Source of the DNA: Escherichia coli | GTDB taxonomy: Bacteria > Pseudomonadota > Gammaproteobacteria > Enterobacterales > Enterobacteriaceae | DNA length: 64,000 nucleotides | Reading direction: 5' to 3' (one strand) | NCBI RefSeq assembly: GCF_041248615.1 | Contig: NZ_CP158426.1 | Part shown: in pieces, positions 1 through 64,000 of the stretch | How the letters are laid out: every line of letters starts with the position of its first letter | Numbering within the stretch: the first letter of the stretch is position 1 | Made by a program: the position numbers and the translations under genes | The notes under the pieces: model-generated | Database searches by the model: none | Seen by the model: only the letters and a program-made list of their open reading frames with translations | Told to the model about the DNA's origin: nothing

Positions 1-11309: not shown

Positions 11310-11684
11310 TTATGAGGTGGTTGCGGGTGCCAGTGTCGGATAAACAGCCATATAAACGTAACCACAGGAGCCGAGGGTGTCGGCTTCACAGGCCAGCCCC
11401 TTCGCATACAGTGTCACGGTATGCTGATGGCGGGGATTCAGTTCACCGCTGGTGAGCATGAGCTCCAGTTGTTTCATCAGCAGCGGAAAGGCCTGGTCCA
11501 GGTGGTACGCATCTGCATCGCTGAACAGGCCTCTGATACCGGCGCGGTCGGCAAGGTAATGCAACCGGTTACCCTCCTGCACCAGACGTGCCCCGAAACA
11601 GGGCGTCACGGTGCAGGGCAGCCCCCACCAGGGGCGGTCGTGATTGTCGTCGGGAAGTGTTGTCCCGGGGAGTGTGTCTGACAC
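11310..11684 (-). CDS. cbeA: antitoxin CbeA (YeeU family)
   Basis: 124-aa ORF MSDTLPGTT...HQHTVTLYAKGL... matches YeeU/CbeA; directly upstream of cbtA. Confidence 0.85.
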   Translation of the reverse strand: MSDTLPGTTLPDDNHDRPWWGLPCTVTPCFGARLVQEGNRLHYLADRAGIRGLFSDADAYHLDQAFPLLMKQLELMLTSGELNPRHQHTVTLYAKGLACEADTLGSCGYVYMAVYPTLAPATTS

Positions 11685-11759
11685 GATAAAATCCTCACAG
11701 AAAATCGGTTAAGAATGGTCCGGTAGTGGCGATAATTCTGCTCATCAGAATGCCCTGAC

Positions 11760-11981
11760 TCAGTTCAGGGTGACACTCATCAGGCGGACATACGGGCCAA
11801 AACTGTCCTTACGGCGTTCTGCAAATACAGCCAGCACACCGGGAATATCCTGCACTTCACGACCGGTATACGCCTCAGCACTGCCGTGCCAGCGGTATTT
11901 ACCGGTACAGAACGGAAAAAGACGGGATGTCGGATGTTGTTGGTGAATACGCATGGCTTCACCACGGGTGATGATTTTCAT
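11760..11981 (-). CDS. yeeT: YeeT-like protein (DUF987)
   Basis: 73-aa ORF in the canonical position between the RadC-like gene and cbeA. Confidence 0.7.
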   Translation of the reverse strand: MKIITRGEAMRIHQQHPTSRLFPFCTGKYRWHGSAEAYTGREVQDIPGVLAVFAERRKDSFGPYVRLMSVTLN

Positions 11982-12049
11982 GGTGTGATACCTCTGAAGA
12001 CAGAAGATAAAAGTGAAAACAGGTGTGATGTGGTGGTGACGGTGACGGG

Positions 12050-12526
12050 TTAAAGCAGACCGTGTTCCGCAAAGGAGAAAACCTGGCTGCCACCGACTAT
12101 CAGATGGTCCGGTACCCGGATATCCACCAGGCCCAGTGCCTGTACCAGACGTTCCGTGATAAGGCGGTCTGCCTTGCTGGGTGTGACTTCACCGGACGGG
12201 TGATTGTGTGCCAGCACCACGGCAGCGGCATTGTGGTGCAGGGCGCGTTTAATCACCTCCCGGGGATGGACTTCCGTGCGGTTGATGGTGCCGGTGAAGA
12301 GGGTTTCACCGGCAATCAGCTGATTCTGGTTATTCAGATACAGCACCCGGAATTCTTCACGCTCCAGTCCCGCCATGTTCAGAATCAGCCATTCCCGTGC
12401 CGCACGGGTGGAGGTGAAGGCCACGCCGGGTTCATGAAGATGGCGGTCCAGGGTTTTCAGGGCCCGCTGAATGAGACTGCGCTCGCCGGGCGTCATTTCT
12501 CCGGGCAGAAAGGAAATCTGTTGCAT
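12050..12526 (-). CDS. yeeS: RadC-like JAB-domain protein (YeeS/YkfG/YfjY family)
   Basis: 158-aa ORF with the HNHPSG JAMM motif. Confidence 0.85.
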   Translation of the reverse strand: MQQISFLPGEMTPGERSLIQRALKTLDRHLHEPGVAFTSTRAAREWLILNMAGLEREEFRVLYLNNQNQLIAGETLFTGTINRTEVHPREVIKRALHHNAAAVVLAHNHPSGEVTPSKADRLITERLVQALGLVDIRVPDHLIVGGSQVFSFAEHGLL

Positions 12527-12541
12527 TGTTCCTGCCCCCTT

Positions 12542-13027
12542 TCAGTCAATAATGCGCATAATGGCGTCGTATTCCGGATGTTGCAGGGCGTAATCCCGCA
12601 GCCGGTAATAATGGACCGTCATGGCATAACACTCCGTACGACAGGCATGATGACTGTACGTCATCAGACAGGCAGCAATGCCGGCGGCTTCCGGGCTCAT
12701 TTCAGCGCGGTTACTGTTCATGACATTGAACAGTACCCATGTTTCGTCATCATCGTCATCCGGTTCGGGTGCCATAAATGCCCCTCCGTTATTCAGTGTG
12801 TACAGATTCCAGATACCACCGCAGTAGTCTTCACACAGACGGTCCATCCAGCCGAAGACACGGGGCTCCAGGGTCACCCACTGTGGAATGAGGCCAAAGT
12901 GCTGTGGCCAGAAGCTGATGCACTGTTCATCAGGGACGGGAGTGGCAACCAGTTGAGACTGGTTATTCCCTGATGCAGTAGTTACGGAAACAGAAGGTGT
13001 GGTGGAATTATGTGAAACGGTTGTCAT
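12542..13027 (-). CDS. antirestriction protein (ArdB/KlcA family, YfjX/YafX-like)
   Basis: Conserved ...FWPQHFG...WMDRLCEDY...YTLNNGGAFMAP... sequence; start placed at the second Met, alternative start at 13051. Confidence 0.8.
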   Translation of the reverse strand: MTTVSHNSTTPSVSVTTASGNNQSQLVATPVPDEQCISFWPQHFGLIPQWVTLEPRVFGWMDRLCEDYCGGIWNLYTLNNGGAFMAPEPDDDDDETWVLFNVMNSNRAEMSPEAAGIAACLMTYSHHACRTECYAMTVHYYRLRDYALQHPEYDAIMRIID

Positions 13028-13117
13028 GATATTATTCCTTATAAAAAGCAAATGAATGAAGAAGGCTCGGGGGCAGGGACAGACGTGAGTCAGGACGGCG
13101 CTTTCAGGTAAACGGTA

Positions 13118-13936
13118 TCAGCGCATGTTCTCCAGCAGCGTTTCCGCCATCACCCATAATGCGCGATTGAGCTTAATATCGGTGTCGATGCTGTGAATGG
13201 CCCGGGTATGGATACGTTTTCCTCTGGCACTGCGGCCGGAAATTCCGCCTTTCAGCATATTCTCCTGGATGGTCTGATATGCGCTCCACAGGTCCTTACC
13301 GTAATCCTCCCTGCGTCGTGGCGTAAGAATGTCAGCGGTGGTGACGGGCTGATGTTCGTCACCATAACGGTAAGTCAGGGCCGCCTGTGCCAGCGCCTGG
13401 CGTGCCGGTGGCGGCAGGACCAGCGACTGCATGGCATCACGCTTCTCCTCTATCCGGTCAAACACGCCCACCACCTCGTAAGCCCCTTCGATAACTTTCT
13501 CCACTACATTTCCCCGGTGTGGAACACGCACTTCCCCCAGAGACTGGCCACAGACGCACCCGTTCTGGCAGACGAACCTGAAGTAACCCGGCAGCATCTG
13601 GTAGCTGGAGGTACCGTCATGAGAGTTGAGCAGAATAATTTCAGGGACATGTTCTCCGTTTATCTCTCCGGCCCGCCGCAGACGCAGCATGTGTTTGGTA
13701 TATTCCCGGCGGCTCTGGTCGCGCACACGGGTCTGGCAGGCGAAGAACGGCTGAAAGCCTTCCCGCTGCAGATTTTCCAGGACGGTAATGGTGGGAATGT
13801 ACGCATACCGTTCACTGCGGGAGGTGTGCCGGTCTTCCCCAAAAATACTGGGTACATGGCGTATCAGTTCTTCATGTGTCAGCGGACGGTCACGGCGTAT
13901 CTGGTTTACATGACCAAAACGACTTGCTAATCGCAT
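13118..13936 (-). CDS. DUF932-family protein (YfjQ/YafZ-like)
   Basis: 272-aa ORF in the position typical of CP4-type modules. Confidence 0.75.
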   Translation of the reverse strand: MRLASRFGHVNQIRRDRPLTHEELIRHVPSIFGEDRHTSRSERYAYIPTITVLENLQREGFQPFFACQTRVRDQSRREYTKHMLRLRRAGEINGEHVPEIILLNSHDGTSSYQMLPGYFRFVCQNGCVCGQSLGEVRVPHRGNVVEKVIEGAYEVVGVFDRIEEKRDAMQSLVLPPPARQALAQAALTYRYGDEHQPVTTADILTPRRREDYGKDLWSAYQTIQENMLKGGISGRSARGKRIHTRAIHSIDTDIKLNRALWVMAETLLENMR

Positions 13937-14026
13937 GATTTGCTCCTTATGAATGAGTTAGCGGTATAAATGAAAAAGCCGCGTCTTCTGGAGAAGACGC
14001 GGCCTGATGGATCAAGTGAATGACGT

Positions 14027-14260
14027 TTATTGCCTGAGAATTCCCTCACTGGCGAGATACGGATTTAGCTGTTTTCCGGCATCAGGTTCAAAATTCCAGC
14101 ACCGCCAGCGTAGCTGCCCTTCAGCATTGCGAATAACCAACCGGGAATATGTTCCCTGGTCATCTTCAGTAAACACATTGCGGTAAGCTGTTTTGACGGC
14201 AACAGCCTGTTCGCGTGAGAAAGGGCCTTCGGGCAATAAACGTGATGTACAACCCGGCAT
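14027..14260 (-). CDS. DUF905-family small protein (YkfF/YfjR-like)
   Basis: C-terminal ...[38 protein letters not shown] matches remembered YkfF-type proteins; start trimmed to internal Met. Confidence 0.55.
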
Positions 14261-14330
14261 ATCTGTTGCTCCCTGAAAGTAAAAAGCCCCGGTCATGATG
14301 ACCGGGGCCTGAAGGAGAGTGACCTGATTA

Positions 14331-16448
14331 TCAGAAAGTCACATTCAGCGTGGCCTGACCGTTATAACCTTCAGCGCTGCTGCCGCTGACACTGTGGGCA
14401 TAACCGGCCTGAACGCCCAGGGTGATATTTTCCCGGACACGGGCTTCCAGTCCGGCCTGCAGGTCCAGTGACGTGCCATTCCGGGACGGTGAGAACGTCA
14501 TGTTACTGCCGGCGGCGGCTGTACCCATGCTCATGTCACCCCGGGAGCTGAAAGTGCGGATAACAGAAGGCTGTACCCACCAGTTCACCGGCAGTTCACT
14601 CACACGGTGTTTTGTACTGTCGCGCAGAGTGTCACGGGATGAGGTGCCTTCGCCAAAGGTCATATCGTTGTGGCTGCCCAGACGGAAGCCGGCACGCACA
14701 TGTTGTGTACTGCCATGCCCGAACTTCACATAACCGGCGTTATCCTGGCCGTCATCCAGGGAGAGCCCCTGCCAGGTGTACTGCAGTTGTGGCTCCAGCA
14801 TCAGGTTGTCAGTGATACTGAAGGGCAGACCGGTTTCCAGTGAGCCCAGCCAGCCCCAGCCCCGGGCGCGGAAGTCGTTATTGTCCGATGACGCTTTCAT
14901 GCTGTGGCGGGTTCCCTGTGCCACAATGTCAGCCCACAGGCCGGAGGACGTGTGTGTCAGATTCAGGTATCCGCCCAGGCTGCCGGCATCATCCCGGACC
15001 GTGCCGGCGCGGGAACCGTCATCATCCTTAACATCAACGGAAGAATGGCCTGCAGCACCATATACCCCTGTCGTCAGAGACATACCGGCAACCTCTGTTC
15101 TGAGCAGGTCACCCTCCAGATGGACGAAGCCATAGCTGCCGCTGCTTTCCGGCGTGGCTCCACGGGCAATACCGCCGTTGTTATCGTGACCGAGATGACC
15201 GCCCTGAATGCTGAGACGGACGCTGTTATTTTCACCGCTTACACCGGTCTGATGGCTGCGGGAGCCTGCCAGAATCCGGTCATAGTCCATTGCCTGTGTC
15301 AGCATGGAGGCATACAGGGGGACTTCAGCACGATAAGCATTTTCACTGCGCAGGTACCAGTCTTCATCGCTGTCACGGTTCAGGGTGTAGTTAAAGGCTC
15401 CGGCCTGAAGCGGGCGACTCAGGGCAAACGCACCTTCTTCTGTGGTGGCACCATTCTGTGCATCCACAACCCGGATACCCTGTCCGGAGGTTGCCACCCC
15501 GAGGTTACTGTTTCCGACATTTGTAAACGCAAGCCAGGTTTTGCCGGTTGCCTGACCACCATTAATCACCAGCTGGTCAGAGGTATTGCTGCCATCAAGG
15601 CGAACACGCATATTGATGGTGCCACCCTGACCGGTGAGGTTACTGGTTGTCAGTTTATGGAACGTTACCGGGGCGTTGCCTTTTGCAACAGCACGGCTCA
15701 GTACGGCATCCGGTGTTGTCTGATTGTCAAAGTAAATCTCCCCTGCGTTAACAATATCGCCGGTACTGACCACATCACCATTCAGTACCATGCTGGCGCC
15801 TTTACTGAGCTGTGTTCTGCCACTCAGACTTCCCCCGGCAGCCAGCATCAGTGTTCCACGATGTCCGACAGTGGTGTTGCTGGCCTGTCCCCCGGCATTA
15901 ACCGTAAAGCTGCCGCCATTTTCCAGCAGCAGGTCGCTGGCCTGACCGGATATGCCATCAATACTGAACTTACCGCTGGCATTGGTCCCCTCAACAGTGG
16001 CACCACTGTCTGCTATCAGGGCACCACCGGATGTCATGGTGACATCTGTTGCCTTACCACCGGCAGACACTGCCAGGGTACCGCCGTCATCCACCAGTGT
16101 TTTCTGCGCTGAATGGCCCTCCAGTACATCCAGGCGACCGCCGGACTCCAGAACAACGCCGTCAGCCTTACCGTTTTCCACTGTGAAATTGCCCAGACGG
16201 TTGCTGCCGGTGACGGTTGCCGCCGTACTGGTGACCAGTGCGCCGCCCTGCGTCAGGGTGACATTCGTGGCTGTACCACCGGCGTTCACCTGCAGTTTGC
16301 CTTTCTGGTTAACGGTGGTGAAATCCGCCAGACCACCTTCCTTGATAATCTGCCAGCCGTCACTGTTAACAACAGTGCCAGACGCCGTACCGCCGTTGTG
16401 CACATACTGGTACCCCCCATTCAGCGTGGTATCCAGTGCGTGACCATG
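14331..16448 (-). pseudogene. flu: antigen 43 (flu/agn43) autotransporter, distal portion (passenger remainder + beta-barrel), separated from its 5' end by an IS insertion
   Basis: Glycine/threonine-rich beta-helical repeats and autotransporter C-terminus ending ...ATLNVTF; continues upstream until the IS boundary at 16449. Confidence 0.8.
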
Positions 16449-16533
16449 TGCGTATTACCGTGAAGGAGATCGGTGAGTAACATCGATGGAGATCGGTTCG
16501 TGTCACTTTCACAGAACCGTTTTTAAATTACCT

Positions 16534-17283
16534 TCACTGATCTCCTTCGGTCAACGGAGATTGTATTTTCCGCATTGATTCTCCTTTAAGTTCGATCTTG
16601 ATACTGCCATGAACCAGTCGATCTAGGATGGCATCCGCATGTGTGGAGTCTCCGATCATTTTGTACCAGTTTTCCACCGGCAACTGGCTCACTACGATGA
16701 TTGAGCCTCGTTGGTACATCAGATCCACTATTTCCAGCAGGTCGCTACGCTGTTCTGATGAGAGAGGTTCCAGCCCCCAGTCATCCAGAAGCAGCAGATC
16801 GCTATTATTCAGCCTGGTCAAAAGTTTGCTGTATCTTCCATCAGCATGCCCCTGATAGCACTGTTCCATCAGCGCTTTAAGGCGATAATAGTAGACCTTG
16901 TATCCCTGTCGGCAGGCATTATGACCAAGTGCACATGCCAGGAACGTTTTACCGCTGCCGGTGGCCCCGGTCAGTAAAATATTTTGTTTCAGGGTTAACC
17001 AGTTTCCCTGACTGAGTGAACGGATGAGGGCCCTGTCCAGCCCTCTATTGTTACGATAATCCAGCTTTGATAACTCAGCATTAAGTCTGAACCGTGCATG
17101 TTTGATCAGACGCTCTGCCTTCCTGTTTTCACGGCAGGTTAGTTCTTCTGCTGTCAGTAATGACAGGCGTTCTTCGAAGCCCAGCTCCTGGTATGTGCCC
17201 GGCTGAGCAAGTTGCTTTTTAAGCGCATCACGGAAGCCGGTGAGTTTAAGTGCGGTCAGTTGTTCGTAAAGATGATTCATCAT
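16534..17283 (-). CDS. istB: IS21-family helper ATPase IstB
   Basis: 249-aa ORF with Walker A motif GATGSGKT. Confidence 0.85.
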   Translation of the reverse strand: MMNHLYEQLTALKLTGFRDALKKQLAQPGTYQELGFEERLSLLTAEELTCRENRKAERLIKHARFRLNAELSKLDYRNNRGLDRALIRSLSQGNWLTLKQNILLTGATGSGKTFLACALGHNACRQGYKVYYYRLKALMEQCYQGHADGRYSKLLTRLNNSDLLLLDDWGLEPLSSEQRSDLLEIVDLMYQRGSIIVVSQLPVENWYKMIGDSTHADAILDRLVHGSIKIELKGESMRKIQSPLTEGDQ

Positions 17284-17294
17284 TGGATCCCGTA

Positions 17295-18836
17295 TCAGTG
17301 GTAATACTCACTGCCGCGTACGTTTTCGTGTTCCATCGTGGATAACAGATCTGGTTTTGGATCCTGAACAGGTTGTTTATCCAGACCTTTTTCCAGGATC
17401 GATTTAATACCTGACAGACGCCATACCTTTGTTTTCAGAGCTCTTGCACATGCTGCATTAAGTCTGGCTTTACTGTATTTTTTATGAAGGTTCAGGAGTC
17501 CAAGGCAGAAGCGATAGCTTTGTTCCGGATGTGGACGAGAGTTCAGTATATGAAGCACATAACTATGAGTTTCACTGCCTATGTGCCCCGCCCATTCCAG
17601 AAGACGCTCTGGCGTCCAGGTGGCATGCTGTCGATGAGCTTCAGGCATGTGCTCGTTGCGGGTACTGTAGCCATAAGTACGCTTGCGCGGGTGCACAGCA
17701 ACCTCCTGCCCCTGATTGAAGAGTCTTACCAGTTCTCCGGAGATCCATGCTTCCAGTTGCTGGCCTAACAGCGAACATGGAACCGAGTAGTAATGTTTGT
17801 CGATTTCCACGTGGTAATCGGCATGAACTCTGACTTTCTTCACCAGGGTGTAACTGTAACTGGCTTCAGGAAGAGGCTTCAGTGCGGGTTTATCAAGCTG
17901 GATGAAGAGTTCTGCACGTGAATAACCCAACTTCTGCATTATTTTGTTATTCAGTCTTTCCAGCAACTCCCGAATGCGCTGATTAAGCGATGCAAGGCTG
18001 TAGAAGATCTCATGCCTGATTCGGGCCATGATCCAGCGTTCAACAACCTGAACGCCAACTTCAGCTTTGGCTTTATCTTTCGGTTTACGTGGCCGCGCAG
18101 GCAAAACTGCGACATTATAATGCTCAAGCATCTGCTGGTAGGTAGGGTTAACGTCAGGATCATACTTACATGCCCTGGATGTGGCGCTTTTCAGATTGTC
18201 CGGAACAACAAGTTCAGGAACGCCACCCAACCACTGGAAGCAGCGAACATGACTCATCACCCAGTCTTCAAGCTGCTGAGACCAGGTGGCCTCTGCCCAT
18301 GTGTAACTTGATGCCCCGAGAACAGCTACGATGACCTGAGCAGTTCTTATTTCTCCGGTCTCAGGGTCGGTAACGCCAACGGTAGGTCCACAGTAATCAA
18401 CGAAAAGTTTTTCGCCAGCTTTATGTACCTGACGCATTGATGGTGAAGTGGTTTTGAGCCATTCACGGTACATCCGGCAGTAATGGTTATAGCTGTAAAA
18501 ACCGCCTGGATTACGCTCACAGTATTCTTCCCAGAGTAGCTGCAGCGTCACGCATTTATTACGCAGTTCCCGGTGTACTGTAGCCCAGTCAGGCAGAGAG
18601 TGCTTCTTCATCTTAACCTGGGTCTGAAGGAACGCATGTTTTAGTTTTGTATCATCCCATCCTGTAGGTAAGGGCCACTGCTTTATGCCAAGTTGAGCCG
18701 CCCGATTAGCATATCTGGATACAACGGAAGGGGAGATTGCAAGACTACGACCAATTTGTCGATGGCTGAGTCCAACACCGTATTTAAGCCTAAGAATTTC
18801 TTTAAGTTTTCTCATAGAAATTGGAACTGTTGGCAT
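17295..18836 (-). CDS. istA: IS21-family transposase IstA
   Basis: 513-aa ORF with N-terminal HTH and DDE core; immediately upstream of istB. Confidence 0.85.
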   Translation of the reverse strand: MPTVPISMRKLKEILRLKYGVGLSHRQIGRSLAISPSVVSRYANRAAQLGIKQWPLPTGWDDTKLKHAFLQTQVKMKKHSLPDWATVHRELRNKCVTLQLLWEEYCERNPGGFYSYNHYCRMYREWLKTTSPSMRQVHKAGEKLFVDYCGPTVGVTDPETGEIRTAQVIVAVLGASSYTWAEATWSQQLEDWVMSHVRCFQWLGGVPELVVPDNLKSATSRACKYDPDVNPTYQQMLEHYNVAVLPARPRKPKDKAKAEVGVQVVERWIMARIRHEIFYSLASLNQRIRELLERLNNKIMQKLGYSRAELFIQLDKPALKPLPEASYSYTLVKKVRVHADYHVEIDKHYYSVPCSLLGQQLEAWISGELVRLFNQGQEVAVHPRKRTYGYSTRNEHMPEAHRQHATWTPERLLEWAGHIGSETHSYVLHILNSRPHPEQSYRFCLGLLNLHKKYSKARLNAACARALKTKVWRLSGIKSILEKGLDKQPVQDPKPDLLSTMEHENVRGSEYYH

Positions 18837-19029
18837 AGGTATCCTTTACCGGAATGGCAAAAGATACAGATCAACACACCTGTGAAGTTCCAATAACATT
18901 GATGGAGATCACTGAATAACAAAATGAGTCAAAAGTGATCTCCATCGATGTTATTCAGCGATCTGTTCAAATGTTATTACCCGATCTCGATGGAAGTTAT
19001 TGAGTGATCTCCTTTCATGAAAATACGCA

Positions 19030-19764
19030 ACCATGTACAGTCTGGTCGCCGCCGGCATAAACCACAGTGGTATTTGCCGTTCCTTCAGCAGCCACAATCT
19101 GACGACCATTTTTATTGATGGTGGTGCGTACGGCATCTCCGTAGACGGTCTGCCCGGTATCACCATTTTCCGCATCCGGTCCCCCTTCCGCGCCGGTATT
19201 CACAACCGTGTCGGTTGCCACTGCGCCGGATTTGACGGCCTGCCAGCCCTTCTCATTAATGACGGTACCCGTTGCAATCCCGCCTTCATGTACCCACTGC
19301 TCACCGCCGTTCAGCGTGGTGTTCACTGCCTGCCCCTGAAGGCTCTGTCCGCCTCCGGCACTGATAACCGTGTCTGAAACGCTTCCTCCGGCATTCACTC
19401 TCTGAAGACCACCACCGGTGACAGTAGTGTTGTTGGCGATACCGCCATTTTGTATCCATTGCCCGCCGGTATTGACCTCGTTATCCGGCCCATACTCCAG
19501 CCCGGTACTGATGGTCATTCCGTTGGTCGTACCGAAGACAATCTGGTTGTCATGATTTTCCAGTGCTCCGCCGCTCACGGTTTCTCCCGCCTGTACAACC
19601 GTGTCAGCAGCCAGTGCCGGGACTGATGTGACAGCAGCAAGAGACAGCGCAACCGCCACACCGGCGCGTTTTCCCCGTGAGCGGGCCAGTTCGGAGGCCA
19701 CCACCAGGGTGCCCGTAATGTGATTCCATACCAGCCTGTAGCTGGTGTTCAGATGTCGTTTCAT
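19030..19764 (-). pseudogene. flu: antigen 43 (flu/agn43), 5' portion (signal peptide + start of passenger)
   Basis: MKRHLNTSYRLVWNHITGTLVVASELARSRGKRAGVAV... is the Ag43 signal peptide region; frame runs into the IS21-family element. Confidence 0.8.
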
Positions 19765-19981
19765 CAGCTTTTCCTTACAGAGGGTGAATAAAAAAGCCGG
19801 TACCCACAAATGTGGATACCGGCAGGTACAAAACAGCATGGTCAGATAAAGTGTTTTTTCCCGGACATAAATGCTTCCCCTCTCTCATCCGCCAGAGAAG
19901 TATCAGTCCGTTGTGTGCAATTCCGTTCTGCATGATGAAGAGATTCAGCTGCCTTTTCGCAGGCCATTAACCACTATAAAC

Positions 19982-20017
19982 GATCGATTGTGACGATCGA
20001 TACCTGTTTTATCGATC
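19982..20017. promoter_or_regulatory. cluster of three GATC (Dam) sites upstream of agn43: phase-variation switch (Dam/OxyR)
   Basis: cGATCgattgtgacGATCgatacctgttttatcGATCg, about 220-250 bp upstream of the Ag43 start codon, matching the known agn43 regulatory region. Confidence 0.55.
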
Positions 20018-20136
20018 GTTTTATTCTATTAATAACAAGGCAGCCACGCAAGAGAAACAGGAGGAGTATGAGGGGTTTGTGTCATGTTTTCAGTTGGTTA
20101 ACGCAATGTAATCAGGCATTTCCTCTGGCAGAGTGT

Positions 20137-21009
20137 TCAGAAGAAAATCCAGTTCCATACCGCGCGGGCAACAGAGACCACGGTGTCACGGACGGCACGC
20201 AGAACCGTACGAGCCACAGAGGCAACACAGACGCTCTCCGCCGTGTCAAATATCCGGTCCACCGCACCGGTAAACTGTTCACGGGCCTGCCCCCGGACAG
20301 ATTCCGTGCACAGCTCGTCCTGCAGGCGGGTCATCAGGGGACTGGCGGCATGGTCGGGAAGTGCTGTCATGAGCGCACTGACCAGCGTATCCAGTTCCCA
20401 GCCGGTGCGGGCCGATACGGCCACAACCGGATGTACGGGCCGGAACAGCCGGAATACCGCATCTGTTTTCTCACGAATGTTCTGTTCCTGTGCGGGAGAA
20501 GGCTGAATACCTGCCATATCCCATTCATGGCAGGGCTCCGTTTTGTCGGCCTGCGTCACCACAAACAGCACCTGCTGATGTCCCCGGTGCAGGATGTGTC
20601 GCCAGAAATAGTCATCCACAGACAGGGCCCGGTCATCGGCTTTAATCAGCCACAGTACCAGGTCAAGTTCAGGCAGAATGTCACGGTACAGGGCTTCATA
20701 CTCTGCATCCCTGTCCCGGCTCTCGCCCACCCCGGGCAGGTCAGTGATAACCATGCTGTGACCATGGCCACTCAGACGGAAGCGCTGCACTTCCCGGGTG
20801 CCGGCGTGAACATCACTGACCGGGGTGACCTCCCCCTGAAACAGTGCATTACAGAGTGAGGATTTACCGGCCCCGCTTTTTCCCATAATGCCAATCACGG
20901 GTTCGTGGCTGGTGAGTTTGCGCAGATGTTCCAGGATGTGACGGGAAAGTGAGTAAGGCAGGGAGGAGAGCGGTTTTTCAATTGCCTCAATGGCATCAGA
21001 CGGATTCAT
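20137..21009 (-). CDS. YeeP/YkfA-family GTPase
   Basis: P-loop GKSGAGKSS; start trimmed to internal Met, alternative start at 21072; position upstream of agn43 as in CP4-44. Confidence 0.75.
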   Translation of the reverse strand: MNPSDAIEAIEKPLSSLPYSLSRHILEHLRKLTSHEPVIGIMGKSGAGKSSLCNALFQGEVTPVSDVHAGTREVQRFRLSGHGHSMVITDLPGVGESRDRDAEYEALYRDILPELDLVLWLIKADDRALSVDDYFWRHILHRGHQQVLFVVTQADKTEPCHEWDMAGIQPSPAQEQNIREKTDAVFRLFRPVHPVVAVSARTGWELDTLVSALMTALPDHAASPLMTRLQDELCTESVRGQAREQFTGAVDRIFDTAESVCVASVARTVLRAVRDTVVSVARAVWNWIFF

Positions 21010-21238
21010 ACATGTATTCCCGGTGAAAAAAGACAAAACCCCGCGCACCGGAAAGGTGGCGGGGGGATTCACGGAGATAATATCTGCCTGAAATTATTTG
21101 GAATGCAGGTATATGTGGCTGATTTGTATCAGCTAATGAGTACAGGTCTGAATCTAATCTGACAGTCCGCTCTGTGCCAGGAGCGGACATTGTTTTCCAA
21201 CTATTACCTAAGCCTGCGAACCATCTCATCTTCACCCC

Positions 21239-22126
21239 TTAAATTCTCAATGTATCGATAACCGCTCGTAGGGCGGGTGACACATTGCGGTGCGGATAAT
21301 AGATATATGAACCCTCCAGGCGTTGGCTGTAGCATTGCAAAACTCTGATTAGCGCCCCCTGTTCTATATCATCAGACACTAATTCCTCCGGAACATAAGC
21401 CAGCCCCAGACCTAGCCTTGCGGCTTTGGCTTCCATATAACTGTCAGCAAAGGCCCATTGTCCCTGAGGCTGATGGGTGATCTTTTTACCGTCCTGATTG
21501 AGTTCCCAGGCATACAGACTGCCGTCGCCGAACTGGTAAGCGATGCAGGGATGACCTACTAAATCGGTGGGGGTTTGTGGAAATCCGTAGCGCTGAAAGT
21601 GCCCGGGCGTGCCGACAACAGCCATCTCCATATCGGGCGAAATGCGCACCGCAACCATACCGCTATCCACTTCCGAGCCCAGACGTATACCGGCATCGAA
21701 GCGCTCAGTAATAATATCGACAAACCGGCTTTCGCTGATGAGCTCCAGCCGAATATCCGGGTATCGTTGTTTAAACACCGCCAGCTTCGGCAGCAGCACT
21801 TTATCAATGGCGTGCTGGCTCGCATTAATTCGGACCGTACCCGATGGTGTATGGCGATAATGGGCCAGCGTGGCAAGCCCCATATCTAAGGCGTCAAATC
21901 CAGATTCGACGTTTCGATAGAGTAACTCGCCGGCATGGGTGAGCGATAACTTGCGCGTGGTGCGTACCAGAAGCTGCACGCCCAGTCGCTCTTCCAGCTC
22001 GCGCACTGCACGGCTAATTCCTGACTGCGCCAGGCCAAGCCTCTGCGCGGCGGCGGTAAAACTCCCTTCTCGCACGACCTGCATAAACAGATAGAGATCG
22101 TTATAGTTTTCCCGTTTCGCCATCAT
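21239..22126 (-). CDS. LysR-family transcriptional regulator
   Basis: N-terminal HTH (FTAAAQRLGLAQSGISRAVRELE) and LysR substrate-binding domain; divergent from the hydrolase/MFS pair. Confidence 0.85.
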   Translation of the reverse strand: MMAKRENYNDLYLFMQVVREGSFTAAAQRLGLAQSGISRAVRELEERLGVQLLVRTTRKLSLTHAGELLYRNVESGFDALDMGLATLAHYRHTPSGTVRINASQHAIDKVLLPKLAVFKQRYPDIRLELISESRFVDIITERFDAGIRLGSEVDSGMVAVRISPDMEMAVVGTPGHFQRYGFPQTPTDLVGHPCIAYQFGDGSLYAWELNQDGKKITHQPQGQWAFADSYMEAKAARLGLGLAYVPEELVSDDIEQGALIRVLQCYSQRLEGSYIYYPHRNVSPALRAVIDTLRI

Positions 22127-22293
22127 CCTTCCCCTGCTGCATCACAATTCAGAACAATATGTTATTAATCTTAGCATTTTTTACCCTCTAATTAGCACTA
22201 TTAATGCTAACTATAATGTGCGCGTTGCAACAAAGCACAGCAGTGTTATCCGTATGAAACCAGTATCTGGCACATTTTATGAGGGGGATTTTG

Positions 22294-23430
22294 ATGACTG
22301 CTTTCACCCAAAAATTGACAGCCGCGATATCCACCATGCTGTTATGCGTATCATTAAGTGGAGTCACAAATATGAGTTACGCTGATACAACCAATCCGAA
22401 CGCGCCCGTTTCGCAGGTCGAGAAATGGGATAAAACTTTTGCTGAGAGCACGAAAGTTGATCACCGTAAGGTGACCTTTCCGAACCGGTACGGGATCACC
22501 TTAGTCGGGGATCTCTATATACCGAAGGATCGTGGCGATCGCAAGATGGCAGCAATTGCTGTTAGTGGCCCCTTCGGGGCGGTGAAAGAGCAATCCAGTG
22601 GCCTGTATGCGCAGACGCTGGCTGAACGGGGGTTTGTCACTCTGGCTTTTGACCCTTCATACACGGGGGAAAGCGGCGGCTACCCGCGAAACGTCGCATC
22701 TCCGGATATCAACACCGAGGATTTCAGCGCGGCGGTTGATTTCTTAGGCCTGCAAAAAGAGGTGGATCGCAACCGTATCGGGTTGCTCGGCATCTGCGGA
22801 TGGGGTGGCATGGCCTTAAACGACGCCGCGATGGACACACGTGTCAAGGCGGTGGCGAGCAGCGTGATGTATGACATGAGCCGTGCAATGGGGCATGGCG
22901 TGGGCGATGGCAAAGACCGCTATACCACTGCCGATCGTCGTGCCGTATTGCAGTATTTGAACATGCAGCGCTGGAAGGATGCTGAAAATGGCGCTTTCGC
23001 GCCAGGCGGGCATGATATTTACGTTGATGAGAAGGGCAACGTCACCGCTTCCGATCGTATTTTACCGGAAACTTTGCCAGCGAATTCTAATCCGGTATTG
23101 AAAGAGTTCTTTGATTATTACCGCATGCCGCGTGGTTTCCATGCGCGTTCGGTCAACTCAACCAGTGCCTGGAATGCAACCATGCCGCTGTCATTTATGA
23201 ATATGCCGCTGCTGAGTTACGCTAATGAAGTTACTATCCCTACACTCATCGTGACCGGTGAAAAAGCCCATTCACGCTATTTTGCTGAAGATGCCTTTAA
23301 GGCAATCGGCAGCAAAGAGAAAGAGTTAGTGATTGTCCCCGAGGCAAACCATGTTGATCTGTACGACAACGTTGCGGGTAAGATCCCATTTGCCAAATTT
23401 GAGCAATTTTTCAAGGCAAACTTAAGATAA
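22294..23430 (+). CDS. secreted alpha/beta-hydrolase-fold protein
   Basis: Signal-peptide-like N-terminus and hydrolase-like core; start chosen at ATG preceded by GAGGGGG SD, alternative at 22279. Confidence 0.65.
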   Translation: MTAFTQKLTAAISTMLLCVSLSGVTNMSYADTTNPNAPVSQVEKWDKTFAESTKVDHRKVTFPNRYGITLVGDLYIPKDRGDRKMAAIAVSGPFGAVKEQSSGLYAQTLAERGFVTLAFDPSYTGESGGYPRNVASPDINTEDFSAAVDFLGLQKEVDRNRIGLLGICGWGGMALNDAAMDTRVKAVASSVMYDMSRAMGHGVGDGKDRYTTADRRAVLQYLNMQRWKDAENGAFAPGGHDIYVDEKGNVTASDRILPETLPANSNPVLKEFFDYYRMPRGFHARSVNSTSAWNATMPLSFMNMPLLSYANEVTIPTLIVTGEKAHSRYFAEDAFKAIGSKEKELVIVPEANHVDLYDNVAGKIPFAKFEQFFKANLR

Positions 23431-23606
23431 CCCGAAAGGTTTACCAGGCCACCTGTCGTAAACGGGTGGCTTTTAACTGCCTGGTGTGATGCAGAATATG
23501 CCGCATCTCCCTATATTCTCACCCAACTATTATGTCGTTATTCCCTGAATAACTTCTGACCCGATTGCGCTTGAATCTGGCTGGTTCGATATTAAGGGGG
23601 CTAATA

Positions 23607-24800
23607 ATGTCCACTGTAAGTCTCAAACAATTATACGGAAAAACGCATGCATACTGGAGCGGCGTATTCGCCATGACGCTTTGCGTGTTTGTGCTGATCG
23701 CTTCTGAGTTTATGCCAGTCAGCCTGCTTACGCTCATTGCCCATGATTTGCACGTTACCGAAGGGCTGGCAGGGCAAGGAATTGCTGTCTCTGGTGCGCT
23801 GGCGGTGCTTACCAGTCTGACTATCTCCCGTATTACCGGAGACCTGAATCGAAAATATCTTCTGCTGGGGCTGACGGCCTTAATGGCCATATCGGGAATA
23901 GTTATCACCATAGCACCTGACTATCCGGTTTATATGCTGGGGAGGGCCCTGATTGGTATCGTCATTGGAGGGTTCTGGTCAATGTCGGCTGCAACCGCCA
24001 TTCGGCTCGTGCCGAAGCAGCATGTCCCCCGCGCACTGGCAATTTTTAACGGCGGAAACGCACTGGCCACCGTTGTGGCAGCGCCACTTGGTAGCTATCT
24101 GGGGACAACCATCGGCTGGCGTGGGGCCTTTTTATGTCTGGTCCCCCTTGCGATAGCTGCGTTCATCTGGCAATGGGTCAGTCTGCCTCCGATGGAAAGT
24201 GATAAAACACAAAAGCTACAGAGATCTGTGCTTCGCCTGTTCAGCGTTGCCATCGTACCAACGGGACTGCTGGCCTGCGGACTCTTCTTTATGGGACAGT
24301 TTGCTTTATTTACCTACGTGCGCCCCTTTCTGGAGAGCGTCACCAGAGTGGGACCTTCTGATCTTTCTCTGATTTTGCTCGCAATAGGTGTAGCAGGTTT
24401 TGTCGGCACAATGATCGTCTCAACATTCCTGAACACCATATTTTATAAGACCTTAATAATGATCCCGTTGCTTATGGCAGCGATTACCGGTGCGTTACTG
24501 CTGGTCGGACACCATATCTGGGCTGTTGCCGTTTTACTCAGCCTGTGGGGGCTACTTGCGACAGCTGCGCCAACGGGGTGGTGGACATGGATAGCACGCG
24601 CGTTACCCGAAGATGCAGAGACGGGGGGAGGCCTCATGGTTGCAGTGATTCAGTTATCTATTGCACTTGGTTCAACGGCTGGAGGTCTGGTATTCGACAG
24701 TCTGGGATGGAGAAGTGCTTTTGGTTTAAGTGGTTTGTTACTTCTGGGAGCGGTAGCGATGACATGTGCCACATCCCGTCAAAACAGGAAGGCGCAGTAG
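23607..24800 (+). CDS. MFS transporter
   Basis: About 12 predicted hydrophobic segments; start at ATG preceded by AAGGGGG SD. Confidence 0.8.
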   Translation: MSTVSLKQLYGKTHAYWSGVFAMTLCVFVLIASEFMPVSLLTLIAHDLHVTEGLAGQGIAVSGALAVLTSLTISRITGDLNRKYLLLGLTALMAISGIVITIAPDYPVYMLGRALIGIVIGGFWSMSAATAIRLVPKQHVPRALAIFNGGNALATVVAAPLGSYLGTTIGWRGAFLCLVPLAIAAFIWQWVSLPPMESDKTQKLQRSVLRLFSVAIVPTGLLACGLFFMGQFALFTYVRPFLESVTRVGPSDLSLILLAIGVAGFVGTMIVSTFLNTIFYKTLIMIPLLMAAITGALLLVGHHIWAVAVLLSLWGLLATAAPTGWWTWIARALPEDAETGGGLMVAVIQLSIALGSTAGGLVFDSLGWRSAFGLSGLLLLGAVAMTCATSRQNRKAQ

Positions 24801-26559
24801 CGCAATCCTTTTATTTCTGGCGTACGCTCTTTAAGGCATCCGGCTGAGAGGCTAATGATCACTCCTCGCTCACAACGGACCTTCAGCTCAGCCGCTCCGG
24901 CCGCTTCATGCCATGAATGTACGCAGCCAGTCAGAATATTAAGGTGCGGATTTCAGTTCACTTGTCAGCCCAGTGATACAGGACAGTAATGACCAACAAT
25001 TTGGTATTGATACAACAAGTTGCGGCCCCGGTTCGTGGGGGAGATGAAACGACGGTAGCTGAAGTTACTGAAATGAAGAATTCAGAGAGACTGAATGATA
25101 TGCCTCACCTTTAGTGAATAGTGTAAAAACGGGAGACTCTCACCCGAGATTATCCACTCATGCTCAATGTATAATTTTCGTGCCCCTCACAGGTAAGAGC
25201 CGGATGCATTCGTTGTGTACGTTGCAGAATTGGTAACCGGGGACCCTGCAGTCTTTAACTCCGAGTCTTGTGCTGCTCATTTGCCACAAAATCCTGGTAC
25301 GCCAGCTCAATCATTTCATTCAACAGTTTTTTTGGGGGGCACCACGACTTCGGGCAATACTTTCAGGCTGTTTGTGGATTTTTCCGGACAGTTTCAGCGG
25401 AACGGAACCATCAGCACGTTCATCACGCCTTTTTTGTTGCTCCCGGGCACTTTTCAGTTCATCCACAATATAGCTGCTCTTCTCGCATTTTTGCCGATTT
25501 TAAAAATGCGAACAAAACATCCGTACATGATGTACAGATTAAACTGCCAGGGACTGGTGTCAGAAAGCCTCCGGTTAGCCTGCTCTTTCCGGAATGTGCC
25601 GGTTATGAAAAACCGGAAATTCAGTCTCTGTTGTAAGATGTACCCTCTGATACTACGTTTTCGTTTTCTCTGTGTATTTAACTCACTGTATTTATTGTCT
25701 TTTTAAGCCTGACTGATATTCTCCGGTCATAGTGTGCCGGATAGACATCCCGTAACCTTCTCATTTTTATATAAAAATACCTGCACTGTCTTCAGCGCAT
25801 CTGTCTCCTTTAAGTAAAAAATGTTTTCACGTATTGCTGTAAATTCATTTTAAATCAGTATGTTATCCTGATATTGCTGTCTCCTGGTTTGATGCGTAAT
25901 CGTTCTGCCTTTCTGGATGATTCTGGTGCTTCCGGGTGCATTCTCCTCTGCACATGCAACAGTTCGTCATCGCCACGTGCCCAAAAAGCATATAAAAACG
26001 AATCGAATCTGATCGTTTTTTCAATCGTTTTTCACAGGAATTTCGTAGGGTGTTCTCCGCTATAGCCTCCATATTTGCTGTCTTTTTCTTCATAAATCGT
26101 ATGCAATATAACCAGTCTGTCAAGACATCTTCCCTGCTGTTGAGGTGACGATCTCATTTCTGGTCTTTTCCGGGAGAGAGACGGTCAGATGAGCGAGCCG
26201 GATTTACTGCCAGAGGTACTCCCCGCGGCAGAAAATAGTGCTCCTGTTTCCGCAATCCGGGATCGGCAACGTCCCATGGTTAATGCCACTTGCAGCGTCA
26301 GGCACTGCAGGTTTACGTCGTGATCTGATTTCTTCTGCACTTATCCCGATCACGGAAGTTCCCCCTGCGCAGACATCGGTTCCTGCCGACATCTCACAAT
26401 ACCGCCAGGCTGTCATGCAGTAACACCCGCAATGCGGTCTGCGGTTTTAAGCGCACTCTCCTGTTTTCAGTGCACCGATAAGCGTTATAGAAAGTCTGGG
26501 GTGAGTTACTGAATGTCTGTTAAGTGGTGCCGTGGGTGGAGACTGCTTACTTTTCCACA

Positions 26560-27260
26560 GCAACTGCAGTCATTCAGGATGCTCAGGAGAGAATATGTCA
26601 ACGCCACGAGCCGGGCCATTTTCATGCCAGCCAGTATATTTTCTACACTGATGCAGTCTGATTTTCACCATTCCATCCTCACTGATTGTCGTGTTGTTTT
26701 GGGTCATCACCACAGCTTTCCGTTTCTCTTTTAATCGGTAACGCTCTCCTTTGATATTCAGCGTGGTTGAGTGATGCAGCAGTCAATCCAGGAGCGCTGT
26801 TGTCCGGCAACCACCATATCAACTTCTTCCCGGCGTGCCGGCGCTGGTATCCAGGCCGGGTTTCGAAGCGAAGCGTTCCTGACGGACTCATTGACATCCG
26901 GGCCGGATGTAGTCATGCAGCATGGAACGTCCGCCCGTATACACTGACGGCGTCCGGCCGTGTACAGAGATCGGTAAAATTCGTTACTACAACTGTTCCT
27001 GAATATCTGACGAAGAAACATTCAGCAATAACATCCGGCCGTGTACATCTCTTTTGCGGTGCAGGGAGCACTGTCGCCATGTACTTATTGTCACCAGGGT
27101 GAGGCATGTACCGCAGCATGCCAGCTCAGCAATGACAGGATGCCCTTAAGACATCCGTCATGGCTCAGTATGATGACGACGAACACGCTCTGCAGGTGAG
27201 CATGCAGGGCCGGGGGTATCATCATTTCCGTATTTTGCCGCACCTTCCGGAAACAACCGG
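26560..27260 (-). pseudogene. decayed coding region with frameshifts downstream of the 205-aa gene
   Basis: Several short minus-strand ORFs in different frames read like pieces of one protein (e.g. ...LNIKGERYRLKEKRKAVVMTQNNTTISEDGMVKIRLHQCRKYTGWHENGPARGVDIFSPEHPE*); no intact ORF. Confidence 0.3.
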
Positions 27261-27262
27261 CA

Positions 27263-27880
27263 TCAGTTACGGTTACCGTCAACCGTTGTGCGGTATGCCA
27301 GGAGCACGTACTGATCCATCAGATCCGTCAGTGCTGCGTTCTGCTTCTGACGGTCGATGATCCATTCCCCCAGCTCTTTTTCTGATTTCCGTTTCAGGTT
27401 CTCCGTCCAGTCGTCAAGGCTGTTTCCGGTCATTAAATCAAGCCAGCAAAGCCAGACCAGTTTGAGGCGCAACTCCGTGCCACCAAACTGACGGAAGAGG
27501 CTGATCAGTTTATTTGCCAGAGAACGCTGCCTCAGACGTTCACATTCAGACAGCAGAATCCCTTCCAGCATCGGATGATGAACCAGCAGATGTTCGCTGG
27601 TGCATAAGTTCACCACCAGATCATCATCCAGGGGCGGCGTGGCCCGTTTGTCAGAGCCATAAATCAGCCGGTGCAGACTCCGGGGTACGATGGCAATCTT
27701 CGGTTTTTCACCATTGAATGACACCCACCCGGGCGTCAGATTATGGAAGTAGTGGATATTCGGATGACACACGCCCCAGGATACGGCGTGCCGGGTGAAG
27801 CCGGTCAGCCATTTCTGGTAGCTTTCGTGGAGCAGCTCGTAACGGGTCTGATACTGTGGTTTCATTTTCATATTCCTCAC
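27263..27880 (-). CDS. hypothetical protein downstream of alpA
   Basis: 205-aa ORF co-directional with and 79 bp downstream of alpA; no family recognised. Confidence 0.55.
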   Translation of the reverse strand: MRNMKMKPQYQTRYELLHESYQKWLTGFTRHAVSWGVCHPNIHYFHNLTPGWVSFNGEKPKIAIVPRSLHRLIYGSDKRATPPLDDDLVVNLCTSEHLLVHHPMLEGILLSECERLRQRSLANKLISLFRQFGGTELRLKLVWLCWLDLMTGNSLDDWTENLKRKSEKELGEWIIDRQKQNAALTDLMDQYVLLAYRTTVDGNRN

Positions 27881-27958
27881 GGGGGATAACAGGCAGCAGA
27901 GTGCCGCCGGCAGGCCGGAGATTGCGTCTGCTGTGGGCGAAGGGCCAGTGGTTAAAAA

Positions 27959-28165
27959 TTACGGACGGGACTGTGCAATACGCGCCTGCAGCCAGGCTTC
28001 CACTTCACTTTTCAGCCAGCGGGAGCTGCGGCCGAGTTTGATGGGAGCCGGAAAGGCCCCATCCTTGATGAGCTTGTAAAACCACTTATCGGTCAGGCCG
28101 GTCAGCTGAGTGATAAACGTCATATCGACCATCTGGTCATCCATCAGCGAAACTGGGGTGGTCAT
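27959..28165 (-). CDS. alpA: AlpA-family phage transcriptional regulator (MerR-like HTH)
   Basis: 68-aa ORF; ...MTFITQLTGLTDKWFYKLIKDGAFPAPIKLGRSSRWLKSEVEAWL is the AlpA/Prophage_CP4-57_regulator pattern. Confidence 0.7.
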   Translation of the reverse strand: MTTPVSLMDDQMVDMTFITQLTGLTDKWFYKLIKDGAFPAPIKLGRSSRWLKSEVEAWLQARIAQSRP

Positions 28166-28548
28166 AAAAATCTTCTCCGGATGTTGTTAATCTCAGCCGG
28201 CGTTGATGATGAAAACAACGCACCACCTTCACCGGCATAACAACCGGGGAGAAACGTAAAAAATCAGTAGGGGAATATTCCTGCCAGGAGAGAAACTGTT
28301 GTGTACAGGCAATACAGGTTGTCTGTTTTGTCAGTGAAGCCGGTATAAACGGAAGATGATTTTGTGTTGCCGGAATATGGGATGGCGTTTTGCCGTGACA
28401 GGATCAGTATTTTCAGTGATGATTATTACTGTGCAGGGGAGTACCGGAGATAAACCACGCCCTGTACCTGCCAGAGCGGAGGTTTGTATTGACTGAACGG
28501 AAGATAAAGCGAGGTAAACACTGTTGCGGTGAGCGGAGAAGACTGAGA

Positions 28549-29340
28549 TTATTCTCTGTAATTACAAACAACAGTGATCTGATCCGGTTTTTTTACCGTT
28601 ACGGGTTTCCGGGGATCAATTTTATAGACCGGGGTAATGACCACGCCGGAATTTATGGAGAAAAGCGGGATCCAGCAATAAACGTCCGGATATTTCTGTG
28701 TCTCCGGAATACCTTTTGTGCCAGAGGCCATCAGATCTTTAACGCTCACGAAAAATGACTTCCGCAGATCAAAAAAGTACTCGTTATATATCACATCCTT
28801 TGCCAGCAGGATGACTGCATTACCAACAGCCGATTTTACAGGTGTTTCATCAGGTGGATTATCGTGATTGTATATTGTTCTTTCTATATAAATAAAACAG
28901 GCATATTTCGTCTTCTCCCCGGATAGTTGCATCTGGTATTCGCAAATGTCTTTGATATACCGACTTTCAACCCTTCCAATCATCTTATCCCGGCGATAGT
29001 GTCTTTTATGTTTCAGCGCGTACAGAACACCATTTGAACTGTCAAACTCCAGGACACTTCTGGTGAAAAGTTTGTTTTCCCAGATCTCCAGACAATACTT
29101 CTCTGCACTGACGACATTGCGTTTGTGGGGAAGATTCCGTTGATACACTCCATTTAATAAGCGTGACTGCAGTTCGCCTGCAAGTTGATAGTAACAGTTA
29201 ATGTCATTAAGGACAGGTGCTGTGGCGTTGAGTAATGTGTTGATTACCTTAGAGCGCGAAAGTTTGTGGGTATGACAGTACTCATCCACAATTCGCAGTG
29301 TCTCATCACTGGTCATATTGAAAGTTATACGTGTTGTCAT
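28549..29340 (-). CDS. hypothetical protein: N-terminal ribbon-helix-helix-like segment fused to a domain of unknown function
   Basis: 263-aa ORF in AT-rich DNA; N-terminus MTTRITFNMTSDETLRIVDEYCHTHKLSRSKVINTLL has a strand-helix-helix pattern; first gene of a co-directional string (263-aa gene, alpA, 205-aa gene). Confidence 0.55.
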   Translation of the reverse strand: MTTRITFNMTSDETLRIVDEYCHTHKLSRSKVINTLLNATAPVLNDINCYYQLAGELQSRLLNGVYQRNLPHKRNVVSAEKYCLEIWENKLFTRSVLEFDSSNGVLYALKHKRHYRRDKMIGRVESRYIKDICEYQMQLSGEKTKYACFIYIERTIYNHDNPPDETPVKSAVGNAVILLAKDVIYNEYFFDLRKSFFVSVKDLMASGTKGIPETQKYPDVYCWIPLFSINSGVVITPVYKIDPRKPVTVKKPDQITVVCNYRE

Positions 29341-29670
29341 GATGAAGTTTTCTGTTAATCATACTGGTTGATATGCATAACATTTCATAAAAAATACTGT
29401 TAATTCATATAATTGATTTTTTGACTGGTTTTATCCTCGTGTGGTGGAAAGCAGTATTACTGCCACTGTAGTCAGCATAAATCTATCACACAGAACCACC
29501 GAAAATGAAGCATTGCTCAGGGGGAAGCTGCCACTCGTATGAGTTCTCTGAACCATGATAACCAGTATTTTTCGTTTTGGGTGATTTGTTTATCGTTACA
29601 GCTACATACAGTTCATGTACCATTAAAAAATAATAAAGGTTAATTAGTATTATTTATAGAAGTATGTTTA

Positions 29671-29748
29671 TGTAATTCTACCGTGTAAATGAACCCTGTA
29701 ATTCTACCTTGTAAATACACCTTGTAACCAAGTCCTGTAGAAGTCTGT
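29671..29748. repeat. six tandem 13-bp iteron-like direct repeats (consensus TGTAAnTnnACCy)
   Basis: tgtaattctaccg / tgtaaatgaaccc / tgtaattctacct / tgtaaatacacct / tgtaaccaagtcc / tgtagaagtctgtc; tgtaattctacc occurs twice exactly. Confidence 0.5.
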
Positions 29749-30722
29749 CTCATAGAAGTATCTGTGCAGTGATATTCTCTGTAGTAGTACTTGTAACTCT
29801 GTTCTTAACTCTCTCTTCAGTAATGTAGTCCCGCAACACCTGAATATAAATCTGTAATGTTCACACACTGACTGTAACGTGCTTTGTTAAGTAATGTCTG
29901 CTATTTTTTTTCTGTTATTTTTCCTGTTGTTTTCTGTATTTTGTTGTATGGTGTAATAACTATTCTGAACCCGTCATCACCTTTATAGCTAAGAGTATGA
30001 CTTCGCCAGTGTTGATACTGTGGATAACGGTGATTAAGGAATTACTGTTAATGATCTGTTCCTGCAGCTCACCTGATGAGTTTTGGTAGTAATACGTAAA
30101 AGAGTATGCCTCATGTCATTAAAAAGTCTTCCGGAGTGTTGTTTAACCCTGTACCTCTGTTACTCATGTAGTACGTTGCGGAAAGCTACGTTAATTGTAA
30201 TATCTGGTTATGGCGTTATGCCTTCAGTATTAAAAACATCTTTTACCGGAGAAACTGGGAAGTGGAAAGGCTTTCGGGATAACGTCAGGCCATTATGACG
30301 ATATTACGTTAATCACAGTACAAGATAACGAGAGGGTAATGGAATTTTAAACCAGAGTAGTTCCACTGTTGTTCACTGGAAAAAGTGATTTCCCACGCGC
30401 GTTATAAGCTTACTCCAGAGGAGATGGAAGCCTTCAACTCTGCGGTCGATCACCGGCTGGCAGAACTGACCATGAACAAACTTTACGATCGTGTTCCCGC
30501 TTCAGTCTGGAAATATGTTACCTGATAAATGTTTCTGATGAAGTACAGTCGTCACAATGACATCACTTCAGATATTATCTGCGCTGTGATTGACTGTCAC
30601 GTATGCCGTTCTCTGTATGGTTCTGATACCCGGGTGTGGTCCCACTTTCTCTGTGGCGCCCGGGGAGTTGTGAACCTGCACGTCTTCGTGTGATAACGTT
30701 TTCTTCAAAAATTACGCCAGCG

Positions 30723-30754
30723 CTTCTTCCTGTGTTACAGAACACGAGGAAGAA
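30723..30754 (+). promoter_or_regulatory. hairpin sequestering the ribosome-binding site of the 30757 gene
   Basis: cttcttcctgtgtt-acag-aacacgaggaagaa: about 13-bp stem with one bulge; the right arm contains the GGAAG SD ending 3 nt before the ATG at 30757. Confidence 0.4.
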
Positions 30755-30756
30755 AC

Positions 30757-31356
30757 ATGAAGACTTACAACACCAATCCCGGTTACGAAATGGATCCCCA
30801 GCTCCTGACACACTTTAACCAGCATCTGGATTCATTATTCGGGGTATATTCGAAACTGTTACCGTTCAGAATGGATTTTGCTTACCGAAAAAACACCCTC
30901 AGCTACAGATGTGCCTGCAGGTACGCCATGTGCGCGGAGATACTGCGACTGATTAACGAAGTGGGAGAGAAACTGGTCGGGTATGCCTGGGTAATGGAAT
31001 ATACGGAACGTAAAGGGCTTCACATTCATTTTGTGGGCTATCTGAACGGTCAGAGCCACAGGAGTTCGTATCTGGTATCCAGATTGATGGGAGATATCTG
31101 GAGGCGGGTTACCGGGGGGGATGGTTACTACCACTGGTGCCGGTTTAATAAAAATTATCCGGTAAACATTAACCACGTCATTCACTATTCAGATCACAAA
31201 GCGGTGAATGCCTTACGCTATGCCATCAGCTACCTGGCCAAACGAGAACAGAAAGAATGTGGCATCATCCTGAAATGCAGCGGGCTTCCTGAAAAAAGTA
31301 ATCGGGGTCGACCGCGACTGGGCAGCCCCCTGCCGGAGACTTATTCTCTGGTGTAA
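30757..31356 (+). CDS. Gp2-like protein (inovirus Gp2 / YagK-YfjJ family, putative replication-initiator-like)
   Basis: 199-aa ORF; sequence pattern and context (integrase/alpA island) resemble YagK/YfjJ; assignment from memory. Confidence 0.5.
   Translation: MKTYNTNPGYEMDPQLLTHFNQHLDSLFGVYSKLLPFRMDFAYRKNTLSYRCACRYAMCAEILRLINEVGEKLVGYAWVMEYTERKGLHIHFVGYLNGQSHRSSYLVSRLMGDIWRRVTGGDGYYHWCRFNKNYPVNINHVIHYSDHKAVNALRYAISYLAKREQKECGIILKCSGLPEKSNRGRPRLGSPLPETYSLV

Positions 31357-64000: not shown

What the first reader, a model, noticed from the sequence alone, without database searches (positions are those of the whole stretch)
16443..19035. IS21-family element (istA 513 aa, istB) inserted in antigen 43 with a 6-bp direct repeat
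Inverted termini TGCGTATT...AATACGCA are flanked by ACCATG on both sides. The Ag43 N-terminal part (19030-19764) and C-terminal part (14331-16448) are on the same strand on either side. The IstA is unusually long (513 aa) compared with classic IS21/IS100 IstA proteins.
Basis: seen in the sequence. Interest (0 to 1): 0.4.

Follow-up and report, generated by a model that had tools for sequence, protein, structure and literature searches.

The report
ISEc12 insertion splitting an Ag43 gene
A well-known E. coli jumping gene (ISEc12, IS21 family) has landed inside the antigen 43 adhesin gene of one strain and inactivated it; this is ordinary and public databases already annotate it this way.

Summary
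Window 16449-19029 is a 2,581-bp IS21-family element on the minus strand. It has TGCGTATT...AATACGCA termini, istA (513 aa) and istB (248/249 aa), and a 6-bp direct repeat ACCATG on each side.

It is 100% identical over its full length to many copies annotated as ISEc12. Homologous sequence occurs in 1,908 of 5,426 complete E. coli genomes and 978 plasmids.

Removing the element and one ACCATG restores a 948-codon Ag43/Cah gene. That gene is 2,847/2,847 nt identical to the intact gene of strain GF43.

The window is E. coli NRZ14408 (NZ_LT599825.1). The junction is unique to this strain, so the insertion is probably recent.

Two corrections:
- A 513-aa IstA is the normal size for a large IS21 subgroup (ISEc12, IS1326/IS1353, ISPsy14; 507-518 aa). 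It is not unusual.
- ISEc12 usually makes 5-bp duplications (10 of 17 surveyed). Six bp is a regular minority outcome (4 of 17).

Side observation: ISEc12 lies in or beside Ag43 genes in 361 genomes at many different sites. Per copy this is about 60 times more often than the control IS2. This is unexplained and only partly followed up.

The parts
16449..19029 (-). Complete ISEc12 (IS21 family), 2,581 bp; genes read on the minus strand
   Evidence: 100% identity over 1-2581 to many copies annotated 'IS21-like element ISEc12 family'. The ends are defined by 19 copies in different contexts.
16443..16448 (.). Target-site duplication, copy next to the istB end (ACCATG)
   Evidence: The empty site in GF43, TUM9803 and BEN5202 has one ACCATG.
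19030..19035 (.). Target-site duplication, copy next to the istA end (ACCATG)
17295..18836 (-). istA, a 513-aa DDE transposase: N-terminal helix-turn-helix region, rve catalytic core with D147/D213/E259, beta-barrel at 322-385, helical C-terminal domain at about 395-485, and a conserved C-terminal tip
   Evidence: NF033546 scores 310.5 bits against a cut-off of 160. Pfam rve and Mu-transpos_C_2 also match. It aligns to IS5376 IstA, PDB 8b4h/8q4d. The DDE residues are invariant in 57 homologues. AF2 model, mean pLDDT 82. The product equals WP_001298859.1.
16534..17283 (-). istB, AAA+ helper ATPase (249 aa from the first ATG; RefSeq uses the second ATG at 17280, 248 aa). Walker A is GATGSGKT at 106-113 and Walker B is LLLDD at 164-168
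   Evidence: NF038214 scores 270 bits against a cut-off of 200. PF01695 E = 2e-67. PDB IS5376 IstB 8q3w, E = 2e-27. Motif positions.
18904..19029 (-). Left (istA-proximal) terminal region: terminal TGCGTATT followed by four direct repeat units containing (G)(G)AGATC spaced 21-24 bp apart (cores at window 19006-19012, 18983-18988, 18960-18964, 18937-18943), plus one inverted unit (18904-18910). These are presumed IstA binding sites
   Evidence: Repeat families D1 and D2 and inverted pairs I1-I7. Motif positions. Multiple terminal repeats (L1/L2, R1/R2) are the IS21-family architecture (PMC10122671).
16449..16549 (-). Right (istB-proximal) terminal region: terminal TGCGTATT on the plus strand, two repeat units (GGAGATC cores at 16465-16471 and 16488-16494) and one inverted unit (16539-16545) that overlaps the istB 3' end
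19030..19764 (-). 5' fragment of the Ag43/Cah gene (codons 1-245: ESPR signal peptide and the first AIDA repeats). As it stands the frame reads on into the IS for 4 codons (CVFS) and then stops
   Evidence: Pfam ESPR and AIDA. ORF 19015-19839. RefSeq pseudogene R2K29_RS04555.
14331..16448 (-). 3' fragment of the Ag43/Cah gene (codons 244-948: AIDA repeats, autochaperone and beta-barrel translocator). It lacks a promoter and a signal peptide
   Evidence: Pfam AIDA, AC_1 and Autotransporter. RefSeq pseudogene R2K29_RS04540. The rejoined gene equals WP_112045750.1.
19982..20017 (-). Three GATC sites upstream of the Ag43 start, with the appearance of the Dam/OxyR phase-variation switch; intact
   Evidence: Sequence read. 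The assignment to the phase switch rests on established knowledge of agn43 regulation and was not tested here.

Best explanation
A complete, apparently functional copy of ISEc12 (IS21 family) transposed into codons 244-245 of a 948-codon Ag43/Cah autotransporter adhesin gene. The gene lies in the tRNA-Phe-linked genomic island of E. coli NRZ14408.

The mechanism below is inferred from the IS21-family model system IS5376. IstA binds the repeated units at both ends and synapses them as a tetramer. ATP-bound IstB decamers bend the target DNA, recruit IstA and activate it. The two 3' ends are joined to target strands 6 bp apart. Repair of the gaps duplicated ACCATG.

The consequence is an inactivated adhesin gene. 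The 5' part can at most make a 249-aa fragment carrying the signal peptide but no translocator. The 3' part has no promoter or signal peptide. The event is recent and specific to this strain.
For: Shown here:
- Both proteins pass NCBI's curated IS21 IstA and IstB models well above cut-off. They also match Pfam rve, Mu-transpos_C_2 and IstB_IS21.
- They match the solved IS5376 IstA and IstB structures.
- The DDE triad and Walker motifs are intact.
- The element is 100% identical over 2,581 bp to widespread ISEc12 copies.
- The ends are fixed by 19 copies in different contexts.
- Terminal and subterminal repeats are present.
- Deleting the IS plus one ACCATG gives a gene 2,847/2,847 nt identical to the intact Ag43 gene of GF43. 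Only 8 differences occur over the 7-kb locus.
- The 25-kb neighbourhood is collinear in TUM9803 and GF43 apart from about 10% of the query, a gap the size of the IS.
- The junction is found in 1 of 5,426 genomes.
- RefSeq annotates it the same way.

From the literature: the IstA tetramer on the terminal repeats (PMC10122671); IstB decamers bending the target and activating IstA (PMC11208146).
Against: Nothing contradicts it.

- The duplication is 6 bp, whereas most ISEc12 insertions, including the published tssM one, give 5 bp (PMC10711316). However, 6 bp and 7 bp occur in 7 of 17 surveyed insertions.
- Activity of this particular copy, and loss of the Ag43 phenotype, are inferred and not measured.
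- The biochemical mechanism is transferred from IS5376. Its IstA is only distantly related (phmmer E = 3e-13 over the core) and lacks the long C-terminal domain.
Confidence: 0.97

Rival explanations
1. The arrangement arose by homologous recombination between two ISEc12 copies lying next to different partial Ag43 genes, or by another rearrangement, and not by a simple insertion.
For: ISEc12 sits in or beside Ag43 genes in many genomes. Two of the 19 surveyed copies lack a duplication, which fits IS-mediated rearrangement elsewhere (L005, L011).
Against: The two flanks carry an identical 6-bp repeat. They rejoin to a gene 100% identical to an intact allele in an otherwise collinear 25-kb region. 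Recombination between copies at different sites would not leave matching duplications.
Confidence: 0.01
2. The true duplication is 5 bp, as in the published ISEc12 insertion, and the sixth matching base belongs to the element or matches by chance.
For: The published tssM insertion has a 5-bp duplication (PMC10711316). Ten of 17 surveyed insertions have 5 bp.
Against: All 19 copies are 2,581 bp with the same first and last bases. The occupied site is 2,587 bp longer than the empty site. So 6 bp were duplicated. A 5-bp duplication cannot look like 6 bp unless all six bases are the same.
Confidence: 0.01
3. The insertion reflects a genuine regional preference of ISEc12 for the Ag43 neighbourhood, or local hopping within these islands. 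It is not a random hit that was merely tolerated.
For: 361 genomes carry ISEc12 within a few kb of this Ag43 segment (87 co-oriented, 274 opposite). The control IS2 does so in 27 genomes although it is about five times more abundant. Eleven distinct insertion points with their own duplications were verified by sequence. IstB selects targets by DNA shape (PMC11208146).
Against: Clonal relatedness was not removed and only one control IS was used. Ag43 is multicopy, dispensable and on exchangeable islands, so tolerance and recombinational spread could inflate the numbers. No shared target motif is visible in the 17 duplications. This rival concerns why the insertion is here, not what it is, so it is compatible with the main explanation.
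Confidence: 0.35

Closest known systems
ISEc12 (IS21 family), as annotated by NCBI PGAP in E. coli, Shigella, Klebsiella and Salmonella chromosomes and plasmids
   Same: Identical: 2,581/2,581 nt to many copies. IstA equals WP_001298859.1 and IstB equals WP_001016257.1. The termini are the same.
   Different: Nothing in the element itself. Only the insertion site (unique to NRZ14408) and the 6-bp rather than 5-bp duplication differ.
ISEc12 insertion in tssM of E. coli ST131 clade C (PMC10711316)
   Same: The same element inactivates a surface or secretion-related gene by simple insertion with a short target duplication.
   Different: That one has a 5-bp duplication (ACTGC) and is fixed in a whole clade. 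This one is 6 bp and is seen in a single genome.
IS5376 of Geobacillus stearothermophilus, the structural model of IS21-family transposition (PDB 8b4h, 8q4d, 8q3w)
   Same: Same gene order. IstA has HTH, DDE and beta-barrel domains. IstB is an AAA+ ATPase with an N-terminal domain. There are multiple terminal repeats (PMC10122671, PMC11208146).
   Different: IS5376 IstA is about 400 aa with a 45-aa flexible tail. ISEc12 IstA has about 128 aa after the barrel. AF2 predicts these as a confident helical domain (395-485) plus a conserved tip, H-x-N-[IV]-R-G-x-x-Y-Y-H. ISEc12 shows four left-end units rather than two.
IS1326/IS1353- and ISPsy14-type IS21-family elements
   Same: IstA of 507-518 aa at 59-69% identity over the full length, with the same C-terminal domain.
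   Different: They are different elements with different hosts and ends. Their ends were not compared at the DNA level here.

Membership tests
IS21 family | Two consecutive genes on one strand: long istA (transposase) followed by short istB (helper ATPase) | tested here: met
   istA is 17295-18836 and istB is 16534-17283, both on the minus strand, with 11 nt between the stop and the first ATG.
IS21 family | IstA matches the curated IS21 transposase model and has an rve DDE core plus a Mu-type beta-barrel | tested here: met
   NF033546 scores 310.5 bits against a cut-off of 160. PF00665 and PF22483 are above their gathering scores. D147, D213 and E259 are invariant in 57 homologues and align with D/D/E motifs of IS5376 IstA.
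IS21 family | IstB is an AAA+ ATPase of the IstB/DnaC type | tested here: met
   NF038214 scores 270 bits against a cut-off of 200. PF01695 E = 2e-67. PDB IS5376 IstB E = 2e-27. Walker A and B motifs are present.
IS21 family | Imperfect terminal inverted repeats ending 5'-TG...CA-3', with multiple repeated subterminal units | tested here: met
   TGCGTATT...AATACGCA. The inverted repeat spans about 53 nt at 72%. There are four direct GAGATC-type units at the left end, two at the right end, and inverted units.
IS21 family | Short target-site duplication. The 4-8 bp range for the family is from my own knowledge | tested here: met
   6 bp ACCATG, verified against the empty site. ISEc12 copies give 5, 6 or 7 bp.
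IS21 family | Transposition that depends on both IstA and IstB | not testable with these tools
   This needs a mating-out or in vitro integration assay.
ISEc12 (named element) | Near-identity to the reference ISEc12 sequence over its whole length | tested here: met
   100% over 2,581 bp to copies that NCBI names ISEc12. The ISfinder reference itself could not be queried, so the name rests on NCBI's annotation.
Ag43/Cah self-associating autotransporters | ESPR signal peptide, AIDA-repeat passenger, autochaperone and C-terminal beta-barrel in one reading frame | tested here: met
   All four domains are found across the two fragments. The rejoined 948-aa protein is identical to WP_112045750.1, annotated as an Ag43/Cah family adhesin. 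In this window the frame is interrupted, so the gene is a pseudogene.
Ag43/Cah self-associating autotransporters | Dam/OxyR phase switch with three GATC sites upstream | tested here: met
   Three GATC sites lie at window 19982-20017. OxyR binding itself was not tested.

The most novel reading that the evidence does not exclude
ISEc12 has a real regional insertion preference for the Ag43-DUF905-DUF932 segment of E. coli islands. This could come from IstB-mediated selection of DNA shape or from local hopping. If so, it would recurrently switch off this phase-variable adhesin. The preference would be distinct from mere tolerance of insertions there. A second open point is that the long-IstA subgroup carries a conserved helical C-terminal domain and terminal peptide of unknown role. 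This might be an extra contact with IstB, analogous to the C-terminal hook of TnsB.
Probability: 0.3. Interest if true: 0.4.

Novelty: already known. Interest (0 to 1): 0.1.

Why it matters
For the finding itself it matters little. It is a textbook simple insertion of a named, very common insertion sequence, and it is already annotated in RefSeq. Its practical value is as a strain-specific marker for NRZ14408 and as evidence that this strain has lost one Ag43 adhesin copy.

Two by-products could be worth a small follow-up. The first is the excess of ISEc12 insertions around Ag43 genes compared with IS2. The second is the uncharacterised but conserved C-terminal domain of the 513-aa IstA class. 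The structural work on the family, done on a short IstA, could not address that domain.

Tried and rejected
1. I looked for other ISEc12 ends in the window. There are none beyond the two termini.

2. I tested whether the 513-aa length marks a fusion or an unusual protein. It does not. Homologues down to 59% identity have the same length and the same Pfam domains.

3. I tried to identify the C-terminal 128 aa.
   - Pfam has no family there.
   - A profile search of PDB sequences hit only designed helical proteins.
   - Foldseek against the PDB found nothing better than E = 1.

4. I considered a 5-bp duplication with a 2,582-bp element. The 19 fixed-length copies and the empty site rule it out.

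5. I looked for a target consensus among 17 duplications. None is visible by eye.

6. I searched the literature for a link between ISEc12 and Ag43. Nothing appeared among the listed papers. The Ag43 survey only says that CDSs disrupted by mobile elements were discarded as pseudogenes.

7. One paper reading failed on a term that was too short.
Full report
**Observation**

- ACCATG lies at 16443-16448 and again at 19030-19035.
- TGCGTATT starts at 16449 and AATACGCA ends at 19029, so the element is 2,581 bp.
- A 16-nt degenerate pattern of the terminus occurs only at these two places in the 64-kb window, against 0.11 expected by chance.
- The inverted repeat is imperfect and continues for about 53 nt at 72% complementarity.
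- On the minus strand are a 513-aa ORF (17295-18836) and a 249-aa ORF (16534-17283), 11 nt apart.

**Identity of the element**

The long protein passes NCBI's curated IS21 transposase model (NF033546, 310.5 bits against a cut-off of 160). It also carries Pfam rve and Mu-transpos_C_2 domains. The short protein passes the IstB helper ATPase model (NF038214, 270 bits against 200) and PF01695 at E = 2e-67. Both match the solved IS5376 IstA and IstB structures by sequence.

D147, D213 and E259 are invariant among 57 homologues and line up with D/D/E motifs of IS5376 IstA. IstB has Walker A GATGSGKT and Walker B LLLDD.

At the DNA level the element is 100% identical over all 2,581 bp to many copies that NCBI names 'IS21-like element ISEc12'. 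Matches occur in 1,908 of 5,426 complete E. coli genomes, 1,365 of them with a near-full-length copy. Matches also occur in 978 plasmids of Escherichia, Shigella, Klebsiella and Salmonella. ISEc12 is an element used in published genome analyses, for example its insertion in tssM of ST131 clade C (PMC10711316).

**True ends and duplication length**

I collected 19 ISEc12 copies from different contexts: 18 from other genomes and this one. All begin TGCGTATT, end AATACGCA and measure 2,581 bp. Of these, 17 have a direct repeat: 5 bp in 10, 6 bp in 4 (including this one) and 7 bp in 3. Two have none.

A 5-bp duplication cannot masquerade as 6 bp unless all bases are identical, so the 6- and 7-bp cases are real. 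The 6-bp duplication here is therefore a normal minority outcome for this element.

**Terminal architecture**

In the element's own orientation, the left end carries four direct units containing (G)(G)AGATC, spaced 21-24 bp apart, followed by an inverted unit. The right end carries two such units and an inverted one. This is the multiple-terminal-repeat layout described for the family (PMC10122671).

**The target**

The flanks encode an ESPR signal peptide and AIDA repeats on the 5' side. On the 3' side they encode AIDA repeats, an autochaperone and an autotransporter beta-barrel. Deleting the element and one ACCATG gives an open frame of 948 codons from MKRHLN.

A 1-kb rejoined flank is found at 100% identity in one piece inside intact Ag43/Cah genes of three genomes. 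The full rejoined gene is 2,847/2,847 nt identical to the GF43 gene for WP_112045750.1. The whole 7-kb empty-site locus differs at only 8 positions. Over 25 kb, TUM9803 and GF43 are collinear at 99.7-99.9%, apart from about 10% of the query, which is the size of the IS.

The insertion falls after codon 243, and the duplicated bases are codons 244-245. As it stands, the 5' fragment reads four IS-encoded codons (CVFS) and stops. The three GATC sites typical of the agn43 phase switch are intact upstream at 19982-20017.

**Source and prior annotation**

The window is E. coli NRZ14408, NZ_LT599825.1 928001-992000.

The locus lies in an island next to tRNA-Phe and yqgA. The island has an integrase, group-2 capsule genes and several other IS remnants. 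A 140-nt probe across the junction matches fully in only this one genome of 5,426. Together with 100% identity to other copies, this indicates a recent, strain-specific event.

**Mechanism**

What is shown: an intact two-gene IS21-family element with intact catalytic motifs, its terminal repeats, a 6-bp duplication and an exact empty site.

What is inferred from the IS5376 model system:
- An IstA tetramer synapses the two ends through the repeated units (PMC10122671).
- ATP-bound IstB decamers bend the target into an S shape, recruit IstA through its beta-barrel and trigger strand transfer (PMC11208146).
- Staggered joining 6 bp apart, followed by repair, yields the duplication.

The functional consequence, loss of this Ag43 copy, is inferred from the domain layout and was not measured.

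**The 'unusually long IstA'**

The 120 best homologue clusters, down to 59% identity and nearly all at 99-100% coverage, are almost all 507-518 aa. They include proteins named IS1326/IS1353 and ISPsy14, and at least 7,998 clusters scored E <= 1e-10. So 513 aa is the norm for a large subgroup.

Compared with the 400-residue IS5376 IstA, the extra length is about 22 residues before the catalytic core and about 83 more after the beta-barrel (PMC10122671). That C-terminal region is highly conserved. AlphaFold2 predicts it with pLDDT around 90 as a helical domain at about 395-485. A low-confidence tip follows, bearing the invariant residues H503, N505, R507 and G508 and the nearly invariant Y511, Y512 and H513.

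**Side observation**

ISEc12 sits in or next to Ag43 genes in many genomes. With a chimeric query (flank + IS + flank), 87 genomes have the IS co-oriented with Ag43 within a few kb and 274 have it in the opposite orientation. The listed rows show many different spacings.

I verified 11 distinct insertion points by sequence, each with its own duplication. Seven are inside Ag43 genes and the others are in the neighbouring DUF905-DUF932 region and cbtA.

The same test with IS2 gave 14 + 13 genomes, although IS2-like elements have about 25,000 places against 5,546 for ISEc12. Per copy that is about a 60-fold difference.

The caveats are important: clonality was not removed, only one control IS was used, the joining tolerances differ slightly, and Ag43 is multicopy, dispensable and on exchangeable islands. 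I could not separate target preference from local hopping, recombinational spread or selection.

**Verdict**

The finding is real, correctly interpreted and ordinary. It is a recent simple insertion of the known element ISEc12 into an Ag43/Cah gene, and it is already annotated in RefSeq.

Noticed in passing
window 14331-19764; loci L003, L004, L013-L020: ISEc12 is found in or beside Ag43 genes in 361 genomes (87 co-oriented, 274 opposite) at many different sites. Eleven distinct insertion points were verified by sequence. The control IS2 is there in only 27 genomes despite being about five times more abundant. This could be target preference, local hopping, or a clonal or selection effect.
   Followed up: partly
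window 17295-17681 (IstA residues about 386-513): The long-IstA class has a conserved, confidently predicted helical C-terminal domain. It also has a conserved terminal peptide, H-x-N-[IV]-R-G-x-x-Y-Y-H. There is no Pfam family and no informative structural match. The equivalent short tail of IS5376 IstA has no defined role in the published structures.
   Followed up: partly
window 16449-16630 and 18870-19029: Every terminal repeat unit of ISEc12 contains GATC. There are 6 GATC sites in the first 160 bp and 5 in the last 180 bp, and 23 in the element against about 10 expected from base composition. IstA binding or transposition might therefore be sensitive to Dam methylation, as in some other IS families. 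Not tested.
   Followed up: no
loci L005 (plasmid of AR_0089) and L011 (MRY15-131 chromosome): Two full-length ISEc12 copies have no target duplication. This suggests IS-mediated deletion or recombination between copies at those sites.
   Followed up: no
window 38099-39570: An IS2-like element with an intact frameshifted transposase aligns to canonical IS2 in two pieces and spans about 140 bp more than the 1,331-bp IS2. This implies an internal insertion or duplication. It abuts a truncated ISEc38.
   Followed up: no
window 36305-36617: RefSeq annotates a frameshifted pseudogene as a 'Mu transposase domain-containing protein'. It may be a remnant of another IS21-type or Mu-type transposase in the same island.
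   Followed up: no
window 1-43830: The Ag43 gene lies in a tRNA-Phe/yqgA-linked island. The island carries an integrase, group-2 capsule (kps) genes, a CbtA/CbeA toxin-antitoxin pair and remnants of IS110, IS1414, ISEc38 and IS3-family elements.
   Followed up: partly

What the first reader, a model, noticed from the sequence alone, without database searches (positions are those of the whole stretch)
19975..20025. Intact agn43 Dam/OxyR phase-variation switch retained upstream of an IS-disrupted gene
Three GATC sites in the characteristic arrangement lie upstream of the Ag43 start, but the coding sequence is split by an IS21-family insertion (16449-19029). The epigenetic switch therefore now governs a truncated product of about 240 aa (signal peptide plus start of the passenger), or nothing.
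Basis: partly seen in the sequence, partly recalled or inferred. Interest (0 to 1): 0.45.

Follow-up and report, generated by a model that had tools for sequence, protein, structure and literature searches.

The report
Ag43 methylation switch before IS-broken gene
The well-known Dam/OxyR on-off switch of the E. coli adhesin gene agn43 is intact here, but a recent ISEc12 insertion has split the gene behind it; this is an ordinary pseudogene, not a new system.

Summary
Three GATC sites (19982, 19995, 20014) lie 218-253 bp upstream of an Ag43/Cah-family start codon (ATG 19764, minus strand). Their 19/13-bp spacing matches the characterised K-12 agn43 operator and eight other alleles. The arrangement occurs once in the window and in none of 100 shuffles. 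The region is 100% identical to the one upstream of intact 948-aa genes in strains TUM9803 and BEN5202. It also matches the Rfam IS102/IsrC leader RNA, which ends in a strong terminator before the ATG.

The coding sequence is split by a complete ISEc12 (IS21 family, 16449-19029, 2581 bp, TG..CA ends, 6-bp target duplication). This leaves a 249-codon ORF (245 native residues plus 4 from the IS) and a 705-codon 3' fragment with no other lesion.

The window is E. coli NRZ14408 (LT599825.1:928001-992000). Only this genome among 5,426 carries this junction, so the insertion is recent.

- The switch still controls the IsrC leader RNA.
- ISEc12 points the same way as agn43, so ON-phase read-through could enter istAB. 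This is untested.

The genome also holds a second copy of the switch elsewhere. All components are already known; interest is low.

The parts
19982..20017 (-). Three Dam target sites (GATC-I 20014-20017, GATC-II 19995-19998, GATC-III 19982-19985), taken to be the OxyR operator of the agn43 switch
   Evidence: The 19/13 spacing is the same in K-12 and in all 9 other alleles sampled. The GATCs are invariant while the spacers between them vary.
20023..20051 (-). Putative sigma-70 promoter: -35 TTGCGT (20046-20051), 17-bp spacer, -10 TAGAAT (20023-20028)
   Evidence: Read from the sequence. CTCTTG and AATAGAATAAAACGATC are conserved with K-12 in the ungapped alignment. The strict consensus scan did not report it, so this assignment is inferred.
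19783..20019 (-). agn43 leader RNA, equivalent to the IsrC / IS102 sRNA
   Evidence: Rfam RF00124, 70.4 bits (gathering score 46), full model 1-206. Predicted fold z-score -2.84.
19796..19823 (-). Intrinsic terminator/attenuator hairpin (12 pairs, 8 G-C) followed by a T run, about 30 nt upstream of the ATG
19015..19764 (-). Truncated 5' Ag43 ORF, 249 codons plus stop. 19030-19764 is native (245 aa: ESPR signal peptide and start of the passenger). The last 4 codons (CVFS) and the TGA lie in the IS left end.
   Evidence: NCBIfam NF033177 positions 1-246 of 948. RefSeq annotates it as a pseudogene.
16449..19029 (-). ISEc12 (IS21 family), 2581 bp, complete, in the same orientation as agn43, with its left end (L-TIR) next to the 5' Ag43 fragment
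   Evidence: 99.96% identical to the copy in strain Ecol_AZ162.
17295..18836 (-). istA transposase, 513 aa
   Evidence: NF033546, 310 bits (cut-off 160). RefSeq WP_001298859.1.
16534..17283 (-). istB helper ATPase (RefSeq start at 17280)
   Evidence: NF038214, 270 bits (cut-off 200). RefSeq WP_001016257.1.
19030..19035 (.). Target-site duplication, upstream copy (ACCATG on the plus strand, CATGGT in gene orientation)
   Evidence: The intact allele carries a single copy.
16443..16448 (.). Target-site duplication, downstream copy
14331..16448 (-). 3' Ag43 fragment: 705 codons open to the natural stop (rest of the passenger plus the beta-barrel), with no start codon or signal peptide
   Evidence: frame 1, only the terminal stop. 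NF033177 positions 244-948, 1476 bits.
14284..14310 (-). Intrinsic terminator directly after the Ag43 stop codon
20137..21009 (-). Upstream neighbour: GTPase-family gene (YeeP-like), which bounds the regulatory intergenic region
   Evidence: 95% identical to the K-12 yeeP remnant.

Best explanation
This is the standard Dam/OxyR epigenetic phase-variation switch of an Ag43/Cah-family autotransporter gene. It sits in a pheV-tRNA genomic island of E. coli NRZ14408, upstream of a gene recently inactivated by ISEc12.

Mechanism, taken from the published K-12, CFT073 and EC958 work:
- OxyR binds the unmethylated operator that spans the three GATC sites at the start of the transcribed leader. This represses the promoter and shields the sites from Dam (OFF).
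- If Dam methylates the sites after replication, OxyR cannot bind and transcription proceeds (ON).
- Both states are heritable.

Consequences in this locus:
- The promoter, operator, leader RNA (IsrC) and attenuator terminator are base-for-base the same as upstream of intact genes. The switch should therefore still toggle and still give phase-variable IsrC leader RNA.
- Transcripts that pass the attenuator encode only a 249-aa protein: the signal peptide plus about 193 residues of passenger. It lacks the beta-barrel, so it cannot reach the cell surface. It is probably exported to the periplasm and degraded.
- Transcription then runs into ISEc12 in the sense direction.

Shown here: the anatomy, the homology, the identity to intact alleles, the IS boundaries and the reading frames. 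Inferred: OxyR binding, actual ON/OFF switching in this strain, and the fate of the truncated protein.
For: - GATC triplet with K-12 spacing: once in the window, 0 of 100 shuffles.
- All 10 alleles sampled keep the three GATCs at 19/13 spacing while the spacers vary. The sample includes K-12 agn43, O157:H7 cah, ST131 cah and O104:H4.
- The 441-bp regulatory region is 100% identical to TUM9803, where it precedes an intact 948-aa gene. The 1111 bp of regulatory region plus 5' coding sequence is 100% identical to BEN5202.
- Rfam IS102/IsrC match, with the terminator.
- The Ag43 profile is split 1-246 / 244-948 across the two fragments, and the 3' frame is open.
- ISEc12 has intact istA and istB, TG..CA inverted repeats and a target duplication.
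- Literature: Dam/OxyR mechanism at three GATC sites (PMC4872104, PMC3764049, PMC2909390). An oxyR mutation derepresses agn43 121-fold in ST131 EC958 (PMC4807369); a sampled ST131 genome (strain 5506) carries this operator type. IsrC is listed as 'flu gene attenuation' (PMC5811629).
Against: - No methylation, binding or transcript data exist for this strain.
- The GATC-I to GATC-II spacer of this common allele type differs from K-12: GATAAAACAGGTATC against AATATCTATTTTATC. The match to the Toledano OxyR consensus is only 13 of 20 specified positions, against 14 of 20 for K-12. Operator function in this exact allele therefore rests on homology and on work with related alleles.
- The strict promoter scan found no sigma-70 consensus here.
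- The transcription start is unsettled. The Rfam model starts at 20019. The 5' RACE position reported for EC958 (228 bp upstream of the ATG, PMC4807369) would fall near 19992, between GATC-II and GATC-III.
Confidence: 0.88

Rival explanations
1. The switch has been co-opted. Because ISEc12 lies in the sense orientation directly behind the phase-variable promoter, ON-phase cells transcribe istA-istB. Transposase level, and so transposition, would become an epigenetically heritable ON/OFF trait.
For: The IS and agn43 are co-oriented, and the L-TIR (the istA side) abuts the 5' fragment. No minus-strand intrinsic terminator is predicted between 19764 and 16300. Only 178 nt separate the truncated ORF's stop (19015) from the istA ATG (18836). 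A single IS21's own promoter is weak, and expression and transposition rise when a -35 is supplied upstream of the L-TIR (PMC10122671).
Against: The leader attenuator (19796-19823) stops an unknown share of transcripts. Rho-dependent polarity after the premature stop is possible. IstA bound to the L-TIR repeats may block read-through (PMC10122671 proposes that it occludes the promoter). There are no expression data. This would be an accident of one insertion seen in 1 of 5,426 genomes, not an evolved arrangement.
Confidence: 0.12
2. The GATC cluster in this allele is a decayed, non-functional relic: OxyR no longer binds, or the promoter is dead.
For: The downstream gene is dead, so selection on the switch is relaxed. 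The GATC-I to GATC-II spacer differs from K-12, and the OxyR consensus match is modest.
Against: The sequence is identical to that upstream of intact genes in other strains. The same operator type occurs at 95-99% identity in 2,391 genomes. The insertion is unique to this genome, and the 5' flank (regulatory region plus 5' coding sequence, 1111 bp) is 100% identical to the intact BEN5202 allele, which leaves no time for decay.
Confidence: 0.05
3. The IS insertion is an assembly artefact: a multi-copy IS placed wrongly in the finished chromosome.
For: ISEc12 is probably multi-copy in this genome: the junction query, which also matches Ag43 paralogs, hits 6 places in the record.
Against: The insert is bounded by exact IS termini and a clean direct duplication of the target. 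The two gene halves abut perfectly once the IS and one duplication copy are removed. That is the signature of transposition, not of misjoining. The window matches the deposited chromosome 100% over 12.3 kb.
Confidence: 0.03

Closest known systems
E. coli K-12 agn43 (flu) Dam/OxyR phase-variation switch in the yeeP-flu intergenic region of CP4-44
   Same: Three GATC sites at 19/13-bp spacing. Conserved -35 TTG, -10 TAGAAT and bases around each GATC. The same flanking genes (GTPase yeeP upstream, Ag43 downstream). A leader RNA with a terminator before the ATG.
   Different: The spacers between the GATCs differ. The leader is 31 nt longer (GATC-I to ATG is 253 bp against 222 bp) and diverges in its middle. 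The gene behind it is a 948-aa Cah-type allele, not the 1039-aa K-12 protein, and here it is IS-disrupted.
Ag43/Cah alleles of pathogenic E. coli (O157:H7 cah, ST131 and CFT073 agn43 alleles)
   Same: The same operator type, with the GATC-I to GATC-II spacer GATAAAACAGGTATC and the same 252-253 bp distance to the ATG. In EC958 this locus is strongly derepressed in an oxyR mutant (PMC4807369).
   Different: The GATC-II to GATC-III spacer is GTCACAATC here, against GTTACCATC, GTTTATATC and others. There are no yeeR-irmA genes downstream; a terminator follows the stop codon and then a DUF905 gene.
ISEc12 gene disruptions in E. coli, such as tssM in ST131 clade C (PMC10711316)
   Same: The same IS (99.96% identical to another copy), with simple insertional inactivation of a surface or secretion gene.
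   Different: The target duplication here is 6 bp (CATGGT), against the 5 bp reported for tssM and seen in Ecol_AZ162 (GGCAC). This insertion is found in one genome only.
IsrC / IS102 sRNA (Rfam RF00124)
   Same: Full-length match above the gathering score, covering the 5' hairpin formed by GATC-II and GATC-III and the 3' terminator.
   Different: The central part is poorly conserved and about 30 nt longer than the model.

Membership tests
agn43 Dam/OxyR phase-variation switch | Three GATC sites clustered within about 36 bp at fixed 19/13-bp spacing | tested here: met
agn43 Dam/OxyR phase-variation switch | Position between the yeeP-like GTPase gene and an Ag43-family ORF, at the start of a long leader about 220-250 bp upstream of the ATG | tested here: met
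agn43 Dam/OxyR phase-variation switch | Sequence homology to the experimentally characterised K-12 regulatory region | tested here: met
   Ungapped alignment conserves the -35, the -10 and all three GATC contexts. Rfam IS102 scores 70.4 bits. The spacers are not conserved.
agn43 Dam/OxyR phase-variation switch | Match to the OxyR tetramer consensus (ATAGnTnnnAnCTAT-N7-ATAGnTnnnAnCTAT) | tested here: inconclusive
   Best score is 13 of 20 here against 14 of 20 for K-12, at different registers. The consensus discriminates poorly even for the proven K-12 site.
agn43 Dam/OxyR phase-variation switch | OxyR binds only the unmethylated site, bound OxyR blocks Dam, and the ON/OFF states are heritable | not testable with these tools
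   Needs methylome, footprint or reporter data.
agn43 Dam/OxyR phase-variation switch | dam and oxyR present in the same genome | not tested
   Both are core E. coli genes (general knowledge). They lie outside the window and were not looked up.
Ag43/Cah family autotransporter (NCBIfam NF033177) | Full-length match to the 948-position profile above the 1200-bit cut-off in one polypeptide | tested here: not met
   The match is split: the 5' ORF covers positions 1-246 (494 bits) and the 3' fragment covers 244-948 (1477 bits). The sequence is of Ag43 origin, but the gene is a pseudogene.
IS21 family (ISEc12) | istA (DDE transposase) followed by istB (AAA+ helper), TG..CA termini, multiple terminal repeats, short target duplication | tested here: met
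   The target duplication is 6 bp, within the family range but 1 bp longer than the 5 bp usual for ISEc12.
IsrC / IS102 RNA (RF00124) | Covariance-model score above the gathering threshold, with a 3' intrinsic terminator | tested here: met
   70.4 bits against 46. Terminator at 19796-19823.

The most novel reading that the evidence does not exclude
The intact epigenetic switch now acts as a phase-variable external promoter for the co-oriented ISEc12 istAB operon. OxyR-free, Dam-methylated (ON) lineages would then inherit higher transposase expression and IS activity than OFF lineages. That would be an accidental example of epigenetically bistable transposition.
Probability: 0.1. Interest if true: 0.5.

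Novelty: already known. Interest (0 to 1): 0.15.

Why it matters
The practical value is mainly for annotation and phenotype prediction. This copy of Ag43 cannot contribute to autoaggregation or biofilm formation in NRZ14408, even though its regulatory region looks perfect. In methylome data its three GATCs should still appear as a non-methylated or mixed site, which could be mistaken for evidence of an active adhesin. The locus offers a natural test of whether the switch and the IsrC leader run independently of the Ag43 protein, and of whether a phase-variable promoter can drive an IS21-family transposase. Neither question is a major open problem.

Tried and rejected
- The MAFFT alignment of the K-12 and window regulatory regions placed a 13-nt gap and mis-paired the GATC sites. 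It was replaced by an ungapped alignment anchored on GATC-I, which shows identical spacing.
- OxyR consensus scoring was uninformative. The proven K-12 site scores only 14 of 20.
- The strict sigma-70 scan found no promoter in 19700-20200. The -35 and -10 were assigned by conservation with K-12 instead.
- A hybrid promoter at the Ag43/L-TIR junction (flank -35 plus IS -10 TATTTT) was considered. By eye no -35-like hexamer sits at 16-18 bp, and one search found none, so it was rejected.
- Co-transcription of downstream island genes with agn43, as for agn43-yeeR-irmA in UPEC (PMC4807369), was considered. It is judged unlikely here because a strong terminator follows the Ag43 stop and yeeR/irmA are absent.
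- The primary K-12 papers could not be read: Wallecha 2002 (PMC135096), Kaminska 2010 (PMC2838033) and Wallecha 2014 (PMC4135670) are not held. Footprint limits and the K-12 +1 position are therefore not cited.
- One literature search ('IsrC' + 'flu') was wasted on ISRCTN trial numbers.
- The second copy of the switch in NRZ14408 could not be located, because the search tool lists only the best place per record.

Full report
**Observation.** GATC occurs at window 19982, 19995 and 20014, inside the stated 19975-20025. On the minus strand, which is the gene orientation, the sequence is AACGATCGATAAAACAGGTATCGATCGTCACAATCGATCGTTTATAG. The start-to-start spacing is 19 and 13 bp. The pattern GATC-N15-GATC-N9-GATC occurs once in the 64-kb window and in none of 100 dinucleotide-preserving shuffles. 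The nearest other GATC sites are at 19006 and 21479. The cluster is therefore real and not a chance event.

**What the switch belongs to.**
- The minus-strand ORF starts at ATG 19764 and reads MKRHLNTSYRLVWNHITGTLVVASELARSRG....
- It matches positions 1-246 of the 948-position NCBIfam Ag43/Cah profile NF033177.
- RefSeq calls it an 'ESPR-type extended signal peptide-containing protein' pseudogene.
- The upstream neighbour (20137-21009, minus strand) is the YeeP-like GTPase gene, as in K-12 CP4-44.
- The three GATCs lie 218-253 bp upstream of the ATG.

**Comparison with the known regulatory region.**
- MAFFT mis-aligned K-12 by inserting a 13-nt gap. An ungapped alignment anchored on the first GATC shows that K-12 W3110 has the same 19/13 spacing. 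It also shares CTCTTG (-35 region), AATAGAATAAAACGATC (-10 TAGAAT plus GATC-I), TATCGATCGT (GATC-II) and ATCGATCG (GATC-III).
- Ten alleles were compared: the window, TUM9803, K-12, Ecol_AZ162, O157:H7 cah, ST131 cah, NCTC9008, O104:H4, 08_4358 and Z226-7 agn43. All keep the three GATCs at that spacing, while the spacers between them vary.
- Rfam RF00124 (IS102, that is IsrC) matches 19783-20019 on the minus strand at 70.4 bits, against a gathering score of 46. The match starts 2 nt before GATC-I. It ends at a 12-pair terminator hairpin (19796-19823) followed by a T run.
- IsrC is listed in the literature as 'flu gene attenuation' (PMC5811629). From my own memory, Wallecha et al. 2014 described a functional rho-independent terminator just upstream of the agn43 start codon. 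That paper could not be opened here.

**Is the switch intact?**
- The 441 bp from 19700 to 20140 are 100% identical to strain TUM9803, where they precede an undisrupted 948-aa Ag43/Cah gene.
- The 1111 bp of regulatory region plus 5' coding sequence are 100% identical to BEN5202, also annotated as intact.
- The exact 65-bp core occurs in about ten complete genomes. The same operator type occurs at 95-99% identity in 2,391 genomes.
- The switch is therefore as intact as any natural one.

**The published mechanism.** Dam methylation of the three GATCs prevents OxyR binding (ON). OxyR bound to the unmethylated sites represses transcription and blocks Dam (OFF). Both states are heritable (PMC4872104, PMC3764049, PMC2909390). 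In ST131 strain EC958 an oxyR mutation raises agn43 transcription 121-fold (PMC4807369). A sampled ST131 genome (strain 5506) carries the window's operator type, so EC958 probably does too.

**The disruption.**
- Against the intact TUM9803 locus, the window aligns as 27140-19030 and 16449-10113, with a short overlap at the join.
- The insert, 16449-19029 (2581 bp), has TG..CA termini, 16-nt terminal inverted repeats extending to about 53 nt, and several GATC-bearing internal repeats.
- It carries istA (17295-18836, 513 aa; NF033546 at 310 bits against a cut-off of 160) and istB (16534-17283; NF038214 at 270 bits against a cut-off of 200). RefSeq names it ISEc12.
- The target duplication is CATGGT in gene orientation. 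That is 6 bp, or 7 if the ambiguous terminal A is counted. ISEc12 elsewhere makes 5-bp duplications (PMC10711316; GGCAC in Ecol_AZ162).
- The 5' ORF runs 245 native codons, then CVFS and a TGA inside the IS left end, giving 249 aa with the stop at 19015-19017.
- The 3' fragment (14331-16448) is open for 705 codons to the natural stop and matches profile positions 244-948. The IS is therefore the only lesion.

**Origin and age of the insertion.**
- The window is LT599825.1:928001-992000, the chromosome of E. coli NRZ14408.
- The locus lies in a pheV tRNA-Phe island that also carries kps capsule genes.
- Only this genome among 5,426 has this junction, and the 5' flank is identical to intact alleles, so the insertion is recent.
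- The clean target duplication argues against a misassembly.

**What the switch now governs.**
- The promoter-proximal product, the IsrC leader, is untouched and should remain phase-variable.
- Read-through transcripts encode a 249-aa protein consisting of the signal peptide plus an N-terminal piece of the passenger, without the translocator barrel. By general autotransporter biology it cannot be displayed on the surface and is probably degraded in the periplasm. This is inference.
- ISEc12 lies in the same orientation as agn43, with its left end next to the 5' fragment. No minus-strand intrinsic terminator is predicted between 19764 and 16300. Only 178 nt separate the premature stop from the istA ATG.
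- A single IS21's own promoter is weak and is strengthened by upstream promoter elements (PMC10122671). ON-phase read-through into istAB is therefore conceivable. It is untested, and I put it at about 10%.
- Transcription should not reach the downstream island genes as part of an agn43 operon. A strong terminator (14284-14310) follows the Ag43 stop, and the yeeR-irmA genes co-transcribed with agn43 in UPEC (PMC4807369) are absent.

**Open points.**
- The transcription start is not fixed. The Rfam model begins at 20019. The EC958 5' RACE position (228 bp upstream of the ATG, PMC4807369) would map near 19992, between GATC-II and GATC-III.
- The OxyR consensus match is modest here (13 of 20) and also in K-12 (14 of 20), so it says little either way.
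- NRZ14408 holds a second place matching both the 65-bp core and the 1111-bp query. The strain may therefore keep another phase-variable Ag43. I could not locate that copy.

**Verdict.** All components are already known: the agn43 Dam/OxyR switch, the IsrC leader, an Ag43/Cah allele and ISEc12. The arrangement is a recent, strain-specific pseudogenisation, and interest is low.

Noticed in passing
window 18869-19009 (ISEc12 left end) and 16468-16542 (right end): The IS ends are packed with GATC sites: six in 141 bp at the left end, four of them exactly 23 bp apart (18937, 18960, 18983, 19006), and three at the right end. Most sit inside repeated GGAGATC(A/G) motifs that look like the multiple IstA-binding terminal repeats. 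Dam methylation might therefore affect IstA binding or IS activity, as it does for IS10 and IS50. This is speculation.
   Followed up: partly
L004 (NZ_CP019015.1, Ecol_AZ162) 5208-7788, and hits H32-H43: Twelve other complete genomes have ISEc12 inserted in the same orientation in the N-terminal passenger region of an Ag43-family gene, at other positions. The Ecol_AZ162 group has it 57 bp further downstream with a 5-bp duplication GGCAC. The spans of H32, H36, H37 and H43 suggest further sites. This points to recurrent independent ISEc12 hits on Ag43 genes.
   Followed up: partly
NZ_LT599825.1, outside the window: The record holds a second place matching both the 65-bp switch core and the 1111-bp regulatory-plus-5'-coding query. 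NRZ14408 therefore has another Ag43-family copy with its own switch. Its position and whether it is intact are unknown.
   Followed up: no
window 14284-14310 (-) and 13976-14005 (-): Strong intrinsic terminators lie directly after the Ag43 stop codon and after the DUF905 gene. In this allele agn43 is therefore probably monocistronic, unlike the agn43-yeeR-irmA operon of UPEC.
   Followed up: partly
window 1-43827: The locus lies in a pheV (tRNA-Phe, 43752-43827) island. The island has a tyrosine integrase (42292-43554), a kps group-2 capsule cluster (308-8228), a CbtA/CbeA toxin-antitoxin pair (10886-11684), and a graveyard of IS fragments at 31-42 kb (IS1414, ISEc38, IS2-like, IS3-family).
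   Followed up: no
window 42106-42195 (+): A 90-bp remnant annotated as a phosphoethanolamine transferase (N-terminus missing) lies between an IS3-family pseudogene and the island integrase. It was not examined further.
   Followed up: no
window 19981-20020: GATC-II and GATC-III are each part of a CGATCG palindrome. In the Rfam IS102 model and in the predicted fold they pair with each other as the first hairpin of the leader RNA. The same bases therefore serve as DNA operator and as RNA stem.
   Followed up: partly

What the first reader, a model, noticed from the sequence alone, without database searches (positions are those of the whole stretch)
21239..24800. LysR regulator divergent from a secreted hydrolase and MFS transporter: metabolic cargo inside the island
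Classic divergent LysR/target arrangement sitting between the Ag43 module and the decayed region. The substrate is unknown.
Basis: partly seen in the sequence, partly recalled or inferred. Interest (0 to 1): 0.25.

Follow-up and report, generated by a model that had tools for sequence, protein, structure and literature searches.

The report
LysR-controlled periplasmic hydrolase plus efflux-type transporter
A real, intact three-gene cassette (a LysR regulator, an exported cysteine-type hydrolase and an OpdE/NepI-like transporter) was acquired horizontally into a variable slot of an E. coli tRNA-Phe-associated island; its anatomy is ordinary and its substrate is still unknown.

Summary
Window 21239-24800 contains exactly three intact genes. 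They are a LysR regulator (21239-22123, -), a divergent signal-peptide alpha/beta hydrolase (22294-23430, +) and an MFS transporter (23607-24800, +).

The cassette is accessory: it occurs in 102 of 5426 complete E. coli genomes. In 98 of them it has the same junctions, between a YeeP-like GTPase with Ag43 and a decayed region. UPEC F11 carries a different 1.7 kb cargo in the same slot. The nearest DNA relative is a Kosakonia plasmid (93.8%). E. coli's own second version, next to paoD in 912 genomes, is only about 78% identical.

The hydrolase is 59-62% identical to P. aeruginosa PA2218 (PDB 2HDW) and 33% identical to E. coli YcjY. Its G-x-C-x-x-G cysteine is invariant, and no substrate is known for either relative. 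The regulator is 40% identical to PgrR, which sits divergent from ycjY in K-12. The transporter is 61% identical to the MFS next to PA2218 (opdE) and 37% identical to the exporter NepI.

Linkage of hydrolase, MFS and LysR recurs with shuffled gene order across Proteobacteria. All three genes are under purifying selection.

My best reading is an inducible envelope detoxification unit, with export plus periplasmic hydrolysis of an ester, lactone or thioester. "Metabolic" is unproven. This is a new member of a known kind and of low interest.

The parts
21193..24861 (.). Cassette segment: the stretch that is absent from the collinear island backbone of UPEC F11, which carries 1714 bp of other cargo here
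   Evidence: blastn of the window against F11 locus L084. Homology runs to 21192 on the left and resumes at 24862 on the right. No direct or inverted terminal repeats of 8 nt or more are present at the edges.
21239..22123 (-). LysR-type transcriptional regulator, 294 aa (the mechanical ORF extends to 22126)
   Evidence: Pfam HTH_1 84 bits and LysR_substrate 125 bits. It is 40% identical over its full length to K-12 PgrR/YcjZ and 43% identical to the LysR divergent from the PA2218 operon. The best NCBIfam equivalog, YafC, scores 197 against a cut-off of 470. dN/dS is 0.05-0.07.
22124..22293 (.). Divergent control region, 170 bp
   Evidence: An alignment of 13 diverged enterobacterial copies shows conserved blocks in an otherwise variable spacer. 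Inverted repeats are ATTAATCTTAGCATT / AATGCTAACTATAAT and TAATTAGCACTA / TAATGCTAACTA.
22147..22176 (.). Conserved block A (ATTyAkAACAAT..TAT.AATCTTAGCA), a candidate LysR recognition site
   Evidence: Conserved in 13 of 13 copies. It forms one arm of inverted repeat I1. Binding is inferred and was not tested.
22184..22217 (+). Conserved block B (CCCTCTAATyAG ... TGCT..CTATAAT). It includes a TATAAT -10 hexamer at 22212-22217 and a poor -35 (TAATTA), making it a candidate activator-dependent hydrolase promoter
   Evidence: plus direct reading of the sequence. The consensus scan did not call a promoter here because the -35 is weak.
22294..23430 (+). Exported alpha/beta hydrolase of the PA2218/YcjY family, 378 aa (the mechanical ORF starts at 22279)
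22294..22383 (+). Predicted Sec signal peptide (30 aa, cleavage after SYA)
   Evidence: Read from the sequence. The AF2 model is disordered over ORF residues 1-36. Homologues have Sec signals, twin-arginine signals (alphaproteobacteria) or no signal (Firmicutes, an archaeon) at the same place. No dedicated signal-peptide predictor was available.
22795..22797 (+). Codon of the nucleophile cysteine (C173 of the 383-aa ORF, C168 of the 378-aa protein) in G-I-C-G-W-G-G. It is the only cysteine in the mature protein
   Evidence: Invariant in 28 of 28 homologues from many phyla. It follows strand E162-172 of the model, the nucleophile-elbow position. Cysteine count.
23260..23262 (+). Codon of E328, the candidate catalytic acid after strand beta7
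   Evidence: E in 26 and D in 2 of 28 homologues. It lies just after strand E322-327. The catalytic role is inferred. YcjY has S at this position.
23350..23352 (+). Codon of H358, the candidate catalytic histidine in N-H-V-D-L-Y-D
   Evidence: Invariant in 28 of 28 homologues. It lies after the last strand, E348-353.
23446..23474 (+). G+C-rich hairpin followed by TTTT between hydrolase and MFS: a terminator or attenuator-like element
   Evidence: RNA fold gives an 11-bp stem with z = -2.66. A hairpin followed by a run of U (short or interrupted in some copies) is present at this place in all 10 enterobacterial versions, with different stem sequences. In the short-spacer versions about 30 nt or fewer remain before the MFS start. 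The consensus scan missed it because there are only 4 T.
23607..24800 (+). MFS transporter of the OpdE/NepI type, 397 aa (the mechanical ORF starts at 23565)
   Evidence: Pfam MFS_1 136 bits. It is 61% identical to the 402-aa MFS next to PA2218 and 37% identical to K-12 NepI. NCBIfam NepI scores 275 against a cut-off of 584. A crude hydropathy scan finds at least 11 hydrophobic segments, and dN/dS is 0.08-0.15.

Best explanation
This is a self-contained, horizontally acquired three-gene unit.

Shown:
- A LysR-type regulator is transcribed divergently from an exported alpha/beta hydrolase of the PA2218/YcjY family. The hydrolase uses a cysteine in the nucleophile elbow.
- A conserved hairpin follows the hydrolase gene, and then comes an OpdE/NepI-type MFS transporter.
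- All three genes are intact and under purifying selection.
- They sit in a variable cargo slot of a tRNA-Phe-associated island.

Inferred mechanism:
- The regulator binds the conserved dyad blocks that overlap the weak -35 of the hydrolase promoter.
- When it senses a cytoplasmic small molecule, it activates transcription. The hairpin lets a fraction of transcripts read through into the transporter gene, which sets high hydrolase and low pump levels.
- The pump is a proton-antiport exporter like its named relatives. It expels the compound into the periplasm.
- There the cysteine hydrolase cleaves an ester, lactone or thioester bond so the compound cannot re-enter. Judging from the nearest characterised folds, the substrate is most plausibly an aromatic or otherwise activated ester.

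In short, I read it as an inducible two-layer envelope detoxification unit, not a catabolic pathway. The substrate is not identified.
For: Anatomy.

Unit boundaries coincide with the three genes. Homology to the O157-type copy starts at the LysR stop and ends at the MFS stop. The insert relative to F11 is 21193-24861.

Accessory status and single origin: 102 of 5426 genomes carry it, 98 with both junctions, and the 60 copies listed are at least 99.9% identical. The nearest relative is a Kosakonia plasmid at 93.8% DNA identity, against about 78% for E. coli's own paoD-linked copy.

Functional coupling:
- A LysR lies within 2.5 kb of the hydrolase in 30 of the scanned loci. An MFS closer to this one than NepI is (44-82% against 37%) lies alongside in about 16.
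- Gene order differs between lineages: LysR<>hydrolase-MFS in Enterobacterales, Psychrobacter and Luteimonas; LysR/MFS-hydrolase in Sphingomonas, Novosphingobium, Bosea, Brevundimonas and P. aeruginosa; opposite strand in Acinetobacter.

Purifying selection: dN/dS is 0.05-0.15 for all three genes.

Hydrolase chemistry:
- C173 and H358 are invariant, and position 328 is always acidic.

Periplasmic location: Sec signal here, Tat signals in alphaproteobacteria.

Exporter relatives: NepI, SotB-like and Cmx/CmrA.

Regulatory signals: conserved operator blocks with a good -10 and a poor -35, and a conserved hairpin with co-varying stems.

The paralogous K-12 pair pgrR<>ycjY is an experimentally documented LysR/hydrolase regulatory pair (PMC5934670).

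Detoxification-type neighbours in other taxa: aldo/keto reductase, SDR, CMD-cupin, flavodoxin and cyclophilin-like genes.
Against: - No substrate, inducer or transport direction has been measured for this cassette or for PA2218, YcjY or OpdE.
- MFS transport direction cannot be read from 37% identity.
- PgrR, the nearest studied regulator, is a repressor and not an activator.
- In Firmicutes and an archaeon the hydrolase lacks a signal peptide and has no MFS partner, so export plus periplasmic cleavage cannot be the family's universal mode.
- The hairpin has only four T and may stabilise the mRNA end instead of terminating transcription.
- The lid region of the model is of moderate confidence (pLDDT 69-75), so nothing can be said about the binding pocket.
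- The only phenotype on record for the orthologous transporter is that opdE disruption raises imipenem resistance (Huang 1992, as cited in PMC12690498). A simple detoxification model does not obviously explain this.
Confidence: 0.45

Rival explanations
1. Nutrient scavenging. The periplasmic hydrolase releases a usable acid or alcohol from an ester, for example a plant phenolic ester. The MFS imports the product, the LysR regulator senses it, and core metabolism does the rest.
For: - Feruloyl-esterase-like and PET46-like structural neighbours.
- The family is abundant on plasmids of plant-associated Pantoea, Sinorhizobium and Rhizobium.
- Elsewhere the island carries pectin/oligogalacturonate utilisation genes.
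- A periplasmic enzyme upstream of an inner-membrane transporter is a common uptake logic.
Against: - No catabolic genes are in the unit in any lineage examined.
- All named relatives of the transporter are exporters.
- Neighbours in other phyla are reductases and redox genes, not pathway enzymes.
Confidence: 0.25
2. Cell-wall peptide turnover. This would be a periplasmic counterpart of the K-12 PgrR-YcjY module that belongs to the peptidoglycan-recycling regulon. The hydrolase would act as a peptidase on murein peptides and the MFS would move the products.
For: - The regulator is 40% identical to PgrR and the hydrolase 33% identical to YcjY, in the same divergent layout.
- PgrR controls ycjY-ymjDC-mpaA and ycjG (PMC5934670).
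- In K. pneumoniae the cassette lies about 1.7 kb from the tpx-ycjG-mpaA-mppA cluster.
- Weak Peptidase_S9/S15-type Pfam hits.
- Periplasmic single-cysteine enzymes are known in murein metabolism (own knowledge).
Against: - YcjY's own activity is unknown, and its link to peptidoglycan rests on operon membership only.
- The MFS resembles NepI/OpdE, not the muropeptide permease AmpG.
- No murein genes accompany the cassette in E. coli, Kosakonia, P. aeruginosa or alphaproteobacteria.
- The family also occurs in an archaeon (Methanobacterium).
Confidence: 0.1
3. Quorum quenching: a periplasmic N-acyl-homoserine lactonase of the dienelactone-hydrolase type.
For: The best NCBIfam hit of the hydrolase is the UilS lactonase model (E 2e-18). 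UilS is a dienelactone-hydrolase-annotated AHL lactonase (PMC11633161). Dienelactone-hydrolase-type structures are among the structural neighbours.
Against: The score is 67 bits against a cut-off of 400 and covers only residues 78-198, the shared core. UilS is a 31.5 kDa cytoplasmic protein. Neither the cassette nor its neighbourhoods contain quorum-sensing genes.
Confidence: 0.05
4. Three unrelated neighbours, or decaying cargo with no current function.
For: It lies next to a region of pseudogenes. A terminator-like hairpin separates the hydrolase from the MFS.
Against: - All three ORFs are intact, with dN/dS 0.05-0.15.
- The homology boundaries coincide with the trio.
- Linkage is conserved across classes with shuffled gene order.
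- The operator blocks are conserved.
Confidence: 0.03

Closest known systems
Pseudomonas aeruginosa PA2220 (LysR) - PA2219 (opdE, MFS) - PA2218 (hydrolase, PDB 2HDW)
   Same: The same three protein families are linked in one locus. The hydrolase is 59-62% identical with the same G-I-C-G-W-G-G motif. The MFS is 61% identical and the LysR 43% identical. The regulator is divergent from the other two genes.
   Different: The gene order is LysR<>MFS-hydrolase instead of LysR<>hydrolase-MFS. PA2218 has a lipobox-like LVGC where this protein has a Sec/SPase I type signal. It also lacks the roughly 17-residue lid insertion seen here. Calling the 402-aa MFS 'opdE' rests on locus-tag adjacency, not on a sequence labelled as such. 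No substrate is known. The only phenotype is that opdE disruption raises imipenem resistance.
E. coli K-12 pgrR (ycjZ) <> ycjY (PDB 5XB6)
   Same: A divergent LysR/hydrolase pair built from the same two families. The regulator is 40% identical and the hydrolase 33% identical, and the cysteine in the nucleophile elbow (G-I-C-A-G-A-G) is kept. Regulation of ycjY by PgrR is documented (PMC5934670).
   Different: YcjY has no signal peptide and no MFS partner, and it is co-transcribed with mpaA. PgrR is a repressor. YcjY has S where this family has the acidic residue 328. The identities are too low for orthology.
E. coli O157:H7-type cassette next to paoD/ykgR
   Same: The same three genes in the same order, with the same operator blocks and the same inter-gene hairpin.
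   Different: Amino-acid identity is only 83/89/71% and DNA identity about 78%. It sits at a fixed chromosomal site in 912 of 5426 genomes. Some strains (U1, Nord1, OU701452) carry both versions. The K-12 yagP fragment at that site is not a remnant of it (29% identity).
NepI (YicM), purine ribonucleoside exporter of E. coli K-12
   Same: An MFS transporter of nearly identical length, 37% identical over its full length. It is the best NCBIfam hit.
   Different: The score of 275 is far below the equivalog cut-off of 584, so substrate cannot be transferred.
Dienelactone hydrolases, feruloyl esterases and PKS-type thioesterases (DcsB, GrgF, PET46, LbFAE, Est1E)
   Different: Sequence identity is only 17-22%. 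Whether the listed esterases and thioesterases use serine was not checked here. The Pfam DLH score (21.6) is at the cut-off (21) and no single stretch passes.

Membership tests
LysR-type transcriptional regulators | N-terminal HTH_1 domain plus C-terminal LysR substrate-binding domain | tested here: met
   PF00126 scores 84 bits (cut-off 26.6) and PF03466 scores 125 bits (cut-off 28).
LysR-type transcriptional regulators | Divergent transcription from a target gene, with a shared operator in the spacer | tested here: met
   A 170-bp spacer with dyad blocks conserved in 13 diverged copies. Actual binding was not tested.
LysR-type transcriptional regulators | Ligand-dependent control of the target promoter | not testable with these tools
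   Needs reporter or binding assays.
PgrR (YcjZ) orthologue | Orthologue-level sequence identity and the ycjY-mpaA context | tested here: not met
   40% identity, a different context, and no NCBIfam equivalog cut-off reached (best is YafC, 197 against 470).
PA2218/YcjY-type alpha/beta hydrolases | Alpha/beta hydrolase fold with lid, close to 2HDW and 5XB6 | tested here: met
PA2218/YcjY-type alpha/beta hydrolases | Cysteine in the nucleophile elbow (G-x-C-x-x-G) and a C-terminal histidine | tested here: met
   C173 and H358 are invariant in 28 of 28 homologues. PA2218 and YcjY have the same cysteine.
PA2218/YcjY-type alpha/beta hydrolases | Hydrolytic activity that depends on that cysteine | not testable with these tools
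   I found no biochemical data for any member.
Dienelactone hydrolase (Pfam PF01738) | Score above the Pfam gathering threshold | tested here: inconclusive
   21.6 bits against a cut-off of 21, E 1.8e-4, with no single stretch passing.
UilS-type AHL lactonase (NF047920) | Score above the NCBIfam cut-off over the whole model | tested here: not met
   67 bits against 400, covering model positions 14-131 of 285 only.
Major facilitator superfamily | MFS_1 domain and about 12 membrane spans | tested here: met
   PF07690 scores 136 bits. A crude hydropathy scan finds at least 11 hydrophobic segments.
NepI equivalog (purine ribonucleoside exporter) | NCBIfam equivalog cut-off | tested here: not met
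   275 bits against 584. 37% identity.
OpdE (PA2219) orthologue | High identity plus conserved linkage to a PA2218-type hydrolase and a LysR gene | tested here: met
   61% identity over 388 residues, with the same neighbours. The name opdE for that gene is taken and locus-tag order.
Genomic-island cargo | Patchy distribution, and a collinear backbone without the genes | tested here: met
   102 of 5426 genomes. F11 has the same flanks with other cargo. tRNA-Phe lies at 43752-43827 and mobile-element genes surround the cassette.
Genomic-island cargo | Foreign origin of the segment | tested here: met
   93.8% DNA identity to a Kosakonia plasmid, against about 78% to the E. coli paoD-linked copy. 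G+C content is unremarkable.
Anti-phage defence system | Match to a PADLOC model | tested here: not met
   No PADLOC hit for any of the three proteins.

The most novel reading that the evidence does not exclude
The PA2218-type periplasmic cysteine hydrolase and the OpdE-type MFS may form a dedicated two-part module that is still functionally unassigned and that moves between plasmids, islands and chromosomes across Proteobacteria. The hydrolase is 50-60% identical even in Bacteroidota, Firmicutes and a methanogen. Such a module would act on one specific, widespread small molecule. As hinted by the old opdE/OprD observation, its activity could feed back on outer-membrane permeability and so on carbapenem susceptibility in the E. 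coli lineages that carry one or two copies.
Probability: 0.12. Interest if true: 0.5.

Novelty: new member of a known kind. Interest (0 to 1): 0.2.

Why it matters
As found, it matters little. It is one more regulator-enzyme-transporter cassette among island cargo, and public annotation already names all three genes generically.

Its modest value is as a pointer:
- It links two structurally solved but functionally orphan proteins (PA2218/2HDW and YcjY/5XB6), the old P. aeruginosa gene opdE and the K-12 PgrR regulon into one family of LysR-controlled modules.
- It shows that the hydrolase-MFS-LysR linkage is conserved and mobile.

Finding the inducer would assign a function to a hydrolase family of thousands of members (at least 8000 proteins at E <= 1e-30, the search's scoring cap). 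It could also explain why opdE affects imipenem resistance.

Tried and rejected
- K-12 yagP as a remnant of the paoD-linked LysR: rejected. It is only 29% identical over the C-terminal part.
- A known RNA element (riboswitch or sRNA) in the conserved leader or spacers: none found. The only Rfam hit, NsiR4 at E 0.38 and 20 bits against a cut-off of 40, lies on the hairpin and is a chance match.
- A defence-system role for the cassette: no PADLOC hits.
- Transposon or integron-like insertion: no terminal direct or inverted repeats of 8 nt or more at 21193 and 24861, and no transposase within the unit. Replacement by recombination in the shared flanks is the simpler reading.
- Compositional anomaly: G+C is 0.48-0.53 across the cassette, like its surroundings.
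- The simple promoter/terminator scan found nothing in the control region or between the genes. The signals reported here come from comparative alignment instead.
- Literature searches for PA2218, YcjY, opdE, PgrR, yagP and UilS gave no substrate for any family member.
- Source names for close homologues are generic: 'alpha/beta hydrolase', 'FrsA (DUF1100)', 'Peptidase_S15'.
- The catalytic acid could not be confirmed, because model coordinates could not be inspected.

Full report
**1. Observation**

The ORF list shows three long ORFs exactly at the coordinates given: 21239..22126 (-), 22279..23430 (+) and 23565..24800 (+).

Pfam assigns HTH_1 plus LysR_substrate to the first, alpha/beta-hydrolase models to the second and MFS_1 to the third.

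The window is Escherichia coli. Positions 21100-24900 are 100% identical to strain D8, where RefSeq annotates 'LysR family transcriptional regulator', 'alpha/beta hydrolase' and 'MFS transporter'.

Comparison of 13 diverged copies puts the true starts at 22123, 22294 and 23607, as in RefSeq.

To the left lie an Ag43/Cah autotransporter and a YeeP-like GTPase. To the right lie frameshifted and partial genes. The description is therefore correct.

**2. Is it island cargo?**

- The full cassette is present in 102 of 5426 complete E. coli genomes.
- With a 6.1-kb query spanning both junctions, 98 genomes have the same arrangement, and the 60 copies listed are at least 99.9% identical. That pattern fits one acquisition followed by spread of that island module.
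- UPEC F11 has the same backbone (about 96% identical) up to window 21192 and again from 24862. Between these points it carries 1714 bp with a DUF2971 gene and a hypothetical gene. The DUF2971 protein matches the PADLOC candidate defence family PDC-S31. The cassette thus occupies a variable cargo slot, window 21193-24861.
- No terminal repeats flank it and its G+C content is unremarkable.
- A tRNA-Phe gene lies at 43752-43827. The neighbourhood is full of island genes: kps, CbtA/CbeA, antirestriction, pap and pgt.

**3. Relatives of the cassette as a whole**

- A second version lies next to paoD/ykgR in O157:H7 and, in all, 912 of 5426 genomes. It has 83/89/71% amino-acid identity for regulator, hydrolase and transporter.
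- Homology between the two versions begins at the LysR stop codon and ends at the MFS stop codon, so the trio is the unit.
- Some strains carry both versions.
- The island copy is much closer to a Kosakonia cowanii plasmid (93.8% DNA identity over the whole length). Further versions are in Pantoea, Klebsiella, Salmonella, Leclercia and Enterobacter.
- Synonymous divergence far exceeds non-synonymous divergence in all three genes (dN/dS 0.05-0.15), so the genes are maintained by selection.
- The K-12 fragment yagP is not a remnant of this regulator.

**4. The hydrolase**

- It matches two solved but functionally orphan proteins: P. aeruginosa PA2218 (2HDW, E 2e-121) and E. coli YcjY (5XB6, E 1.5e-40).
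- In 28 homologues from Proteobacteria, Bacteroidota, Firmicutes, Campylobacterota, Melainabacteria-like lineages and a Methanobacterium MAG, identity to the query is 55-90%. C173 (G-I-C-G-W-G-G) and H358 are invariant, and position 328 after strand beta7 is always E or D.
- C173 is the only cysteine in the mature protein.
- The N-terminus is a Sec-type signal here. It is a twin-arginine signal in alphaproteobacteria and is absent in Firmicutes and the archaeon.
- The NCBIfam hit to the AHL lactonase UilS is partial and far below cut-off (67 against 400).
- Source names are generic, and literature searches found no substrate.

**5. The regulator**

- It is 40% identical over its full length to K-12 PgrR (YcjZ).
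- In K-12, pgrR lies divergent from ycjY and controls ycjY-ymjDC-mpaA (PMC5934670).
- The LysR/hydrolase pair in the window is therefore an old paralogue of the pgrR<>ycjY pair, not an orthologue. No NCBIfam equivalog cut-off is reached.
- The 170-bp spacer contains blocks conserved in all 13 enterobacterial versions. These are ATTyAkAACAAT..TAT.AATCTTAGCA (22147-22176) and CCCTCTAATyAG...TGCT..CTATAAT (22184-22217). The second ends in a perfect TATAAT with a poor -35, and the blocks form inverted repeats.
- This is the usual layout of an activator-dependent LysR target promoter. Binding and the sign of regulation are inferred.

**6. The transporter**

- It is 37% identical to the exporter NepI. 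Its other named relatives are also efflux proteins.
- Next to PA2218 in P. aeruginosa lies a 402-aa MFS that is 61% identical to it, and a divergent LysR that is 43% identical.
- By locus-tag order, that MFS is PA2219 (opdE). Its disruption was reported to raise imipenem resistance (Huang 1992, as cited in PMC12690498).

**7. Are the three genes functionally coupled?**

- Among 80 species-representative loci holding the hydrolase, a LysR gene lies within 2.5 kb in about 30. An MFS closer to this one than NepI is lies within 2.5 kb in about 16, all of them Proteobacteria.
- Gene order differs between lineages. That argues for selection on the linkage and against inheritance of a frozen block.
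- Between hydrolase and MFS, every enterobacterial version has a G+C-rich hairpin followed by a run of U (short or interrupted in some copies), with different stem sequences. In the short-spacer versions there is no room for a separate promoter. I infer partial termination that sets a high hydrolase to pump ratio.
- In other phyla the hydrolase travels with cyclophilin-like proteins, CMD-cupin fusions, hexapeptide acetyltransferases, aldo/keto reductases, SDRs, flavodoxins and AraC regulators. This set is typical of small-molecule stress or detoxification clusters, not of catabolic pathways.

**8. Interpretation**

The most likely reading (about 0.45) is an inducible envelope detoxification unit:
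- the LysR protein senses a cytoplasmic compound;
- the pump expels it;
- the periplasmic cysteine hydrolase cleaves an ester, lactone or thioester bond.

The main rival (about 0.25) is scavenging, that is hydrolysis outside followed by import. A PgrR-like role in murein peptide turnover (about 0.1) and AHL quenching (about 0.05) are weaker. Chance neighbours or decay is essentially excluded. No Rfam element or defence model matches.

**9. Verdict**

It is a new member of a known kind, a LysR-controlled enzyme plus transporter module with close relatives in P. aeruginosa (PA2218-2220) and a distant paralogue in K-12 (pgrR/ycjY). Interest is low. The one useful lead is that it ties two orphan crystal structures, opdE and PgrR into a single mobile module family whose ligand remains to be found.

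Noticed in passing
L084 (E. coli F11) 6206-6880, the slot equivalent to window 21193-24861: In F11 the same slot downstream of the YeeP-like GTPase holds a DUF2971 protein that matches the PADLOC candidate defence family PDC-S31 (E 1e-81), plus a 196-aa protein with no family. The slot therefore looks like an exchangeable cargo position in CP4-type island modules.
   Followed up: partly
window 22220-22268: The leader downstream of the hydrolase -10 (GCGCATTGCAACAAAGCACAGCAGCGTTGTCCGTATGAAACCTGT) is conserved across most of the 13 enterobacterial copies, although it is non-coding. It could hold the lysR promoter on the other strand or another binding site. There is no Rfam match.
   Followed up: partly
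window 43752-43827 and surroundings: The single tRNA-Phe gene sits in mid-window with accessory-looking genes on both sides. On one side are kps, a CP4-like module and oligogalacturonate genes. On the other are DeoR-rbsK-fucP, pgtPCBA and the pap operon. No integrase is annotated next to the tRNA in strain D8.
   Followed up: no
L002 9058-10203 (O157:H7 F6321): RefSeq starts the O157-type hydrolase at MSYAD (352 aa), which removes the signal peptide. The upstream signal-peptide coding sequence and its ATG are nevertheless intact and conserved. This is probably a start-site annotation error that hides the export signal.
   Followed up: partly
L086 (K. pneumoniae 19PDR22 'plasmid p2', linear 221 kb): The K. 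pneumoniae version of the cassette lies about 1.7 kb from tpx-ycjG-mpaA-mppA, the neighbourhood where K-12 has ycjY-pgrR, and is followed by an aldo/keto reductase. The record looks like a chromosomal fragment filed as a plasmid.
   Followed up: no
(for example NZ_CP041359.1 U1, NZ_CP139953.1 Nord1, NZ_OU701452.1): Some E. coli genomes carry both the island version and the paoD-linked version of the cassette. With ycjY/pgrR, which was not checked in these strains, that would make up to three paralogous LysR/hydrolase pairs per genome.
   Followed up: partly
window 20137-21009 (-): The YeeP-like GTPase next to the cassette gives weak PADLOC hits to LeoBC/LeoA dynamin-like models (E 5e-8 and 6e-4) besides the generic MMR_HSR1 and Dynamin_N Pfam domains.
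   Followed up: no
L004-L083, for example L073 Methanobacterium sp. UBA44 and L065 Sedimentibacter: The hydrolase family keeps 50-60% identity between E. coli, Bacteroides, Clostridia, Campylobacterota and an archaeal MAG. That is unusually high for an uncharacterised enzyme and suggests frequent inter-phylum transfer, a very constrained function, or both.
   Followed up: partly

What the first reader, a model, noticed from the sequence alone, without database searches (positions are those of the whole stretch)
24850..26550. Gene-poor, apparently decayed stretch within the island
About 1.7 kb with only short, overlapping, unconvincing ORFs on both strands, for example a minus-strand stop-to-stop frame at about 25290-25470 reading ...SYIVDELKSAREQQKRRDERADGSVPLKLSGKIHKQPESIARSRGAPQKNC. 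Likely remnants of eroded genes, possibly hiding small RNAs.
Basis: seen in the sequence. Interest (0 to 1): 0.25.

Follow-up and report, generated by a model that had tools for sequence, protein, structure and literature searches.

The report
Decayed gene stump plus its orphaned upstream region
This gene-poor stretch of an E. coli genomic island is ordinary: a small stump of one deleted and frameshifted island gene, that gene's naturally gene-free upstream control region, and (just outside the reported range) an old insertion-sequence relic.

Summary
From 24801 to 27262 there is no credible gene. RefSeq annotation of identical E. coli genomes lists only two pseudogene fragments there.

About 210 bp (25255-25466, minus strand) is a real gene remnant. 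It is the last 70 codons of a ~381-codon uncharacterised island gene, which I call g390. Elsewhere g390 is intact and sits just upstream of the YeeP-like GTPase gene. Here a 933-nt in-frame deletion removed codons 2-312, and a -1 slip in a C6A7 run cut the rest to 48 codons.

Most of the remainder (25467-26595) is not eroded coding DNA. It has no annotated or conserved gene in all ~2,090 complete E. coli genomes that carry it, including those with g390 intact. It holds:
- a conserved sigma-70-like promoter (26123-26096, minus strand);
- a phased CTACG/A-tract element also found upstream of g390 homologues in five other Enterobacterales lineages;
- two terminator-like hairpins.

An IS21-family relic follows at 26596-27047.

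No known RNA family, stable RNA structure or conserved small ORF was found. Conservation does not exceed synonymous-site levels. The finding is ordinary and of low interest.

The parts
24801..24861 (.). 3' flank of the cargo MFS-transporter gene; specific to this island variant
   Evidence: The MFS CDS ends at 24800. Homology with the UTI89 and 536 islands starts only at 24862-24866.
24862..25254 (-). Non-coding 3' flank of the g390 gene, shared with UTI89/536-type islands; cargo junction at its left end
   Evidence: blastn matches window 24866-25463 to UTI89 L003 4217-4819 at 91.7% and window 24862 onward to 536. Nothing is annotated under it in more than 1,100 genomes. It is not a GTPase remnant.
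25255..25466 (-). Stump of g390, a ~381-codon uncharacterised island gene: start codon GTG (25466-25464) fused in frame to the last 70 codons, then frameshifted; the open frame left is 48 codons (25320-25466)
   Evidence: PGAP pseudogene. tblastn to the UTI89 390-aa protein gives aa 300-363 and 365-390 in two frames, E 1e-28. The GTG start is inferred from the family alignment.
25455..25469 (-). Deletion junction ATT GTG G|AT GAA CTG: 933 nt (311 codons) missing relative to UTI89, in frame
25327..25339 (-). C6A7 homopolymer run carrying the -1 frameshift (UTI89 has TCCTCCC-A7)
   Evidence: Twenty-nine loci with the deletion show at least 8 different truncations at this run.
25511..25539 (-). 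Terminator-like hairpin T2 plus U-tract, about 45 nt upstream of the GTG start
   Evidence: Pattern scan. This is the only alifold window with z of -3.7/-4.3. The outer stem TCTG/CNGA and the U-tract are kept in the divergent E. coli clade.
25772..25799 (-). Terminator-like hairpin T1 plus U-tract
   Evidence: Pattern scan. 90.5% of cells are paired across 9 distinct sequences, with one-sided changes only and no compensatory pair.
26010..26051 (-). Phased element ACCCTACG-AAATT-CCTGTG-AAAAA-CGATTG-AAAAAA-CGATCA: hexamers separated by A-tracts at an 11-bp period
   Evidence: It is the top shared 17-mer in an unbiased search of 7 upstream regions from different genera (observed 79 against null 74.1+-1.2, 0 of 100 shuffles). 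It lies at -133 to -178 from the start codon in Klebsiella, Salmonella, Citrobacter, Kosakonia and one unassigned contig, and at -585 here.
26096..26123 (-). Sigma-70-like promoter TTGACA-16 nt-TACGAT pointing toward g390
   Evidence: Best promoter match in 24700-27400, 10 of 12. Both hexamers are invariant in all 18 representatives, including the clade that is only 56-60% identical overall.
26124..26595 (.). Variable, mosaic spacer with no consistent ORF
   Evidence: Mean pairwise identity is 0.84 in the main clade, with a 43-nt indel and a 2-nt indel. It cannot be aligned to the divergent clade. Candidate ORFs change frame between copies.
26596..27047 (-). IS21-family relic (outside the reported range, same gene-poor stretch): right end GGCGTTGACA (26596-26607), IstB aa 214-264 (26803-26651), IstA aa 85-121 (26941-26835; DNA match to ISEc62 istA over 26941-26799), three TGTACACGGCCGGA-type terminal repeats (26930-27047)
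   Evidence: tblastn to ISEc62 IstB E 6e-17 and IstA E 3e-4. DNA match to ISEc62 and comparison of the ends. Repeats. PGAP 'AAA family ATPase' fragment.

Best explanation
The stretch is a decayed joint in the backbone of a CP4-type genomic island, with a tRNA-Phe gene at 43752-43827. In related islands across Enterobacterales, a ~350-390-codon gene of unknown function (here called g390) opens the rightward module g390 -> YeeP-like GTPase -> DUF932/Ag43/antitoxin-toxin genes. It is always preceded by at least 500 bp with no gene.

Shown: in this window g390 has been destroyed. A 933-nt in-frame deletion removed codons 2-312, and a -1 slip in a C6A7 run truncated the remaining 70 codons to 48.

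Inferred: that upstream region holds a promoter, a phased CTACG/A-tract protein-binding or bent-DNA element, and a ~620-nt leader with two terminator-like hairpins. An IS21-family relic lies beyond it.

Inferred, not shown: the promoter can probably still fire. It would produce an orphan leader transcript that runs into the stump and then antisense toward the convergent MFS gene. The stretch has no remaining protein-coding function and is drifting neutrally.
For: - Identity of the stump: tblastn E 1e-28 in two frames; blastn breakpoints; in-frame junction and deletion size; PGAP pseudogene call.
- Ongoing decay: at least 8 different truncations at the homopolymer among 29 deletion-bearing loci.
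- g390 is a real gene family under constraint: conserved domains in the alignment. There are 63 representatives at E<=0.001, including full-length homologues from Klebsiella, Salmonella, Citrobacter, Kosakonia, Yersinia and Pectobacterium. In every sampled locus where the downstream gene could be classified it lies directly upstream of the GTPase gene (in the short contig L095 the downstream gene is cut and unclassified).
- The upstream region is gene-free: 'none' annotated in about 2,090 of 5,426 complete genomes, at 86-100% identity, including genomes with intact g390. No long homologous ORF in about 90 loci. The 86-aa ORF is called in only 12 small clusters, mostly with partial coverage. 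No Pfam or PHROG hits.
- Promoter, hairpins and phased element.
- IS21 relic.
Against: - There are no expression data, so the promoter and terminators are consensus matches. Their counts in the region do not exceed shuffled expectation (2 against 3.4 promoters; 3 against 2.9 terminators).
- Conservation of the core (mean pairwise 0.949) lies between third-codon-position identity of the neighbouring genes (0.896 and 0.964). Against the divergent clade, the best block (77-87%) equals four-fold-site identity (77-89%). Purifying selection on the non-coding part is therefore not demonstrated.
- The cross-genus motif is significant but modest (z about 4), and the Pectobacterium match is doubtful.
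- About 430 nt of the E. coli leader have no counterpart in other genera and could themselves be an old, unrecognisable relic.
Confidence: 0.85

Rival explanations
1. The interval from the promoter (26123) to hairpin T1 (about 25775) or T2 (about 25515) is a stand-alone non-coding RNA gene of about 315 or 575 nt that acts in trans. That would explain why it is kept almost unchanged after its neighbouring gene was deleted.
For: - The promoter hexamers are invariant and both hairpin/U-tract elements are retained in the divergent clade.
- The leader is 99-100% identical among deletion-bearing genomes.
- No ORF is conserved.
Against: - No Rfam match at E<=1.
- Single-sequence folds give z = -1.0, +1.05 and -1.8.
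- Structure conservation index is below 0.6 in all windows, and there is no compensatory pair.
- Conservation is no higher than at synonymous sites.
- The published UTI89 sRNAs PapR and C271 do not map here.
- Retention after a recent deletion needs no selection.
Confidence: 0.12
2. The interval hides an unannotated small protein gene. The candidate is the 86-codon minus-strand ORF 25863-26123 (or its internal ATG at about 26072, MEAIAENTLRNS...).
For: - The ORF is open in the window, in L009 and partly in L013.
- The first ~45 residues are about 60% identical between the clades (my count).
Against: - The frame breaks after about 34-52 codons in the divergent clade. Substitutions show no third-position bias (my count on alignment A2).
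- There is no Shine-Dalgarno sequence.
- Gene callers report it in only 12 small clusters, with 30-99% coverage, although the DNA is in thousands of genomes.
- No Pfam or PHROG family.
Confidence: 0.03
3. Everything between the stump and the IS relic is functionless filler even in intact islands. On this reading the promoter-like site, the hairpins and the phased element are chance or compositional features of AT-rich horizontally acquired DNA.
For: - Promoter and terminator counts are at shuffled expectation.
- Conservation is indistinguishable from neutral.
- The history is mosaic and recombinant.
- IS elements insert repeatedly just beyond it: IS100, IS66, IS150, ISEc62, and an IS4 relic.
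Against: - The same CTACG-N6-CTAYG element sits at -133 to -178 from the start codon in five other Enterobacterales lineages whose upstream regions are otherwise unalignable.
- The 12 promoter-hexamer positions are invariant in a clade with 56-60% overall identity.
- A first gene of an operon needs a promoter somewhere in this interval.
Confidence: 0.15

Closest known systems
Pseudogene remnants and IS relics in CP4-type (P4-integrase, tRNA-associated) genomic islands of E. coli, e.g. the CP4-57/CP4-44/CP4-6 cryptic prophages of K-12 and the related island in strain 536
   Same: - A tRNA-Phe gene lies in the window at 43752-43827.
- The backbone is the same: AlpA-type HTH gene, YagK/YfjJ, zinc-ribbon genes, YeeP/YfjP-like GTPase, Ag43, DUF932, antirestriction, RadC-like, CbeA/CbtA (K-12 comparison).
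- There are many frameshifted or truncated genes and nested IS fragments.
   Different: K-12's CP4-57 has no g390 homologue and no counterpart of this leader. It has rnlAB directly upstream of yfjP. YfjI, YfjJ, YfjH and YfjM give no significant tblastn match to the window region.
IS21-family insertion sequences (ISEc62, IS100)
   Same: - An IstB C-terminus (67% identity to ISEc62 IstB aa 214-264) and an IstA fragment.
- Right end GGCGTTGACA, as in ISEc62 (GGCGTTGACAG).
- Reiterated TGT-starting terminal repeats.
   Different: About 1.4 kb of internal sequence and most of istA are missing. The relic is fixed in all main-clade copies of the island. The divergent clade has an IS4 relic in its place.
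Long 5' leaders with intrinsic terminators (transcription attenuation or antitermination control)
   Same: A promoter, then a ~620-nt untranslated leader, then two hairpin/U-tract elements before the first gene of an operon.
   Different: No alternative antiterminator structure, RNA-binding motif or riboswitch family was found. The P. aeruginosa antiterminator called AlpA is a larger 21Q-like protein that binds a GGGACG element between the -35 and -10 hexamers (PMC9371919). It shares only its name with the 68-aa Phage_AlpA protein of this island.
Ribbon-helix-helix DNA-binding domains (e.g. the RHH of MatP)
   Same: The g390 C-terminus has a beta-strand-like VPLKLS, then two helices. A profile of the family aligns to the MatP RHH segment. 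The AlphaFold model shows an extended segment plus helices 339-352 and 356-380 with pLDDT around 90.

Membership tests
g390 family (uncharacterised first gene of the rightward module of CP4-type islands) | Sequence homology to family members | tested here: met
   tblastn of the UTI89 390-aa protein hits window 25499-25338 and 25335-25258, E 1e-28. Only the last ~70 of ~381 codons are present.
g390 family (uncharacterised first gene of the rightward module of CP4-type islands) | Intact reading frame | tested here: not met
   A 933-nt deletion plus a -1 frameshift. PGAP flags it 'frameshifted; incomplete'. It is a pseudogene, not a functional member.
g390 family (uncharacterised first gene of the rightward module of CP4-type islands) | Position directly upstream of the YeeP-like GTPase gene | tested here: not met
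   In the window a LysR/hydrolase/MFS cargo module (21239-24800) separates the stump from the GTPase gene. The two genes are adjacent in O104:H4, ATCC 11775, L009, L013 and the other genera sampled.
IS21 family insertion sequence | IstA and IstB homology | tested here: met
   ISEc62 IstB aa 214-264, E 6e-17. IstA aa 85-121, E 3e-4.
IS21 family insertion sequence | Terminal inverted repeat and reiterated terminal repeats | tested here: met
   Right end GTGGCGTTGACA at 26596-26607, against ISEc62 TTGGCGTTGACAG. Three copies of TCCGGCCGTGTACA (reverse complement TGTACACGGCCGGA) at 26930-27047. The left-end assignment is inferred.
IS21 family insertion sequence | Complete istA-istB genes (a functional element) | tested here: not met
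   Only about 50 codons of each remain. It is a relic.
Known bacterial RNA families (Rfam 15) | Covariance-model match at or near the gathering score | tested here: not met
   Scanning 20000-32000 at E<=1 gives only CRISPR-DR13 at 27.9 bits (gathering 37), E 0.68, inside the IstB relic.
Structured non-coding RNA (generic) | Thermodynamic stability or covariation above background | tested here: inconclusive
   Single-sequence z = -1.0, +1.05, -1.8. Alifold SCI is below 0.6; only the T2 window reaches z -3.7/-4.3. T1 is 90.5% paired with no double changes. Sequence diversity is too low for a real test.
Sigma-70 promoter | -35/-10 hexamers with 16-18 nt spacing | tested here: met
   TTGACA-16-TACGAT, 10 of 12, invariant in 18 representatives. 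Activity is not testable with these tools.
Intrinsic terminator | GC-containing hairpin followed by a U-tract | tested here: met
   T1 25799-25782 and T2 25539-25519. The count in the region is not above shuffled expectation. Function is not testable here.
Ribbon-helix-helix domain (g390 C-terminus) | Significant match to an RHH family or structure | tested here: inconclusive

The most novel reading that the evidence does not exclude
The ORF-free interval is a dedicated control region of CP4-type islands. A constitutive promoter drives a ~620-nt leader (or a ~315-nt RNA ending at T1). Read-through of two terminators sets expression of the rightward module (g390, YeeP-like GTPase, Ag43, toxin-antitoxin). 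The phased CTACG/A-tract array, conserved across Enterobacterales, is the operator. It would be bound by g390's own C-terminal RHH-like domain or by the island's Hha/H-NS-type silencers. In this window the switch has lost its gene but may still make RNA.
Probability: 0.15. Interest if true: 0.4.

Novelty: already known. Interest (0 to 1): 0.15.

Why it matters
It matters little for this window. The stretch is a pseudogene stump, a native intergenic region and an IS relic, and RefSeq annotation already flags both gene fragments.

Two by-products may be useful to people who study E. coli islands:
- g390 is a widespread but uncharacterised backbone gene. It is always the first gene before the YeeP-like GTPase gene, has no Pfam family and has no close structural relative.
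- Its upstream region carries a phased CTACG/A-tract element conserved across at least six sampled lineages (four named genera plus one unassigned contig). This is a concrete handle for asking how the Ag43/toxin-antitoxin module of these islands is switched on.

Tried and rejected
1. Is the stretch a remnant of K-12 CP4-57 genes? YfjI, YfjJ, YfjH and YfjM give no significant tblastn hit.
2. Is 24866-25257 a GTPase-gene remnant? No hit. A 39-bp match next to an 'adhesin' pseudogene in strain EC476 is uninformative junk.
3. Is there a hidden long gene? blastx of 24801-27262 against all stop-to-stop ORFs of at least 90 aa from about 90 related loci found only g390, IstB and shadow ORFs.
4. Is the 86-aa ORF a real gene? 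Rejected.
5. Known RNA families: none.
6. The UTI89 sRNAs PapR and C271 (PMC4546395): their probe and primer sequences do not match the window or the homologous UTI89, 536 and O104 loci.
7. AlpA-dependent antitermination as the mechanism for the two leader hairpins: rejected. The P. aeruginosa AlpA is a larger 21Q-like protein with a different binding element (PMC7969949, PMC9371919). It is unrelated to the 68-aa Phage_AlpA protein here.
8. Purifying selection on the non-coding core: not demonstrable.
9. Wider distribution of the leader: exact-pattern scans found 0 hits in viral contigs and 0 in 100,044 species-representative genomes (two patterns). Metagenomes gave 72 true hits, all from the same E. 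coli lineages.
11. Inverted repeat 25578-25599 / 27240-27261 (22 nt, 82%): treated as chance and not pursued.

Full report
**Where we are.** The window is E. coli chromosome. Region 24700-27400 is 100% identical to several complete genomes. The surroundings are a CP4-type island:
- group-2 capsule genes, then DUF4942, CbtA/CbeA, a RadC-like gene, antirestriction, DUF932, Ag43 and a YeeP-like GTPase gene;
- a LysR/alpha-beta-hydrolase/MFS cargo module;
- the gene-poor stretch;
- a 205-aa hypothetical gene (27263-27880, minus strand), a 68-aa AlpA-type HTH gene (27959-28165, minus strand), Hha, Gp2-like/YagK and zinc-ribbon genes.

A tRNA-Phe gene lies at 43752-43827.

**Observation.** The ORF list shows only short overlapping ORFs, and ten of them have no Pfam match. 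PGAP annotates only two pseudogene fragments between 24801 and 27262. One is a frameshifted, incomplete 'hypothetical protein' at 25255-25466(-). The other is an incomplete 'AAA family ATPase' at 26648-26782(-). GC falls to 0.41-0.47.

**The eroded gene.** In UTI89, O104:H4, ATCC 11775 and many other strains, the homologous place holds an intact 383-390-aa hypothetical gene. I call it g390.
- tblastn places its residues 300-363 and 365-390 on window 25499-25338 and 25335-25258, in two frames (E 1e-28).
- blastn shows the window matching UTI89 on both sides of a missing block.
- The family alignment indicates that the true start is the GTG giving MGKELDD/MEKELDD. That GTG is retained at 25466-25464.
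- The junction reads ATT GTG G|AT GAA CTG. Exactly 933 nt (311 codons) are missing, in frame, leaving start codon + 70 C-terminal codons.
- A -1 change in a C/A run (C6A7 here, TCCTCCC-A7 in UTI89) then shifts the frame. The open frame is 48 codons, and the last 26 codons are readable in another frame.
- Among 29 loci with the same deletion, the stump ends in at least 8 different ways at this run. That is the signature of unconstrained decay, although some variants may be assembly errors.
- Roughly 330 of about 2,180 genomes that match this part carry the deletion form.

**What g390 is.**
- Close relatives (60% identity or more) are all E. coli.
- A full HMMER profile search finds full-length homologues at 17-32% identity in Klebsiella oxytoca, Salmonella, Citrobacter, Kosakonia, Yersinia and Pectobacterium. 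All are named 'hypothetical'.
- No Pfam, NCBIfam or PHROG family matches.
- The C-terminal ~45 residues look like a ribbon-helix-helix. The only profile hit in the PDB is the RHH segment of MatP, but at E 0.42. This remains a lead, not a result.
- In every sampled locus where the downstream gene could be classified, g390 lies directly upstream of the YeeP-like GTPase gene. In the short contig L095 the downstream gene is cut and unclassified. In the window the cargo module has been inserted between them.

**The larger part is not eroded coding DNA.**
- Region 25700-26560 occurs in 2,091 of 5,426 complete E. coli genomes with 'none' annotated under it. Region 25474-26600 occurs in 2,092. These include genomes where g390 and the 200-aa gene are intact.
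- blastx against all long stop-to-stop ORFs of about 90 related loci finds nothing but g390, IstB and shadow ORFs.
- The best internal ORF (86 codons, 25863-26123, minus strand) breaks frame in the divergent clade. It shows no third-position bias by my count on alignment A2. Gene callers report it in only 12 small clusters.
- In other genera the g390 homologue is likewise preceded by 497-1,143 bp with no called gene. There, that region is the divergent intergenic region facing the alpA/zinc-ribbon/YagK module.
- In E. coli the alpA/200-aa block has the same orientation as g390. IS debris lies between them: IS21 relic, IS100, IS66, IS150, ISEc62, and an IS4 relic in the divergent clade.

**Features in the upstream region (all on the minus strand).**
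1. Promoter-like site: TTGACA-16-TACGAT at 26123-26096, the best promoter match in the region. It is invariant in all 18 non-redundant copies, including the L013/L046 clade that is only 56-60% identical over the interval.
2. Phased element: at 26051-26010 there is an array of hexamers separated by A-tracts at 11-bp spacing (ACCCTACG AAATT CCTGTG AAAAA CGATTG AAAAAA CGATCA).
   - An unbiased seed search over seven upstream regions from different genera picked this word as the best shared 17-mer (79 against 74.1+-1.2 in shuffles, 0 of 100).
   - It sits at -133 to -178 from the start codon in Klebsiella, Salmonella, Citrobacter, Kosakonia and one unassigned contig. It sits at -585 in E. coli, so the E. 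coli leader has about 430 extra nucleotides.
   - Phased A/T tracts suggest bent DNA or a protein-binding array. The island encodes an Hha-family protein, and g390 may have an RHH-like domain. No binding was tested.
3. Two hairpin/U-tract elements: T1 at 25799-25782 and T2 at 25539-25519. Both are retained in the divergent clade through one-sided changes only.

**Tests for function beyond these motifs were negative or inconclusive.**
- Rfam finds nothing.
- Folding energies are ordinary. Alignment folding gives SCI below 0.6, with only the T2 window standing out.
- Conservation of the 25621-26149 core (0.949) lies between third-position identity of the 200-aa gene (0.896) and of g390 (0.964) within the main clade.
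- Against the divergent clade, the best block (26149-26001, 77-87%) matches four-fold-site identity (77-89%), and the rest is lower. The apparent 'hyper-conservation' seen in the first six-sequence alignment is therefore explained by shared ancestry and mosaic recombination.
- Promoter and terminator counts do not exceed shuffled expectation.

**IS21 relic.** Just past the reported end there are:
- IstB residues 214-264 at 26803-26651;
- IstA residues 85-121 at 26941-26835, with a DNA match to ISEc62 istA over 26941-26799;
- a right end GGCGTTGACA at 26596-26607 that matches the ISEc62 end;
- three TGTACACGGCCGGA-type repeats at 26930-27047 that fit IS21-type reiterated ends (inferred).

**Verdict.** The stretch is an ordinary decayed joint of a genomic island. 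About 210 bp is a true gene stump, about 1.1 kb is the gene's native ORF-free control region that has been orphaned by the deletion, and an old IS relic follows. RefSeq already marks both gene fragments. A small RNA is neither shown nor excluded. The most concrete new lead is the phased CTACG/A-tract element conserved upstream of g390 homologues across Enterobacterales.

Noticed in passing
window 25455-25469; locus L005 (E. coli 536) 5555-5767: The 933-nt deletion is exactly in frame and keeps the native GTG start. In 536-type copies without the later frameshift, a 70-codon mini-ORF remains that consists only of the RHH-like C-terminal domain. PGAP calls it 'incomplete' but not frameshifted.
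   Followed up: partly
window 27263-28165 compared with loci L093, L096, L097, L098, L099: In Klebsiella, Salmonella, Citrobacter, Kosakonia and Pectobacterium, the alpA-containing module is divergent from g390. In E. coli, alpA and the 200-aa gene point the same way as g390, so the block was rearranged. IS relics lie at the joint.
   Followed up: partly
window 26930-27047: Three direct copies of TCCGGCCGTGTACA (one at 86% identity), spaced 23 and 81 nt apart. Read on the minus strand they start with TGT, like the reiterated terminal repeats of IS21-family elements. They probably mark the left end of the relic.
   Followed up: partly
window 27160-27360 (+): PGAP annotates a 66-aa 'hypothetical protein' (WP_011076196.1) that overlaps the 3' end of the 205-aa minus-strand gene by about 100 nt. 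It is probably a spurious call.
   Followed up: no
window 26639-26668 (-): A sub-threshold Rfam hit to CRISPR-DR13 (27.9 bits, gathering 37, E 0.68) lies inside the IstB relic. It is a single copy with no array, so it is treated as chance.
   Followed up: partly
window 28549-29340 (-): The 263-aa hypothetical protein upstream of alpA has no Pfam or PHROG family. Its first ~30 residues give a weak NCBIfam hit to the aCcr1 cell-cycle regulator family (E 0.0025, 17.7 bits against a cutoff of 60).
   Followed up: no
window 21239-24861: A LysR regulator, alpha/beta-hydrolase and MFS-transporter cargo module is inserted between the YeeP-like GTPase gene and the g390 stump. At the same junction (24862) strain 536 carries a DUF2971 gene and a 196-aa gene, and UTI89 carries a TonB-receptor/ABC-transporter module. 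This junction is a cargo hot spot.
   Followed up: partly
window 25578-25599 and 27240-27261: A 22-nt inverted repeat (82% complementary), with arms 1,640 nt apart, brackets the leader, spacer and IS relic. The second arm abuts the stop of the 205-aa gene. It was not distinguished from chance.
   Followed up: no
window 43752-43827 (-): A tRNA-Phe (GAA) gene lies in the window; island ends and integrase were not examined. No tRNA appears at the corresponding place in the annotation table of the otherwise identical genome NZ_CP069441, so the window and that genome may differ there.
   Followed up: no

What the first reader, a model, noticed from the sequence alone, without database searches (positions are those of the whole stretch)
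26560..27880. Unrecognised 205-aa gene after alpA followed by a frameshifted remnant
The 205-aa ORF 79 bp downstream of alpA has no family I can name. Immediately downstream, several short ORFs in different frames read like pieces of one decayed protein. This suggests an operon undergoing erosion.
Basis: seen in the sequence. Interest (0 to 1): 0.35.

Follow-up and report, generated by a model that had tools for sequence, protein, structure and literature searches.

The report
Orphan alpA-partner gene plus IS21 relic
Next to the island regulator gene alpA lies a real, conserved gene for a 200-residue protein that matches no known family or fold, and the "broken gene" after it is only the dead remains of an IS21-type jumping gene, not a decaying operon.

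Summary
On the minus strand, alpA (27959-28165) is followed by a conserved gene. Its product is probably 200 aa (27263-27865); the 205-aa ORF is just the longest possible reading.

The protein ("X") belongs to a small orphan family found only in Enterobacterales genomic islands. It has no Pfam, NCBIfam, PHROG or PADLOC match. It has no PDB relative by sequence, and none by fold despite a confident model (pLDDT 87). dN/dS is 0.07-0.44.

In 37 of 41 species-level loci X sits directly after alpA, usually beside an inovirus-Gp2-like replication gene. It lies at the edge of a highly variable cargo slot rich in anti-phage defence genes. The alpA-X spacer holds a conserved, covarying stem-loop that is not in Rfam.

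The "frameshifted remnant" is not a decayed operon member. Window 26615-26941 is a dead IS21-family insertion sequence. An istA piece (residues ~82-131, two frameshifts) is joined by a ~1.4-kb deletion to an istB piece (residues 214-265, with a stop). The same relic is shared by thousands of E. coli genomes.

The operon is not eroding; a transposon corpse lies in the cargo slot. X's function is unproven. I favour an AlpA-linked role in island activation.

The parts
27959..28165 (-). alpA: 68-aa AlpA-family helix-turn-helix regulator, first gene of the pair
   Evidence: PF05930 at 37 bits (cut-off 21) and PF12728. phrog_66 and phrog_2790 'excisionase and transcriptional regulator'. RefSeq WP_001305352.1.
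27887..27938 (-). Conserved two-helix stem-loop in the alpA-X spacer: an outer helix CAGCAGA/TCTGCTG encloses a hairpin CCGG-CCTG-CCGG. It has no Rfam family.
   Evidence: Seen by eye in 29 spacers. Covariance model R1 was built from 10 other genera. It hits this site at 22.9 bits, E about 0.002-0.003, and 37 of its 42 hits lie in the alpA-X spacer of other loci. 85.6% of cells are paired against 34-51% for slid controls; covariation score 0.235 against 0.05-0.08. Five loci give the same minimum-energy architecture. No Rfam match.
27263..27865 (-). Gene X: 200-aa orphan protein, the conserved partner of alpA. Alternative upstream starts are ATG 27871 (202 aa, RefSeq) and GTG 27880 (205 aa, the ORF in the finding).
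27048..27262 (.). Non-coding tail downstream of X. It is island backbone, shared with a related island that has no IS relic.
   Evidence: 94.5% identity over 27119-27263 and 84% over 27048-27123 to L010, which has no match to the IS21-family reference. The short ORFs here have no family hits.
26942..27047 (.). Unassigned stretch between the backbone tail and the recognisable IS fragment. It is shared only with relic-bearing islands such as L011. It contains 14-nt direct repeats of the TCCGGCCGTGTACA type.
   Evidence: 83% identity to L011 5250-5447, and no match in L010 beyond 27048. Repeats. tblastx finds no IstA similarity here.
26799..26941 (-). IS21-family istA (transposase) fragment, about residues 82-131, broken by at least two frameshifts
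   Evidence: blastn: 81.8% over 148 nt to istA nt 246-393 of the IS21-family element on pETEC_80 (L012), E 6e-35. tblastx finds YTGGRSMLHDYIRP, TLRFETRPGYQ and EEVDMVVAGQQRS in three different frames. RefSeq annotates the homologous site in L009 as an 'IS21 family transposase' pseudogene.
26648..26803 (-). IS21-family istB (AAA+ helper ATPase) C-terminal fragment, residues 214-265, with an in-frame stop. It is joined directly to the istA fragment by an internal deletion of about 1.4 kb.
   Evidence: tblastn with IstB WP_000544814.1: 69% identity over 52 aa, E 7e-18. IS100 IstB: 55%, E 2e-10. In-frame stop (TALLD*LLHHSTTLNIKGERYRLKEKRK). RefSeq 'AAA family ATPase' pseudogene at the same place.
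26615..26647 (-). Non-coding 3' tail of the IS21-family element, after the istB stop
   Evidence: The nucleotide match to L012 runs on to L012 3693, 29 nt past the istB stop (84.0% over 188 nt, E 2e-54).

Best explanation
Shown:
- The window is a tRNA-Phe-integrated island of the CP4-57/CP4-44/SRL-PAI type.
- On its minus strand, alpA and a 200-aa gene (X) form a conserved two-gene backbone unit, separated by a 93-nt spacer that carries a conserved stem-loop.
- X is a genuine protein-coding gene under purifying selection. It belongs to a small family seen almost only in Enterobacterales, with no known sequence family and no recognisable solved fold.
- The unit sits next to an inovirus-Gp2-like (rolling-circle type) replication gene and marks the edge of the island's variable cargo slot.
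- In this window the first thing in that slot is the corpse of an IS21-family insertion sequence. It is an istA piece with frameshifts, fused by a ~1.4-kb deletion to an istB tail with a stop codon. Cargo follows (MFS transporter, hydrolase, LysR regulator).
- The relic is old and drifting, and has nothing to do with the alpA operon.

Inferred (about 35% for this specific role): X is co-transcribed with alpA. It acts in the AlpA-controlled activation of the island, meaning excision, Gp2-like-dependent replication, or read-through transcription into downstream genes. It would do so as an accessory or regulatory factor. The stem-loop would tune how much transcription or translation passes from alpA into X.
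For: Island context: tRNA-Phe; P4-type integrase, Gp2-like/YagK-YfjJ genes, GTPase, DUF932, antirestriction, RadC and CbtA; RefSeq annotation of an identical region.

X is real:
- Homologues of 175-200 aa at 22-93% identity in Escherichia, Salmonella, Klebsiella, Yersinia, Serratia, Hafnia, Photorhabdus, Providencia, Pectobacterium and others.
- dN/dS 0.07-0.44.
- Confident AF2 model.

X is an orphan.

Linkage to alpA:
- alpA lies upstream on the same strand in 37 of 41 species loci. Three of the other four are cut by a contig end.
- The spacer is 65-107 nt in 29 loci, including the 28-31%-identity subfamily.
- A Gp2-like gene lies directly before alpA or directly after X in at least 29 of 41 loci.

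Stem-loop. Frequent G-U pairs fit the transcribed strand.

Cargo slot:
- 121 Pfam families among 124 downstream proteins from 32 loci. They include type I R-M, Dnd, GmrSD, Thoeris TIR, Hachiman HamA and ars genes (also 12, 13, 34-36).
- 115 of 157 downstream ORFs of at least 150 aa are co-oriented with X.

IS21 relic:
-.
- The same deletion junction is present at 87% identity in L009 and in most of the ~2,600 E. coli records that match at 80-90% identity.

Precedents:
- P. aeruginosa AlpA loads onto RNA polymerase and lets it bypass terminators placed just upstream of its target genes (PMC7969949, PMC9371919).
- AlpA is the activator of Gram-negative PICIs (PMC6092414).
- AlpA is part of the core of Pseudomonas islands, together with a Gp2-like gene (PMC12595487).
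Against: - There is no direct evidence for X's function. Guilt by association is all there is.
- No transcript data show that alpA and X are co-transcribed.
- The stem-loop has a T-run (terminator-like) in only one clade. The window copy lacks it, and its folding energy is not unusual on its own (z -0.55).
- The pair counts were made on an alignment fitted to the model.
- X evolves much faster than AlpA and occurs as tandem paralogues in some loci. That pattern is more typical of conflict genes than of housekeeping mobility factors.
- The terminal inverted repeats and target duplication of the IS relic were not found.
- The stretch 26942-27047 is unassigned.
Confidence: 0.65

Rival explanations
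1. One reading: the short ORFs after X are the decayed remains of one further gene of the alpA operon, so the operon is eroding.
For: The fragments are co-oriented with alpA and X and lie within 320 nt of X's stop. They are truly degraded coding sequence.
Against: They match two IS21-family proteins, IstA and IstB, in IS order, with the IS tail attached. RefSeq labels them the same way. Island L010 has the same backbone without them. alpA and X are intact and constrained. Other genera have different genes at this position.
Confidence: 0.03
2. X is not a mobility or regulatory factor. It is a conflict gene: anti-defence, defence, or exclusion of rival elements or phages. It would be the fixed first gene of the cargo slot, expressed when AlpA switches the island on.
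For: X borders a slot filled with defence systems. It diverges fast (22-93% identity) while the neighbouring AlpA keeps strong matches (E 1e-28 to 1e-35). Second or tandem X paralogues occur in L015, L026, L035 and L036. The fold has no solved relative, which is common for anti-defence proteins.
Against: No PADLOC hit for any of 49 members. X keeps a fixed position and spacer after alpA whatever the cargo is. It is essentially absent from phage genomes (1 dubious hit in 50,697 records) and from true plasmids. dN/dS is well below 1.
Confidence: 0.25
3. The 205-aa ORF is a chance ORF or a dead gene, with no function.
For: No family assignment. It is annotated only as 'hypothetical protein'.
Against: It is conserved across at least 19 genera with invariant motifs (SEC-RL, LCW). 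dN/dS is 0.07-0.44. The AF2 model has pLDDT 87. There is a good Shine-Dalgarno before the conserved MK start.
Confidence: 0.01
4. The spacer stem-loop acts at the DNA level rather than as an RNA element. It could be a single-strand origin or nick site for the Gp2-like rolling-circle initiator, or a protein-binding palindrome.
For: It always lies within about 1 kb of a Gp2-like gene. Rolling-circle initiators commonly act on hairpin-forming origins (general knowledge).
Against: Many G-U pairs are tolerated on the sense strand (UG and GU in 7-14 sequences at several pairs). On the other strand these would be C-A mismatches, so a double-strand palindrome is unlikely. A single-stranded DNA form of the sense strand is not excluded. 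In the window the Gp2-like gene is 2.8 kb away on the other strand.
Confidence: 0.15

Closest known systems
IS21-family insertion sequences (istA transposase plus istB AAA+ helper; e.g. the IS21-like element on E. coli E24377A plasmid pETEC_80, and IS100)
   Same: The remnant at 26615-26941 matches istA then istB, in the right order and orientation, with the element's 3' tail. Nucleotide identity is 82-84% and IstB amino-acid identity is 69%.
   Different: Only about 330 nt of a roughly 2-kb element are recognisable. There is an internal ~1.4-kb deletion, at least two frameshifts and a stop codon. No terminal repeats or target duplication were found. It cannot transpose.
SRL pathogenicity island of Shigella flexneri: orf39 (YfjJ/Gp2-like), orf40 (Hha), orf41 (Vis/AlpA-like), orf42 ('no similarity'), then orf46 (YeeP-like GTPase) and Ag43 (table in PMC6980539)
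   Same: Same gene order as in the window: Gp2-like, Hha, alpA, an unassignable gene, then GTPase and Ag43. orf42 is very probably the X orthologue.
   Different: The equivalence rests on synteny only; I did not compare the sequences. No function has been published for orf42 either.
AlpA of E. coli CP4-57 and of Gram-negative PICIs (activator of integrase or island genes), and AlpA of P. aeruginosa (processive antiterminator; PMC7969949, PMC9371919, PMC6092414)
   Same: The upstream gene is an AlpA-family protein. A hairpin lies immediately upstream of the next gene, as the terminators do in the P. aeruginosa targets.
   Different: In CP4-57, alpA is followed by yfjI (DUF3987), not by X (own knowledge; the SRL PAI orf2 row in PMC6980539 is consistent). 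PICIs carry primase-replicase and packaging genes, not a Gp2-like gene. Here the hairpin follows alpA itself and is terminator-like in only one clade. No AlpA-binding element was looked for.
Pseudomonas tmRNA-integrated genomic islands I23/I44/I55 (tyrosine integrase, AlpA, inovirus Gp2-like protein, RadC and variable defence cargo; moved by a jumbo phage; PMC12595487)
   Same: Same kind of element: an integrase at a small-RNA gene, a core of AlpA, Gp2-like and RadC, and variable cargo rich in defence systems.
   Different: Different host order, and different integration site (tmRNA rather than tRNA-Phe). The exhaustive profile search returned only 124 cluster representatives, and apart from two MAG contigs labelled Clostridiales/Bacillota, every locus recovered from the species genomes was Enterobacterales. 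X therefore appears to be missing from those Pseudomonas islands.

Membership tests
IS21 family insertion sequence (for 26615-26941) | An istA-type transposase gene | tested here: met
   A fragment only. 81.8% nt identity over 148 nt to istA nt 246-393 (E 6e-35). Conserved peptides YTGGRSML and RFET-PGYQ.
IS21 family insertion sequence (for 26615-26941) | An istB AAA+ helper ATPase gene directly downstream of istA, same orientation | tested here: met
   C-terminal 52 residues: 69% identity, E 7e-18. Order and orientation are kept.
IS21 family insertion sequence (for 26615-26941) | Intact reading frames, i.e. a functional element | tested here: not met
   A ~1.4-kb internal deletion, at least two frameshifts in istA, and an in-frame stop in istB. 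It is a relic, not a live member.
IS21 family insertion sequence (for 26615-26941) | Terminal inverted repeats and a target-site duplication | tested here: inconclusive
   No terminal repeat pair was found in the reference copy L012. The left boundary in the window lies somewhere in 26942-27047.
AlpA family, Pfam PF05930 (for 27959-28165) | Score above Pfam's gathering threshold | tested here: met
   37 bits against a cut-off of 21.
Any described protein family or solved fold (for X, 27263-27865) | Significant match to a Pfam, NCBIfam, PHROG or PADLOC model, or to a PDB chain by sequence or structure | tested here: not met
AlpA-dependent antitermination unit (P. aeruginosa alpBCDE type) | An intrinsic terminator just upstream of the regulated gene | tested here: inconclusive
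   A conserved hairpin lies 20-30 nt before X's ribosome-binding site. It is followed by GGTTTTCT only in the Serratia/Yersinia/Hafnia-type clade. The window copy has no T-run and was not flagged by the terminator scan.
AlpA-dependent antitermination unit (P. aeruginosa alpBCDE type) | An AlpA-binding element in the promoter, and AlpA loading onto RNA polymerase | not testable with these tools
   Needs ChIP, in-vitro transcription or reporter assays.
CP4-57/CP4-44/SRL-PAI-type integrative island (context of the finding) | A tRNA-adjacent tyrosine integrase plus the YeeP-like GTPase, DUF932, antirestriction, RadC and CbtA block | tested here: met
   tRNA-Phe at 43752-43827. Integrase at 42292-43554, GTPase at 20137-21072, DUF932 at 13118-13936, antirestriction at 12542-13051, RadC at 12050-12526, CbtA at 10886-11407.
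Phage-inducible chromosomal island (Gram-negative PICI) | Primase-replicase and phage-packaging or capsid-redirecting genes in a compact element next to int and alpA | not tested
   Only selected ORFs were scanned. Those near alpA are Gp2-like, Hha and hypothetical proteins, which does not suggest a PICI.

The most novel reading that the evidence does not exclude
alpA, the stem-loop and X together form an undescribed regulatory module of enterobacterial tRNA-integrated islands. In this reading X, a protein with a fold not seen in the PDB, works with AlpA. It could be a co-factor, an antagonist, or a sensor of phage infection or of entry into a new host. Together they would decide when the island excises, replicates through its Gp2-like initiator, or transcribes through into its defence cargo. 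The covarying stem-loop would be a new cis-regulatory RNA gating that read-through.
Probability: 0.3. Interest if true: 0.6.

Novelty: new variant of a known kind. Interest (0 to 1): 0.4.

Why it matters
Islands of this type are in most E. coli genomes; this region matches in 3953 of 5426 complete genomes. They carry adhesins, toxin-antitoxin pairs and, in the slot just after X, a changing set of anti-phage defence systems.

How these "cryptic prophage" islands are switched on and moved is poorly understood. A gene that has travelled with alpA across the whole order Enterobacterales, together with a conserved stem-loop between the two genes, is a concrete and cheap target for experiments on island activation and on expression of the defence cargo.

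The IS21 relic itself is ordinary. It is useful mainly as a correction to annotation ('AAA family ATPase' pseudogene) and as a lineage marker for these islands.

Tried and rejected
- Family searches with X, the short ORFs and the neighbouring 263-aa gene in Pfam, NCBIfam and PHROGs gave nothing for any of them except alpA. Searches with 20-49 relatives of X in Pfam and PADLOC gave nothing consistent.
- The PDB profile search gave only E 1.1 noise.
- The exhaustive profile search added only fragments and a few 175-198-aa distant members, with no annotated relative.
- RNAalifold on the plain MAFFT alignment of the spacers found only 2 pairs, because the 5' strand of the outer helix is misaligned between clades. 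I replaced it with a covariance model built from one clade.
- A weak Rfam CRISPR-DR13 hit at 26639-26668 (27.9 bits against a gathering score of 37, E 0.25) lies in the IS tail. I dismissed it as chance.
- The promoter/terminator scan around the operon was no richer than shuffled sequence.
- A search for terminal inverted repeats of the IS in the reference copy failed.
- Phage and plasmid collections gave one unverified low-coverage 'phage' contig and nine 'plasmid' records, several of chromosome size. This is no evidence that X is phage- or plasmid-borne.
- A second alpA copy seen in the related strain L001 is not present in the window.
- I considered modelling an AlpA-X fusion to test binding. 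I dropped it because the tool returns no interface or PAE data.
Full report
**What is at the coordinates**

All features below are on the minus strand.
- A 68-aa gene lies at 27959-28165.
- A 205-aa ORF lies at 27263-27880, starting 78 nt after the 68-aa gene's stop.
- Five short ORFs of 47-87 aa, in different frames, lie between 26570 and 27282.

The 68-aa gene is a clear AlpA-family member (PF05930, 37 bits against a cut-off of 21). The 205-aa ORF has no hit in Pfam, NCBIfam or PHROGs.

One refinement concerns the start codon. All relatives start 'MK'. In the window a GAGGA lies 8 nt before the ATG at 27865. The product is therefore most likely 200 aa; RefSeq aa (WP_000782652.1). I call this gene X.

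**Where the window comes from**

The stretch 26400-28250 is 100% identical to many E. coli chromosomes and matches in 3953 of 5426 complete genomes. The window carries:
- tRNA-Phe at 43752-43827;
- next to it a P4-type integrase (42292-43554);
- two Gp2-like/YagK-YfjJ genes;
- a YeeP-like GTPase, DUF932, an antirestriction gene, RadC and CbtA.

This is an integrative island of the CP4-57/CP4-44 kind. The published gene table of the Shigella SRL island shows the same local order. It runs YfjJ/Gp2-like, Hha, Vis/AlpA-like orf41, orf42 'no similarity', then the GTPase and Ag43 (PMC6980539). X has therefore been seen and left unnamed since 2001. That equivalence rests on synteny, not on a sequence comparison.

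**X is a real gene of an orphan family**

*Distribution.*
- A word-indexed search found 188 homologues. All are 'hypothetical' and carry no Pfam domain of their own. They come from Escherichia, Salmonella, Klebsiella, Yersinia, Hafnia, Serratia, Cronobacter and Pantoea, at about 55-97% identity.
- An exhaustive profile search of 1.84 billion cluster representatives returned only 124 proteins. Most are fragments, plus a few full-length distant members at 22-32% identity.
- A scan of one genome for each of 100,044 species gave 41 loci. All are Enterobacterales except two MAG contigs labelled Clostridiales/Bacillota, which are probably mis-binned.

*Constraint.* Pairwise dN/dS is 0.07-0.44. Invariant residues cluster in two motifs, G-L-SEC-RL (residues 102-111) and L-C-W (139-141), plus Y16 and Y186.

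*Structure.*
- With a 49-sequence alignment, AlphaFold2 gives a confident model (pLDDT 87.1, pTM 0.86). It has a long N-terminal helix, a beta hairpin and a seven-helix C-terminal bundle.
- BFVD gives nothing, and the PDB sequence profile search gives E 1.1.
- PADLOC finds none of the 49 members.

X is essentially absent from phage genomes and from true plasmids.

**What X travels with**

*Linkage to alpA.* In 37 of the 41 species loci an alpA homologue lies upstream on the same strand. Three of the other four are cut by a contig end, and the fourth is a decayed copy. The spacer is 65-107 nt in 29 measured loci, including the subfamily that is only 28-31% identical to the window protein.

*Linkage to a Gp2-like gene.* A Gp2-like (REP_ORF2-G2P / YagK-YfjJ) gene lies directly before alpA or directly after X in at least 29 loci.

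*What comes after.* Beyond this unit the content changes from locus to locus.
- Among 124 downstream proteins from 32 non-redundant loci there are 121 different Pfam families. They include type I restriction-modification, Dnd, GmrSD, Thoeris-type TIR, Hachiman HamA, WYL and arsenic resistance.
- Individual loci show BREX/DISARM-like sets, Dnd, a VgrG effector set and LlaJI/McrBC-like genes.
- 115 of 157 downstream ORFs of at least 150 aa point the same way as X.

X is thus a backbone gene at the edge of the island's cargo slot.

**A conserved stem-loop between alpA and X**

This was not part of the finding, but it bears on how the pair works. The spacers share an outer helix (GCAGCA.../...TGCTGC) enclosing a hairpin (TCCGG-loop-CCGGA), with visible compensatory changes.

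A covariance model was built from ten sequences of one clade.
- It finds the element in the alpA-X spacer of 37 loci.
- In the window it hits 27887-27938, minus strand, at 22.9 bits, E about 0.002-0.003.
- Only five hits, all weak, lie elsewhere in 728 kb.

On the model-fitted alignment:

| Measure | Structure | Controls with the 3' partner slid |
|---|---|---|
| Cells paired | 85.6% | 34-51% |
| Covariation score | 0.235 | 0.05-0.08 |
| Cells changed on both sides | 22 | 2-9 |

The fit to the model inflates these numbers somewhat. Independent minimum-energy folds of five copies all give the same architecture. Their z-scores are -2.4 to -3.05 for four copies and -0.55 for the GC-rich window copy.

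Frequent G-U pairs fit the sense strand, that is the alpA-X transcript. Rfam has no such family. A T-run after the inner hairpin exists only in one clade, so the element is not a conserved canonical terminator.

**The remnant**

A search with 26420-27262 alone shows three pieces with different histories.
- The first 144 nt after X occur at about 93% identity in other islands.
- Positions 26420-26942 occur at about 87% identity in most of the roughly 2,600 records that match at 80-90% identity, under RefSeq pseudogenes named 'IS21 family transposase' and 'AAA family ATPase'.
- A core also matches intact istB genes on plasmids.

I compared the window with the IS21-family element of plasmid pETEC_80.

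| Window (minus strand) | Matches | Identity |
|---|---|---|
| 26941-26799 | istA nt 246-393 | 81.8% |
| 26802-26615 | last 158 nt of istB plus 29 nt of the element's tail | 84.0% |

IstB residues 214-265 align at 69% identity (E 7e-18). About 1.4 kb between the two pieces is missing.

Translated comparison shows the IstA peptides YTGGRSMLHDYIRP, TLRFETRPGYQ and EEVDMVVAGQQRS in three different frames. It also shows an in-frame stop in the IstB piece. It is in fact two proteins of one insertion sequence.

The alignment to island L009 runs unbroken through the deletion junction at 87% identity. The relic is therefore old and inherited, not a recent event.

Island L010 has the same alpA-X-tail backbone (down to 27048) and no IS21 sequence at all. 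So 27048-27262 is backbone non-coding tail and the IS is an insertion into it. The stretch 26942-27047 is shared only with relic-bearing islands. It carries 14-nt direct repeats and could not be assigned.

Further down, 25200-26620 is conserved in 2,098 genomes. It contains the remains of the hypothetical gene that normally precedes the GTPase gene.

**How it most likely works**

*Shown:* gene order, conservation, constraint, the stem-loop, the variable slot, and the IS identity.

*Inferred:* alpA and X are co-transcribed. AlpA-family proteins switch on integrases or island operons (PMC6092414, PMC12595487). In P. aeruginosa, AlpA rides on RNA polymerase to bypass terminators placed just before its target genes (PMC7969949, PMC9371919).

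My preferred reading is that X is an accessory or regulatory factor of this AlpA-led activation step. That step could be excision, Gp2-like-dependent replication, or read-through into co-oriented cargo. The stem-loop would set how much expression passes from alpA to X. I put about 35% on this specific role.

The main rival (about 25%) is that X is a conflict gene, such as anti-defence or exclusion, fixed at the head of the cargo slot. This would fit its fast divergence, its occasional tandem paralogues and its unmatched fold. Against it stand its constant position and the lack of any defence-model hit.

The 'eroding operon' reading is rejected.

**Novelty and verdict**

The IS21 relic is ordinary. 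X is known to databases only as a hypothetical protein and to the literature as 'no similarity'.

New here are four results:
- X is a family seen almost only in Enterobacterales, with no detectable relatives by sequence or solved structure.
- X is tied to alpA across the whole order.
- X marks the border of a defence-rich cargo slot.
- A covarying stem-loop sits between alpA and X.

I rate this a new variant of a known kind (AlpA-led island modules), of moderate interest. Its value lies mostly in making island activation testable.

Noticed in passing
window 27887-27938 (-): Conserved, covarying two-helix stem-loop in the alpA-X spacer, found in 37 loci of many genera. No Rfam family. It is terminator-like (a T-run follows) in only one clade.
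   Followed up: yes
window 27160-27360 (+): RefSeq annotates a 66-aa 'hypothetical protein' (WP_011076196.1) antisense to the 3' end of X and the tail after it. A similar call exists in L010 (4906-5103). A promoter-like site (27146-27174) and a terminator-like site (27211-27230) lie on that strand. It is probably a spurious call, but I did not test it.
   Followed up: no
window 26930-27047: Three direct copies of a 14-nt motif (TCCGGCCGTGTACA; two exact, one at 86%) lie in the unassigned stretch between the backbone tail and the istA fragment. They could be IS21-type terminal repeats or slippage products.
   Followed up: no
window 25200-26620: This stretch is conserved in 2,098 E. coli genomes. 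In most it appears as three pieces spread over about 2.3 kb, so the window copy carries deletions. RefSeq marks a frameshifted pseudogene at about 25255-25466. It looks like the remains of the hypothetical gene that precedes the YeeP-like GTPase gene in related islands.
   Followed up: partly
window 31517-32725 (+): A Mutator-family (IS256-type) transposase gene lies just after the Gp2-like gene. The locally identical strain L001 has only a 372-nt gap there, so this is a strain-specific IS insertion.
   Followed up: partly
L015 7273-7848 and 7962-8525; L026 6995-7588 and 10040-10624; also L035, L036: Some islands carry two X paralogues from different subfamilies, in tandem or a few kb apart. 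This hints at diversification of the family.
   Followed up: partly
L029 and L034: Two metagenome-assembled genomes labelled Clostridiales/Bacillota carry alpA-X loci 62-63% identical to the window protein and typical of Enterobacterales. These are most likely mis-binned contigs.
   Followed up: no
P0128 (319 aa): A database protein joins an unrelated N-terminal region of about 215 residues to the C-terminal 100 residues of an E. coli-type X. It is probably a deletion or an assembly artefact, not a true domain fusion.
   Followed up: no
L060 (OR851001.1, 3,578 nt): An 'UNVERIFIED_ORG' low-coverage contig from a Salmonella phage preparation encodes an X homologue (33% identity). It could be host DNA carry-over or packaged island DNA.
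   Followed up: no
loci L019-L059, up to 6.5 kb downstream of X: 115 of 157 ORFs of at least 150 aa downstream of X are co-oriented with alpA-X. This would suit read-through transcription from the alpA promoter into the cargo.
   Followed up: partly
window 26639-26668 (-): A weak Rfam CRISPR-DR13 match (27.9 bits against a gathering score of 37, E 0.25) inside the IS21 tail. Judged to be chance.
   Followed up: no

What the first reader, a model, noticed from the sequence alone, without database searches (positions are those of the whole stretch)
28549..29340. RHH-like N-terminus fused to an unknown about 220-aa domain, heading an operon with alpA
The N-terminal 35 residues (RITFNMTSDETLRIVDEYCHTHKLSRSKVINTLL) have the strand-helix-helix pattern of ribbon-helix-helix DNA-binding domains. 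The rest of the 263-aa protein has no family I recognise. The gene is the first of a co-directional string (263-aa gene, alpA, 205-aa gene) directly downstream of the iteron-bearing non-coding region, and lies in AT-rich DNA. It could be the element's master regulator, or an effector under self-repression such as an abortive-infection or toxin protein.
Basis: partly seen in the sequence, partly recalled or inferred. Interest (0 to 1): 0.6.

Follow-up and report, generated by a model that had tools for sequence, protein, structure and literature searches.

The report
Self-regulating island DNA-binding protein (YagM family)
This is a real, conserved gene of an E. coli genomic island that encodes a ribbon-helix-helix DNA-binding protein of the uncharacterised YagM family, and it most likely switches its own promoter off through a conserved inverted repeat just before its start codon; it is a useful lead on an unstudied gene, not a new kind of system.

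Summary
The 263-aa ORF at 28549-29340 (-) is real. It is intact in 758 of 5,426 complete E. coli genomes, has dN/dS of 0.24-0.36, and has full-length homologues at 21-57% identity in other Enterobacterales and Aeromonas.

The rest of the protein is not family-less. The whole protein belongs to the catalogued but uncharacterised YagM / UCP007319 family (Pfam PF27701). Its roughly 185-aa C-terminal domain matches no solved structure and occurs only behind this RHH domain.

New here is a two-half-site element, TTATGCA-N11-WTGMWTAA, at 29355-29380. It is unique in the window and sits just before the start codon in eight lineages. It turned up independently on a 4.1-kb Providencia plasmid.

"Heading an operon with alpA" is an E. 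coli-specific rearrangement. In the other genera sampled that share this layout, alpA follows the divergently transcribed Gp2-like (YagK/YfjJ) gene.

Best reading: an autoregulated RHH transcription factor of CP4-type islands. Its C-terminal domain has unknown function, probably oligomerisation or sensing. Interest is moderate.

The parts
28549..29340 (-). CDS of 263 aa, a YagM / UCP007319 (PF27701) family protein (RefSeq WP_002431077.1).
   Evidence: ORF. PGAP names it 'YagM family protein'. It is 25% identical to K-12 YagM over residues 5-257, E 7e-15. All homologues carry precomputed PF27701. dN/dS is 0.24-0.36.
29185..29340 (-). Residues 1-52: ribbon-helix-helix DNA-binding domain (strand 3-9, helix 12-25, helix from 29). 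It has R4/T6/N8 on the strand and an SRS cap at 28-30.
28567..29106 (-). Residues about 79-258: family-specific alpha/beta domain with no recognisable fold. D191 and G207 are invariant; E125, R154, F190, W223, P225 and P237 are nearly invariant.
29355..29380 (-). Candidate operator TTATGCAT-N10-ATGATTAA: two inverted 8-bp half-sites, ending 14 nt before the ATG.
   Evidence: Unique in the 64-kb window, with 0.02 expected at up to 1 mismatch. Found once per locus, always just upstream of the homologous gene. Half-sites are 85-92% identical against 39-48% for spacer and flanks. Found independently on plasmid L024.
28458..28478 (-). Weak terminator-like hairpin 71 nt after the stop codon, inside the 383-nt gap before alpA.
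   Evidence: The relative L016 has a strong 12-bp-stem terminator at the equivalent place.
27959..28165 (-). AlpA-type excisionase/regulator gene (68 aa). It lies downstream here, but behind the Gp2-like gene in other genera.
   Evidence: Its roughly 100-nt upstream segment travels with it.
27263..27880 (-). 205-aa protein of unknown family that always follows alpA.
   Evidence: no Pfam match.
30757..31356 (+). Divergently transcribed YagK/YfjJ ('inovirus-type Gp2', Rep-like) gene, the most conserved chromosomal neighbour of the family.
   Evidence: Pfam REP_ORF2-G2P E 1e-4 and YagK_YfjJ_C E 4e-4.
29671..29735 (-). They overlap four sigma-70-like hits that point at the gene.
   Evidence: Copy number differs between strains in units of 13 bp.
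30376..30525 (+). Short Hha/YmoA-like ORF (49 aa) inside the supposed non-coding region.
   Evidence: RefSeq annotation. ORF.

Best explanation
The gene encodes an autoregulated ribbon-helix-helix transcription factor of the YagM / UCP007319 family. This family is a backbone component of P4-integrase-type enterobacterial islands (the CP4-6 / CP4-57 kind), here the pheV island.

**Shown**
- The gene is real and under purifying selection.
- Its first 50 or so residues model confidently as an RHH dimer.
- A 26-bp element of two inverted 8-bp half-sites lies 5-14 nt before its start codon. The element is conserved at that position in relatives down to 21-30% protein identity, while the spacer and flanks drift.

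**Inferred**
- Two RHH dimers, held together by the long helix 2 extension and/or the C-terminal domain, bind the two half-sites. They overlap or immediately follow the promoter and repress transcription of the gene itself.
- The roughly 185-aa C-terminal domain has no known fold and is found only in this family. It would provide higher-order assembly, or sense a signal or partner that relieves repression.
- In the widespread layout the gene sits between the Gp2-like/alpA module and the YfjP-GTPase...CbeA/CbtA array. Its further targets may therefore lie in the island backbone, but no second site was found in this window.
For: **Real gene**
-, with homologues.

**RHH fold**
-.
- CopG and aCcr1 are the best, though weak, sequence hits.
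- Several UniProt relatives are already labelled CopG/RHH.

**Operator**
- It is unique in the window.
- It occurs once per locus at a fixed position in the window, L006, L007, L010, L013, L016, L019 and L022.
- A Providencia plasmid that was not used to define the pattern has the same half-sites with a spacer 1 bp longer. A 10/12 sigma-70-like promoter sits directly upstream of them.
- In L007 the right half-site coincides with a -10-like TATGAT.

**Specificity correlation**
- All members with the strand RITF(N/S) have the element.
- Members with other strand residues lack it (L014, L015), as do members placed behind alpA inside an operon (K-12 yagM, L011, L025).

**Probably its own transcription unit**
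- L016 has a strong terminator directly after the gene.
Against: - No DNA binding has been measured.
- The RHH dimer was obtained by artificially linking two copies, and the sequence-profile hits to RHH families are below significance.
- The operator pattern was derived from some of the loci in which it was then counted, so only L024 is a fully independent test.
- No convincing sigma-70 promoter lies next to the operator in the E. coli copy. The consensus hits sit 310-390 nt upstream.
- The centre-to-centre distance of the two ATGCAT-like cores (16-17 bp) would put two dimers on different faces of the helix.
- The function of two-thirds of the protein is unexplained.
Confidence: 0.6

Rival explanations
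1. The protein is an accessory DNA-binding factor for a neighbouring DNA-processing enzyme: the Gp2-like (Rep/HUH-type) YagK/YfjJ protein, or in the CP4-6 subfamily the YagL serine recombinase. It would mark an origin or recombination site and recruit or stimulate the enzyme, as TraY does for TraI or as CopG is coupled to RepB. Transcriptional control would then be secondary.
For: - A YagK/YfjJ gene lies within one or two genes of the family member in every chromosomal locus with enough flank.
- The yagM-yagL pair is kept on a three-gene 4.1-kb plasmid.
- The best structural match of the N-terminal model is the relaxosome protein TraY.
- Variable 13-bp repeats lie in the shared intergenic region.
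Against: - The conserved inverted repeat hugs the protein's own start codon, 300-1400 nt from the Gp2-like gene.
- The Providencia plasmid has the operator but no Gp2-like gene.
- The window subfamily has no YagL.
- Gp2-like assignment of the neighbour is itself weak, at E 1e-4.
- No nick site or origin has been identified.
Confidence: 0.2
2. The protein is a single-chain toxin-antitoxin or abortive-infection effector. The RHH domain would repress its own promoter and the C-terminal domain would be a growth-arresting or anti-phage effector that is released on a trigger.
For: - The island backbone is rich in toxin-antitoxin and defence cargo.
- K-12 yagM is strongly silenced by Rho, in a group described as toxic prophage genes (PMC9160355).
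- The invariant polar residues D191, E125 and R154 could form an active site.
Against: - There is no match to any PADLOC, PHROGs, Pfam or NCBIfam toxin or defence model.
- There is no phage-borne homologue.
- No partner gene is conserved next to it.
- Cells over-expressing K-12 yagM were recovered alive as H2O2- and HOCl-resistant clones (PMC8228696).
- The family sits on a minimal plasmid beside housekeeping-type genes.
Confidence: 0.1
3. The ORF is a decaying remnant with no present function in this island.
For: - The island is riddled with IS elements and pseudogenes.
- The start codon has no clear Shine-Dalgarno sequence.
- Several truncated variants exist in databases.
Against: - 750 of 758 E. 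coli genomes keep at least 80% of the gene.
- dN/dS is 0.24-0.36.
- Full-length ORFs are kept across genera.
- A conserved upstream element is retained.
Confidence: 0.03

Closest known systems
YagM of E. coli K-12 cryptic prophage CP4-6 (b0279; PIRSF UCP007319, Pfam PF27701)
   Same: - Homologous over the whole length: 25% identity, E 7e-15.
- Same RHH plus alpha/beta-domain build.
- Same company of AlpA-like and YagK/YfjJ genes in a P4-integrase island.
   Different: - K-12 yagM sits inside a co-directional run ykgV-yagM-yagL-yagK, with a 35-residue N-terminal extension.
- It has a different strand sequence (HSVTFK) and no TTATGCA-type operator.
- The window gene is divergent from the Gp2-like gene and has no YagL.
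- YagM itself has no known function (PMC11551758).
CopG of plasmid pMV158 and Arc/Mnt-type RHH repressors
   Same: - N-terminal strand-helix-helix with R4/T6 on the strand and an S-x-S cap on helix 2.
- Best sequence-profile hit, though not significant, and a matching fold.
- Predicted autorepression through an inverted repeat at the promoter.
- It is a neighbour of a Rep-like gene.
   Different: - CopG is 45 aa and is co-transcribed with repB (my recollection of the literature).
- This protein is 263 aa with a large extra domain.
- It is divergent from the Rep-like gene, and its site lies next to its own start codon.
RHH regulators with a C-terminal effector or sensor domain (NikR, WYL1, FitA-FitB complex)
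   Same: - N-terminal RHH followed by a domain that assembles dimers into higher oligomers and/or binds a ligand or partner.
- Two separated inverted half-sites, as I recall for the FitAB operator.
   Different: - The C-terminal domain here matches none of these domains (ACT-like, WYL, PIN partner) or any other solved structure.
- No ligand or partner is known.
TraY / relaxosome accessory RHH proteins
   Different: - TraY is a natural tandem RHH in one chain, whereas here the tandem was my construct.
- No relaxase, oriT or conjugation genes are adjacent.

Membership tests
Ribbon-helix-helix (CopG/Arc/MetJ) superfamily | Strand-helix-helix topology at the N-terminus. | tested here: met
   AF2 gives helix 12-25 and a helix from 29, with residues 3-9 extended. 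These become strands in the tandem model at pLDDT above 90.
Ribbon-helix-helix (CopG/Arc/MetJ) superfamily | Dimer formed by an antiparallel two-stranded ribbon, with a fold matching solved RHH proteins. | tested here: met
Ribbon-helix-helix (CopG/Arc/MetJ) superfamily | Significant sequence-profile match to an RHH family. | tested here: inconclusive
   aCcr1 scores E 0.0025, 17.7 bits against a cut-off of 60. CopG scores E 0.8. There is no Pfam hit in the library copy used. Some UniProt relatives are labelled CopG/RHH.
Ribbon-helix-helix (CopG/Arc/MetJ) superfamily | Sequence-specific binding to repeated operator half-sites. | not testable with these tools
   Only a conserved candidate site is available.
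YagM / UCP007319 (Pfam PF27701; PGAP 'YagM family protein') | Full-length homology to family members, including K-12 YagM. | tested here: met
   BLASTP against YagM gives E 7e-15 over residues 5-257. All 27 database homologues carry PF27701. PGAP uses the family name for this exact protein. No NCBIfam HMM and no hit in the Pfam-A copy available here.
Type II antitoxin of the RHH class | Small protein encoded in a two-gene operon with a cognate toxin. | tested here: not met
   The protein is 263 aa. Its downstream neighbours differ between loci (alpA, YfjP GTPase, YagL, DUF932) and none is a toxin family.
CopG-type copy-number repressor | Short RHH co-transcribed with the rep gene and binding the cop-rep promoter. 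| tested here: not met
   In this subfamily the gene is divergent from the Rep-like gene, and the candidate site is at its own start. The features that define the CopG family are from my recollection of the literature.
Known anti-phage defence proteins (PADLOC) | Match to a defence-system model. | tested here: not met
   There is no hit at E up to 0.1 for this protein or for K-12 YagM.

The most novel reading that the evidence does not exclude
The C-terminal domain is a new fold that senses a signal, such as phage infection, the excised state of the island, or a partner like the Gp2-like protein. YagM-family proteins would then be the missing switch that keeps the conserved backbone of CP4-type enterobacterial islands silent and releases it on cue. 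That backbone runs from the YfjP GTPase through DUF932, antirestriction protein and RadC to CbeA/CbtA. The role would be comparable to a satellite's master repressor.
Probability: 0.12. Interest if true: 0.6.

Novelty: new member of a known kind. Interest (0 to 1): 0.35.

Why it matters
YagM-family genes belong to the uncharacterised 'y-ome' of E. coli (PMC11551758). They sit in the regulatory core of islands that carry adhesins, toxin-antitoxin pairs and anti-phage cargo in about one in seven complete E. coli genomes. A confirmed RHH fold plus a precise 26-bp candidate operator turns an anonymous ORF into a directly testable regulator. It also gives an entry point to how these very common but poorly understood islands control their backbone genes. 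The orphan C-terminal domain is a reasonable target for structure determination.

Tried and rejected
**Searches that found nothing**
- The Pfam-A scan of the protein and of 21 family members found nothing; the local copy lacks PF27701.
- NCBIfam, PHROGs and PADLOC gave no useful family for the whole protein.
- Foldseek against AFDB50 returned family members (ranks 1-25), six weaker hits to 302-333-aa unidentified proteins, and then noise.
- A profile of the C-terminal domain alone found no other domain architecture and no PDB sequence match.
- Rfam found no RNA family between 27800 and 30800.
- A search for further operator copies in the window gave nothing above chance at up to 3 mismatches. 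The half-site alone is also not enriched.
- There is no phage homologue.
- Literature searches found only screen hits and Rho or RNA-polymerase-omega effects on K-12 yagM, with no mechanism.

**Ideas tested and dropped**
- YfjH of CP4-57 as a distant relative was rejected by hhalign.
- yagN as a homologue of the 205-aa ORF was rejected, and ykgV resembles AlpA only marginally.

**Technical limit**
- The first genome-wide locus scan with the 21-sequence alignment failed for lack of conserved stretches. A narrower alignment gave six loci.

Full report
**Where the window comes from.** The 4.5 kb around the finding is 100% identical to E. coli NRZ14408 (NZ_LT599825.1). It lies in an island at tRNA-Phe (pheV) next to the kps capsule genes. 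The island has a P4-type integrase, many IS elements, Ag43, and the usual backbone of YfjP-like GTPase, DUF932, antirestriction protein, RadC, CbeA/CbtA and DUF4942.

**The observation.**
- The ORF 28549-29340 (-) exists, is 263 aa long and begins MTTRITFNMTSDETLRIVDEYCHTHKLSRSKVINTLL.
- An AlpA-type gene and a 205-aa ORF follow on the same strand.
- The gene has 41.9% GC and the upstream region 36.2%, against 50.1% for the window.
- The gene is not a chance ORF.
  - 758 of 5,426 complete E. coli genomes carry it, always on the chromosome, and 750 of them carry at least 80% of it.
  - Nei-Gojobori dN/dS between three E. coli alleles is 0.24-0.36, and it is similar for the N-terminal and C-terminal parts.
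  - Full-length homologues of 21-57% identity occur in at least nine other genera.
- The family is small. Only 39 cluster representatives reach E below 0.001 among 1.84 billion proteins.

**Family.**
- RefSeq names this exact protein (WP_002431077.1) either 'hypothetical' or 'YagM family protein'.
- It aligns with K-12 YagM of cryptic prophage CP4-6 over residues 5-257, at 25% identity and E 7e-15.
- All database homologues carry the precomputed Pfam family PF27701, named UCP007319.
- The Pfam copy I could scan lacks this family.
- YagM has no known function and is listed in the E. coli y-ome (PMC11551758).
- Published data are limited to four observations:
  - very strong Rho-dependent termination upstream of yagM (PMC9160355);
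  - loss of its transcript in an rpoZ mutant (PMC5811629);
  - recovery of yagM over-expression clones in peroxide and hypochlorite resistance screens (PMC8228696);
  - a deletion phenotype in rifampicin-induced persistence (PMC5845583).

**N-terminal domain.**
- Sequence profiles point to RHH families but are not significant: aCcr1 E 0.0025 and CopG E 0.8.
- The match to CopG is visually close: MskRiTfni...iSrSkvIs against MKKRLTITLS...LSKSAMIS.
- AlphaFold2 with a 21-sequence alignment gives mean pLDDT 79.5. Residues 1-11 are extended, followed by helix 12-25 and a long helix 29-62.
- An RHH strand only pairs in a dimer, so I modelled residues 1-52 twice, joined by a 20-residue Gly-Ser linker, with an alignment built the same way.
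- In that model residues 3-9 and 75-81 become strands, and both copies have pLDDT above 90.
  - a long tail of CopG-family antitoxins.
- The RHH reading is therefore supported. The caveats are that the dimer was imposed by construction and that this is a prediction.
- T6, S28 and S30 are (nearly) invariant in the family, and R4 is in its consensus. They correspond to the base-contacting strand and the helix-2 cap of CopG-type proteins. That last comparison rests on my knowledge of the fold.

**C-terminal domain.**
- Residues about 79-258 are predicted as an alpha/beta domain with pLDDT mostly 75-95.
- Foldseek against AFDB50 returns members of the same family from Enterobacterales and Aeromonas, some already labelled CopG/RHH. 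It also returns six weak hits to unidentified 302-333-aa enterobacterial proteins.
- A profile of the C-terminal domain alone retrieves only PF27701 proteins of about 245-290 aa, so the domain is never seen without the RHH. It matches no PDB sequence.
- D191 and G207 are invariant. E125, R154, F190, W223, P225 and P237 are nearly so.
- I could not assign a function to this domain.

**Gene neighbourhood.**
- The dominant layout appears in Citrobacter, Klebsiella, Hafnia, Pectobacterium and Enterobacter. Cedecea and Buttiauxella show the same Gp2-like, AlpA and YagM-like arrangement, but no 205-aa match. It runs:
  - 205-aa gene, AlpA and Gp2-like (YagK/YfjJ) on one strand;
  - a gap of 290-400 nt;
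  - the YagM-like gene on the other strand;
  - directly followed, where the flank shows it (Pectobacterium and Buttiauxella), by the YfjP-like GTPase and backbone genes such as RadC and CbeA/CbtA.
- In the CP4-6 subfamility the order is AlpA-like, YagM, YagL (a small serine recombinase) and YagK, all co-directional.
- The conserved association is therefore the trio of AlpA, a YagM-like gene and YagK/YfjJ, in variable order.
- In E. coli the alpA and 205-aa pair has moved behind the YagM-like gene. alpA brought about 100 nt of its own upstream DNA with it, while the remaining 286 nt of the gap have no counterpart elsewhere.
- The gap holds a weak terminator-like hairpin. In Buttiauxella a strong 12-bp-stem terminator directly follows the YagM-like gene.
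- 'Heading an operon with alpA' is thus a lineage-specific juxtaposition, and co-transcription is unproven.
- The Gp2-like assignment of the divergent neighbour is weak but reproducible: REP_ORF2-G2P E 1e-4 and YagK_YfjJ_C E 4e-4.

**A candidate operator.**
- Inspection of upstream sequences showed a shared element ending 5-14 nt before the start codon: TTATGCA(N), a 10-nt spacer, then (A/T)TG(A/C)(A/T)TAA. In some loci it is a perfect inverted repeat, for example L016 TGTTATGCAT-N10-ATGCATAACA.
- In the window it is TTATGCATATCAACCAGTATGATTAA at 29355-29380 (-). It is the only match in 64 kb at up to 1 mismatch, where shuffles predict 0.02.
- It occurs once in each of 17 fetched loci, always at the same place.
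- Across eight non-redundant lineages the half-sites are 85-92% identical. The spacer is 42% identical and the flanks 39-48%.
- The pattern was defined on these loci, so this is partly circular.
- An independent test came later. A tblastn search of plasmids found a 30%-identical homologue on a circular 4,136-bp Providencia plasmid with three annotated genes.
  - Its upstream region contains AGTTATGCATAT-N7-ATATGAATAACT. These are the same half-sites with a spacer 1 bp longer, ending 10 nt before the ATG.
  - The element lies directly downstream of the best sigma-70-like site in the region, TCAACA-17-TATAAT.
- In Pectobacterium the right half-site coincides with a -10-like TATGAT.
- Every member whose strand reads RITF(N/S) has the element.
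- Members with other strand residues lack it (L014 RINVNI, L015 AVTFSI). So do members located behind alpA within an operon (K-12 HSVTFK, L011 RITITL, L025 RVSFSL).
- This is the pattern expected of a cognate RHH-operator pair used for autoregulation.
- No second site stands out in the window.

**Mechanism proposed.**
- Shown: the gene is real; the N-terminus models as an RHH; a conserved, positionally fixed, two-half-site element lies next to the start codon.
- Inferred:
  - at least two RHH dimers bind the two half-sites and repress the gene's own promoter;
  - the helix-2 extension and/or the C-terminal domain hold the dimers together or respond to a signal;
  - because of where the gene sits in the widespread layout, it may also influence the island backbone or cooperate with the Gp2-like protein or YagL.
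- Weak points:
  - the E. coli copy has no good promoter next to the site, and the only consensus hits lie 310-390 nt upstream inside the 13-bp repeats;
  - the two ATGCAT-like cores are 16-17 bp apart, which is not an integral number of helical turns.

**Rivals.**
- Accessory factor for the Gp2-like protein or the YagL recombinase (TraY-like or CopG-like coupling). The conserved adjacency and the plasmid-borne yagM-yagL pair fit this. The position of the conserved site does not, nor does the absence of a Gp2-like gene on the plasmid.
- Fused toxin-antitoxin or abortive-infection effector. No model or phenotype supports this (PMC8228696).
- Decay remnant. This is contradicted by conservation.

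**Novelty and score.**
- The protein is a new, better-described member of a catalogued but uncharacterised family, and RHH regulators are a very well known kind.
- What this analysis adds:
  - a model-level confirmation of the RHH;
  - the finding that the C-terminal domain is an orphan fold;
  - the correction of the operon claim;
  - a precise, testable operator.
- I score interest at 0.35.

Noticed in passing
window 29671-29735 (also L012, L013, L018): There are tandem 13-bp repeats of the form (A/G)WTTACANGGTNN. The window has five copies and three other E. coli strains have about seven, so copy number varies in units of 13 bp. The repeats create four overlapping sigma-70-like sites aimed at the YagM-like gene. 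No equivalent repeats turned up in the shorter intergenic regions of the three other-genus loci I scanned for repeats (L006, L007, L016).
   Followed up: partly
It is present in some E. coli islands and absent from the annotation of L013.
   Followed up: no
window 27263-28262 versus L006, L019, L020, L022: The alpA and 205-aa gene pair, with about 100 nt of upstream DNA, lies behind the Gp2-like gene in other genera but behind the YagM-like gene in E. coli. This points to a rearrangement of the island's regulatory module. The 205-aa protein has no family in Pfam, NCBIfam, PHROGs or PADLOC.
   Followed up: partly
L024 (Providencia plasmid NZ_CP114799.1, 4,136 bp): This minimal circular plasmid has only three annotated genes: a 381-aa protein with no family, a YagL-like serine recombinase and a YagM-like protein with the same operator. 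It would be a convenient minimal system for testing the family's function.
   Followed up: partly
window 28166-28548: The 383-nt gap between the YagM-like gene and alpA is 95-99% identical between E. coli alleles. That is at least as conserved as the coding sequence (95-96%), yet it has no Rfam match.
   Followed up: no
window 19783-20019 (-): There is an Rfam IS102 RNA match (70 bits, E 1e-9) among decayed fragments downstream of the 205-aa gene.
   Followed up: no
Foldseek AFDB50 ranks 26-31: Enterobacterial proteins of 302-333 aa (Cedecea, Serratia, Kluyvera, E. marmotae, Photorhabdus) give weak fold matches at E 1e-4 to 6e-3. They may be a sister family. YfjH of CP4-57 was tested as a candidate by hhalign and did not match.
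   Followed up: partly
L018 (MAG labelled Collinsella sp., JAIJJM010000108.1): A 7.2-kb contig assigned to a Collinsella metagenome-assembled genome carries the E. coli-type module at 92% protein identity. This is most likely a binning contaminant.
   Followed up: no

Follow-up and report, generated by a model that had tools for sequence, protein, structure and literature searches.

The 64-kb stretch of Escherichia coli DNA analyzed here (the window) is set in the pheV-tRNA island and has a 100% match in NZ_LT599825.1. The spacer of interest (29341–30756) is the exact gap between the start of a minus-strand gene for a 263-aa protein and the ATG (30757) of a Gp2-like gene. Genes run outward from it in both directions, the leftward operon consisting of the 263-aa gene, an alpA-like gene and a gene for a 205-aa protein, and the rightward operon of hha, the Gp2-like HUH gene and two zinc-ribbon genes. 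The GC content of the spacer is 39.2%, with 33–36% over 29400–30150, and the bin 29001–30000 (37.0%) is the second lowest within the window. The original prediction of an AT-rich, divergent control region with these boundaries was thus borne out. The spacer belongs to the backbone of an integrative island of the CP4/P4 type, and this host element is not a compact satellite but a mosaic pathogenicity island. A whole island of the same kind, including the spacer, is present in its excised form as a 41-kb circular record (CP088535.1). PADLOC gave no defense-system match for six neighboring proteins, and a literature search by protein accessions returned nothing.

The 263-aa gene (28549–29340, minus strand; found in the ORF list and as a RefSeq CDS) is the first of the leftward string. 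It was assigned to PF27701 (UCP007319) through precomputed annotation of homologs of its product, while a Pfam-A scan of the protein itself gave no match. Residues 6–33 showed a weak match to the NCBIfam aCcr1 RHH model (E = 0.0025), by which the N-terminus may weakly be described as RHH-like; the AF2 model of the protein was unusable (pLDDT 48). The alpA-like gene (27959–28165) encodes a 68-aa protein matching a PHROG excisionase/regulator family (1e-9), with PF05930 assigned to its homologs. At the left end of the spacer, the promoter-proximal segment of the 263-aa gene (29341–29402, minus strand; GTTATGCA...TATGATTAACA) is the sole stretch with homology in the compact spacers found in other genera, and in BLASTN comparisons with Citrobacter, K. 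oxytoca, Hafnia and Pectobacterium this homology stopped approximately 60 bp upstream of the start codon.

On the right flank, the 199-aa Gp2-like/YagK-YfjJ protein (30757–31356, plus strand) looks like an HUH (Rep-type) endonuclease, as predicted from its motifs and, more tentatively, from its modeled fold. The motifs H89-I-H91 and Y159-L-A-K162 were invariant in an alignment of 40 Gp2-like sequences, in agreement with the proposal that this gene is a relative of Rep-type initiators, and the HUH motif is followed by the catalytic tyrosine (Y..K), which is the order of Rep proteins and not that of relaxases. The predicted structure may have an HUH nuclease fold, its model resembling parvovirus NS1 and SIRV1 Rep. 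The leader of this gene (30526–30756, plus strand) is not protein-coding, as judged from identity in 50-bp bins and the substitution pattern of a 54-aa ORF within it. It is 96–100% identical to an allele in which other spacer segments are 55–92% identical, although the near-identity between alleles over 30391–30740 could reflect a recent recombination tract instead of constraint. The predicted fold of 30526–30770 is more stable than that of shuffled sequences (z = −2.8). Within it, the hairpin CTTCTTCCTGTGT-TACA-GAACACGAGGAAG (30724–30754, plus strand) pairs the Shine-Dalgarno sequence GAGGAAG, which lies 3 nt from the ATG; its RNA fold has a predicted energy of −19.3 kcal/mol (z = −3.9), with none of 200 shuffles equally stable. 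A nine-pair hairpin, in which a compensatory change affects one pair, was found at the same place before the Gp2-like genes of other genera. We infer that expression of the HUH gene is limited by this conserved hairpin, through masking of the ribosome-binding site. With an intact HUH signature and a masking leader, the role of the YagK/YfjJ/Gp2-like proteins of CP4-type islands in island biology becomes testable.

The spacer had been considered free of genes. This was correct with one exception, a decayed hha2/hha3-type paralog at 30339–30525 (plus strand), with an ATG at 30339, a TAA at 30348 and two deletions. The early stop and the deletions were determined by alignment with the intact 70-aa allele of NZ_CP166879, and intact alleles were also found at loci L004, L014 and L034. 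RefSeq places a 49-aa Hha/YmoA CDS with a CTG start inside the paralog (30376–30525), corresponding to its C-terminal two thirds. The NCBIfam Hha model matched this remnant with 81.4 bits over profile positions 24–71 of 72, below its cutoff of 90, and the remnant is therefore not a full-length Hha/YmoA protein (approximately 70 aa and above the model cutoff). Among the genomes listed, PGAP annotated no spacer gene apart from this hha-family CDS. The widespread 49-aa "Hha/YmoA" annotation (in Nissle 1917, for example) represents a truncated hha2/hha3 gene. Regarding other candidates, the statement that no ORF of at least 60 aa is convincingly coding was upheld, the frame of a 71-aa ORF (30083–30298) being broken by non-triplet indels in a relative. 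The 54-aa ORF (30529–30693) was also rejected, as all four of its amino-acid differences arise from non-synonymous changes.

Island-borne hha2 and hha3 paralogs have already been described (Prieto et al., 2016, PMC4864382; Bernabeu et al., 2019, PMC6480617). As at those loci, the spacer copy is an Hha-family gene of an island, near flu/yee modules, and is chromosomal, horizontally spread and IS-flanked. In strain 042, island genes beside the hha paralog are reported to be derepressed in hns and hha mutants (PMC4864382; PMC6480617), and such H-NS/Hha repression of neighboring island genes (PMC6480617) is a further point of likeness. The spacer copy differs in being cut to its C-terminal 46–49 codons. 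Term searches of the two papers did not find the surrounding spacer or the 13-bp array described below.

Two slippage-prone low-complexity tracts lie in the spacer. The first is a 13-bp tandem array at 29671–29748 with the consensus TGTAA-W-T-NN-ACC-Y, confirmed by TRF (period 13 and period 26, score 86) and a repeat finder. Six units had been proposed to fit a common consensus; the array is real, but only four units fit well, namely, in order, TGTAATTCTACCG, TGTAAATGAACCC, TGTAATTCTACCT and TGTAAATACACCT, and these are followed by the degenerate TGTAACCAAGTCC and TGTAGAAGTCTGT. Similarly, the unit said to be repeated exactly is a near-identical pair sharing 12 of 13 bases. The motif TGTAANNNNACCNTGTAA was matched four times, always within the array and nowhere else in the window, with 0.01 matches expected. 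The array is bracketed by direct repeats (29657–29763; repeat family D3), these being TAGAAGTATGT (29657), TAGAAGTCTGT (29738) and TAGAAGTATCT (29753). The second is a T-rich tract (29900–29960) in which TRF and k-mer counts detected TTTTCTGT three times, with periods of 11–12; it is lost from an allele of 85% identity (alignment A1, columns 607–654).

The array is a hypervariable minisatellite, with gain, loss and partial duplication of units from strain to strain. Of 5426 complete E. coli genomes, 747 contain it, and across these 747 the span homologous to a 241-bp query ranged from 158 to 342 bp. A unit-by-unit comparison of 14 parsed loci gave 0, approximately 5, 7–9 or approximately 13 units, whereas unit number was equal among the three Nissle 1917-derived records listed. 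At locus L030, an 8-bp sub-unit is amplified eight times and the 13-bp register is gone, and in strain 99-3165 a deletion between the two outer bracketing repeats has removed the entire array (the array-less allele L032/L034). This is the behavior of bacterial VNTR loci, which also show head-to-tail units of 8–26 bp, strain-variable copy number and deletion between flanking direct repeats. The array differs from such loci in how well its TGTAA core is kept, every unit of every allele among the 14 parsed loci retaining TGTAA-W-T. In another island variant, a distinct tandem repeat of 14 bp lies about as far from alpA. Together with the retained core, this suggests that the arrays may be protein-binding sites and not the product of neutral slippage. 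We know of no listing of the array among E. coli MLVA loci; it could serve as a typing marker and offers a ready test of whether repeat number tunes the expression of island genes.

The same gene pair, approximately 400 bp apart, was found in six genera (Citrobacter, Klebsiella, Hafnia, Cedecea, Enterobacter and Pectobacterium), and the divergent pairing of the 263-aa gene with the Gp2-like HUH gene is thus conserved across seven genera. Both the array and hha were absent from the compact spacers of those six. Only the ends of the E. coli spacer are ancestral (approximately 60 bp beside the 263-aa gene and approximately 50 bp beside the Gp2-like gene), the middle 1.3 kb or so being specific to the E. 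coli lineage. The repeats are therefore absent from homologous islands in six genera and variable in E. coli, an outcome that the original prediction had itself named as refuting it. Common to the compact spacers is an invariant block of 23 nt, TTAATTATACTAAAAACCCAAAT, which was not found in the window even with up to 3 mismatches allowed. The sequence TAATACTAATTAACC (window minus strand, beside the array) was considered as a relative of this block and rejected (BLASTN E = 0.48; multiple alignment unconvincing). No conserved hairpin was found around the block, the inverted repeats seen there in Pectobacterium and Citrobacter having no consensus structure.

Eleven promoter-like sites were detected in the spacer, compared with 5.3 ± 2.1 expected. 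Four are supplied by the array, all leftward, where its minus strand presents overlapping sigma-70-like hexamer pairs (ATTACA/GTTACA-N16-TAGAAT) facing the 263-aa gene. AT-rich acquired DNA bound by H-NS has been described under the name of promoter islands (PMC3661553; PMC7054387). The spacer resembles these in its low GC content, an excess of hexamer pairs on both strands, its acquired origin and a presumed occupancy by H-NS. It differs in that part of its promoter-like excess stems from a tandem repeat. A scan for high-affinity H-NS motifs in the spacer showed no enrichment and was uninformative. The spacer is probably foreign DNA silenced by H-NS/Hha, with base composition and consensus scans pointing to the silencing and to the promoter positions.

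With a probability of about 60%, we regard the region as a gene-control spacer between the divergent operons of a CP4/P4-type island and as a platform for H-NS/Hha silencing that contains a broken hha gene and a variable repeat. Such a platform is suggested by the foreign origin of the spacer, by its GC content of 33–39% (against approximately 50% for the neighboring core genes) and by its surplus of promoter-like hexamer pairs. Both operons would have their promoters inside this low-GC, promoter-rich DNA, on which H-NS/Hha silencing would act. The array would add to or modulate leftward promoter activity rather than bind an initiator, and expression of the HUH gene would be lowered further by the hairpin over its ribosome-binding site.

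A related but unlikely possibility is that the array is an operator or activator, with tandem sites for an island protein (the 263-aa protein, through its RHH-like N-terminus, or an AlpA filament of the excisionase type) tuning the leftward alpA operon, and with unit number acting as a heritable rheostat. Direct repeats are typical binding sites of RHH and excisionase-family proteins. Survival of the TGTAA-W-T core through turnover in all alleles agrees with this, as do the position of the array approximately 330 bp upstream of the leftward operon, to which it supplies −35/−10-like hexamers, and the 14-bp repeat of the other island variant. In the PICIs of E. coli, AlpA activates the operon that encodes it (PMC6092414), which would also agree. 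However, AlpA and the 205-aa protein are 94–97% identical between island variants with wholly different arrays, which makes both of them poor candidates as array binders. The RHH assignment of the 263-aa protein is weak and its structure model failed, and its homologs in other genera occur without an array. Strain 99-3165 likewise lacks the array, yet its 263-aa gene, alpA and hha are all intact, and the amplified 8-bp sub-unit of L030 disrupts the spacing of the sites.

It is also conceivable, if improbable, that the Gp2-like HUH nickase and the RHH-like 263-aa protein, whose divergent pairing is conserved among islands of Enterobacterales, form a DNA-processing module nicking the shared spacer at a rolling-circle origin or an oriT-like site, with the TGTAA array of E. 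coli as a lineage-specific binding locus. Were this so, excised CP4-type islands would gain a route to replication or mobilization.

The original prediction took the 13-bp units for iterons of the Gp2-like initiator, in a rolling-circle double-strand or theta-type origin from which the excised island would replicate like a satellite or PICI. We consider this very improbable, and nothing was found in support of the spacer as a replication origin. In its favor are the HUH and Y..K catalytic motifs and putatively Rep-like predicted fold of the Gp2-like protein, the succession of direct repeats, T-rich tract and one perfect DnaA box, and the excised circle with its spacer, although a circular excision product is no proof of replication. 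Iteron-type (theta) origins have at least three direct repeats of approximately 17–22 bp, conserved in both sequence and spacing; here the units are 13 bp, their number ranges from 0 to approximately 13 between strains and their register is lost in one, which does not suit iterons. The genes adjoining the spacer encode PF27701, AlpA-like HTH, Hha-remnant and HUH Gp2-like products and not an initiator of the RepA, π or TrfA type, and no iteron-type Rep family was detected with NCBIfam and PHROGs (nine ORFs) or Pfam (two flanking proteins). A cluster of DnaA boxes with an AT-rich unwinding element was also absent. The perfect box, TTATCCACA (30019–30027, minus strand), is conserved in three alleles and unclustered, there are two further boxes with one mismatch in the 1.4-kb spacer (approximately 1.5 expected), and a sister allele has lost the T-rich tract.

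For HUH-Rep double-strand origins, the "bind" repeats of pMV158 and the iterons beside the stem-loop in geminiviruses and circoviruses offer a comparison. As there, an initiator-like gene adjoins non-coding direct repeats, in a divergent pair as in CRESS-DNA viruses. However, no nick-site hairpin with a conserved loop was identified and no Rep-binding repeats accompany the gene in its relatives, the sole conserved hairpin near Gp2-like genes being the stem that masks the Shine-Dalgarno sequence. The hypervariable array is missing beside the Gp2-like/263-aa pairs of six genera, and in the window a distance of 1 kb, with the unrelated hha in it, separates the array from the Gp2-like gene. The claimed resemblance to a satellite or PICI origin did not stand either. 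The origin of the PICI EcCICFT073 lies immediately 3' of pri-rep, with two iteron sets around an AT-rich core (Fillol-Salom et al., 2018, PMC6092414). The island shares with it an alpA-like gene and short direct repeats near an AT-rich tract, but has a single hypervariable set placed upstream of divergent genes and no intact pri-rep. The only trace of a primase/helicase-type gene in RefSeq is a 135-bp pseudogene fragment of an AAA family ATPase to the left of the alpA string. A distant BLASTN search of a phage collection found no similar record, the only matches in a plasmid collection were to island or chromosomal sequence classified there as plasmid, and the single match to the array pattern in IMG/VR was an unrelated giant-virus MAG contig. 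An AT-rich spacer with short repeats and a Rep-like gene is thus insufficient for calling an origin.

Equally doubtful is a transfer-type site, in which the RHH-like 263-aa protein and the HUH nickase would form a relaxosome with an oriT between them and the excised island would be nicked for mobilization. In RSF1010 the layout is mobC-oriT-mobA, which this arrangement resembles, and the divergent pairing across seven genera, the compact spacers with their invariant 23-nt block and the conserved HUH catalytic residues are compatible with it. Against it, that block is missing from the window and has no conserved hairpin around it, the motif order is that of Rep and not of relaxases, and MOB-suite typed the 41-kb circle CP088535.1 as non-mobilizable.

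That a gene for a small RNA or a small protein, such as a type I toxin, was missed in the spacer is just as remote: the stable leader fold and a readable 20-aa hydrophobic ORF in the T-rich tract (MSAIFFLLFFLLFSVFCCMV, 29894–29956) would speak for one, but Rfam matched no family in 27000–33000 at E ≤ 1, a terminator scan gave no terminator-like site, conservation tests went against the 54-aa and 71-aa ORFs, and the hydrophobic ORF is missing together with the tract from the 85% allele and is no strong sign, since T-rich DNA gives hydrophobic ORFs by composition alone. It should also be noted that there are four plus-strand copies of GATAACG (0.06 expected); two of them are not conserved in sister alleles, and the motif was judged to be a chance or minor feature.

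The kps capsule genes lie in the window, together with a mosaic island riddled with IS elements and with tRNA-Phe (pheV) and its P4-type integrase. The spacer at 29341–30756 is, as originally delimited, the exact gap between a 263-aa gene (28549–29340, minus strand) and a 199-aa "inovirus-type Gp2" gene (30757–31356, plus strand). Behind the 263-aa gene come an alpA-like gene and one of 205 aa; behind the Gp2 gene, beyond an IS1414 insertion, come two zinc-ribbon genes and one YagK/YfjJ gene. The AT-richness of the spacer was also borne out, with a GC content of 39.2% overall and 33–36% in the core, and 29001–30000 is the second most AT-rich kb bin in the window. The lowest GC of any bin (35.8%) is at 8001–9000, where the island's yee module has its left edge, upstream of kpsF. 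The 1,416-bp query was matched at 100% in E. coli NRZ14408 (NZ_LT599825.1). With a probability of about 0.6, the spacer serves as a control region carrying divergent promoters and consists mostly of acquired AT-rich DNA; it has ancestral ends with an inserted middle, a decayed hha gene, a minisatellite array and a conserved, structured leader.

The 263-aa protein belongs to family PF27701 (UCP007319), homologues of which (44–57% identity) were found in Citrobacter, Klebsiella oxytoca, Hafnia, Cedecea, Enterobacter, Pectobacterium and Aeromonas. Six of these genera likewise have the gene in divergent orientation to a Gp2-like gene (35–39% identity to that of the window), with alpA located downstream of the Gp2-like gene, unlike in the window. 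The compact spacers of these six genera (about 400 bp) contain neither hha nor a tandem array, and only some 60 bp beside the 263-aa gene and 50 bp beside the Gp2-like gene can be aligned with the window. The E. coli lineage has thus acquired the central 1.3 kb, the array included. It should also be noted that the PF27701/Gp2-like spacers (roughly 400 bp, otherwise about 67% identical) of five genera share an unchanged 23-nt block, TTAATTATACTAAAAACCCAAAT (compared loci L009, 5820–5842; L018 and L019, 4800–4822; L020, 1228–1250; L021, 4818–4840; L022, 1530–1552), which differs by one base in Citrobacter (L007). Neither the window nor IMG/VR contains this block, and a conserved hairpin around it was not detected. 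In a 7.2-kb contig labelled as a Collinsella MAG (JAIJJM010000108.1), the E. coli-type module is present at 92% protein identity, its Gp2-like gene fused by a deletion to a zinc-ribbon gene; this contig is probably E. coli DNA that was misassigned in binning.

The description of the spacer as non-coding is only partly right, as RefSeq places a 49-aa Hha/YmoA CDS at 30376–30525, matching positions 24–71 of the 72 in the Hha model (81.4 bits, under the cutoff of 90). The sister allele NZ_CP166879 (85% identical) carries an intact 70-aa hha-family gene, relative to which the window shows ATG-GAA-TTT-TAA at 30339–30350 and two deletions; the hha-family gene at 30339–30525 is therefore decayed. It is a member of the island-borne hha2/hha3 paralogues that two studies describe from pathogenic E. 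coli, strain 042 among them (PMC4864382; PMC6480617). That the spacer conceals a further gene is very improbable. In the sister allele, indels that are not multiples of three disrupt a 71-aa ORF, and in a 54-aa ORF all observed amino-acid differences come from non-synonymous changes; both were rejected as genes. A strongly hydrophobic 20-codon ORF (MSAIFFLLFFLLFSVFCCMV, 29894–29956), within a T-rich tract, has been lost by deletion from the 85% allele and so is probably a by-product of composition. The motif GATAACG has four plus-strand copies (30023, 30278, 30324 and 30692; 0.06 expected), two of which are not conserved in sister alleles.

The tandem array at 29671–29748 was confirmed, with TRF giving periods of 13 and 26, and TGTAANNNNACCNTGTAA occurs four times within it and nowhere else in the 64 kb (0.01 expected). 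Of the six units proposed, four fit the consensus and two are degenerate, while the supposedly exact unit repeat is identical at 12 of 13 bases. A 241-bp query around the array matched 747 of 5426 complete E. coli genomes, only 32 of them at 99% identity or more, with homologous spans of 158 to 342 bp. Parsing of 14 loci unit by unit gave about five units in the window, L004 and L027, seven to nine in Nissle 1917 and its relatives, and about 13 in an O111:H8 strain (L025), in which a 25-bp double unit occurs four times. Strain LD27-1 (L030) has eight copies of an 8-bp piece, TGTAATTC, with the 13-bp register gone, and strain 99-3165 (L032/L034) has lost the array by deletion between flanking TAGAAGTAT direct repeats; in the latter, alpA and the 263-aa gene are still present and hha is intact, and the Gp2-like gene is interrupted by IS3. 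This gain, loss and deletion of units indicates a slippage-prone minisatellite rather than iterons, which have fixed number and phasing. Another E. coli island variant, without the 263-aa gene and with an unrelated GC-normal spacer, intact hha and a different Gp2-family gene, has 2.5 copies of a 14-bp tandem repeat, GAGATCAAACACAT, about 370 bp upstream of alpA (L013, 4621–4655; L014, 4398–4432; L015, 4612–4646), a distance similar to that between the window's array and its leftward operon.

The spacer is probably silenced by H-NS/Hha, to judge from its composition, its excess of promoter-like sites (11 versus 5.3 ± 2.1 expected) and its likeness to the "promoter islands" already described (PMC3661553; PMC7054387); by analogy, island genes of a comparable kind in strain 042 are derepressed when hns or hha is mutated (PMC6480617). 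On the minus strand the 13-bp period repeatedly sets ATTACA or GTTACA 16 bp before TAGAAT, and the array may add to leftward promoter activity. The TGTAA core is retained in every unit despite the array turnover; a variant in which the array serves as operators is possible but doubtful.

The original prediction proposed the spacer as a candidate replication origin or control region, with the array as iteron-like repeats and the Gp2-like gene as initiator-like. The Rep-type assignment of that gene stood, with invariant HUH and Y..K motifs in Rep order, but an origin here is most unlikely. There is one perfect DnaA box (30019) and no cluster, a single repeat set rather than two flanking an AT-rich core, and, of any primase/helicase-type gene, no more than a 135-bp AAA ATPase pseudogene fragment; one sister allele lacks the T-rich tract through deletion. 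The array does not lie 3′ of a pri-rep gene, as the origin of a phage-inducible chromosomal island does (PMC6092414), varies in copy number in E. coli and is absent beside the same gene pair in six genera. No match was found in phage records or Rfam, nor any meaningful match to the array pattern in IMG/VR. The 41-kb circular PLSDB "plasmid" CP088535.1 (L016, 1–41067) is an entire CP4-type island, spanning integrase to yee module, and includes this spacer, its 263-aa gene being disrupted by IS3. In the chromosomes of other strains its junction halves lie apart, which identifies it as an excised circle; this shows excision and not replication.

The Gp2-like protein gave weak matches to PF23343 and PF11726, and its predicted fold seems Rep-like. 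Its relatives comprise 1029 representatives, many of which form the C-terminal domain of a protein of about 350 aa, and R38, D40, G75, E81, H89, H91, W115, Y159 and K162 are invariant in a 40-sequence alignment. Judging from its motifs and their order, it is probably an HUH nickase, and the Gp2-like/YagK-YfjJ y-ome proteins of CP4-type islands may likewise be active nickases. An oriT-like function of the spacer is very unlikely. The leader (30526–30756) is 96–100% identical between alleles that reach 55–92% identity in the remaining spacer segments, and ends in a hairpin (30724–30754; −19.3 kcal/mol, z = −3.9) that pairs the Shine-Dalgarno just before the ATG. At five loci of other genera a non-homologous hairpin of differing stem sequence masks the Shine-Dalgarno at the same place, with nine pairs, one showing a compensatory change (L007, 5614–5650; L009, 5637–5675; L018 and L019, about 4623–4660, minus strand).

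The hha2/hha3 paralogues, AT-rich silenced spacers and VNTRs are already-known kinds of feature; no description of the minisatellite or of the HUH/PF27701 gene pair was found in the literature searched. The HUH module of CP4-type islands is the sole lead meriting experiment. A second Gp2-like/YagK-YfjJ paralogue lies at 34328–34894. The IS1414 (IS256-family) transposase gene (31517–32725) between the Gp2-like and zinc-ribbon genes is absent from sister islands L004 and L005. Just before it, downstream of the Gp2-like gene, is the element TCAGGGACTCTGCGCATTTTTTACG (31417–31445), found in island variant L014 (5716–5742) upstream of a Gp2-family gene; these opposite placements suggest module shuffling around Gp2-family genes.

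Follow-up and report, generated by a model that had tools for sequence, protein, structure and literature searches.

A small open reading frame in an Escherichia coli genomic island is very probably the 3' remnant of a pseudogenised hha2/hha3-type paralogue

The small open reading frame (ORF) that precedes a Gp2-like gene in the 64,000-nucleotide stretch of Escherichia coli DNA analysed here (the window; NCBI RefSeq assembly GCF_041248615.1, contig NZ_CP158426.1) is very probably what survives, in apparently intact form, of the 3' part (codons 22-70) of an hha2/hha3-type paralogue that lies in an island and has become a pseudogene. Homology, synteny, the lesions themselves, the allele frequencies and the neutral-like substitution in N-terminally disrupted alleles are shown directly, and presumably no functional protein is made from the remnant. 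The first-pass annotation had placed the ORF between a GTG start at 30385, or an ATG at 30424, and a stop at 30523-30525, and these coordinates agree with the sequence and the ORF listing. The ORF is on the plus strand, with the GTG at 30385-30387, the internal ATG at 30424-30426 and a TGA stop directly followed by a TAA. The frame encodes 46 aa from the GTG and 33 aa from the ATG, and it is open back to 30361, its upstream bound being the TAG at 30358-30360. The same annotation had called the ORF unannotated, which proved mistaken, as RefSeq/PGAP already carries positions 30376-30525 of the window as WP_072146520.1, a 49-aa product with a CTG start named 'Hha/YmoA family nucleoid-associated regulatory protein'. 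The features of the region are as follows.

28549..29340, minus strand: hypothetical gene of 263 aa, divergent from hha and its left neighbour, also found in L001-L004 and L094.
30330..30341, plus strand: ancestral ribosome-binding site (RBS; GAGAGGG) and ATG (30339-30341), both retained and aligning with the intact alleles.
30348..30350, plus strand: lesion 1, a TAA at codon 4 (AAA/AAG in the intact alleles), from the alignment.
Junction between 30357 and 30358, plus strand: lesion 2, a 14-bp frameshift deletion, from the alignment.
30358..30360, plus strand: lesion 3, the ancestral Gln12 codon CAG changed to TAG, from the alignment.
30361..30375, plus strand: decayed codons 13-17, FRRCS changed to FHCCS, from the alignment.
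Between 30375 and 30376, plus strand: lesion 4, a 12-bp deletion of codons 18-21 (SRET), from the alignment.
30376..30525, plus strand: remnant ORF in its RefSeq form, CTG start, 49 aa, corresponding to codons 22-70 of the intact paralogue.
30757..31356, plus strand: Gp2-like (YagK-YfjJ-type) gene of 199 aa, right neighbour, conserved.

The descent of the ORF from hha is documented at both the protein and the DNA level. ORFs of this size are common locally, with 62 ORFs of at least 25 aa overlapping the 5-kb stretch around it, and therefore its length alone is no evidence in its favour. This abundance would suit a chance ORF in AT-rich intergenic DNA, devoid of coding ancestry, but such an origin is refuted by the match to the Pfam HHA family (PF05321, E = 4.9e-20), by the 59% identity to E. 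coli Hha over Hha residues 23-71 (tblastn with the Hha query, E = 2e-18) and by the 148 of 150 nucleotides that are identical to the intact syntenic hha in L003. The Pfam match reaches 72 bits, above the gathering cut-off of 25, with partial coverage of the profile (positions 16-57 of 57). Against the NCBIfam model NF008191, 'hemolysin expression modulator Hha', the remnant scores 80.3 bits over profile positions 24-71 of 72, which is below the curated cut-off of 90 bits; the intact syntenic paralogue scores 105.8 bits. The earlier impression of a genuine small helical protein was thus right with regard to descent, since Hha is a four-helix partner of H-NS of ~70 aa, and wrong with regard to completeness, since the 5' third of the 70-codon hha paralogue has two stop codons and two deletions.

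The lesions were read from a DNA alignment to the intact 70-aa hha of L003, L004 and E. coli 042 (L007). No intact 70-codon frame starts from the native ATG of the window copy, and translation from this start would end after Met-Glu-Phe. Arg14 and Arg15 of the ancestral paralogue are replaced by His and Cys. The frame is undamaged from codon 22 on, and this 3' part, equivalent to Hha residues 24-72, contains the GTG/ATG ORF of the first-pass annotation; it also holds the changes T29A and A36E, private to the window allele. Judged by this alignment, the ORF would be the undamaged 3' two-thirds of a dead hha paralogue. A search for the missing Hha N-terminus in a shifted frame upstream (tblastn, all three frames) gave nothing recognisable, because the deletions are accompanied by dense substitutions, as is apparent from the DNA alignment to the intact alleles.

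The signals for translation point in the same direction. The native RBS, whose duplex with the anti-Shine-Dalgarno (anti-SD) sequence has an energy of -6.3 kcal/mol, now serves a 3-codon ORF. The CTG at 30376 has no SD (+1.0 kcal/mol), the GTG at 30385 has a weak GGA (-3.3), and a strong SD-like AGAGGAG abuts the ATG at 30424 with zero spacing. A canonical start with an SD at workable spacing was found at none of the candidate positions. A functional 'mini-Hha', i.e. a 46-49-aa peptide lacking helix 1 and made from CTG 30376 or GTG 30385, perhaps by reinitiation, is very unlikely. In favour of such a peptide, the old RBS and start codon are close by, and only 25-34 nt separate the end of their 3-codon mini-ORF from the CTG and the GTG, so that a degree of reinitiation is conceivable; against it stands the lack of a usable SD at any candidate start. 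Its RefSeq treatment as an ordinary CDS, and not a pseudogene, also speaks for it.

The part of the protein that is retained was compared with 28 full-length family members. The remnant begins at column 24 of the family alignment, and the near-invariant residues K6, R14, C16, T21 and L22 are lost. The intact paralogue was modelled with AF2 at moderate confidence (pLDDT 65.6), with helices at 6-14, 19-30, 35-60 and 63-68; on this model, helix 1 would be wholly gone from the remnant, together with at least the first turn of helix 2. The complete four-helix fold, with the R-R-C cluster before helix 2, is not encoded by the remnant. The positions through which Hha is reported to contact H-NS are Glu25, Ala41, Asp48 and the C-terminal helix (PMC11825884), and the retained part covers the corresponding positions. 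In the 49-aa version starting at CTG, E23 and D46, which correspond to Glu25 and Asp48, are present along with the helix SVWKYV; with GTG 30385 as the start, E23 is lost. The retention of these contact residues favours a mini-Hha that would still attach to the H-NS N-terminal domain and serve either as a weak co-repressor or as a decoy titrating H-NS or Hha, a role that is equally hard to credit given the loss of helix 1 and of the near-invariant residues listed above. The Hha fold is marginal, and a single C18E change, next to helix 1, denatures Hha (PMC5155140).

The selection acting on the ORF was examined as pN/pS on codons 24-70 in 93 sampled alleles, with the 21-mer used for their ascertainment excluded. 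Variants that also occur in intact alleles comprise 3 nonsynonymous and 9 synonymous changes (pN/pS 0.10, p = 0.0002 versus neutral), whereas those private to N-disrupted alleles comprise 9 nonsynonymous and 3 synonymous changes (pN/pS 0.88, p = 0.74). The contrast between the two sets is significant at p = 0.039 (Fisher), with only 24 variants that are phylogenetically non-independent. The private set includes R48W, at a position invariant in the family, and its 3:1 ratio is the same for common and rare variants. Purifying selection on the ORF in the carrier lineages was therefore not detected in this small sample, and the near-neutral ratio, like the change at the invariant site, argues against a functional mini-Hha. 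The first-pass annotation had named the absence of protein-level conservation and of a translation signal as the outcome that would speak against the ORF, and this is largely what was observed: the conservation at the protein level is that of the ancestral intact gene, the changes arising in N-disrupted alleles are approximately neutral, and inspection of the start sites and of anti-SD pairing revealed no convincing start signal.

The comparison of the window with L003 leads to a similar result. The two sequences differ by substitutions at 1.3% of sites in the remnant ORF and again at 1.3% in the 231 bp of non-coding DNA that follow it, compared with 13.8% just upstream and 21.6% in the dead 5' part (30339-30375). 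The ORF is therefore conserved no better than the adjacent non-coding background, which is a further point against a functional mini-Hha. The apparent conservation of the ORF seems to be a recombination mosaic, to judge from these values, and not the effect of selection on the peptide. The clustering of lesions in the 5' part was also considered as possible evidence that the 3' part is under constraint, and it is better explained by the mosaic divergence (14-22% upstream versus 1.3%).

The low divergence that the remnant shares with the 231 bp downstream could also be taken to mean that the stretch matters as DNA or RNA, as a promoter or long 5' leader of the Gp2-like gene, or as an H-NS-bound silencing region. 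The AT-richness of the intergenic region (33-37% GC at 29300-30200) and two weak promoter-like sites at 30549-30578 would be in line with such a role, which is nevertheless most improbable. A permissive E-value search of 27500-31600 against Rfam gave no relevant match, the predicted RNA fold of 30320-30440 is no better than that of shuffled sequences (z = 0.28), the recombination mosaic is a simpler account of the shared low divergence, and the sequence of the ORF is not itself tied to regulation by any observation. The ORF has no consensus promoter directly before it, and no terminator-like sites were found. A non-coding RNA or cis element was rejected on these Rfam, folding, terminator and promoter scans. 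Over the scanned region 29300-30800 promoter-like hexamers numbered 10, against 4.7 expected. The AT-rich spacer of ~1 kb at 29300-30200, between the 263-aa gene and the hha remnant, diverges by 7-12% from syntenic islands, with many indels, and is a likely predicted target of H-NS. A 54-aa ORF at 30529-30693 on the plus strand begins directly after the remnant; it matches no family and probably does not code for protein. In P0018 and P0102, deletions have made fusions of hha with the frame of this ORF (...FLCGARGVVNLHV...).

The decayed gene is frequent in the species. The 561 bp around the ORF are present in 2227 of 5426 complete E. coli genomes, with 99.8% identity in CFT073 and Nissle 1917, and WP_072146520.1 is annotated in CFT073, Nissle 1917, O157:H16 Santai and others. 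Junction searches in the same 5426 genomes found the double-deletion junction of the window in ~585 and an intact 5' end in ~738; in ~1400, the match begins only at the base that follows the 14-bp deletion. A conserved 21-mer inside the ORF was also used to scan metagenomes. This yielded 80 loci, and 93 sequences were analysed. The window type accounts for 31 of these, and alleles with the 14-bp deletion only (the same deletion as in the window) for 37; a 1-bp frameshift is present in 5 and a replaced 5' end in 1, another 15 are intact, and 5' data are missing for 4. The N-terminus is hence disrupted in 73 of the 88 sampled sequences having 5' data. The 21-mer favours alleles with an undamaged 3' end and does not match the more divergent 042 allele. 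The same 21-mer gave 0 matches in the IMG/VR viral contigs scanned.

Several forms of the paralogue are found among the protein matches. Besides the intact 70-aa form, there are frameshifted forms with the 14-bp deletion (MEVKTRAVPSLFIP...), 65-aa forms in which the frame is restored by an A5-to-A4 change, fusions reading in from the end of an insertion sequence (IS), C-terminally broken forms, and window-type forms with extra damage, internally frameshifted (P0004, P0018, P0066). The hha2/hha3-type family appears from these forms to be decaying widely. One and the same 14-bp deletion occurs in island types with unrelated flanks, and the sequences suggest that it has been spread by recombination. 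The '74-aa rescued' alleles were considered as a product of selection for restoration and set aside, the extended frame starting with none of the codons ATG, GTG and TTG. Programmed frameshifting or transcriptional slippage that would rejoin the ATG frame to the hha frame in the 14-bp-deletion alleles was likewise rejected from the sequence, because a +1 shift would be needed, no known +1 motif is present and the A-runs are only 4-5 nt long.

The frequency of the disrupted alleles is also where a mini-Hha finds further support. N-disrupted alleles are common (~2000 complete genomes), and the 3' frame is open in 73 of 73 sampled N-disrupted alleles, in a sample picked by a 21-mer within the ORF that leaves only ~120 nt outside it. 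Should low-level synthesis of a mini-Hha keep the 5'-truncated alleles in the population, the peptide would bind the N-terminal domain of H-NS while the remaining Hha surface is missing, and would thereby modulate island genes as a natural dominant-negative or anti-silencing factor; this would explain why N-disrupted alleles with an open 3' frame outnumber intact ones; such maintenance is highly improbable. The existence of the further-decayed window-type alleles (P0004, P0018, P0066) argues against a functional peptide.

The ancestral 70-aa gene would have sat between the 263-aa and the Gp2-like genes of a CP4-57-like integrative island, and its product, by homology, would have been a four-helix Hha-family protein binding the N-terminal domain of H-NS, most likely strengthening the silencing of AT-rich acquired DNA. 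In the window, the native RBS and ATG are kept; translation from them would stop after three codons, with a frameshift, a second stop and a deletion beyond. The open frame that remains has neither a canonical start with a usable SD nor helix 1. In all likelihood the Hha-like function has been lost in this window. That a peptide without helix 1, made via reinitiation, still binds H-NS in some residual role is decidedly unlikely, in view of the neutral substitution pattern, the lack of start signals and the fragile fold.

The finding in itself matters little, as it concerns a pseudogene fragment of a described family that is already in RefSeq; the literature or RefSeq already contains the gene family, the island paralogues and the exact 49-aa product. 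A literature search for truncated hha alleles or for the WP accession returned one unrelated paper only and nothing relevant. The annotation, in turn, has practical consequences. PGAP lists the remnants at L001, L002, L005 and L094 as ordinary CDSs with CTG starts, not as pseudogenes; a pseudogene flag is carried by the hha copy of O104:H4 (L006), with its 1-bp frameshift. Remnants shown as ordinary 49-aa CDSs with a CTG start can mislead small-protein catalogues and pangenome counts. Moreover, the N-terminus appears to be disrupted in most E. coli copies of the hha2/hha3-type paralogue, both in the metagenomic sample and in complete genomes (~2000 versus ~740). Therefore, detection of hha2/hha3 by PCR or BLASTN, proposed as a virulence indicator, is no proof of a functional Hha paralogue.

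The island around the remnant is shared with other strains. In L003 (NZ_LR882973) and L004 (NZ_CP157955), an intact 213-bp hha occupies the exact position, with both neighbours of the window beside it, and the two neighbours, the 263-aa and the Gp2-like genes, are the same across L001-L004 and L094. The 263-aa protein has no Pfam or NCBIfam family match, and its gene is absent from the L005, L006 and L007 island types. The Gp2-like gene starts 231 bp downstream of the remnant; its 199-aa product has sub-threshold Pfam matches to REP_ORF2-G2P and YagK_YfjJ_C and is named 'inovirus-type Gp2 protein' in RefSeq. The window is otherwise collinear with CFT073 over 24866-34909 only, apart from a 1314-bp insertion at 31446-32759, 89 bp after the Gp2-like gene, which has a 9-bp target duplication and encodes a 402-aa Mutator-family (IS256-type) transposase (Pfam Transposase_mut, E = 2.7e-119). 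An ORF reading out from the end of this IS, at 32700-32873 (MTAWTVTSEKRHLHRILNRL...), has an N-terminus that nearly matches that of the 'Hha' fusion P0056 (MTAWTATSEKRYLHRILNRL-ISHTRYKL...), and therefore an IS of the same type has inserted inside hha copies of other strains.

Among known systems, the remnant can be compared with the Hha/YmoA/YdgT (Cnu) family as a whole, for which structures of homologues have been solved (1JW2/2MW2, 4ICG, 2K5S, 2JQT). It keeps the invariant core motif of the family and the C-terminal helix, but the conserved Arg/Cys cluster (RRC) is missing, as are helix 1 and the first turn of helix 2. Decayed copies of this paralogue in other strains are also closely related to it. 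The L005 type (WP_071527034.1, strain K-15KW01, 49 aa) has the same 14-bp deletion and the same 49-aa PGAP call with a CTG start, whereas the window allele has decayed further, with the additional TAA at codon 4, the Gln12 TAG and the 12-bp deletion; the hha pseudogene of O104:H4 is another decayed allele, a frameshifted one. The closest described relatives are Hha2 and Hha3, the island-borne paralogues of enteroaggregative E. coli 042 encoded by EC042_4516 and EC042_4796, and Prieto et al. (2016, PMC4864382) showed that one ag43 allele of this strain is modulated by hha, hha2 and hha3 alike. The gene at L007 of 042, an intact 213-bp hha with the product MEVKTKEDWLYQFRRCSSRETLEKVISHTRYKLTLAELEAF...WKYVT, is one of this hha2/hha3 pair. 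Unlike these genes, the window copy has no translatable 5' third, having two stops and the 14-bp and 12-bp deletions, and the ag43-type modulation shown for the 042 paralogues has no known counterpart for the remnant. The 042 island also differs in lacking the 263-aa gene and in carrying two extra small genes between hha and the Gp2-family gene; it has the same HTH regulator upstream of hha and a Gp2-family gene downstream, as in the island of the window. Over the retained part, the 042 copy and the window are identical at 136 of 150 nucleotides, and both this identity to the 042 genes and the location in a mobile island, beside AlpA-like and Gp2-like genes, place the window copy in the hha2/hha3 type.

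What the first reader, a model, noticed from the sequence alone, without database searches (positions are those of the whole stretch)
30723..30759. Hairpin occluding the ribosome-binding site of the Gp2-like gene at 30757
cttcttcctgtgtt/aacacgaggaagaa forms a stem of about 13 bp whose 3' arm contains the GGAAG Shine-Dalgarno ending 3 nt before the ATG. This suggests translational control of a putative replication initiator.
Basis: seen in the sequence. Interest (0 to 1): 0.4.

Follow-up and report, generated by a model that had tools for sequence, protein, structure and literature searches.

The report
Conserved hairpin hiding a ribosome-binding site
A stable stem-loop really does bury the ribosome-binding site of an uncharacterised nuclease-like ("Gp2-like") gene on an E. 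coli genomic island, and related genes in many other bacteria keep the same pairing with different sequences, so it is most likely a built-in brake on making this protein, which is a familiar kind of control.

Summary
Bases 30724-30736 pair with 30741-30754 (13 bp, one bulged G30746, loop ACAG; -15.2 kcal/mol). The 3' arm holds the Shine-Dalgarno sequence (GAGGAAG, 30746-30752), and the arm ends 2 nt before a well-supported ATG at 30757. Energy alone is unremarkable: 50 equally stable hairpins lie on this strand of the window.

The support comes from comparison. In about 20 lineages of the gene family (down to about 35% protein identity), a homologous pyrimidine block pairs with that gene's own SD or AUG, using different sequences: CUUCCU:AGGAAG, AUCCC:GGGAU, UCUCC:GGAGA, UCUCUC:GAGAGA. 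Each block fits its own start region much better than those of other lineages (0 of 20,000 permutations).

I read it as an mRNA leader hairpin that represses translation in cis. It is too stable to be a thermometer and is not a terminator. Whether it can be switched is unknown, and the transcription start is unmapped.

It lies at a fixed distance upstream of the 5' arm and is unexplained. The protein keeps the HUH and YxxxY nuclease motifs, so a DNA-level role as an origin or nick-site hairpin is not excluded. No Rfam family matches. This is a new member of a known kind, of moderate interest.

The parts
30705..30717 (+). Conserved upstream box (window TCAAAAATTACGC; family consensus T-[C/A]-A-A-A-A-N-T-N-A-C-G-C). 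Its function is unknown.
   Evidence: Column conservation over 22 lineage representatives: T 20/22, AAA 20/22 each, T 20/22, A 22/22. There are no gaps between the box and the 5' arm block, so the spacing is fixed: 19 nt from the invariant A to the invariant TG. The box shows no lineage-specific pairing with any nearby region. No consistent sigma-70-like promoter lies at this position on either strand.
30724..30736 (+). 5' arm of the hairpin (UUCUUCCUGUGUU). It contains the anti-SD CUUCCU and is homologous to the family's (A/U)UCCCAUGA block.
   Evidence: MFE and centroid structure. The block is aligned across the family. Each block pairs preferentially with its own start region.
30737..30740 (+). 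Tetraloop ACAG.
   Evidence: Loop length and sequence are not conserved in the family: 4 to about 25 nt.
30741..30754 (+). 3' arm (AACAC-G-AGGAAGAA) with bulged G30746. It contains the Shine-Dalgarno GAGGAAG (30746-30752).
   Evidence: The SD bases are predicted paired with probability about 0.85 from 25 to 70 C.
30757..31356 (+). Gp2-like / YagK-YfjJ-type gene (199 aa) with conserved HUH (H89, H91) and Y155-x3-Y159..K162 motifs. The ATG is at 30757-30759.
   Evidence: ORF list. RefSeq annotation 'inovirus-type Gp2 protein' WP_000860845.1. Pfam PF23343 24.7 bits and PF11726 22.5 bits, both below their cut-offs. Invariant residues. AlphaFold model pLDDT 83. Foldseek top hits are HUH nucleases at E about 3e-3.
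30702..30707 (+). Outer helix, 5' side (UCUUCA). It pairs with 30758-30763 (UGAAGA, overlapping the UG of the AUG). This helix is specific to this allele.
   Evidence: It is not conserved: other E. coli alleles read ATGCAAACT or ATGAATACT after the start.
30758..30763 (+). Outer helix, 3' side (UGAAGA).
30376..30525 (+). Upstream Hha/YmoA-family gene in the same orientation, 231 nt upstream. This is context, not part of the conserved unit.
   Evidence: In most other lineages the upstream neighbour is a divergent gene beyond a 280-1000 nt intergenic region.

Best explanation
The leader of the Gp2-like mRNA folds into a hairpin. A conserved pyrimidine-rich anti-SD block (CUUCCU within 30724-30736) pairs with the Shine-Dalgarno sequence (AGGAAG within 30741-30754), and the stem ends 2 nt before the AUG. 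A 30S subunit can bind only when the stem is open. At about -15 kcal/mol the stem is almost always closed, so the gene is translated at a very low rate even when it is transcribed, including by read-through from upstream island genes.

Shown here: the hairpin, its overlap with the SD and AUG region, and the family-wide retention of this pairing with covarying sequences.

Inferred: that the structure acts in RNA, that it lowers translation, and that low expression is selected because the product is a site-specific HUH-type nuclease. A trans-acting factor that recognises the conserved box and 5' block might open or lock the stem. That is speculation.
For: Structure:
- The hairpin is both MFE and centroid, with z = -4.1; alone it is -15.2 kcal/mol.
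- The SD stays about 85% paired from 25 to 70 C.

Start codon:
- It is secure.

Family comparison:
- Leaders from about 20 lineages (33-62% protein identity, Enterobacterales and Orbus) plus two remote metagenomic lineages share one layout: box, fixed spacer, pyrimidine block, variable loop, SD or AUG.
- The arms differ between lineages but stay complementary. Examples are CUUCCU:AGGAAG (window, Salmonella, Edaphovirga), AUCCC(AUGA):(UCAY)GGGAU, UCUCC:GGAGA, UCUCUC:GAGAGA, UAUUCCAU:AUGGAAUA, AUCCUU:AAGGAU and UUCCUA:UAGGAA.
- Columns 32, 36, 37 and 40 of the block show changes on both sides of the pair.
- The homologous block pairs with its own start region at -10.2 kcal/mol against -6.8 for other lineages, 0 of 20,000 permutations. 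A repeat gave -11.3 against -7.3, 0 of 5,000. Seven control region pairs gave p = 0.09-0.40.
- The 3' partner always lies between -19 and +8 of the AUG.
- Mean fold z of the 51-nt leaders is -2.2.
- The start region pairs with upstream sequence more than in shuffles in 25 of 30 leaders.

Within E. coli:
- The hairpin is almost invariant among E. coli alleles whose flanks differ.
Against: - No transcription start is known, so it is not shown that the 5' arm is in the mRNA.
- The sense and antisense strands fold equally well relative to their own shuffles (z -2.2 against -2.1). G-U against A-C counts do not favour the sense strand. The pairing could therefore equally be read as DNA or as antisense RNA.
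- The 5' block and the box are conserved in sequence beyond what pairing needs, which points to an additional or different recognition function.
- The common 62%-identity E. coli/E. albertii clade (L002, L003, L022) has lost most of the pairing and of the box, yet keeps an intact gene. The hairpin is therefore dispensable.
- E. coli 536 carries an unpaired A-to-C change inside the stem.
- Energy alone is not exceptional in this window.
Confidence: 0.6

Rival explanations
1. The element works in DNA. The box plus hairpin is the recognition and nick site (an origin-like site) of the HUH-type protein encoded just downstream. It would act on single-stranded or extruded DNA, as in rolling-circle replicons, IS200/IS605 ends or REP/RAYT. 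Its overlap with the ribosome-binding site would be secondary, or the element would have two functions.
For: - The protein keeps the HUH motif (H89, H91), Y155xxxY159..K162 and a motif-I-like strand, in Rep order.
- The Foldseek top hits are HUH nucleases, including a RAYT bound to its REP hairpin.
- A conserved sequence box sits at a strictly fixed distance 5' of the hairpin foot. That geometry resembles IS608 and REP sites (my knowledge).
- Box and hairpin degrade together in the L002/L003 clade.
- The strand test does not favour RNA.
Against: - The 3' arm is always the SD or the AUG itself, within -19 to +8 of the start, in every lineage. A DNA site has no reason to track the start region that closely.
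- Loop length varies from 4 to about 25 nt and carries no conserved loop motif.
- No second copy of the motif was found in the loci held.
- A 4.7-kb Acinetobacter plasmid that carries a distant Gp2-type gene has its own separate replication initiator.
- Family membership of the protein is below the Pfam cut-offs.
Confidence: 0.15
2. The conserved box and 5' block are double-stranded DNA sites: an operator or unconventional promoter for a regulator such as the neighbouring AlpA-type protein, H-NS/Hha or the Gp2-like protein itself. The inverted repeat would be a dimer-binding operator over the start of the gene.
For: - Two sequence-conserved blocks sit at fixed spacing, as expected for protein or RNA-polymerase contacts.
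- The gene heads a conserved gp2-like, alpA, DUF7828 zinc-ribbon gene order behind a long intergenic region.
- Cross-family conservation starts abruptly at the box.
Against: - The arm-to-arm distance varies about 5-fold between lineages, which does not fit a dimeric operator.
- The arm sequences change while complementarity is kept. That is the signature of a folded single strand.
- No consistent sigma-70-like hexamer pair lies at a fixed position on either strand.
- The P. aeruginosa AlpA element GGGACG (PMC9371919) does not match, and that AlpA is a different, larger protein.
Confidence: 0.1
3. The selected structure belongs to an antisense RNA transcribed from the minus strand across the start region. 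It would be a counter-transcript like those that control rep genes of rolling-circle plasmids or the IS10 transposase.
For: - The minus strand folds as well as the plus strand relative to shuffles.
- A promoter-like site on the minus strand lies at 30862-30834 and points towards the hairpin.
- On the minus strand the hairpin is followed by a T5 run, the complement of the box.
Against: - The T run starts 12-13 nt after the stem, so this is not an intrinsic terminator. None was detected.
- The minus-strand promoter-like site lies in conserved coding sequence, and I did not test it in other lineages. The scan (about -110 to +90 nt around the 5' block) found no conserved-position promoter on either strand.
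- There is no direct evidence for such a transcript.
Confidence: 0.07
4. The hairpin in this window is a chance or neutral inverted repeat with no function.
For: - Fifty equally stable hairpins lie on this strand of the window.
- One clade lacks the hairpin.
- Single-sided changes occur in some E. coli alleles.
Against: - Lineage-specific complementarity is kept across about 20 lineages, 0 of 20,000 permutations.
- The controls are negative.
- Leader z-scores average -2.2.
Confidence: 0.05

Closest known systems
Fold-back inhibition of the IS10 (Tn10) and IS50 transposase mRNAs
   Same: An upstream sequence pairs with the ribosome-binding site of a mobile-element DNA-cleaving enzyme. The protein stays scarce, and read-through transcripts from outside do not express it (my knowledge of Kleckner-lab work).
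   Different: In IS10 the 5' arm lies upstream of the element's own promoter, so only foreign read-through transcripts are blocked. Here the start site is unknown, and no promoter-like site was found between the arms. The gene is an HUH-type protein, not a DDE transposase.
Leader structures and counter-transcripts controlling rep genes of rolling-circle plasmids (pMV158 repB with RNA II/CopG; pT181 repC attenuation), and the Ff phage gene II leader repressed by gpV
   Same: Initiator-type genes are kept at low level by post-transcriptional control at the leader or start region. The origin often lies just upstream of the initiator gene (my knowledge).
   Different: No antisense RNA, attenuator terminator or repressor site has been identified here. 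The element is on an integrative island, not a plasmid or phage. The initiator function of the protein is unproven.
RNA thermometers (fourU, ROSE)
   Same: A pyrimidine stretch pairs with the SD in a 5'-UTR hairpin.
   Different: Thermometers are marginally stable and melt at 30-42 C. This stem has 13 bp at -15 kcal/mol and is predicted to stay closed up to 70 C.
Hairpin recognition sites of HUH endonucleases (IS608 ends, REP/RAYT, circovirus and geminivirus origins)
   Same: An HUH-type gene lies next to a hairpin, with a conserved short sequence at a fixed distance from the hairpin foot.
   Different: The hairpin's 3' arm is the gene's own SD or AUG in all lineages. The loop is not conserved. 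No nicking or binding data exist, and only one copy per locus was seen.
fbi/tac elements of hok-type toxin mRNAs and standby-site leaders (tisB)
   Same: Stable sequestration of the SD of a potentially harmful gene (my knowledge).
   Different: Those systems need processing or a standby site, and an antisense sRNA. None is evident here. The A-rich box upstream might serve as a standby site, but I did not test this.

Membership tests
SD-sequestering cis-acting mRNA leader hairpin | A thermodynamically favoured stem-loop in the leader | tested here: met
   MFE and centroid hairpin at -19.3 kcal/mol in 81 nt, z = -4.1; -15.2 kcal/mol alone.
SD-sequestering cis-acting mRNA leader hairpin | The SD and/or start codon lies inside the stem | tested here: met
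   GAGGAAG 30746-30752 lies in the 3' arm, and the arm ends 2 nt before the ATG. The SD pairing probability is 0.85.
SD-sequestering cis-acting mRNA leader hairpin | The pairing is conserved with compensatory change in homologues | tested here: met
   Own against other start-region duplex energy is -10.2 against -6.8 kcal/mol, 0 of 20,000 permutations. It was repeated with negative controls. Pair types per column are tabulated. The pairings were chosen by energy, so they lean towards structure.
SD-sequestering cis-acting mRNA leader hairpin | Both arms are present in the native transcript | not testable with these tools
   There are no 5'-end data. A promoter-like site at 30549-30578 would place both arms in the transcript, but it is only a consensus match.
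SD-sequestering cis-acting mRNA leader hairpin | Stem disruption raises translation and compensation restores repression | not testable with these tools
   This needs reporter fusions.
RNA thermometer (fourU/ROSE) | Marginal stability, with the SD released between about 30 and 42 C | tested here: not met
   The predicted SD pairing is unchanged (0.84-0.86) from 25 to 70 C.
Intrinsic (Rho-independent) terminator or attenuator | A G+C-rich stem immediately followed by a U tract | tested here: not met
   No terminator-like site on either strand in 29300-31500. The stem is followed by ACAUGAAG on the plus strand. On the minus strand the T run starts 12-13 nt after the stem.
IS10-type fold-back inhibition | The native promoter lies between the two arms, so only read-through transcripts carry the 5' arm | tested here: inconclusive
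   No sigma-70-like site at a conserved position relative to the blocks in 22 leaders. The loop is only 4 nt in the window, so no promoter can sit between the arms here. The true start site is unknown.
HUH-endonuclease recognition or origin hairpin | An adjacent gene encodes an HUH enzyme (HUH plus catalytic Tyr motifs) | tested here: inconclusive
HUH-endonuclease recognition or origin hairpin | A conserved cleavage motif in the loop or at a fixed offset from the hairpin | tested here: inconclusive
   The loop is not conserved. A conserved box lies at a fixed offset 5' of the stem, but nothing shows that it is cleaved.
HUH-endonuclease recognition or origin hairpin | Sequence-specific binding and nicking of single-stranded DNA | not testable with these tools
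   This needs biochemistry.
Any Rfam family | A covariance-model match | tested here: not met
   Nothing relevant at E <= 10 over 29300-31500. No leader match in 10 homologous loci at gathering thresholds.

The most novel reading that the evidence does not exclude
The conserved unit (box T[C/A]AAAANTNACGC, fixed spacer, hairpin) is the cognate single-strand recognition and nick site of the island's HUH-type Gp2-like protein, or an element with both an RNA and a DNA function. It would mark the replication or mobilisation origin of the widespread integrase-AlpA-Gp2-type genomic islands, and its RNA form would at the same time throttle synthesis of the nuclease.
Probability: 0.15. Interest if true: 0.7.

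Novelty: new member of a known kind. Interest (0 to 1): 0.4.

Why it matters
Gp2-like (YagK/YfjJ-type) genes sit next to alpA in a very common class of integrative islands. This allele is in 745 of 5,426 complete E. coli genomes. Related islands occur across Enterobacterales and Pseudomonas (PMC12595487). I found no functional study of the family.

A conserved leader element gives a concrete handle on it:
- It predicts that the protein is kept very scarce.
- It offers simple mutations for de-repressing the protein, to find out what it does to the island (excision, replication, transfer).
- It flags a conserved box that is a candidate binding or nick site.

The control principle itself, SD sequestration, is textbook.

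Tried and rejected
1. Strand asymmetry, to tell RNA from DNA. The minus strand folds 2.6 kcal/mol better. That is a composition effect, because z-scores are equal. G-U against A-C counts (12 against 23) are dominated by two inherited mismatches. The test is uninformative.
2. RNAalifold on a plain MAFFT alignment of 26 leaders gave no consensus structure, because the 3' arms are out of register. I replaced it with the duplex-energy permutation test.
3. The box as a sigma-70 promoter. No consistent hexamer pair at a fixed position on either strand in 22 leaders. Hand inspection gave only weak -10-like readings.
4. The box pairing with the loop, the coding region or upstream sequence. No lineage-specific signal.
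5. A leader peptide starting at the ATG inside the family's 5' block. I read its length, frame and stop off the leaders by eye and they vary; it has no SD, and the ATG is absent in the window's clade. Rejected.
6. Thermometer and terminator. Rejected.
7. AlpA-binding element of P. aeruginosa (GGGACG). No match, and it belongs to a different protein type.
8. True inovirus relatives. The phage collection gave only two weak Acinetobacter hits, so no characterised origin was available for comparison.
9. A small Acinetobacter plasmid with a Gp2-type gene has its own Rep, so it says nothing about function.
10. Population variation in E. coli. Only single-sided changes were found, with no compensatory pairs at that depth.
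11. The second YagK/YfjJ gene in the window (34328-34894) has no box or hairpin.

Full report
**What is there.** The window sequence around the finding reads GCG-CTTCTTCCTGTGTT-ACAG-AACACGAGGAAGAA-AC-ATG. RNAfold of 30700-30780 gives, as both minimum-free-energy and centroid structure, a hairpin of 13 Watson-Crick pairs. It pairs 30724-30736 with 30741-30754, has one bulged G at 30746 and the loop ACAG. The energy is -19.3 kcal/mol for the 81-nt stretch, z = -4.1, and 1 of 200 shuffles does as well. The hairpin survives in a 261-nt context and is worth -15.2 kcal/mol alone.

The 3' arm contains GAGGAAG (30746-30752). A further 6-bp outer helix (30702-30707 with 30758-30763) encloses the UG of the AUG in this allele only.

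The ATG at 30757 is secure. It is the first start after the in-frame stop at 30694. It is the RefSeq start of the 199-aa 'inovirus-type Gp2 protein' WP_000860845.1. The N-terminus MxxYNxNPxYEM is conserved among homologues.

**Chance.** On energy alone the hairpin is ordinary. Fifty separate 33-nt windows on the same strand of the 64-kb window fold at least as well. The case for function has to come from comparison.

**Context.**
- The region is a tRNA-Phe-associated E. coli island. The tRNA-Phe gene is at 43752-43827, and capsule (kps) genes lie at the left end of the window.
- Upstream, on the opposite strand, is an AlpA-family gene (27959-28165). On the same strand is an Hha/YmoA-family gene (30376-30525).
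- Downstream are an IS256-type (Mutator-family) transposase gene (31517-32725) and two DUF7828 zinc-ribbon genes.
- The 55 nt around the hairpin occur in 745 of 5,426 complete E. coli genomes, including 536 and Nissle 1917.
- In other genera the usual order is a divergent gene, a 280-1000-nt intergenic region, the gp2-like gene, alpA, then the zinc-ribbon gene(s).

**The protein.**
- Pfam matches Rep_ORF2-G2P (24.7 bits) and YagK_YfjJ_C (22.5 bits), both below their cut-offs. NCBIfam gives nothing.
- In a 45-sequence alignment H89 and H91 (LHIHF), Y159, K162, R38 and D40 are invariant, and Y155 is nearly invariant. This is the HUH plus YxxxY pattern, in Rep order. That reading rests on my knowledge of the HUH superfamily.
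- I found no functional study of the family. It is mentioned as a core gene of integrase-AlpA islands in Pseudomonas (PMC12595487). [quoted passage not shown]
- 'Replication initiator' therefore remains an inference.

**Comparative anatomy of the leader.** I collected 19 loci from representative genomes, 2 viral-collection loci, 10 loci through homologous proteins, several E. coli alleles and 2 remote metagenomic lineages.

Lined up on the start codon, almost all show one architecture:
1. a conserved box, T-[C/A]-AAAA-N-T-N-A-C-G-C;
2. about 10 unconserved nucleotides of fixed length;
3. a pyrimidine-rich block, consensus (A/U)UCCCAUGA, which is UUCCUGUGU in the window;
4. a loop of 4 to about 25 nt with no conserved sequence;
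5. a purine-rich partner that is the SD or, in several lineages, the AUG itself, followed by 0-8 nt to the start.

The arms differ between lineages but stay complementary:
- CUUCCU:AGGAAG in the window, Salmonella L031 and Edaphovirga L004;
- AUCCCAUGAA:UUCAUGGGAU in Pectobacterium L009, where the AUG is in the stem;
- AUCCC..UGA:UCA..GGGAU in Trabulsiella, Mixta, Atlantibacter and Hafnia;
- UCUCUC:GAGAGA in Enterobacter L010;
- UCUCC:GGAGA in Orbus L023;
- UAUUCCAU:AUGGAAUA in Serratia L028;
- AUCCUU:AAGGAU in L042 and UUCCUA:UAGGAA in L040.

**Tests.**
1. I took the 5' block by homology (alignment columns, not by fit) and computed its best duplex with the -20..+8 region of every lineage. Own partners average -10.2 kcal/mol and foreign partners -6.8. 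None of 20,000 permutations reaches the observed mean.
2. A repeat with 18 lineages gave -11.3 against -7.3, 0 of 5,000. The same test was negative (p 0.09-0.40) for box against start region, box against coding region, box against upstream sequence, block against coding region, block against upstream sequence and block against box.
3. The chosen 3' partners always lie between -19 and +8 of the AUG. Several block columns show changes on both sides: column 32 has A-U 9 and U-A 7; column 36 has C-G 13, U-A 5 and A-U 2; column 37 has A-U 15, G-C 2, U-G 2 and U-A 1. These pairings were picked by energy and so lean towards structure.
4. The 51-nt leaders have a mean z of -2.2 against shuffles. The start region pairs with upstream sequence more than in shuffles in 25 of 30 leaders.
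5. The lineages are related, so these numbers are not strict probabilities. Relatedness makes the own-against-other test conservative, not liberal.

**What it most likely does.** In the mRNA, the anti-SD block closes over the SD or AUG and keeps translation of the gene low. The predicted stem stays closed from 25 to 70 C, so it is not a thermometer. There is no U tract and no terminator-like site. No Rfam family matches the window or ten homologous loci.

I put 0.6 on cis-acting translational repression. Whether it is a constant brake or is opened by a factor is not known.

**What does not fit neatly.**
- The box and the 5' block are conserved in sequence (invariant A; invariant TG) and in spacing far beyond what a stem needs. 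The box pairs with nothing nearby and is not a consistent sigma-70-type promoter on either strand.
- The strand test cannot tell sense RNA from antisense RNA or DNA.
- Because the adjacent gene looks like an HUH nuclease, and these enzymes typically recognise a hairpin plus a nearby short motif, the unit could be that protein's DNA site, alone or in addition (0.15).
- Against this, the 3' arm coincides with the start region in every lineage, and the loop varies freely.
- An operator or promoter reading (0.1) is weakened by the 5-fold variation in arm spacing. An antisense-RNA reading (0.07) has no direct support.
- The abundant 62%-identity E. coli/E. albertii clade has lost most of both box and pairing while keeping the gene. 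E. coli 536 has one unpaired change in the stem. The element is therefore not indispensable.

**Verdict.** The hairpin is real and conserved, and it most probably represses translation. This is a new example of a well-known mechanism, attached to an uncharacterised but very widespread island gene, with an unexplained conserved box that deserves an experiment.

Noticed in passing
window 30705-30717 (and homologous positions in L004-L042): A conserved box T-[C/A]-AAAA-N-T-N-A-C-G-C lies at a strictly fixed distance upstream of the hairpin's 5' arm across the gene family. It pairs with nothing nearby and is not a consistent sigma-70 promoter. Its function is unexplained.
   Followed up: partly
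window 2224-2239 (- strand), inside the 675-aa ORF 1551-3578 (looks like kpsC by my reading; not tested): The 16-mer AAAAATTACGCCAGCG of the box recurs exactly inside this ORF of the capsule gene region (codons E-K-L-R-Q-R). By my estimate an exact 16-mer is expected about 3e-5 times in 128 kb. No hairpin or Gp2-like gene follows it, so it is probably coincidence.
   Followed up: no
window 31517-32725: A Mutator/IS256-family transposase gene (Pfam PF00872, E 3e-119) is inserted between the Gp2-like gene and the zinc-ribbon genes. It is absent from the otherwise identical locus in strain ST3 (L001), where the gap is 372 nt.
   Followed up: partly
window 30376-30525: The Hha/YmoA-family gene upstream is short (49 aa) and matches only positions 24-71 of the 72-residue Hha model, below its cut-off. 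In E. coli 536 the corresponding gene is annotated at 213 nt (about 70 aa). This copy may be N-terminally truncated.
   Followed up: no
window 30629-30664: A G+C-rich hairpin (CCCGGGUG...CGCCCGGG) lies in the intergenic region. The stretch containing it is present in the alleles that carry the hha-like gene upstream and is replaced by other sequence in other E. coli alleles. There is no U tract after it.
   Followed up: no
window 34328-34894: A second YagK/YfjJ-domain gene (188 aa, PF11726 E 8e-10) lies on the same island. It has a different N-terminus and neither the box nor an SD-occluding hairpin upstream.
   Followed up: partly
5' block of most homologous leaders (e.g. L011 about 2963-2965, L009, L012, L023, L025): Most family members have an ATG inside the 5' arm (CCCATGA). 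Read by eye, it opens short reading frames of very variable length, and some stop just before or overlap the main ATG. It has no SD and is absent in the window's clade.
   Followed up: partly
L002, L003, L022 (E. coli / E. albertii clade, 62% protein identity): In this abundant clade both the box and the SD pairing are largely degraded together, while the gene stays intact. This suggests that the two elements are functionally linked but dispensable.
   Followed up: partly
L014 4134-4209: A group II intron domain (Rfam RF00029, 47 bits) lies downstream of the Serratia marcescens Gp2-like locus.
   Followed up: no
window 42292-43554 (-) and 43752-43827 (-): A 420-aa ORF sits next to tRNA-Phe. 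It is probably the island integrase at the pheV-type attachment site. I did not test it.
   Followed up: no
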